Below, piece by piece: positions 1 through 64,000 of a DNA stretch of 64,000 nucleotides. Origin of the DNA: Amoebidium appalachense. Taxonomy: Eukaryota; Protista; Ichthyosporea. The notes beneath the pieces are model-generated. The model searched no databases, was not told the origin of the DNA, and was given only the letters and a program-made list of their open reading frames with translations. The position numbers and the translations under genes were made by a program. The stretch spans positions 4,693,814-4,757,813 of the forward strand of contig CAVNZM010000013.1 in the NCBI GenBank assembly GCA_963693365.1. Reading direction: 5' to 3'. Every line of letters starts with the position of its first letter. Positions within the stretch are counted from its first letter, which is position 1.

Positions 1-2
1 GA

Positions 3-1004
3 ACCGTAAACCGGGTTCCACCCACTGTGAAAACGGCGGCAGCGGGCCCAACCATTATTGCGGCACCCAAAAAGCCGTTGAAGGATGTGAAAAATGGAAT
101 TGTGGGGGTGAGCCAAAAGAACGGAATCGAGGTAAAAAGAAAGAGCAGTATGGAAGAGACGGAAAAATCAGAGAAAATACGGGAAAAGAAATCTGAAAAG
201 CCCAAGGTGGAGGACAGCGCCCACAAGAAGTGGATAGTTGAAAAGGAGGACTCGGATGACGACGCCGGGAAACCGAATAGGGAATCCGGGAAATCGGAAG
301 TTTCATCGGTGAAAAAATCGAAAAAGCGAGACAGGTTGGGGGGTTTTCGAGTGGTCGAGGACGATGAAGACGTGGGCATGGCCGTGGATTCCTCGGTGGC
401 TGCAAAGATAAGGGAGGAAACGAGGGAGGATGAGACTGGAGAGAGGAAAAAGAAGAAGAAGAAGAAGAAGAAGGCAAAGACAGAAACGGAGGATGAAGAC
501 ACTAAAGAGGGACCAAGGGAAGATGCTACGGAAGAACTTGAAAACAAGGAGGAAAAGAAGGAAAAGAGGAAAGAACATGTAAATGAGGAAGCGAATGAGA
601 ATGGGGTTGGTGAGGAGGAGAGAACGGAAAAGAAGAAAAAGAAGAAGAAAGAAAAATCAGAAACACCAGAGAAAGCAGAGGAAATACGAAAGCGGAAGAC
701 GGAAGACGAAGAAGAACGGATACCCAAGAAGTCGAAAATGCGGGAAAACGGAAACGAAAACCAGAAACCGGAACGGCTATTCGACTCCGATTGGCACAGC
801 CAGGAGACGTGGAAAGTGGAAAGAGTTAAGAAGATATCCGCGTCAAAGGCGAATTTCGGGGGGGTCCTTACGGCGGGACAGGGGGACACCCAGAAGCTGG
901 GAGAAAATGGTGTGTTTGTTTGCCCCCATCCCTCCCCCCCCCCCCCCCCCATCCCCCTCCGTCGCCCAGGCGTGCACGTGAACGCACACACACACACACA
1001 CACA

Positions 1005-1061
<57 letters not shown>

Positions 1062-1584
1062 CGCAAGAGAGAGACAGACAGACACACAGACGCCACCACC
1101 TTTTCCCCCGGCCCCTGCTTGACTTTTACCCTATTCTACCTCCAGTTTTGTTCGTGCCCATTGTGAAGTGTTGTGTGTGGTATCTGGGTAAGTGTCTATT
1201 GCCATCTTTTCCTGTCCCCTTTCAGTGGCACGATAGTATCCCCCCCCCCCCCAACCCCCTCCCCCCTCCCCCTGCCCTTTGGGTCTGTCATGAAGACGTC
1301 AGGTGAAGTCTCTCATTCAATCTCACCCCCCCCCCCCCCCCCTTGCTTGCTCTATTTTCTCTATTTTTGCTTTCTACTTGTCACCCGGAGTGTTTTCGGG
1401 CCCTTTTTGACTCATGCACACATACACAACCATGCACTAACACATACACACACGTACACACACACAGACAACACATACACACGTACACACGTACACACAT
1501 ATGCGTCCACACACACGTAACGCATACACGCACACACACACACACACGTAGACAAGTACACACTTACACACGTGCATACACATA

Positions 1585-1615
<31 letters not shown>

Positions 1616-1621
1616 CACACA

Positions 1622-1692
<71 letters not shown>

Positions 1693-1937
1693 ACACGTAC
1701 ACGTACACGTACACGTACATACACGTACATACACGTACAGTCAAGACGTGGGACGGTGAGCAGAACATGATCGACTCCGTAGCCGTGGAGTCTAGAATCT
1801 TCCAAAGGCGGCACAAGGACGATGTGGAGATCGATAAGGGTCGGGTCAAGAAGGTCAAGACGAAGAAGGAGGAGAGGAAACCGCGCTTTAACGTGTTCCA
1901 GATGGCTGCAGAGAAGAAGAGAAAGGTGTGTGATTAA
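3..1937 (+). CDS. 3' part of a USP36/USP42-like ubiquitin-specific protease (Lys/Glu-rich C-terminal region); exons <3-909 and 1741-1937
   Basis: The frame is open from the window start. The GT-AG intron 910-1740 (phase 1) joins to give LGENVKTWDGEQNMIDSVAVESRIFQRRHKDDVEIDKGRVKKVKTKKEERKPRFNVFQ, resembling the remembered USP36/42 C-terminus (VLTWDG...DEEFDRGKEKKIK...NAFQ). Stop is TAA at 1935-1937. The catalytic domain is outside the window. Confidence 0.7.
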
Positions 1938-1980
1938 AGAAACGCTTGTGCACTATTCCTTTGTCTGTTTTTACTAATAG

Positions 1981-2325
1981 TAAAGAAGAAAGACAGGAAT
2001 TTGCGCTTTCCCGTGTTCCAGATGGAAAAAGAAATTTACTTGTATACTGTTCCCTTGTCTGTTTTCCTGAAACCGTGCTGAATCTTGTCCTTGCCTACTC
2101 TTCCATACAATTCCAGACCAGAAGAGAAGATTGTGTGCTTTAAGAACCACCTATATTCCTGATTTTTTTTGTGGTTGCCTTTGTGTGTTTGTGTGTGTGT
2201 GTTTTTTTTTCTTTCACCGTGTTTGCTTCCTGCCCTTCTCTGCATCATTCCAGATAAGAAATGAAATGTGTTCTTAAAGAAACACTGTTACATGCAAAGG
2301 TGCCGCTATTTCTGTTTTTCCTCAC
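1981..2325 (+). repeat. Three degenerate tandem copies of the last-exon/stop-codon region of the USP36-like gene
   Basis: gcgctttaacgtgttccagatgg (coding) recurs as gcgctttcccgtgttccagatgg (~2003). ttccaga...gtgtg..ttaagaa recurs at ~2111 and ~2248. Confidence 0.7.
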
Positions 2326-3589
2326 TGTGGTGGCGTCTTACTCCTTCCCCTAGGCTGCTGCTCCTACATTTTTAGCTCGAAAATGGGTTGTATGGGGACG
2401 GGGGGGGGGGGGGGGGGGGGGTGAGGCTGTGGTGTGTGTGTGTGTGTTTGGCGGAAAGGGGGGGGGGGGGGGGGGGGGAGGGGGTAGACACAAGGGCCAC
2501 AAGGAAACATACAACACTAACCTCCTCCTTTTTCCCGTCAGGGACAACCACAAAATTCCAACCGGTCGTACTCTCCCCCACCCCAGGTGTAAGGCACCCA
2601 TGGGGATGGGAGGAACCCGCAAGGAGAAAATAGTTACTTTTTGGCTTGGTTTTTTCCTGAAGTTCTGCATGAATCGAAACCTTTGTTTTCTTGCTTTCGG
2701 GAATTGTGCCACATGGTCTGCTGCTTTGTGGAATAGGTGGGTGGGAGGGTGTGTGTGTGTGTGTGGGTTGGGGGGGGGGGGGGGGGGGGGGGGTTAGGCA
2801 TCCTTGGTGCAGGGATTCTGATGCATTATGTATGAAAGTGCTTGAAAATCTCCGATCCAAAGAGTAATGAATGTGACACTTAATAATAGTCTGGCAAGAG
2901 GTGATGGTGTGTGTATTGACAAAAACAAAGGTATATTGTTTTCATTTTCTTTGGCTGGTTTTTTGGTTTTTGTGGTTTCCGAAAAACGCCTCTCGGAGAG
3001 AGGGGGGGAAGGGGGGGGGGGGGGGGGGGGGGATGATGGGGATTCTGCCCAGTTGATCTTGAGGACTTCCTACTTTTTGTTTTTTTTTCCTTTTCTTTCT
3101 TTTTTTCTTTTTTTTTTCTCCCGCCTTTCTTCAGAGACGTGTTCCACAAGTTAATTATCTAAAAGATTGAATTGGTTCGGCTTTATGTGACACACTGGGC
3201 TATTAGAGTAGATTATTCATTCTTGACCTAGTCATTTGCTAAGTATTGGAAAACTGAAAGGGGTTTCCATAGGTTTGTGTACTAAGCTGTTGTTAGTACG
3301 AAGCTTCCCTTACGTAACGTTTTTGTATAGTTCGAATGTGTTTGCGAGTGAGATTGGTGTTGGTTGTACTGTAGCTGATTTATTAATAACCTAATTATTT
3401 TTGTTTTTATTTTTTGGTTGGCACCATATTTGGATAGTGAAACAACGTCAAACCGCTGTGCTGTGATTTATCGACTCAGCTCAGTGTATTCAGTCACCCG
3501 ATAATAAAGATGGTTGATTGTCAAGGTCGGTCAGTCCTGTTATGGCGTGTGTGCAGAGTGTGTGTGTCTGTGTGCGTGTGTGTGTGTGT

Positions 3590-3622
<33 letters not shown>

Positions 3623-4077
3623 TGTGTGTGTGCGTGTGTGTGCCGCATAACCCTGCGCGTGTGTGTGTGTCATGTGTCTGTGGTATATTGGAATGCACCA
3701 ATCAAATGCATGTCCATCCTCACTGCGATTGGGCTACATGTCACATGCGTTCAAGCATAGCACCATTTAATACGGTACCATCAAAGGTTGTCGGGGGATT
3801 GGGGACACTGGGTGTTCCGTGGACATAGTATCCGTGTGCTGAACCTTAACATCAGCGTCAAGTTAAGGTCACCGCCGTCTATGTGTATTTCGGCATATCT
3901 CCAAATTGATTTCCGTATATGGCACCATTTCAAAAATTTCAAAGGCGCACCATATTTCGGCTATGATGTATATATTTGACTTGAAAGTAGCAAAGTGAAT
4001 ATATCAAAAAGCTGAAGCAAACGTACCACTGGGCCCCACTCCCCCCTCCCCACCCCCAAAGGCTCCCTCCCTAGGCC

Positions 4078-4113
<36 letters not shown>

Positions 4114-4977
4114 GACTTCTGCCCTGCATGCAAGTCGCCTTCTCTTTCCGGCTTTCCTTGTTTCGAAATTTTCCCCACTCCTGCGCTTCCGGCCTTCACA
4201 AATCATCGAGAACTGGTCACACAAAATGACACCGGGTCAGTGACACGAGTCAACCATATGATCATATCATGACCGCCGGAATCTTCGTACTAGTACTGCA
4301 GGAGAATTGATCCAACCCCCCCCCCCCCCCCCCCCCCCTCCCCCTCCCCCCCCTGCCCCCCCGCCCCTTCCCACCCTTCCCTCCCACTACCCATCCCCCT
4401 CCCTACGGCCCACCCATCCACGGCCACCCCATGGCCATGGCCAATCCATCTCCCTACCTTGTTCCCTAGGCTATTCTAGTATATATCTCTCCTCTCCGTG
4501 ACTTCCCCCTCCCGGCCCCCCCCCCCTCCCTCCCTCCCTCCCTCCTCCTCCCCTCCCCCCCTCCCGGAGTCCCCCCTCCCCCCTTCCTCGTCGGCCCCCC
4601 CCCCCTCCCCCCCCCCCCCCCCTCCCCCCCCGAAGCCCTTCCTTCAACCCCCTCCTTTTCCAGAATTCCGGGACCCGGGCGATCAAAACCTTCCGCCTGT
4701 CCAGGTTTTCTCTCTGTCAGTGACCGACATAGATTGCCCGGACACCACTAAAGGGCCATCTTACTGGCATTCCTCCGCACAAAGTTTACTAATAGTATTT
4801 TTTAATAGTCGCTCGCCGACGGGCGACACTTCTCGATCGCTGCCCTTGAGCTCCCAACTGCCATAAGACCCCCCCCCCCCCCCCCCCTCCCCCCCTCCCC
4901 CCACCACCACCACCCCCCCTCTCCCCCCTTCCCCGGCCGTGGACCCACCCACCCGGGCCCCCAACCCGCATTCACGG

Positions 4978-5008
<31 letters not shown>

Positions 5009-5109
5009 TCGAGTCCCTTCTCTCTGCCCCTCCCCCCCCTCCCCACACACACACCACCACCACCACCACCACCACTTTCCCCCTCCCGACCCCGGTCCCT
5101 CCTCGAGGA

Positions 5110-5146
<37 letters not shown>

Positions 5147-5774
5147 TTTACCTCTCAAAAGAAAAAAACCATGAAAAGCAAAGACGAAAGAAGTCTCAAA
5201 GTTTTAAATAAAAAAGAACAATAAGCAAAAGAAACCTATAAACTTCAAGTCAGTAGGCCATGGATGTCATTCCTTTGCAATATTGGCCTGAGCCCAGGGC
5301 CTGGCAGGGCCACCCGTTCAGCTCGTCAATGATAGCGAGATTTCCTGCACTCGTGAGCCAGACTGACGTCTGCCACTGTAACTAGCGAAAAAGTAACGTA
5401 ACTTGTTTGCTTCTGACACCTGGGGTCACCCTATGGGTTGGTTCTTTGGAATGGTCACTAAAATGGTGTGTGTGAGGCTGTCAGTGTGTGTGTGCGGGGG
5501 ACTGGGGGGGGGGGGGGGGGGGGGAGGGTGGTGGTGGTGGTGGGGGGGGGGGGGGGGGGGGGGGGGGGAGGGGGGCGGAGGGAGAAGCGAGGCGGAGCGG
5601 GGGGGAGGGGGGGGGGGGGGGAGGGGGAGGGAGGGGGGGGGAGGCGGGGAATGTATTTTTTGCCCCGTGTGTGTGTGTCGCGTGACTCGCCGCATGTGTG
5701 TGTGTGTGTGCCACGGTGTGCCCGCGCGTGTGTGTATGTTTGTGTGTGTGTGTTGTGTTTTGTATGTGTGTGTG

Positions 5775-5859
<85 letters not shown>

Positions 5860-6176
5860 GTGCGTGTGTGTGTGTGTGTGCCTGCGCGCCCTGGGGCGGG
5901 ACGGGAATTTGGGGGGGGGGGGAGGGGGGAGGGGGGGGGGGGGAGTGGATGTTGTGTATGTACGTGTGTGTGTGTGTGCACGTGTGTGTGCGTGTGTGTG
6001 TATGGCATGTGTGCGTATGTGTATGGCATGTGTGTGTGCGTGAATGCAAGTGTGTTGTGTGTATCCGATGCGGGGGGGGAGAGGGGGGAGGGGGGGAAAA
6101 GGAGGGGATGGGGGAGACTCTCATGTTGCGCGTACACACATGTGTGCGTGCTGTGCGTGAGTGCGTGCGTGCGTGC

Positions 6177-6252
<76 letters not shown>

Positions 6253-6309
6253 GTGCGCGTGTGTGTGCGCGTGTGTGCGCGTGTGTGTGCGCGTGTGTGC
6301 GCGTGTGTG

Positions 6310-6312
6310 CTT

Positions 6313-6343
<31 letters not shown>

Positions 6344-6651
6344 GGGGGGGGAATGCTCACGGGTGTGTGTGGGGGGAATATTGCATCTAGTAAAATGTGG
6401 GTGTATGGGTGTGTGTGTGTGCGCACGTGTATACATGACACGTGTGTGTGTGTATGGATGTGTGTTGTGTGTATGTGGGGTGCCCGGGGGGTGAGGGAGG
6501 GGAAGGGAGGGTAGTGGGGAACTTCAAGGAAGGGGCTTGGGGGGAGGGGGGGGGGGGGGGGGGGGAGGGAGGGGGGAGGGGAGGGAGAAGTCTTGTTGTG
6601 TGCCACAGTGTGCGTGTTTGTGTGTGTGTGTGTGTGTGTTTGTGCCCCATC

Positions 6652-6723
<72 letters not shown>

Positions 6724-9538
6724 TCTGTGTGTGTGTGTGCTTGTGTGTGCTTGTGTGTGTGTGTGGGGGGGGGGGGGGGGGGGGATGCTCACGGGTGTGT
6801 GTGGGGGGAATATTGCATCTAGTAAATGTGGGTGTATGGGTGTGTGTGTGTGCGCACCCATGCCCACAACACCGACTGGGTAGTGGCCTTTTGGCCATCA
6901 ACCATGTCAAAACTCTCTCTCCCTCCTAACCTCTCTAGGTCATCTGACCACTCTCCTATCCTTTTCCTACCTAAGATCTCCCTTGATCTGCTCCCCCCTC
7001 CTCCTCCCACCTTTCGCCTCCGTCTATCCCAGCTTAAGTCACAGTGGGGTAGAGTTGATGTATGTGTATGCTATGCAACGAAACACCCTATATATATGCG
7101 CCTATTAGAATCTGCACAAGCCAGACCAGATTCACATCTCGTACTAGATACATGCACTAACTTTATTGTTGATGATTTAATAGATCTCGGTGATTATGCT
7201 GGTGGTGGTAGGAAGGAATATCCCGATGCTCTCTTGTTACCAAACACCACTCCCGCTAGACTAGGTGAACCCCTGTCTCAAAAGGAAAGCTTGCGCCGGC
7301 TTGCTAGTATGAATCGATTTGGCCCCCCTGCTCGTATTATTGGTGATACCACTGGAGACCCCCTCATAGACTCTGATAAGTATTTCTCGGAACTGTTTAA
7401 AGATAGGACCCCCGCTCAGAAACCTATTGTGTGGCCTGTAGACCCATCTATCCCCATAGAATCGATCCTCCCCTTTTTCAGTCCCGATACCATATGGTCT
7501 GTATATCTAGTTATAGCTCTAGTAAGTCTTGTGGACCTGATGGACTCCCTGCTGGGTTTCTTAAAATCCTTGTTCCCTCCTACCCACAAAAGGAAAGTGA
7601 TCGTGCTATTAAACCTGATCTTACTATCATGTTAAGCTCTCTCTTTTCTTGGTGTGTTAAATGTGGACATGTCCCGTCATCTTGGTTAGATACCTTAGTG
7701 ATCCCCATAGTTAAGAAGGACTCTGAGGGCCCCATATCATCCTTTCGCCCCATCACACTAACCCAGGTTGTTCGTAGATTCTTTGAAGCTTGCTTACTTA
7801 GGTTATTTGCACATCACCCTAGGTTTCAATCTATTCTTCACATACACCCATGCCAATCCGCTTTTCGTAAAAACAATTCATGTTATGTTCAAATAATGGC
7901 ACTGCACGATTCTATGCAAGTAGGTGCACGATATGTTGGCTTTATTGATTGGAAAACTGCTTACGATTCTGTCTCCCCTGGTCTCCTATGGGAAAAGCTT
8001 GCTGCACGGGGTGTACCACACTGCATTGGTGTTCTGTTAGAAGCACTCTTGTCTCAAACCTATGGTAGAGCTGTGGTTAATGGGCATCTTTCATATGGTT
8101 TTGCTCGTACTAGAGGTCTCTTGCAGGGTTCATTGCTTAGCCCCTTTTTGTTTAAACTATTTCAAGTTATAGATGATTTGGCTGTCAAAAATTAATCCCG
8201 AAAACGATGACCCTATTAATAACTTTCCGCATGCACTTCTCTATGCTGATGATCTGTCCCTCCTTGCCCGTACCCCTAGACGCCTGCAAAGATTGTTCGA
8301 TGTAGTGTCAGAGTGGTGCAAGGCAAACCTTATGATCCTTAACATAGACAAATGTGGTGTTCTTGTACCGGCTGATATAGCTAACAATATACACACATTT
8401 ACATTATCATCTAAACCTGAGGCTATAGTTCCAGAATACAAATATCTTGGTGTTCCGGTTAATTCTGTTGGTGTTATATTTTCCCATATGGTCGAAAAGA
8501 GGGTAGAGTTGGCTCGCAAGCGGTTAGCTTTCTTCTCGGCTAATATGTTTAAAGGCACACCCCTCCATCCTTCTATTAGACTTACATTTATTCGCACTTT
8601 TGTCTTCCCGGCATGTGAATATGGTTTACCCCTTCTCGCCGCTTGGATCAAGAAAGAGATTCTGAACTAGAGCGCTTAAACCCTTGGCAAATTTCCTTGA
8701 AGCAGAAGTTGCCTCCTTTCTATCTAACAACTGTTGTAAACCTGGGCCTGTAACGCTCTCGATATATGGTCTGGTCCCAATAGCTGCTAGAGTATCCTAT
8801 CCCGCGCTGAAATTCAGTAAGCACATAAGCCGCTTAAAGAAGTATTTGCCCTCCCACCCTCTCTTCTCTATCCGACCTGTCCCCTCCTCACCTCTCCCCT
8901 CTTTCCTTCCCTCTCTCTCCCCTTCTCCCCTGGGCACAAATACAAATAAACCCCGCAGGAGTGTGTGTGTGACTTTGGACTGCCACTTACTTATTAAACA
9001 TGTACACAATCACAAGATAATCACGCAATATAACAAATGGAAAAAGATACCACACGACACTAGACCCGATGAAAGCATACACCTTAAAAAACTAAGCCTT
9101 ATGTCTCGTTTTATATTACTGACCGCCTCAACCATATTGCCAAATATGGCACTCGCAAATGTCTAACACCTAAATACATATTACCTTCCTATAGAACTGG
9201 TCCTTCTCTAGCTGATGGTATTATTGATCAATTACCACGCTTTTACTGTACACGTGCTATACAGTGGAGATCTAATAAGTATAAAGTGGCATCATTTGCA
9301 TGCCCAAACAACACACACACACACACCAGTTTAACCGGTCATGTATCGCCAAATGTAGTTTGATAGACCACATAATACCGCAATACATACACGTCACATT
9401 CACAACAGACACCCAGAAAGATAGCCTACCTGTAAATTACAACATCCTTGATTTTATACTAAACACGCGTAACTACGACCTGTTTATTAGATGTATTGAT
9501 TGGCTTGAGAAACACATCACTACAAAATTAGCGGCGCA

Positions 9539-9607
<69 letters not shown>

Positions 9608-9638
9608 CCAGCTGATACCGAGTGTCCCAGGGGAGCCC

Positions 9639-9675
<37 letters not shown>

Positions 9676-10108
9676 GGGGAACCTAACTAATTGATTTCTC
9701 TTTGTAGTCTTTATGGTGTCTCGTAGAGAAAGTAAACCCTGATATATAGTCATCACCCGACATCTATGTACGTGATCATGATATACCGCTGAGGGGATAT
9801 TCCGAGCAAAAACCCCCCCATACCTGAGACTGGTTTCTCTTTGCCTCGAGTAAACAGCATAAACCCCCGTGTATACATGACACGTGTGTGTGTGTATGGA
9901 TGTGTGTTGTGTGTATGTGGGGTGCCCGGGGGTTGAGGGAGGGGGAGGGAGGGCAGTGGGGAACTTCAAGGAAGGGGCTCGGGGGGGGGGGGGGGGGGGG
10001 GGGGGGGAGGGGAGGGGGGGGAGGGGAGGGAGAAGTCTTGTTGTGTGCCAGAGTGTGCGTGTTTGTGTGTGTGTGTGTGTGTGTTTGTGCCCCATCGGTG
10101 TGTGTGTG

Positions 10109-10152
<44 letters not shown>

Positions 10153-10171
10153 CGCGCGGGTGTGTGCTTGT

Positions 10172-10202
<31 letters not shown>

Positions 10203-10519
10203 GGGGGGGGCATGCTCACTGGTGTGTGTGTGTGGGGGATATTGCATCATAAAATGTGGGTGGATGGGTGTGTGCGTGCGCGCACGTGTATGCATGACAC
10301 GTGTGTGTGTGTGTGTGTGTATGTATGTGTGTTGTGTGTTGTGTGTATAAGATTGTGTATGTGGGGGACCCGGGGGTTGAGGGAGCGGGAGGGGAGGGCA
10401 GTGGGGAAGGAAGGGGTTCGGGGGGGGGGGGGGGGGGGGGGGGAAGGGGGGGAGGGGAGGGAGGAGTCTTGTGTGCCGCATTAGCGTGTTTGTGTGTGTG
10501 TGTGGGTGTGTGCCCCATC

Positions 10520-10581
<62 letters not shown>

Positions 10582-10700
10582 CGCGCGTGTGTGCGTGCAC
10601 GAAGTTGTGTGCAGGGGGGGAGGGGGGGGGGGGGATGAGTCGAGATATTTGCATGTTCTGTGGGCGTGTGGGTGCGTGGGTGTGTGTGTGTGCATGACAG
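6310..10700. repeat. Composite ~430-bp tandem repeat (GT microsatellite + G-runs + unique spacers), about 3 units, interrupted by LINE-A copy 1
   Basis: Spacers atgctcacgggtgtgt, tattgcatc, catgacacgtgtg, gggaacttcaaggaaggggct and gccccatcggtg recur at 6350-6660, 6785-6856/9868-10100 and 10210-10525. Confidence 0.85.
6857..9867 (+). mobile_element. Non-LTR retrotransposon family A, copy 1 (5'-truncated, several frameshifts)
   Basis: ORF pieces 6826-7635, 7431-8195, 8173-8670, 8684-9166 and 9300-9686 carry APE C-terminal SDH, KSCGPDGLP, FRPITL, FIDWKTAYDSV, QGSLLSP, YADD and YKYLG. It is near-identical to 14556-17466. It is inserted into a tandem-repeat unit at gcgca|cgtgtatac with essentially no TSD. 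Confidence 0.95.
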
Positions 10701-11499
10701 TCATACGTGCGTGTGTGAATATATGTGCGTGTGTGTTGTGTGCGCCGAGGAATGGGGGGAAAGGGGGGATGGGGGGAGAGTAGGGGGGGAGCCGCGTTGT
10801 GTCCATGGGTTTTGCGTGTAGATGACTGTGCCTGTGTGTGTGTGTCACTGGAAAGAGTGTGTGTGACACCGTGTGTGCGTGTCTGTTTGTGTGTATATAT
10901 ACATGTGTCTAGTTGTGTTTGTGCATATATGTGGTGTTTGTTGATCACGGGGGTAAAAAAGGGGCATTTGTTTAGAGTCACACACATGCAATTATCAGTT
11001 TGCATTCAATGCTTATACTTATTGTAGGTAAAACATGGCCAAGTTTGTAAGATTCTAGATCGGCCCTAATTTAAAGTCGCGAAAAGTGTGTTTTGGGGCC
11101 CATTAATTAATATTGGTGGCACGAGACAAAGTATCTAACCAACCAATCAAATGCAAAGTACTGACACAGGCGGTGTAACTTTGGCTTCATTCATTATTTT
11201 ACTTTTAATTCATGCCGACCACGGCACGTTAATCACCGGATCTAGCCAGTTCAGTGTTCGAATGTTCATCACTTCGTGAATATATCACGAGCGAACTCGT
11301 ATCATATCTACACATATATACATCTGGAGATTCTCTGAGTCAGCCAGACTAGTCTATACATCGAGACTCAACTATATCTCTTCTACATCGTATCTCCTAT
11401 GGCTGGTGACTATACATAAGACATCTTTAAATGTTCGAAGTTCAGTCTTTCGAGTGACTGGCAAATTAGCTAATAATAAGTTGGCGCTTTGCGCTTTGA

Positions 11500-12467
11500 C
11501 TAGCCAATGTACCATGCATCTACAGTTACAAAAACTTGAACATTGCTCCCTACTCCCGCATTCGGTCTCGTACCAACCATATCACTAGTCAACGCGTGCG
11601 TTATACACAGCCTCTGTGTGGCGTAGTCGAAACTCGACGTTTGAATCGTAGAAGCAAAATTTGCTCCTCCCTGGCTCGCCGCGGTTGTGGATAAATACGA
11701 AACAGCAGCACCCCCAGCAGGTTTAACCCCCTGTACATCCGTGCACAAATACAAAGTACCGTTATGAACTTGCGCTTTTCTCTCCAAGACAACTTCCACG
11801 GTTACAGTGTCCAGTTCGGACGCCTGGGGTGGCGGCGGCGGTGGAGGAGGTGGGCACGACAGTAAAACACCCGAGGTTTTGATGGTTATCGAGGGGGATA
11901 TGTACACAAGGACCTTGGTAGGATCACACGTGGCACGTGTTACGCCCGTACCGCATGAGAGTGTCAGATTGTTGACTGTAAGCACTGAGTTCAGACTGCA
12001 CGCCGAATTGTGGTTGATTGAAATGGTCGCCGTTTGCATACAGTACCCGTTTTGAAACGTCGCGTTTGCGGAAGTACCGCATGCCGGGGAGACTGAAAGA
12101 AGGGTCGCCGCCCCCGGAGAAAGAGAAGTATTGGTGAGGTTGATGGCAGTGGAATATGCGACACTGCTAAGCGGATAGGGGACCATGAAGGTAACGTGCG
12201 CCACCGTGGTTGTAACGGTACTTTGCAGTGACGTGAGGATGGTGGTAACTCCTGCACCACCCGCAACGGGGATGGTGAACGTAACAGGAATGGCAGCAGA
12301 GGTCCCGTTGACAACTTGGGCGACGCCGTTGCTTGCCGTCAGCTGCGAAGGAACGAAACATGGATAAGTATTCGGTTATTTGATTGCATTTTTGTTTGTA
12401 TGCCAAGGAAAAGGCTTCTAGTACGGGGAACCTTTGACACACTCACTCATTCAGTCCCATCCCCCCC

Positions 12468-12498
<31 letters not shown>

Positions 12499-12538
12499 AA
12501 AAAAAAAAAAGACGACGCACCTATGAGGCGCGCGCACG

Positions 12539-12620
<82 letters not shown>

Positions 12621-13098
12621 TGGCATGCAGAATGAAGGTGTCACACACCTGATTTTGTTTGTATGCCAAGGAAAAGGCTTCTAGTACGGGGAACTTTGAC
12701 ACACTCACTCAATCAGTCCCATCCCCCCCCCCCCCCCCCCCAAAAAAAAAAAAAACGCACCTATGAGGCACACACACACACACACACACACACCCACACC
12801 CACACACACACACACACACACGGCATGCATGCAGAATGAAGGTGTCACACACCTGCTCGTAGTCAAGGTACGCACTGCCTGTATAGTCGTACGACAGCTG
12901 ACCCTTTACGGATGACAGAGATGTTGCGAGCTCGCAAGCCGATGCCACGGTCCCCATTGCAAAAGTAGTGTCCACGTATGTGTGGCATGTCGGGCTGCCA
13001 GCTGCTAATAGCGATAAGGACGTGCTTGAAAAGGTCCCGATGTATGATACGTACGGCACTCTTTTCTGATTGACGTCGGCAATGATGACTCGATGATC
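11500..13098 (-). CDS. Unknown Ser/Thr/Cys-rich, probably extracellular protein (last two exons 13098-12853 and 12342-11500); 5' end unresolved, possibly a pseudogene
   Basis: Non-repetitive ORFs are joined in phase 0 by GT-AG intron 12852-12343 (...LDYEQ|LTASNGVAQ...). The poly-Pro linker uses mixed codons, there are several N-x-S/T sequons, and the stop is TAG at 11500-11502. Confidence 0.6.
12385..12852 (-). repeat. Intronic tandem duplication (two units) that duplicates the donor site
   Basis: ttttgtttgtatgccaaggaaaaggcttctagtacgggga...cagtcccatccc and gcagaatgaaggtgtcacacacctg each occur twice. Confidence 0.9.
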
Positions 13099-14372
13099 CT
13101 AGCCTAATTATGCTTTCAAGGAATAATTGAAGGATGCAGCTTCATTCATTCATGATTATGCCATGCTCAGTATCATATGAGGCCTGGAGAAAAGATTATG
13201 TAGGTACTAATAGGCTGTAGTCGAACTTTACGTCCTCTTCACTTGGGACACTGACATTGTCAGCTTTGTTCGTGCTCGTACATACTACTGATTGCAGCGT
13301 TGGGCCGCCTTACACAGGGGCGTAGCGTATTCCAGGTTCATTTGCAGAATCTATAAACTAGCTTTAAAAATGATTTACCAATGAATCACAGGAGTCCGAG
13401 TGCCCAAATCTAACTACTAAAGTCCATTATGATTGTAAAATTTAAATCGGCCCAACTCAGACAGTGCCAGTGCCTTTGTGCACTGGCAGTGTCGGGGGGC
13501 CCGGCCCATGACTAAATATTGCTCCTGAATTTATACATCAATAGTTGGCCCAGGCACCAATTAGACAAGTGCAATTTTTTCCTCGAAACTTGCTACATAA
13601 CGAGCCAGCTGTACTTCTAAGTTCTGACTCCACTGAACTAACTAATGAAGACATCACCTATCATAGTAAACTGCGTGGGAGACGAGTATATTCATATTAG
13701 TTCGGACACTCGCATTCCAATCTAAAAATACTAAAATGAATCTTATTGGCTCATATATAAATTTTTCCTTTGAAAGATTATAATTGGCTCTCGAGTCTCA
13801 ACTATGGACGACTAGTCTCCATGGGAGGGGAGGCGTGTCGGCTTGCAAGTTGCAATTACGTGTCCTATACTCTTCCAGATGAAACGATGAATCCATTTCT
13901 AAACACTCAATCTCGACAGCAGCTAGAATTGTTGAAAGCAATTGTTATTTGGCTTTTTATATGTGTAGAACAATCTTATAGTTAGTCCTTTAGTAATAAT
14001 CGTTCTATTGGTTTCCTTGGCTCATCCCCCTACACCACATCTCGGCAACGCATTCCTGGCAAGATTTTTTAATAATGACTTTATTGATATGCTCAGCAAA
14101 ATAGAAGCCATCGAGATATCACCGATATCTCGGGGAAGAAAATATAAAAGCCCTCACTCTCGGATACGGAGGAAATAACGACTCAAATAATCATACACCC
14201 TAGAAAACTCGTTAAAAACACCGTGGTTCAACAGATAGTCAATAGACGTAATATCAGGATTATCTAAATAAGCCAGTCTTCTAATTTCTAACGTAATAAT
14301 CTGAGATAAATAAATACATCTATCTAAGTGTTTACGAGAATAAGGCTCCGCACAAAAGTGGCACAAACATTT

Positions 14373-17156
14373 CGAATTGACTCACGAGTTGTCACAGTTA
14401 CCAATGTCCACTGTTATTTTAGGTGATTTTAACACGCGACTCCACCACACAGACACACTGCAAGTGAGTGTCGGGTACCCATCTAAGCCCCCGGAGCGTG
14501 CTATCCCTTTAGCAAGGTATGTCCAAAGTCACACTTTGCGGTTCCCTCAAATATCCCATGCCCACAACACCGACTGGGGAGTGGCCTTTTGGCCATCAAC
14601 CATGTCAAAACTCTCTCTCCCTCCTAACCTCTCTAGGTCATCTGACCACTCTCCTATCCTTTTCCTACCTAAGATCTCCCTTGATCTGCTCCCCCCTCCC
14701 CCTCCCACCTTTCGCCTCCGTCTATCCCAGCTTAAGTCACAGTGGGGTAGAGTTGATGTATGTGTATGCTATGCTACGAAACACCCTATATATATGCGCC
14801 TATTAGAATCTGCACAAGCCAGGCCAGATTCACATCTCGTACTAGATACATGCACTAACTTTATTGTTGATGATTTGATAGATCTCGGTGATTATGCTGG
14901 CGGTGGTAGGAAGGAATATCCCGATGCTCTCTTGTTACCAAACACCACTCCCGCTAGACTAGGTGAACCCCTGTCTCAAAAGGAAAGCTTGCGCCGGCTT
15001 GCTAGTATGAATCGATTTGGCCCCCCTGCTCGTATTATTGGTGATACCACTGGAGACCCCCTCATAGACTCTGATAAGTATTTCTCGGAACTGTTTAAAG
15101 ATAGGACCCCCGCTCAGAAACCTATTGTGTGGCCTGTAGACCCATCTATCCCCATAGAATCGATCCCTGCTGGGTTTCTTAAAATCCTTGTTCCCTCCTA
15201 CCCACAAAAGGAAAGTGATCGTGCTATTAAACCTGATCTTACTATCATGTTAAGCTCTCTCTTTTCTTGGTGTGTTAAATGTGGACATGTCCCGTCATCT
15301 TGGTTAGATACCTTAGTGATCCCCATAGTTAAGAAGGACTCTGAGGGCCCCATATCATCCTTTCGCCCCATTACACTAACCCAGGTTGTTCGTAGATTCT
15401 TTGAAGCTTGCTTACTTAGGTTATTTGCACATCACCCTAGGTTTCAATCTATTCTTCACATACACCCATGCCAATCCGCTTTTCGTAAAAACAATTCATG
15501 TTATGTTCAAATAATGGCACTGCACGATTCTATGCAAGTTGGTGCACAATATGTTGGCTTTATTGATTGGAAAACTGCTTACGATTCTGTCTCCCCTGGT
15601 CTCCTATGGGAAAAGCTTGCTGCACGGGGTGTACCACACTGCATTGGTGTTCTGTTAGAAGCACTCTTGTCTCAAACCTATGGTAGAGCTGTGGTTAATG
15701 GGCATCTTTCATATGGTTTTGCTCGTACTAGAGGTCTCTTGCAGGGTTCATTGCTTAGCCCCTTTTTGTTTAACCTATTTATAGATGATTTGGCTGTCAA
15801 GATTTACGCCGAAAACGATGACCCTATTAATAACTTTCCGCCTGCACTTCTCTATGCTGATGATCTGTCCCTCCTTGCCCGTACCCCTAGACGCCTGCAA
15901 AGATTGTTCGATGTAGTGTCAGAGTGGTGCAAGGCAAACCTTATGATCCTTAACATAGACAAATGTGGTGTTCTTGTACCTGATATAGCTAACAATTTAC
16001 ACACATTTACATTATCATCTAAACCTGTACCTATAGTTCCAGAATACAAATATCTTGGTGTTCCGGTTGATTCTGTTGGTGTTATGTTTCCCCATATGGT
16101 CGAAAAGAGGGTAGAGTTGGCTCGTAAGCGGTTAGCTTTCTTCTCGGCTAATATTTTTAAAGACACACCCCTCCATCCTTCTATTAGACTTACATTTATT
16201 CGCACTTTTGTCTTCCCGGCATGTGAATATGGTTTACCCCTTCTCGCCGCTTGGATCAAGAAAGAGAGAACTAGAGCGCTTAAACCCTTGGCAAATTTCC
16301 TTGAAGCAGAAGTTGCCTCCTTTCTATCTAACAACTGTTGTAAACCTGGGCCTGTAACGCTCTCGATATATGGTCTGGTCCCAATAGCTGCTAGAGTATC
16401 CTATCTCGCGCTGAAATTCAATAAGCACATAAGCCGCTTAAAGAAGTATTTGCCCTCCCACCCTCTCTTCTCTATCCGACCTGTCCCCTCCTCACCTCTC
16501 CCCTCTTTCCTCCCCTCTCTCTCCCCTTCTCCCCTGGGCACAAATACAAATAAACCCCGCAATAGTGTGTGTGTGACTTTGGACTGCCACTTACTTATTA
16601 AACATGTACACAATCACAAGATAATCACGCAATATAACAAATGGAAAAAGATACCACACGACACTAGACCCGATGAAAGCATACACCTTGAAAAACTAAG
16701 CCTTATGTCTCGTTTTATATATACTGACCGCCTCAACCATATTGCCAAATATGGCACTCGCAAGTGTATAACACCTAAATACATATTACCTTCCTGTAGA
16801 ACTGGTCTTTCTCTAGCTGATGGTATTATTGATCAATTACCACGCTTTTACTGTACACGTGCTATACAGTGGAGATCTAATAAGTATAAAGTGGCATCAT
16901 TTGCATGCCCAAACAACACACACACACACCAGTTTAACCGGTCATGTATCGCCAAATGTAGTTTGATAGACCACATAATACCGCAACACACACACGTCAC
17001 ATTCACAACAGACACCCAGAAAGATAGCCTACCTGTAAATTACAACATCCTTGATTTTATACTAAACACGCGTAACTACGACCTGTTTATTAGATGTATT
17101 GATTGGCTTGAGAAACACATCACTACAAAATTATAGCGCACGCGCACACACACACA

Positions 17157-17205
<49 letters not shown>

Positions 17206-17238
17206 CCAGCTGATACCGAGTGTCCCGAGGGGGAGCCC

Positions 17239-17271
<33 letters not shown>

Positions 17272-17466
17272 CGGGGAACCCCAACTAATTGATTTCTCCT
17301 TGTAGTCTTTATGGTGTCTCGTAGAGAAAGTAAACCCTGATATATAGTCACCACCCGACATCTATGTACGTGATCATGATATACCGCTGAGGGGATATTC
17401 CGAGCAAACCCCCCCCCCCCATACCTGAGACTGGTTCTCTTTGCCTCGAGTAAACAGCGTAAACCC
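14373..17466 (+). mobile_element. Non-LTR retrotransposon family A, copy 2 (5'-truncated within the APE domain)
   Basis: Flanked by 11-bp TSD CACAAACATTT (14362-14372 / 17467-17477). The 3' UTR contains (CA)n, an internal poly(A) and a TAAACCC end shared with copy 1. Confidence 0.95.
14377..17136 (+). CDS. APE endonuclease (partial) + reverse transcriptase + C-terminal Cys/His region of LINE-A; no ATG start; in-frame deletion of the GPDG motif
   Basis: 919-aa ORF with ILGDFN and SDH (APE), and FIDWKTAYDSV, QGSLLSPFLFNLFIDDL, YADD and YKYLG (RT). Confidence 0.9.
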   Translation: MTHELSQLPMSTVILGDFNTRLHHTDTLQVSVGYPSKPPERAIPLARYVQSHTLRFPQISHAHNTDWGVAFWPSTMSKLSLPPNLSRSSDHSPILFLPKISLDLLPPPPPTFRLRLSQLKSQWGRVDVCVCYATKHPIYMRLLESAQARPDSHLVLDTCTNFIVDDLIDLGDYAGGGRKEYPDALLLPNTTPARLGEPLSQKESLRRLASMNRFGPPARIIGDTTGDPLIDSDKYFSELFKDRTPAQKPIVWPVDPSIPIESIPAGFLKILVPSYPQKESDRAIKPDLTIMLSSLFSWCVKCGHVPSSWLDTLVIPIVKKDSEGPISSFRPITLTQVVRRFFEACLLRLFAHHPRFQSILHIHPCQSAFRKNNSCYVQIMALHDSMQVGAQYVGFIDWKTAYDSVSPGLLWEKLAARGVPHCIGVLLEALLSQTYGRAVVNGHLSYGFARTRGLLQGSLLSPFLFNLFIDDLAVKIYAENDDPINNFPPALLYADDLSLLARTPRRLQRLFDVVSEWCKANLMILNIDKCGVLVPDIANNLHTFTLSSKPVPIVPEYKYLGVPVDSVGVMFPHMVEKRVELARKRLAFFSANIFKDTPLHPSIRLTFIRTFVFPACEYGLPLLAAWIKKERTRALKPLANFLEAEVASFLSNNCCKPGPVTLSIYGLVPIAARVSYLALKFNKHISRLKKYLPSHPLFSIRPVPSSPLPSFLPSLSPSPLGTNTNKPRNSVCVTLDCHLLIKHVHNHKIITQYNKWKKIPHDTRPDESIHLEKLSLMSRFIYTDRLNHIAKYGTRKCITPKYILPSCRTGLSLADGIIDQLPRFYCTRAIQWRSNKYKVASFACPNNTHTHQFNRSCIAKCSLIDHIIPQHTHVTFTTDTQKDSLPVNYNILDFILNTRNYDLFIRCIDWLEKHITTKL

Positions 17467-18561
17467 CACAAACATTTATGGCAAGATTCCCGGCATTCGT
17501 CGTCCGGAATACGACATGCGAAAGACGGCCAGCGCCGGGATGGCATCATGCTTCGATAACATCATGGATATCCCTTTTCTTTTTTATCCCTTTCCTTTGG
17601 TTGTTTGTCGTGTTCAAGCAATAAAACGTTTTTTTTAACGGCCAAATAATCGTTTATGTTGGTGCCACCACGACCGGACCACGTGGTTTTATCACCTGTT
17701 GATCCAGTGAGCCAGTGAAGCATTCCTCAAGATTATCGGAATGCAGGTCGACCGGCTGCGATTGGTCAAATGAATCTACTTTTTATGACCAGGTCCGTGC
17801 GATTCGCGAAAGACGCATGGACCTGGTGTGCTGACGTGGTGGTACTCAAAAAACTTACCCCAATTATCGTTGACTCAGTGGAAGAAGTTTGTAAATCTAC
17901 CTCTCCCACAGAAAGCTTCTCTGACCCGGGTCATTTGTACCCTCATCGGCCCAACCCCATCCGATTCTGCAGGTGCATGATGCATGCACGAGCTGCATGC
18001 ACGTACTTTGTCACAAGCACGAGCCGCGAAAGGCTGACTGGAGTAGCACCAAGTGCCAAGTGGCCGAGGGGCCCGCGCACGCGTTGAGTGGTCACGGTGC
18101 CAGCGAATGGTTCAGAAAAGTCTAGATTGCCAATCATAGATTGCCAACCACCACCAACAAGGCCTCGCCAGTAGTGCACGTGCGTGGCAAGTTGCCAACT
18201 GTGTCTGTGACTGCACTTTCGTCCAGACTGAGTGCTGCCTGAGACTAATATGATAGTAATGGCCCATGTAAGACCGTCGTATGCGTAATCATTGCTGCAG
18301 GCCGTCAGCTACTAATAGTGATATGCCCTGATATGCTGCGGACACTGGCTGGTGGGGAAGAGACATAGAGCCTGGTGGACGGCCAACAATAATAATTGCG
18401 TGTGCCCCAAAACGTTCTCAGTGTTGAAATCAGCTCATGATCAGAGTACGCTGTATACGTACATGTTGCCAGTGTCGTATACGTTATGTATATATTGTCC
18501 ATCTATCATTCTCTCACAGTGTCTGCCTGTGCCACGGTGTGCGTGCACACACGTGTGTGTC

Positions 18562-18820
18562 AGAGAGAGCTCGAGAGAGAGCTCAGGAGAGAGCTCAGGA
18601 GAGAGCTCGAGAGATCGAGAGAGGGAGAGAGCTCGAGAGAGAGAGGGAGGGATCCGGGAGGGAGGGAGAGAGAGAGATATCTGAGAGCTCGAGAGAAAGC
18701 TCGAGAGAGCTCGAGAGAGAGAGAGATATCTGAGAGAGCTCGAGAGAGAGAGAGAGAGAGAGAGCTCGAGAGAGAGAGAGCTCGAGAGCTTGAGAGAGAG
18801 AGACTCCGAGTCTTAGAGAG
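18562..18820. repeat. (GA)n-based repeat with interspersed palindromic GAGCTC/CTCGAG/GATATC cores
   Basis: gagagctcgagagag-type units repeat about ten times. Confidence 0.85.
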
Positions 18821-18885
18821 ATGGCCTTAGTTAGAGAGGGAGAGAGGGGGGGGGGGGGGGGGAGGAAGGGGGGGGGGGGGGGGGG

Positions 18886-18963
<78 letters not shown>

Positions 18964-20340
18964 TGTGTGTGTGTGTGTGTGTGTGGGTTTGGGGTTGAGT
19001 TTCATGGTGTGCATCGATCATCCATGCGTCTGACAGCCTGTGTGTGTGTGTGTGCACGCATGTGTGTGCACGTGTGTGACAACGTGTCGCACGGTGTACC
19101 TAGCGAACGTGACCACTAATCATGAGTGCAGGCTCAGTGAGCGGCAAATGGCCCAGTGTGTACACATGTGTTTGACAAGCCACAGTGACACGGTGCACAT
19201 GTGTAGCATGTGTACGTGTGTGTATGTGTAGTGCGGTGTGTGTCACAGTGTGCTGAGGTGGCACCGGATGTGTTCGACACGTGCACGTCTGTGTCACAAC
19301 AGTGTGCCAGTGTGTCATGGTGCGCATGCAGTCTGCCAGAGTGTATGTGACAGTACTGTGTACATGTGTGTATGTGTGTGTTTGTGTGTGAGCCTGCGTG
19401 TGCGTGTGTACGTGTGTGTGTGTGTGTGTGACATGTGGCACTCAGTCTGTGCCAATGACGTGTGGGTGTTTCTATGCATGGTGTGTGTGTGACACTGTGT
19501 CTGACTTGTCAAAGTGTGTGACGGGGCCTGGGCCCACGCCGGCGCCAGCACTGGCTGGTGGCCGACGCCGGGCACGGTGTGTGTGTGCCTTGCACTAGCC
19601 CCGAGTTTCAAATTGAATAAGTGAATGAGTCTACATGTTACTGATCGAGTGTCATATGTCATTGCCAGTGATGTGCACCTGTGTGCATTGAGCTTCTTTT
19701 GGCCACAATTATCTACATTCCTGATTTAGTGTGTGATCACTCTGTTTAGGCTCAGATCTAGTAGACTTCGAAGACGAGTCTCAGTAGTGAGACTCGAGCT
19801 CCACTGCGCCGCCGGGCAGCCAGATCGTTATACTACTAGTGGCCTTCAGCTCTTCTATGTAACGGCAGTCGACAACACCGTGTAGTGTACACATTTCTAC
19901 GTCCGTACACGTCACTAGTACAGGACATCACTGTCACATTTGTGTAGACGACACATGATCATAATCACATGGGTGCCCCCCCCCCCCCCCCCCCCCCCCA
20001 CCTCTCTAACAGTCCCCCTCCCGTTAAGTTATTAAAAGCACGAGGAGGCGCCGGCATCGTGTTGTATAGTTTTGTACATGTTTTCTCAGTGTCACTCATC
20101 ACGTGCACGTATTAGGATAGTGCTGGATCACACAAACCGGTTCCAGGCGATGCGTTCATTTGCGAACTACTGGTTCAAAATCTGTGAACTTTCAAAGATG
20201 TTATATGAAACCTTTTAGAAAAAATTACCATTTTTATCATCAAAGCGCCACTACTGCTCACTATCGCCAACAAGATCTTTAGCCAATTAACATGAGCTTG
20301 TCTCAAACCCGTCACTGATTGATTGTCACGTATTACAGTA

Positions 20341-25636
<5,296 letters not shown>

Positions 25637-26260
25637 GTGTTCTATCCTACCAGTGGCCGATAACGCGTTTTATTTGGTAGGAGCCTCCAAATTGAGAAAA
25701 TAGGAACCTGCAAAGCAATAAACAAACACACAGCTGGATCATATGAGACGTCGTGCTATTGTAGCTCCCTCGGGACCAGTGTTTGCGCCACGTTGAGAGG
25801 ACGGGGATACCATGTAATGCTGACAAGTATAATTCACCAATTTGCATGCTTATATTAATTAAGCAAACAAAGGTATTTAAACTTTTTTAAAACTTTATAA
25901 AGCGTTCAAATAAGCAGAAGTCACTAAAAAAAGGAAGCCGCTATCTAAAGCGGCTCACTAGGTTTCCAAGAGGTATCCAATCAAATGTTACAGTCATCTG
26001 TCATATTACCAAATGTAGCGAAAGAGGCGCGCACCCAAAGCCCAGGCCACTCCGCACAATTCGATAAAATCTCTCTTACACCACTTAGAAGGAAACGAGT
26101 ATGCTATGTAGCAGTTGTGTTGATCACTGACTGCCATATATTGGCATTTTGTTTCAGCATGATAACAATTTTAATAAAAAAGGACAAAGGGATCTTTATG
26201 TTTGAATAATCCCCATAAGAGTCTTTGAGTGTAATGTTCACTCGTAAAGTACGATCATGA

Positions 26261-26860
26261 TCAACCTCTGCATGCTTGCAAATCACAAACACCCCGATCA
26301 AATCTACTGCTTCTGATACTTCTGAGGAGGGTGGCCTCCGGGTGTGTTTCGTTGTCGTGTTCGAAGAACGAAGTCACTGCAGCTTTCGCTGTTTTCCTTT
26401 GTTGCAGACAGGTCATTTGTGGTCGTAAGAATAAACTTCTCTCTGGATAAGTGGTTTCAAAATAGTACCCTCCATTCCTTCTAAAGAGAACATGGCGTGT
26501 GCCAGCTGAACTGCAGTCATATATTGCCATGCTGAAATGTTTCCTTTTCACGATATACACTAATCAGCCAAAATGGTTGCCTAAAGATACAGTAGCACGC
26601 GCCATAAGCCATAGAGTCAACGTGTTTTTAGCATCATAGCCATAATAACACCCCACGATTTAGGCACAATACCATCACCTTGTTCCGTCGGACGCGAAAC
26701 GAAAACAAGATCAATTCTCTCTTTCTCTTTGAAGCCACTCTTGCCGGTGTTATAACAGCCCCATGCCTCCCCAAGACGCGACGTTACTTGTGGGCATGGC
26801 TCACATCGAAGACAAGAATGGCTATCAGCATGGAAAGCTCGCGGATACCTCAGGTGTGTG
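26261..26860 (-). pseudogene. Possible decayed two-exon coding remnant between AIP and ACBD3
   Basis: Non-repetitive frames ...GWGCYNTGKSGFKEKERIDLVFVSRPTEQ|VYIVKRKHFS... can be joined by a phase-compatible GT-AG intron (26678-26560). There is no clear start and no recognisable family. Confidence 0.22.
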
Positions 26861-27735
26861 CTGAGGTAGATCTGGTTCTAGAACTTTTATCCTGTGTTTT
26901 GGTTGACAAGTCGTTAAGAACCAAAGACTTGAACGATCGAGGAGTGCGAATGCGTGGCAGTAGCTTGACATAATTATGGTAGTATGAGAATTAGTACTGT
27001 TAGTCTGTGGGTATGTGTTTGTGTGTGCATGCGTGTGGGCTGTCTCCCACGTATGTGCTTGTATGCAAGATGGACGTGTGTGTGCATTGGGCGTAGGTGC
27101 CTTGCCAAACACATAGTAGCGGGTGCATTCCGCGTATGTGCCTGCATAGGCATTTGGCGTCCATAAGGGCATTTCGTGTGTGCCTACACGTTCGCTCGTA
27201 TGAAAAGAACCTGTGCCTTTTACATCTGGTGGTGTGTTCGTGTTAATCTTTTTTTCAGTTCGTCTTGGTTGCATGCCTAGATGCATTATGATAGAAAATA
27301 TGCACAGCAAGCCACGCAAGCTTGTTCTAAGATGTACCTACTACCTCTACCAGGTGTCTTGTTCAGCCCAATATCTATAATGTCACTGCATCCCTGTGTA
27401 TCAAGCTTGGTGTGTGTCTGTGCTCACTGCGGTTTATTTATGCTATCCCATTTCCATGTTGTGTTGGTCCGCTTCTCCTTCCTTTATTCCCCAAGGCAAC
27501 CTTTTCTTCTGCCCTTGTGATCTCCCTTTCCGTCTCTGCAGCTCCTTTAGTCTATTTTGCTTGCATTTCCTTTTGCTATTGGCAATATGAGCAGGTTTAC
27601 CAGTCATGGTCGCTGTTTTGGCTACGTTGCACCACCCTTCTATATGTAACCCCTTTTTCTAAGTTTGAGTATCCCTGGAACTAATGAAACAGTGGTATCG
27701 TATTTTGTTGAAACTGACAGAATCGCACTCGTGCA

Positions 27736-28244
27736 ATGCCAGGTTTGGATGTTCAGAGCGAGAGTCTTGTTGCCAGCCATGATAACTCAAACACATCCAT
27801 CCCCGTGATATCTGACGATAAAACTACGAACTGCGACGGGAAAGACGATAAACAAGAGGACGATGTGGTGGAATGTGTTCAGACACAGGCGCTTTCGTCA
27901 AGCGAAGAAAACGAGGCTCTGAACAGGCTGCTTGCAGCCCCTTCGGTAGACAATGTCGAGCTTGATGATGAGTAAGTCATGTTTGCTTGTTTGCTGGATG
28001 CTCTGGCATCCGTTCATATCGCATGTCAGTGTGGCTATATGCAGACATAGCACTTGATAAGAAGAGGTATCGGGGTTTGCTGTTCAGACACTCTGGGCAA
28101 CCCACAGAATGTGCTGGCATTGTGTCGTACACCCACACATCCGCACACGGGAATGTCTACACCAGGCAAGCAGACGCTCACCAAGGCACACGCACAACAC
28201 ATACACACTTTCTCACACACACCCAACATACACAGAGGCACGCA

Positions 28245-28320
<76 letters not shown>

Positions 28321-28438
28321 TGCCCGTCCACCTGCCCGCCCACGCACCCGCCCACCTGCCTGTCCACCACCCGCCCGCCTGCTCACCCGCCCGCCAGGCC
28401 GTGGCATGGGCGCCTGCACGAACGCGCGCGCGCGCGCG

Positions 28439-28497
<59 letters not shown>

Positions 28498-28529
28498 AGA
28501 GACAGATGTAGTCACAGGGAGAAGCTGCG

Positions 28530-28593
<64 letters not shown>

Positions 28594-28841
28594 CAGATGT
28601 AGTCACAGGGAGAAGCTGTAGGATGATAGAGGAATGTATATATAACCATGTCCTGTACCTTGAACACAAACCGTGCTTACTGTGATTCTTACACACACAC
28701 ACACACATACATGCCCGTCCCCCTGCCCGCCCACGCACCCGCCCACCTGCCCGTCCGCCCAACCGCCCGCCTGCTCACCCGCCCGCCAGCCCGTGGCATG
28801 GGCGCCTGCACGAACGCGCGCGTGTGCGCGCGCGCGCGCGT

Positions 28842-28903
<62 letters not shown>

Positions 28904-28931
28904 ACAGATGTAGTCACAGGGAGAAGCTGCG

Positions 28932-28993
<62 letters not shown>

Positions 28994-29085
28994 CAGATGT
29001 AGTCACAGGGAGAAGCTGTAGGATGATAGAGGAATGTATATATAACCATGTCCTGTACCTTGAACACAAACCGTGCTTACTGTGA

Positions 29086-29120
<35 letters not shown>

Positions 29121-30150
29121 AATATTTCTATATGCCACCACGACCCCACACCCATCACTCGGTTAGCCCACGACTCACACCCTTACCTGCTTGCTGATAA
29201 ATAATCCCCCCCCCCCCCCCCCCCCCCGTCCCCCCTTGCTGATAAATATCCCCCCCCCCCCCCCCCTCCCCCGCCCCCCCAAAAGGAACCTTTCCATCTC
29301 CCCACGCTTTTTGGTTCTTTTGGCAGAGAAGGGGGAGGGGAAGGGGAAGAGGGGGGGGGAGGGGGGGGGGGGGGAGGATGAATATTGGATCATCCCCCCC
29401 CTCTCTCTCTCCCCCCCCCCCCAAAAAAAAAACAAACAAATAAAAATAAAAATATAAACAAAATCACGCACCACATACCACCACTACCATCCACATGTAA
29501 GCGCAATCTTCGCACTTGCGAACTATGCAGAACTTTTCTAGTCTCTCTTTCTGGTTATGCTCTTGTTTAGTTAATACATATCTGTTTAAAGTACTGTTTA
29601 AAGCCCTGCTCTTTCCACAGCTATGGTTGCATGCTTCAGTTATGGGCACACGTTCAACTGTTTGGTTTTAACATGCAGTAACCATTGCGCTAAAGCTGGC
29701 ATTGTTGACTAATGGGCCCGTATAAATTGTCACCACGCAAATTGTGCTTCCATTTATTTCAAGATCATGTCTCCTTTTCAAACCATTCTGGCCGTTTTCT
29801 TCTTGCGCAGTAACAAGATGCTACAGTGGGCTTTGGCTCTATGCGCCCGAAACATGGGGCCACAGCGTGATTTTTTCCCCAATCATCGCTGAATAATGAG
29901 CATAGTATTCGAAGTTATCGTACAACACAAAACCTCGGCTGTTTGTCGGCAGTTAAAAGGTATTTGAACCATGTGTCTTTATCAACCATTCTAACAGTTT
30001 CCTTCTTGCAGTAACAGGGTGTTAAAGCGGGCGTTGACTGATGCACCGGAATATGTGGCCAACTATTTTGAACTCAAGAGGCTGCACAGCACGGGAGGCT
30101 CCAAGGACCTATTGCAGCTGGGCGCTAGTCCCATTGCCAGGTGCGTGTAC

Positions 30151-30190
<40 letters not shown>

Positions 30191-30233
30191 TGTGTGTTTG
30201 TGTGTGTACGTGTGTGTGTACGTGTGTGTACGT

Positions 30234-30323
<90 letters not shown>

Positions 30324-33300
30324 TGCGTGCATGCGTGCATGCGTGCATGCGTGCGTGTCTAAATGTGTTGTGCCAGTATAAGGGTGCATGCGCACGTACG
30401 CAAGGGCAGGTGTAAGAGGGGGGGGGGGGGGGGGTTTGAGTGTGTTCCCCCCCCTCCCCCCCCGCCCCCCGTCTCTCAACGTTTGTGCGCTAGGCTGTGA
30501 CGTGCAATACGTCTTTCAAGCTGTATGTATTCGTCTCGATATGCCATCATACGCCCAGCAGGTTGTTGTTCGTTGCATATGTTCGTGTTTGGTGCTGTGT
30601 TCCTCATTCCAACCTCCCCCCTCCCCCCCCCCCTCCCCCAATAACTCGGGCGCGTAGCTCATCGTTCACTGCCCCCTCTCCTGCTTGGACCTGGTTCACA
30701 CTATTCGGATACTAATACAGGGCCATCGTATTACACAGTGTTACAATATTACTGGCACGTACCCACCAACATCAAACTGACACACAATCAACAACCACGT
30801 ATCGTGATAGTGACGTGTCTTCATAATAAACAGAAGGTTCAACTATTCCGTGTTCATGATCAGTGGAAACCGAAACCGAAATCAAGTTTGATCTGAATTA
30901 CCGTATATAGGAACTTTTTAAACGAGAACCAATATTACAGAGTGTTACCGATCATGCGTAATCCAAGCACTGATTGGTGCATCTGCACAGGTCCACGACC
31001 GAGCCGCTTTCAGTGCGCAGGTTGAGCACTGGCTCTGAGGTGGGCTGCATCACGTGGGGCCTGCCGGTAAAGACTGTCTTCAACCTGGCCTTGGACTATA
31101 TCAATGCGGGTGAGTAATAATTCACTGAGTATTTGTGTGGGTGTAGTCGAATGATCAATGGGATAGTCGTGAGATATTTAGAGGAAAATTTGGAGTAGTA
31201 AAGGGAGGATAATGATGGGATTGTTATGGGATATTCTGTATCAATGCGGATGCGTATTGATGTGGTTGTATCGAAATTCCAATGGGATAGTCGTAAGCTA
31301 TTTAAGGGATTTATCGTGACTTGGGATAGATGCTGGTGGTGGATTAATAGGGTGTCTTTATTCGGGCCGTATCAATTTAGGTGCGCATTTGCATGGTTGT
31401 AGCAAAACTTCAAGGGGATAGTCGGGAGATATACAGGCAGCCGTGGGTTGGGATAGATGCTGGCGCGTGTGTATATGGTTGTAGCCACTTTTGATGGGAT
31501 AGCCTCGTAATACTAAGGGGGTTTATGTTGACTTGGGGTAGATGATATGCTAGTGGTGGATATATATGGTGTATTTATTTGGGCCTTGGACTATAAAAGT
31601 GCTGGTGTGTTTTGATGTGGTTGTAGCCAAATTTCAACGGGATAGTCGTGAGATATTCAAGGGATCTGCCGTGGGTTGGGATAGATGCTGGCGTGTATGT
31701 TTATGGTTGTAGGCACTTTTATTTGGATAGCCTCGTAATACTAAGGGGGTTTATCTTGACTTGGGGTAGATGATATGCTAGTGGTGGATATATATGGTGT
31801 ATTATTTTTCGGGCCTTGGACTATAAATGTGCTGGTGCCTTTTGATATGGTTGTAGGAATGAATGGAATAGTCGCTAGATATTCAGGGGATAATGTGGAA
31901 CGTGAAGGGAAGATTGGTGAAATGGTCAGACGATATTCCGAGAATAATGTGCAATGAAGAAGAAAAGATATCAGTGAGATGGTAAGGGGATATTCAGAGG
32001 AATATTGGCATTAGTGAAGGGAGAATATTAACGGAATAGCCAGAAGATAATCAGGCGATAGTCGAGGCTTGGAGTGGATAGATGCTGGTGTGTATGTACA
32101 TGGTTGAGCCAACTGTTGCTGGATAGCCGTGAGATAATCATGGGAAGATGTGCAATAGTTATATGACAATACGAATGGGATATCTGTTAGAAACTTACGA
32201 GGTGTTTGTGATGTGGGATGGCTTTGGGGATTAGATAAACGGGATAGTCGTGGGATACTAATAGCAAACATGAATATCTCCGAGTCTCCGTCGTAGCGGC
32301 TTGTCACGTTATCTCACAGACCTATTTTTGTGCAGAGTCCAGACACGTGCAGCTAACATATGCCGACCGCAACCTACTGTTTGCACTCAAGCGCCAAGCC
32401 CTCAAGGGCCCATATTCCCCCGACAAGATGCCCAACCTGGGCTGGTTCGATTGGGTTGGCCACGACATCAAGTATACCCCCCCCCCCCCCCCCCCCGCCC
32501 ACCATTGTTCTCCCCCCCCCCCCCCCTCCCCCCACCCACCCACCCCTTCCTCCCTCCCCTTCCCCCGTTCCTCCCTCGACTCTCCCCCTGCCCCCGTCGC
32601 TGGTGGTTCAAGGCCCCTACCCGAAAATAGGCTTCAATTTTGATGATAATGTGTGCGTGTATGTGTGTGTGTGTGTGCCTGCACGTGGGTGTGTGTTTCT
32701 TTATTTCACTGCCTCATGTCAACCGTTATGAATTCTATCGTATCCTGTGAACCAGACTGCCTGCAGGTGAGCATTTTTTATGGCGCTAAATTGGCCGCAC
32801 TGGTCATTGACCATAGAATCCCATCCATGGCTGAAAACCAAAACAAACGAAGTTGGTAAATCAAGGGGAACCAGATAAACCTATAAATTCCACAGTCTTA
32901 TCCGGGCATAAAACTTACATCACCAGTTTCTATCCGAGGGTTCTTCCCCTCTTCAGGGGAAAGTGGGAGGGGCTTGTATAGTATAGAATTACACATCTAG
33001 AGTTGGCTTGTTGTGTCGCCCTAAGGTTTCTTCCGTTTTCAGAGGCATCAAGTTTTTTTGTTTTTTTTTTGTTTTTTTTGGTTCCAAGGTCTTTTTTCCC
33101 GCCTCAGGCGCAAGTGGGAGGCGCTTGGAGAGATGGACGTCAACGATGCCATGTCGATGTTTTGCCGCACTCTTGAGGAATGCAGCGAGGACTGGAAGGT
33201 GTTTCTATTGGACGAGAAGAGACGCATCGACGCTGAGCTGAGGAGGGAATGGGACAGGCAGCAGGAGGTGGTGTGTATTCATCCCCATCCCCCCCCCCCC

Positions 33301-34094
33301 CCCCCCCCCCCCCCCTCCCCCCCTCCCCCCCCCCCCCCCCACTCCCCCGCTGCCGGAACCCCCCGAATGACGGGCCTGTTCAAAAAGTGTCTTCTGCCTG
33401 CACACTTAATTGTTTGATTTCGGGTTTCTTATTTTTGTGATGTTTTGTCGTGTGTCCTTTGGTGTTCCCTCCATACTTTCAACCCTCTGACGTATACACC
33501 CCCCCCTCCCCCCCCCCCCCCCCCCCTCCCCCTACCCCCCCCAAAAAAAACAAATTAGACCCCCGTTGATGATGGGATCTGCTTAGGGTGCTTACTACGC
33601 TTTGCTAATGTTGCATTGCTTGTATATACTCCCTTTGTGTGTTCGCATACCAAGTTGTGCCCTTGTGTGCTGCAACAAATTTCTCTTCGCTTAATTGTAC
33701 TTCGTACCCTACTCTGAATTCTAATCCTTTCCCCCCCCCCCCCCCCTCCCCCTCTCCCCCCTTTCCCCCTCCCCCCTCCCCCCGCCCCCTCCCTTCCCCT
33801 CCCTCCCCTCCTTTTTCCCCAGTTGTGAATGACTTGGGCTACCGCTGGGCAGGGGTCGTAGTCATGATGCATACTGTGTGTGTGCACTTTTTTGCAAGAC
33901 CTGTGTTTTGTTATCCGTCGTGAATGTGTACCTAGTACCAGAGTATGATTGCAAACCCTTCTCATCTCTCTCCACCTGTTACTGGCCTGTTCTTCCTATG
34001 TTTGCATAGTCGGTATTTGTCTCTGCATATCGGTCTAATATCCTGTTACGTGGGTTCGCTATGTAACGTGCTAGATAACACACATTCTGACCGC

Positions 34095-34129
<35 letters not shown>

Positions 34130-35334
34130 ACCCCCTCACCCGTCCGCCCATCTGCCCCCCTCCCCCCTCCCCCCTCCCCCCCCCTCCCCCCCTCCCCGCG
34201 TGTTCTCTACCCCTCACATCCTGTTGCTCAAACCCACGTGTGTGTCTGCACGTATGCAGCTGCGCAAAGCAGAAGAGGAAAGGCAGCGAGGGTTGGAGGA
34301 GGAGAGCATACGCCGCGTGGAGGAACAGAGAAGACTCAGGGAGGAAGAGGAGGAAAGGGAGCGGGAGAGGGAGAGGCTAAGGCAACTGGAGGAAGAGAAA
34401 AAGAAAAACGAAAAAAACGAAACTGAGCAACCACAAACAACCCACCACGATTCCTTCAACCCGCAAGACGCCGGCGGGGTAAAAAATTTTGCCGACGCAA
34501 CCGGCAACGATTCACAAGGGCACGAACACGAACATGCAAACAGTGAGTACGATCTGCCGTATGAGCAATGGATTGAGCAGGTTCGTGCGGACCCAAATGC
34601 GTGCCTGGTGGTGCCCCGAGGGGAGACGGTCATTGTGAGGGTGCCCATTGCTGAGGCAAATACTATGACTTGGTATGTATCCCCTTTCCCCCCCCCTCCC
34701 CCCCCCCCCCCCTGGAAAAAAAAAAAAAAAAAAAAGGTAAAAAGAGAGAGAAAGAGAAAAGAAAATTGTACATGGTGTTGGCAGGTGTGAACGTGTATTT
34801 GGTACTCTGTACACCCCCCCCCCCCCCCCCCCCCCCCCCCTCCCTCTTCCCTTCTTCCCCTCAGCTCATTTATAGGAACTAGGCCATGATGATGGGCTCT
34901 GTTCACGTGTCTCTCTCCTATACTTTTTTTTTTAATTTTTTTTTGGAAGGGGTGGGGTTTCCATTAGTTGTATAGTTGTTCTTTGTGAATTTTTGTGTTT
35001 TGTCTTATGATGATGCCTCCCTTTCCATAAGTCCAATCTCCAATGCTTCAAACCCCCCCCCCCCCTCTCCCCCCTCCCTTCCTCACCCCCCTTCTCCTCC
35101 CAAACACACACGCTCACTCCCCTCTGAGATGAGGCTTTAGTTTCCCTGCATATTAGTCGTCTGTATTCTTTTTGCATGGATGTGAAGGTACTAAAGATAT
35201 GTGCCACCCTCTAACCAAGCGATGATCCCCCCCTCCCCCCCCCCCCCCCCCCCCCCCCCCCCACCACCACCACCACCACCACCACCACCACCACACACAC
35301 ACCCTTCTGCCCTCCGGGCCCTTGATACAATATA

Positions 35335-35375
<41 letters not shown>

Positions 35376-35901
35376 TTCCCCCCCTCCAAACCCACCCACC
35401 CAACCGCCCTTTTTCTTTTTGCCAGAATAATTAGCAACTCATGCCACCCCTACCAACCTATACTCTCACTCTAGCAGTTGAACAACTTCCCGTGGCATTC
35501 CTCACCCTCCGGCTAACCTATCCATTCCCTCTGACCCAAATAGGTGGGAGTTCAACGTAGAATCATACGACATCAACTTTGGCGTGTCGTTTGAATACGT
35601 CAGCGAGGAGCACACACAAGGGGAGGAGAATGATATCGATGAACAGACGGACGAATCTGCTGACGACGGGGAAGAAGAAGATGAAGAAAATACGGGAAAT
35701 TTGGAAAATCCAAAAGAAATTGACCCCAAAAGTATCCGCACGATTAGAATTCTCCCGCTTCTACCCAAGATGGCATCAAAGACGGTTGTGAGGGGATGCC
35801 ACGTCTCGCCCTGCCCCGGCACGTACCTCTTGCACTTTGATAACAGCTACAGTTACCTTCGGTCAAAGACTTTATACTATCAGGTGTACGCCAAATCATG
35901 A
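27736..35901 (+). CDS. ACBD3: ACBD3/GCP60 Golgi protein (acyl-CoA-binding domain, charged coiled coil, GOLD domain); exons 27736-27971, 30012-30140, 30991-31109, 32336-32471, 33108-33267(or 33270), 34260-34672, 35544-35901
   Basis: Contains WGLPVKTVFNLALDY, ALKRQALKGPYSPDKMPNLGWFDWVG, KWEALGEMDVNDAM, VPRGETVIVRVP, WEFNVESYDINFGVSFE and PGTYLLHFDNSYSYLRSKTLYYQVY. This is collinear with remembered human ACBD3 and the intron phases are consistent. Confidence 0.93.
28300..29088. repeat. Near-identical ~390-bp tandem duplication in ACBD3 intron 1
   Basis: tacatgcccgtcc...gtagtcacagggagaagctg(x2)...taggatgatagaggaatg...tgtgattctt is present twice. Confidence 0.92.
31090..32270 (+). repeat. Degenerate tandem array (about 10 units) derived from the ACBD3 exon 3 donor junction
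   Basis: ggccttggactata (exon end) recurs at 31582 and 31812. ggttgtag and ggatagtcgt-like motifs recur about every 90-130 bp. Confidence 0.85.
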
Positions 35902-37463
35902 GTGGTAGGGAATCTTTAATTCTAACACGCGAAAACTGTTGCACAGAAAGTCACATACTCACAGGCCATTAAATGCATGCGCACCGATAATCTCGTCAAG
36001 GTAAATCAACGTGCTTTGCCGATTTATTGTTTAGTGGTCGTGATGGGCTTTGCAGGTGTGACATTGTACATAGCATATGGTGAGTATATACAGTAACCCA
36101 AAGTAGATAATAGTTATCATTTTATTTGCAGTGTGTATGTGCTTAGGGTGTGTGGGGAGAGAGAGTCCCCGGGGGGGGGGGGGAGGGGGGGGGGGGAGGG
36201 GGGAAGGGGGTGGTCAGAGTTTTGTGTGCATGTGTCGTGTTTGACAAGGGGCTTTGGGATTTGCAGATGAGCCCGTCCCCCCCGGGGGGGAAGGAAGAGG
36301 GGGGGGGGGGGGGGGGGGGGGGGGGAAGAGAGAGAGAGGATTGTGTGTGTGTTTGTGTTTGTTTGTGTGTGTGTGTATTAAGGGGGGGAGGAAAGGGGGG
36401 GGAGGGGAGGGGATATACTGTTTGTGGGTGCCTGAATGATGCTGCCACATGCATACATGTATATATTGTGCTCTACTACAGGCACCGTGTTCCTTTGTAT
36501 AGTAGATCTTGCTTTCTCCGAGTCTTAGACTAAAATATGGGTGTTAAGCATTAGCAAAGTAGACGCAAAACGGAGATACTATTGGTGACATGCATATTGC
36601 GCTGGGCGCTATTAATATCTCGACACCCCTTGTGTTAGCTATTTTTTTGCCCTACAATCAAATCATATCACTATTGGTTATATTCAGCGCTGCTGGTGTA
36701 TACGTAAATAAATAGCCACTGCTATAGCATGTTTCACGTGCGCGGCAACTTTTACGTGTAAATTTATTTATTGACGTAGATGTGGCTGTTTGAAAACTTC
36801 TGCCTGGCACAGCTATCTGGCACAACACCCTGTCAGTGAGGCCATGTACAGAGCTTACCTACAACTTTAGTCTACGGAATTTTAAAGCCGATGACAGCTT
36901 ACATGTGCATCCACAAGGCAAATTTAAAGCTGATCATGAGTCATGGCCATATGCATGTTGTCGACTTGCAACATGTGGTCCAACTTGACATGCTACAAGC
37001 AACGAACTGCCGGTTTTTGCTTTTTTAAAGCAACTGGCCATGCAATGTTTCCCGTGTGCATGGCATCGTTCGCGAGAATGAATTGTCTTGCACATGCTTT
37101 GCAACGATTGGTTTCTTGACTATCATCGTTATCATTTCACATACAGCACTGGGGTTTAGTCTCTTGACTATGATCTCATTATTAGTTCACATACAGCACT
37201 GGGTGGAGCAGTACCGTTAGCTTGCAACTCGCGAATAAATGCATATATGTCTGCATCATGACTGCACCAAGATTTTCAACCCGTCCATCCTGACACACGT
37301 TCACCATGGTGATCGACCTCAACTCCCCGGGCCCGTCCTTCCGTTTGCAATTGCTGCCGGCCCACTTTTCCTGAAATTGTTAAATCTCATGACCTCATAT
37401 GACCAGTGTTGCATACTGGAAGTGCGGCGGGAGGGAAGGGGAGGGCGGGGGAAAGAAGGGATG

Positions 37464-37494
<31 letters not shown>

Positions 37495-37855
37495 AGGCGG
37501 AGCACCGGTTGCCAGGGGTTCCCACCGGGCAGATCTGGTCAAATACAGTGGTTACGTTATCCTTGAATTTCAAAACTATCCAATATAAAAACAGGATACC
37601 AAGCTGATATAACCAATGAAAATAAACAATAAGCGCCCATTTGTTATCCCTAAAAGCGATGTAAAGTTTTTTTTTAATACTTTATTGATATGCTCAGCAA
37701 AATAGAAGCCATCAAGATATCACAGATATCTCAGAGAAGAAAATACAAAAGCCCTCACTCTCGGATATGGAGGAGATAACGACTCAAATAATCATACACC
37801 CTAGAAAACTCGTTAAACATATGGTGATTCAACAGATAGTCAATAGACGTAATAT

Positions 37856-39482
37856 TTTTTTTATAATGACTTTATTGATATGCTCATGAAAGAGAAGCAA
37901 GCCGGAGATATCACAGATATCTCAGAGAAGAAAATACAAAAACCCCTACTCACGGATACGGAGGAGATAACGACTCAAATAATCATACACCCTAGAAAAC
38001 TCGTTAAACATACGGTGGTTTAACAGATGGTCAATAGAAGTAATATCAGGATTATCTAAATAAGCTAGTCTTCGAATTTCTAACGGAAGAATCTGAGATA
38101 AATAAATACATTTATCTAGATCTAGATGTTTGCGAGAAAAAGGTTCTGCACAAAAGTGACACGAACATTTATGGAAACTAAGGCTACAACGCCAAAATAA
38201 ACATTTCCAAGCAATATCACACGAAGGGGTTAGAATGGCAAAATCGGCAAGTGTGGTAGGTTTACGAGAGGAAGGATGAATATAAGTAGCTAATTTACAT
38301 AACGACTGTAGAGAAAATAGACGAGTCTCTAATATAAAAAGAAGCACAGGCTCAAGAGTCCGACCATGATACTCTTTATCACAACGATAAAGTAAAGCAT
38401 ATTGAGTATGAAACCAAGAAGTAACCGTTGTGCTGCTGATAAATAGGGGAAGAGAAAAATAAAGGAGACAAATATTAAAAAGGATATCTCTGAATGGGAG
38501 ATAGATTGGGTACAGGACATTTCGCACGAACATTAGAAATGGGAACAGGGTCTAAAGAAGGAAAGAATTGCAACAACTTGATAAGAAGGAAGCCTAACCA
38601 AATGAAAACAAAAGCGAAGGCCTAACTCATTCATGCTGACTCGCCGGAGGGAGACCAAAAACACTCAGCAAAGGAGCCGCCAGAGGATGCCTACACGAGG
38701 TCCGAGAGATGAACTGGATGAATTCACGCTGAAAGGAATCGAATTCCCGAAGCGCCGCGCGCTGTTGCCGTGGAGGGGCACACAAGAGTAACGGGAGGCC
38801 ATATTCGAAACATGGACGAAGAAAAACTTTATAAAGAGTGAGCAGATTAGCAGGATGGACGTTAGAAATACTTGCGAAAATGCCTTGATAGATGTGTAAA
38901 CGACCACGCGCACGGGAAATGCGCGAAGTCAAAAGGCGCTCAAAGCAAATACCCTTAGAGGTGAAAGGAATACCTAAATAATCATAGGAGGACACAACTG
39001 GGATAGGTTCATTGTTCAAAGTGTAGTGTGCATGGGGGGAAAGGTGCCGCATTTATCTATCCCAATTTTCATGAAATTTCGGAACACCAATCATCTACTC
39101 GAGAAAGCATGGTAGTCATAATAGAAGGATCATGAGTGACTTAAACTATATCATCAGCGAAAAAAAGGCCGGAAACACAAGAGTCGCCTGCAACGGGAAA
39201 TTGTTGAATTTCTAAGCGCTAAGTCGTCAATAAAGACATCAAAAAGGAGGGGACTCAAAAGTGAGCCCTGTAAAAGGCCTCGTGTACGACTGAATCCGTT
39301 ACTCAGTACCCCATTCACAACGGCAGCCCCATGGGTGCGGTCAAATAAAGGCCTGAAGTAGTCGACCAAAGGGAAGTGGGAGCCCTTGAGTCGCCAACTT
39401 ATGCCAAAGCAATTCGTCGGAACCGTGTCGTAGGCATTCTTAAGGTCGATGAAGCAAACCTCGCGACATCCCGAACGGATAG
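37856..39482 (-). mobile_element. LINE-B copy, 5'-truncated within RT and frameshifted; 3' part of the chimeric insertion
   Basis: Contains CFIDLKNAYDTV, RGLLQGSLLSPLLFDVFIDDL, frameshifted FADD, YDYLGIP, FEYGLPLL and CHFCAEPFSRKH, then AATAAA and an A-tail at 37855-37862. Confidence 0.92.
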
Positions 39483-39674
39483 AAAAAACTTTCCGGAATA
39501 GCCAAGGCATCCGATCCTTGACTACCCCGGTTGGAGTTATAGCTTAGAGGGCCATTGCCATAGTTCTGCACCCGGCATCAGGGCATCCGATCCCCAATGC
39601 GCTACATCCCGGGATACGAACCAGGTGCCTCAGCCCTCAGGGCCTGCGTCGGAGGCGAGTTACCCGCTGGGCCA
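39483..39674 (-). ncRNA. Retrocopy of a tRNA-derived Pol III-type RNA/SINE (~190 nt) with twin identical-loop hairpins
   Basis: The - strand has an A box TGGCCCAGCGG (39674-39664), a B-box-like GGTTCGTATCC (39622-39612), hairpins at 39600-39575 and 39530-39493, and TTTTTT (39488-39483). Confidence 0.72.
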
Positions 39675-41243
39675 TCAGGATTATCTAAGTCTGCCAGTCT
39701 TCTAATTTCTAACGGAATAATTTGAGATAAATAAATACATCTATCTAAGTGTTTACGAGAAAAAGGTTCTGCACAAAAGTGGCACAAACATTTATGGAAA
39801 CAAAGGTTACAGCGCCTTAAAACAAACATTTCCAAGCTATATCACAAGGAGGGGTTAGAATTGCAAAATCGGTAAGTGTGGTAGGTTTACGAGAGGAAGG
39901 ATAAATATAAGTAGCTAATTTACACAACGATTGTAAAGAAAATAAGCGAGTCTCTAATATAAAAAGAAGCACAGGCTCAAGAGCCCTACCATGATACTCT
40001 TTATCACAACGATGAAGCAAAGGATATTGAGTATGAAACCAAGGAACATATACTGCTGATAAATAGTAGAAGAGAAATATAAAGGAGATACGTATTTAAA
40101 AGGATATATATTGGAATGAGAGATAGATTGGGGATAGGACATTTCGCACGAAGATTAGAAATGGGAACCCTAGGTGCTAAAGAAGGAAAGAATTGCAACA
40201 AAGGATGATAAGAAGGAAGCCTAACCAAATGAAAACAAAAGCGAAGTCCTAATTCATTCATACGCTGACGCGCCGGAGGGAGACCAAAAACACTCAGCAA
40301 GGGAGCCGCCAAAGAATGCCTACGCGAGGTTCGAGAAATAAACTAGATGAATTCGCGCTGAAAGGAATCGAATTCCCGAAGAGCGGCGCGCTGTTGCCGT
40401 GGAGGGGCGCACACAAGAGTAACGGGAGGCCAATTCGAAACATGGACTAAGAAAAACTTTATAAAGAGTGAGCAAATTGGCAGGATGAATACTAGAGATA
40501 TTTGCGAGCATATCTTTCCGTCGAATAAATCCAGTCAAAAGAAAAAAATATTCCTTGATAGATATGTAAGCGACCACGCGCACGAGAAATGCGCGAAGTC
40601 AAAAGGCGCTCAAACCAGATACCCTTAGAGGTGAAAGGAATACCTGTAAATAGTCATAGGAGGACACGAGGGAAGTCCCTCTTATGAATTTATAATTTGA
40701 TTGTTTATCCAATCAAGTTCGCATATCTATCAAGGCCTCCTAGTTGTATCTAGGAGGCCTTTATCCAACTGAGCCGCGCAAACTTCCTCCCCTGCTTTTC
40801 CGATCGATGATTCGATCAAGCAAAAGTACAAGTAGGCAAGTCGCTATTATTTTAGAAGCTGATGTTATATAAAATATAATATAGTGATTAGCGAAGTAAA
40901 CATGCCCATCGCGCACAAGTATTGGTGTTAGCAAACGTTAGCCATGACCTAGGGATGTACCCAACACAAGTGTAGGAAACAGCCACAATTAACAGTTGGG
41001 TGCAAGGTGCATGTTATACGGTGCTGAGGAAAATAGGCAAGAGGAAGTGATTACCTTTCTGTGTTAGTTGCGGGACCAGAAAGGTCGTATTATCGTTTGG
41101 ACATGAGTCTATAGCAGATATGACCTATATTTTCAGTCTTCAGGTATGTTCGTGCGGGTTTGTGCATGTGGGTGTGTGCGGGTTATCAATGCTCTTTGTA
41201 TGTGTCTAGGTGTGCACACGCGCATGTGCGTGTGTAGCTGTCT

Positions 41244-41280
<37 letters not shown>

Positions 41281-41284
41281 CGTA

Positions 41285-41340
<56 letters not shown>

Positions 41341-41920
41341 TGTGTGTCACGATGTGCGGGGTGGATGTTCTTAAAAAGGAGGAGATTCGCGTGTGTCTGA
41401 TGGAGATAAGTTGGGATGGGCGTGTGCATGTGTGTGTGTGTTCTTTGTGTGTGTGCGTTTGTGTGTGTGCTGTTGTGTGTTTGTGTTTGTGTGTGTATTT
41501 GCGTATATGTTTTGTGTTTGTGTGTGCATGTGTGCGTGTGTGTGTACTTGTGTGTGTGTGTTTGTGTGTGTGTGTCTGTGTGTGTGTGTGTGTGTGTGTC
41601 TGTGTATGTGTGTGTGTGTATGTGTGTGTGTGTGTGTGTGTGTGCGTGCACGTGCACGCGCGCGTACGCCCGTGTGTGGAATATGATGGACCGGGGTGTA
41701 TGCATCCACATCTCTGTGCATGGGTGTATGTGTGTGCAGCTTCTTTGTGTATTTTTGCTTTGCTAAATGCAAAGCCCTCGCGACAACACCAGCATTTGCT
41801 TGCATCTTGCCGCAGGCACACATTCTTGGTTAAGTTCATGCACTTCTCTGTTATTTGTGTGTGTGTGTGTGGGTATGTGTATGTGTGTGTGTGTGTGTGA
41901 GTGTGTGTGTCTGTGTGTGT

Positions 41921-41963
<43 letters not shown>

Positions 41964-42433
41964 CGTACGCGTGTGTGTATGTATGTGTGTGCGTGCGTGT
42001 GCGCTTGTGTGTGTGAGCGCACACACACGCCCACACACGCCCACACAAAAGGCACGGGTAGGTAGTGTTTATAAAGGGGCAAAATTTTTGACTGCGCGTG
42101 GGTTCCTGGATCTCTCCAGTGACTTTAAGGTGGATGTGTTATACACTGTCTCTGTTCCTCTGTTTGGAGGTGGCACATGGAAAGGGTTTCAAGCGTGGCC
42201 TGTGTATATGTCGGTAGACGTTTATGTGTCCATGGGACCCCCCGCCCCCCCACACACACCCACCCACACACACACACATACACCCCCCCCCCCCCCCCAC
42301 ACACACACACAAAAACACACCCACACCCATACACACACACACACACGACACACACACACACACACTCTCTCTCTCTCTCTCCCTGCGGGCGGGCGCTCTC
42401 TCTCCCCCCCCCCTCCCTCCCTATCTTTCTCTG

Positions 42434-42559
<126 letters not shown>

Positions 42560-43209
42560 GCAGACTCCCTCCCCTCTTTCCCCCCCCCCCCCCTTTCCCC
42601 CGTGGGTTCCCCCCGTTCCCCCTCTCTCCCCTACCTTACACTCTCCCTTTCTTCTTCCACCCGCCACCTTCCACTACCATACCCCCTCCCCCTCCCCTCC
42701 CTCCTCCTTTTCTCTCTCTATCATTGTGTGTGTACCTGTCTATGCACACATGCGCCGACCTGTATGTGCCGGCTTACCTTGCTGTCTGCATGCGCTTGCC
42801 AGTTGACCCATGCTGCCATGTTCCTGCATGTGGTTTGGTGCTTGGAATTTGAGTCCGCATAGCACAGAGGGAGATGCAGGGATCCTTGGGGGGGGGGGGG
42901 GGGGGGGGGGGGGAGCCCTCCCCCCTCCCCCTCCCCCTCCCCCCGGCCGACCCCACATGGGGATATACTCTACTCATGTTGCATACATTGTGCATGTGCA
43001 TTGGGTTATATATTGTGAATCTCTACTATGCACCATGTACCGTAGTCTTACCCTTCTTATCCCCTTCCCCCCCCCCCCCCCCCCCCCCCGTTTTTCTCCG
43101 ATGCCATCCCTCTCTCCCCCTTCCCCCCCTCCCCCCGACAGGCCTAGTGTTATACCTCCCACCAGCGCTGGAGGGGGGGTTTTAGGCCACACACAGTGAA
43201 AATACGCAA

Positions 43210-64000
<20,791 letters not shown>

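Follow-up and report, generated by a model that had tools for sequence, protein, structure and literature searches.

A dispersed, tRNA-related small-RNA family with a repeated hairpin loop, and a decayed copy joined to a truncated LINE in Amoebidium appalachense

Introduction

BC1, 4.5SI, snaR and the RUF6 RNAs of Plasmodium are lineage-specific Pol III RNAs that derive from tRNAs or SINEs, and combine an internal promoter, a structured body, a U-end and a copy number of few to tens, features that are also found or predicted in the unit described here. The unit differs from them in having no Rfam sequence match and in displaying two identical loops on different stems. The small-RNA inventory of the ichthyosporeans, which are key outgroups for animal gene regulation, has barely been described, and a defined, multi-copy unit of Pol III type with a repeated loop offers both a ready probe and a bait.

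Several other systems resemble the locus in part. According to extracts of PMC5786205, tRNA-derived SINEs (SINE2) carry A and B boxes, a degenerate tRNA-like head and an unrelated body, and are dispersed as copies of which some are truncated, as is also the case here; the tails of SINEs usually derive from LINE 3' ends. Unlike SINE2, the unit has no LINE-derived tail and no poly(A) was seen, its copies end in a T-run and number in the tens, and it contains a duplicated hairpin module with a constant loop. The TMERs of the virus MHV68, as presented in part of PMC4337559, are Pol III products with a tRNA-like head, two stem-loops and a T-run terminator. This likeness, drawn in the initial annotation, holds for the layout (with Pol III transcription presumed here) but not for the details, since no cloverleaf was found, hairpin 1 is predicted to absorb the T-arm, and the loops rather than the arms are kept; furthermore, this small-RNA family is cellular and dispersed.

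The closest described relatives of the joint itself are the U6/LINE-1 chimeras. In the portion of PMC6789731 consulted, genomic U6/L1 chimeras consist of 5-7 T joined to a 5'-truncated L1, and RtcB is reported to ligate the cyclic-phosphate U-tail of U6 to broken L1 RNA before retrotransposition. In a later survey (PMC11838501, in extract), ligation and template switching are both retained as routes, and the partners are extended to tRNA, 7SL, Y, 7SK and Alu RNAs. As in those chimeras, a Pol III-type RNA is here fused in sense, through its T-run and without any base in common, to a LINE that is 5'-truncated and bears poly(A), the whole having likely been inserted as a unit. Relative to the cases in the extracts of PMC6789731 and PMC11838501, the locus differs in its RNA, which is neither U6 nor in Rfam, in its ichthyosporean host, in a 5' end that is likely clipped, and in an overlap of 2 nt as compared with 6-19 nt. 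The chimera would extend U6/L1-type capture to a unicellular holozoan, and RNA-LINE chimeras are structures that can give rise to new SINEs; should the family be no more than a low-copy SINE, the result would be modest.

The stretch of DNA analysed, called the window, comprises 64,000 nucleotides of A. appalachense (contig CAVNZM010000013.1). The reading adopted here, in which we place medium confidence, is that positions 39483-39674 hold a decayed copy of a family that likely encodes a Pol III RNA with putative protein-bound loops, and that this copy was likely inserted together with a broken LINE-B RNA.

The small-RNA unit in the window

The tRNA-related, Pol III-type unit, of about 190 nt, lies on the - strand (39483-39674). 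It comprises an A-box-like motif (39664-39674), the first T of which could instead belong to the target site, a B box (39612-39622) that departs from the consensus at 39616, two hairpins and a run of six T (39488-39483), and all of these elements were found on the strand and at the positions initially annotated. The two boxes are 52 nt apart, which is the tRNA spacing, and constitute the sole A-box/B-box pair in the 64 kb, the B pattern having been relaxed to admit the window copy. The unit starts inside the A box, and a 5' leader is therefore likely missing. The T6, the sole run of at least four T in the unit, is likely a Pol III terminator.

Hairpin 1 (39575-39600) has arms at 39600-39592 and 39583-39575, which form 9 pairs including 2 G-U, and a loop at 39591-39584; it contains an 8-pair core (39599-39576), and about 8 nt of its 3' arm are absent from the window copy at 39573-39575. 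Hairpin 2 (39493-39530) has arms at 39530-39516 and 39507-39493, with 15 pairs including 3 G-U, and a loop at 39515-39508. As read from the sequence, two of the five G-U pairs could derive from CpG decay. The repeated element is 12 nt long, being made up of the 8-nt loop and two closing G-C pairs.

This hairpin and loop pattern exceeds chance. A repeat of 12 nt arose in 4 of 5000 dinucleotide shuffles and a stem of 15 pairs in 2 of 2000, while the 12-mer, with at most one mismatch allowed, occurs in the window at these two places only (0.14 expected). Stems of 15 pairs were also found in 71 of 333 window tiles, a count that simple repeats swamp and that was therefore not used as a control. The fold z-score of the window copy was -2.39 on the - strand, a better fold than in shuffled sequence, and -0.15 on the + strand, which is no improvement on its shuffles.

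Copies in public contigs

Other copies were surveyed through the contigs of five public runs (X1, X6, X8, X12 and X15) among 24 listed. None of the listed runs was marked as RNA, and X12, conjecturally an RNA run, carries no weight as to expression. Before 39483-39485, loose ends show T-runs (- strand) followed by unrelated flanks in 4 and 3 contigs of X1, and the same kind of ending was observed in X8 (2, 1 and 2 contigs) and X12 (3 contigs). The 190-nt unit is thus a dispersed, multi-copy and free-standing family, and the free-standing copies that had been anticipated elsewhere do exist, ending at the same T-run with other flanks. At the listed positions of the spacer between the hairpins (39540-39575), the summed depth in X1 was about 4350-4960 and that of long single contigs 91-233; in X8 the corresponding depths were 864-903 and 32-39. 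The ratio of the unit to long single contigs is near 20-50, depth not being equal to copy number. Contigs of like length and alignment were present in X1 and X8 (1327/1326, 2537/2527 and 1100/1100 nt), and at least three loci are therefore shared by both runs.

The consensus B-box base at 39616 is carried by nearly all of the depth: 15380.8 of 15589.9 in X1, 2598.4 of 2598.4 in X8, 38.8 of 38.8 in X12 and 2.4 of 2.4 in X15. Compared with the window, other contigs are longer by about 8 nt in the 3' arm of hairpin 1 and shorter by 2 nt at 39538; in addition, a stretch of 12 nt at 39631 is missing from one contig per run, and in X15 a loose end has 4 extra nt at 39659. Judged from these alignments, the window copy has decayed, with loss of the B-box consensus and of part of hairpin 1, and is now likely silent.

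Broken copies were also found. One (X1 record 4, X8 record 27) starts at 39615 and is more diverged, with 8 differences and 18 gap positions, another starts at 39611 in X12, and a copy in X1 skips 46 nt of hairpin 2; such copies are what a SINE-like family would leave. No poly(A) was seen on the sense strand of the copies in the public contigs, the ends being fixed at T-runs. The interval 39660-39700 is without cover in X8, X12 and X15, which was not taken as absence because contigs drop rare variants. A contig of X15 (39482-39522) joins the T-run straight to the A-box region of another copy, and may reflect copies in tandem, an RNA that was circular or ligated, or an artefact of the library.

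Searches for known relatives

A scan of the window copy with the Rfam covariance models gave no match at E up to 5, and a second scan gave three matches at 12-14 bits, the gathering thresholds being 44-50. The description of the small RNA as not belonging to a recognised family is hence upheld, no match to tRNA, SRP, vault, snoRNA, HDV-like ribozyme, miRNA or other Rfam families having reached a gathering threshold. Suspected likenesses to tRNA-Leu, 7SL, 5S, 7SK and vault RNA were likewise unsupported by Rfam. ARAGORN at its default threshold detected no tRNA or cloverleaf in the unit; a shifted tRNA fold (39570-39653) appeared only at a threshold of 90% or lower, in a window copy that is without the 5' acceptor strand. 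Comparison of the unit with the three LINE 3' ends in the window revealed no likeness, since 200-215 of 300 shuffles scored as well.

An exact search for the twin-loop pattern returned 30 metagenome loci and one viral locus. These 31 loci were rejected as relatives, all of them being tandem, REP-like or coding repeats that by eye are unlike the unit outside the 12-mer; two contain an unrelated tRNA-Cys, and the Rfam scan of 20 of them gave no match. Among the GC-rich metagenome contigs, L001, L003, L005, L013, L022, L029 and similar loci form a REP-like family in which the same 12-mer stands in an unrelated context, with no Rfam match in those scanned. The hairpin 2 core had no match in viral contigs, and the T-arm motif, in two of the three viral loci where it was found, lies inside a real tRNA gene. 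These exact-pattern searches of metagenome and viral contigs are blind to diverged relatives, and the collections hold few eukaryotic genomes.

No description of such an RNA was found in the paper listings of the published literature. The main text of PMC11244446, as far as accessible, does not contain SINE, tRNA or small RNA as whole words, and its supplements or repeat library may hold the family. The RNA family is undescribed, and its repeated loop unusual.

Predicted folding and the significance of the shared loop

In the window copy, hairpin 2 is predicted with pair probabilities of at least 0.98, while the pairs of hairpin 1 as drawn have probabilities of about 0, its loop pairing with the 5' arm instead. 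The initial proposal of twin hairpins with an identical loop consequently stands for hairpin 2 and for the loop repeat, but not for hairpin 1 of this copy, which is predicted to misfold. When the contig differences are applied, hairpin 1 pairs at 0.99 or above, both loops are open at 0.95 or above, and the insertion in hairpin 1 by itself suffices to restore the predicted fold. This family form, which merges differences from separate contigs (the 12-nt and 4-nt differences in the head coming from one contig per run), has a z-score of -3.07, reached in 0 of 200 shuffles, as against -0.41 on the opposite strand, and is predicted to consist of two rods of about 50 nt, each capped by the same 8-nt loop. 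The T-arm is unformed in the predicted folds (probability 0).

The modules of hairpins 1 and 2 align with each other. When the two hairpins are numbered in register outward from the loop, each of the pairs 3-8 differs between them, three on both sides and three on one side, and each still pairs, in agreement with the earlier remark that the stems differ while the loop is the same; the comparison is one of two members, for which in-register homology is assumed. The main argument of the present analysis is that stems which changed and re-paired while the loop was kept point to selection on the displayed loop. In the public contigs, which hide rare variants, no variant of at least 4% is listed in either loop or in the stem of hairpin 2. 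The suggestion that the repeated loop might be a kissing motif was not sustained, as 351 of the 1680 loop permutations pair with themselves equally well or better.

These features can be accommodated in a scheme in which the tRNA-type A and B boxes of a multi-copy family would recruit Pol III and yield a U-ended RNA of about 200 nt, whose two predicted hairpins likely present the same loop to a host protein. Hairpin 2 would have arisen through internal duplication, after which the stems may have re-paired under retention of the loop, a pattern suggestive of a two-site protein that recognises the loop. A host-kept, tRNA-derived Pol III RNA with putative protein-binding loops is favoured over a tail-less SINE, although its chances are put at roughly even.

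Since the unit is multi-copy, such a SINE is a live rival. It would be a selfish, low-copy, tRNA-derived element with neither poly(A) nor LINE tail, whose hairpins aid its own mobilisation or do nothing, and the window would then hold a SINE/LINE chimera. Tentative credence is due to this possibility: the boxes are of tRNA type without a cloverleaf, the copies are dispersed and some have lost the promoter or part of a hairpin, a recent burst could yield uniform copies, and sense Alu/LINE-1 chimeras are on record in the extracts of PMC11838501. Against it stand the fixed T-run ends with no sense-strand poly(A) seen and no LINE-like tail, the low copy number, and loops that stayed while the stems changed.

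Rather improbable is a cellular TMER-like precursor, from which RNase Z would cut the tRNA-like head and whose hairpins would be diced into small regulatory RNAs. The layout is that of the TMERs, with Pol III transcription, a tRNA-like part and miRNA stem-loops (PMC4337559, in part), and Dicer and Pasha sequences from A. parasiticum appear in the extracts of PMC6206976 and PMC11286789. However, the rods, at about 50 nt, are short, the default threshold yields no cloverleaf, the T-arm competes with hairpin 1, and the Rfam miRNA matches (E 2.3 and 3.2) fall far below the gathering scores. Moreover, the loops are kept and the arms differ, which is the opposite of the pattern of miRNA precursors.

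The nested LINE-B locus and the RNA-LINE joint

The inner LINE-B copy (37856-39482, - strand) is 5'-truncated inside the RT domain (RVT_1 E 1e-6), contains frameshifts and stops, and ends with an AATAAA (37876-37871) and an A-run (37862-37856). It lies with the small-RNA unit inside an older LINE-B copy on the same strand, the 5' half of which (39674-40667) is 85% identical to the inner copy over 1006 columns and constitutes the insertion target, the 3' half occupying 37658-37855. The AT at 37855-37854 repeats the AT at 39675-39674. When the insert and the 2-nt AT overlap are taken out, the older LINE-B is restored, with 284 of 304 aligned bases matching a third copy (14065-14372); it follows that the small RNA and the LINE interrupt the older copy as one unit, and the exact rejoining of the halves claimed at the outset is confirmed. 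This overlap, the only candidate for a target-site duplication around the insert, is of a length that can neither establish such a duplication nor rule out two separate insertions at the same site.

Behind 39482, LINE-B contigs run on into upstream sequence of an intact reverse transcriptase in all four of four runs, and copies of the unit are free-standing, so that the unit is distinct from LINE-B, as had been proposed. The LINE-B base that precedes the junction is not T, and hence no base is shared at the joint; the T6 abuts 39482, which agrees with the direct fusion of the U-tract to the truncated LINE reported before. Both parts have the same orientation, and the LINE joined to the T-run is 5'-truncated and has a poly(A) end. 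The T-run, the sense fusion, the free-standing RNA unit and the nesting all agree with an RNA-LINE chimera, and by analogy the fusion looks like one of the known U6/L1 type.

The 5' junction (39598-39700) was matched without difference in X1 at a depth of 209, which is that of a single contig, and the RNA-LINE joint (39429-39603) was matched without difference in X6 at a depth of 2.4. A high-copy fused element was not seen: the LINE-side depth is wholly explained by contigs that do not cross the joint in X8 (880.5), X12 (256.5) and X15 (10.2), the sum covering these three runs to the exclusion of X1, in which 81 pieces are not listed. The low-depth X6 contig, identical to the window across the joint, runs at 39603 into 52 foreign letters and may be a chimeric read or a second, truncated fused copy.

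With regard to the mechanism, the small RNA and LINE-B were quite probably written in by a one-step capture. The U-tail may have been ligated end-to-end to a 5'-broken LINE-B RNA, or the reverse transcriptase may have jumped onto the small RNA, and the LINE poly(A) would have primed the insertion; the loss of the B-box consensus and of part of hairpin 1 would have come later and likely silenced the copy. Template switching, cited at first as the established route, is indeed a listed one but not the sole one, RtcB ligation having been shown for U6/L1, and by that analogy RNA ligation is as plausible at this locus. A bolder and more doubtful extension would picture an abundant, host-maintained Pol III RNA with a tRNA promoter and a duplicated hairpin, predicted to act as a protein clamp through its two identical loops, and with a U6-like ligatable 3' end; a LINE would have captured this RNA on one occasion, and on another it would have been linked tail-to-head to a further copy of itself (the X15 contig).

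The joint also bears on the idea, for which the chances are slim, that the fused unit is an amplified non-autonomous element, or that the 190 nt represent the 5' UTR, bearing an HDV-like ribozyme, of a LINE-B copy with an internal deletion. The insert starts with GG after the overlap, a short stretch of the window copy resembles HDV P3/L3, and the fused X6 piece starts at 39603 with a foreign flank, all of which would fit. The free copies nevertheless end in T-runs without LINE, the LINE-side depth is accounted for by the non-crossing contigs of X8, X12 and X15, and in X1 the 5' junction has the depth of one contig; as for the ribozyme, no Rfam ribozyme model matched and the stretch folds in other copies as a plain 6-pair hairpin. 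Finally, it is very improbable that the hairpins act as DNA, as ends of a DNA or rolling-circle element with incidental boxes. Hairpin 2 does fold under DNA parameters as well, the two strands then differing less (-10.5 vs -7.8 kcal/mol), but a B box of consensus form in nearly all the depth, the correct A-B spacing and the terminal T-run speak against this reading, and the sense fusion to a LINE points to an RNA stage.

Neighbouring sequence

At 40729-40764, some 60 nt upstream of where the older LINE-B copy begins at its 5' end, there is a short inverted repeat of 12 matching pairs. The window also contains a second LINE family, with copies at 14344-17136 and 6857-9867 on the + strand. The former has an open RT frame of 930 aa that shares, across 64% of its length, 95% identity with an Amoebidium parasiticum EukProt protein, and the latter is a frameshifted copy with 97-99% DNA identity; for the LINE-B RT, that set provides a match at 52%. 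The third LINE-B copy (14065-14372, - strand), a 308-nt 3' fragment in opposite orientation, abuts the start of the 930-aa frame. An exon at 55256-55417 (+ strand) matches the Pfam RALGAPB N-terminal domain (E 4.3e-8) and belongs to a gene in which simple repeats fill the introns; a search with this exon found no relative. At 28300-29090, a tandem duplication of about 390 nt with 94.5% identity encloses an inner repeat of 90 nt.
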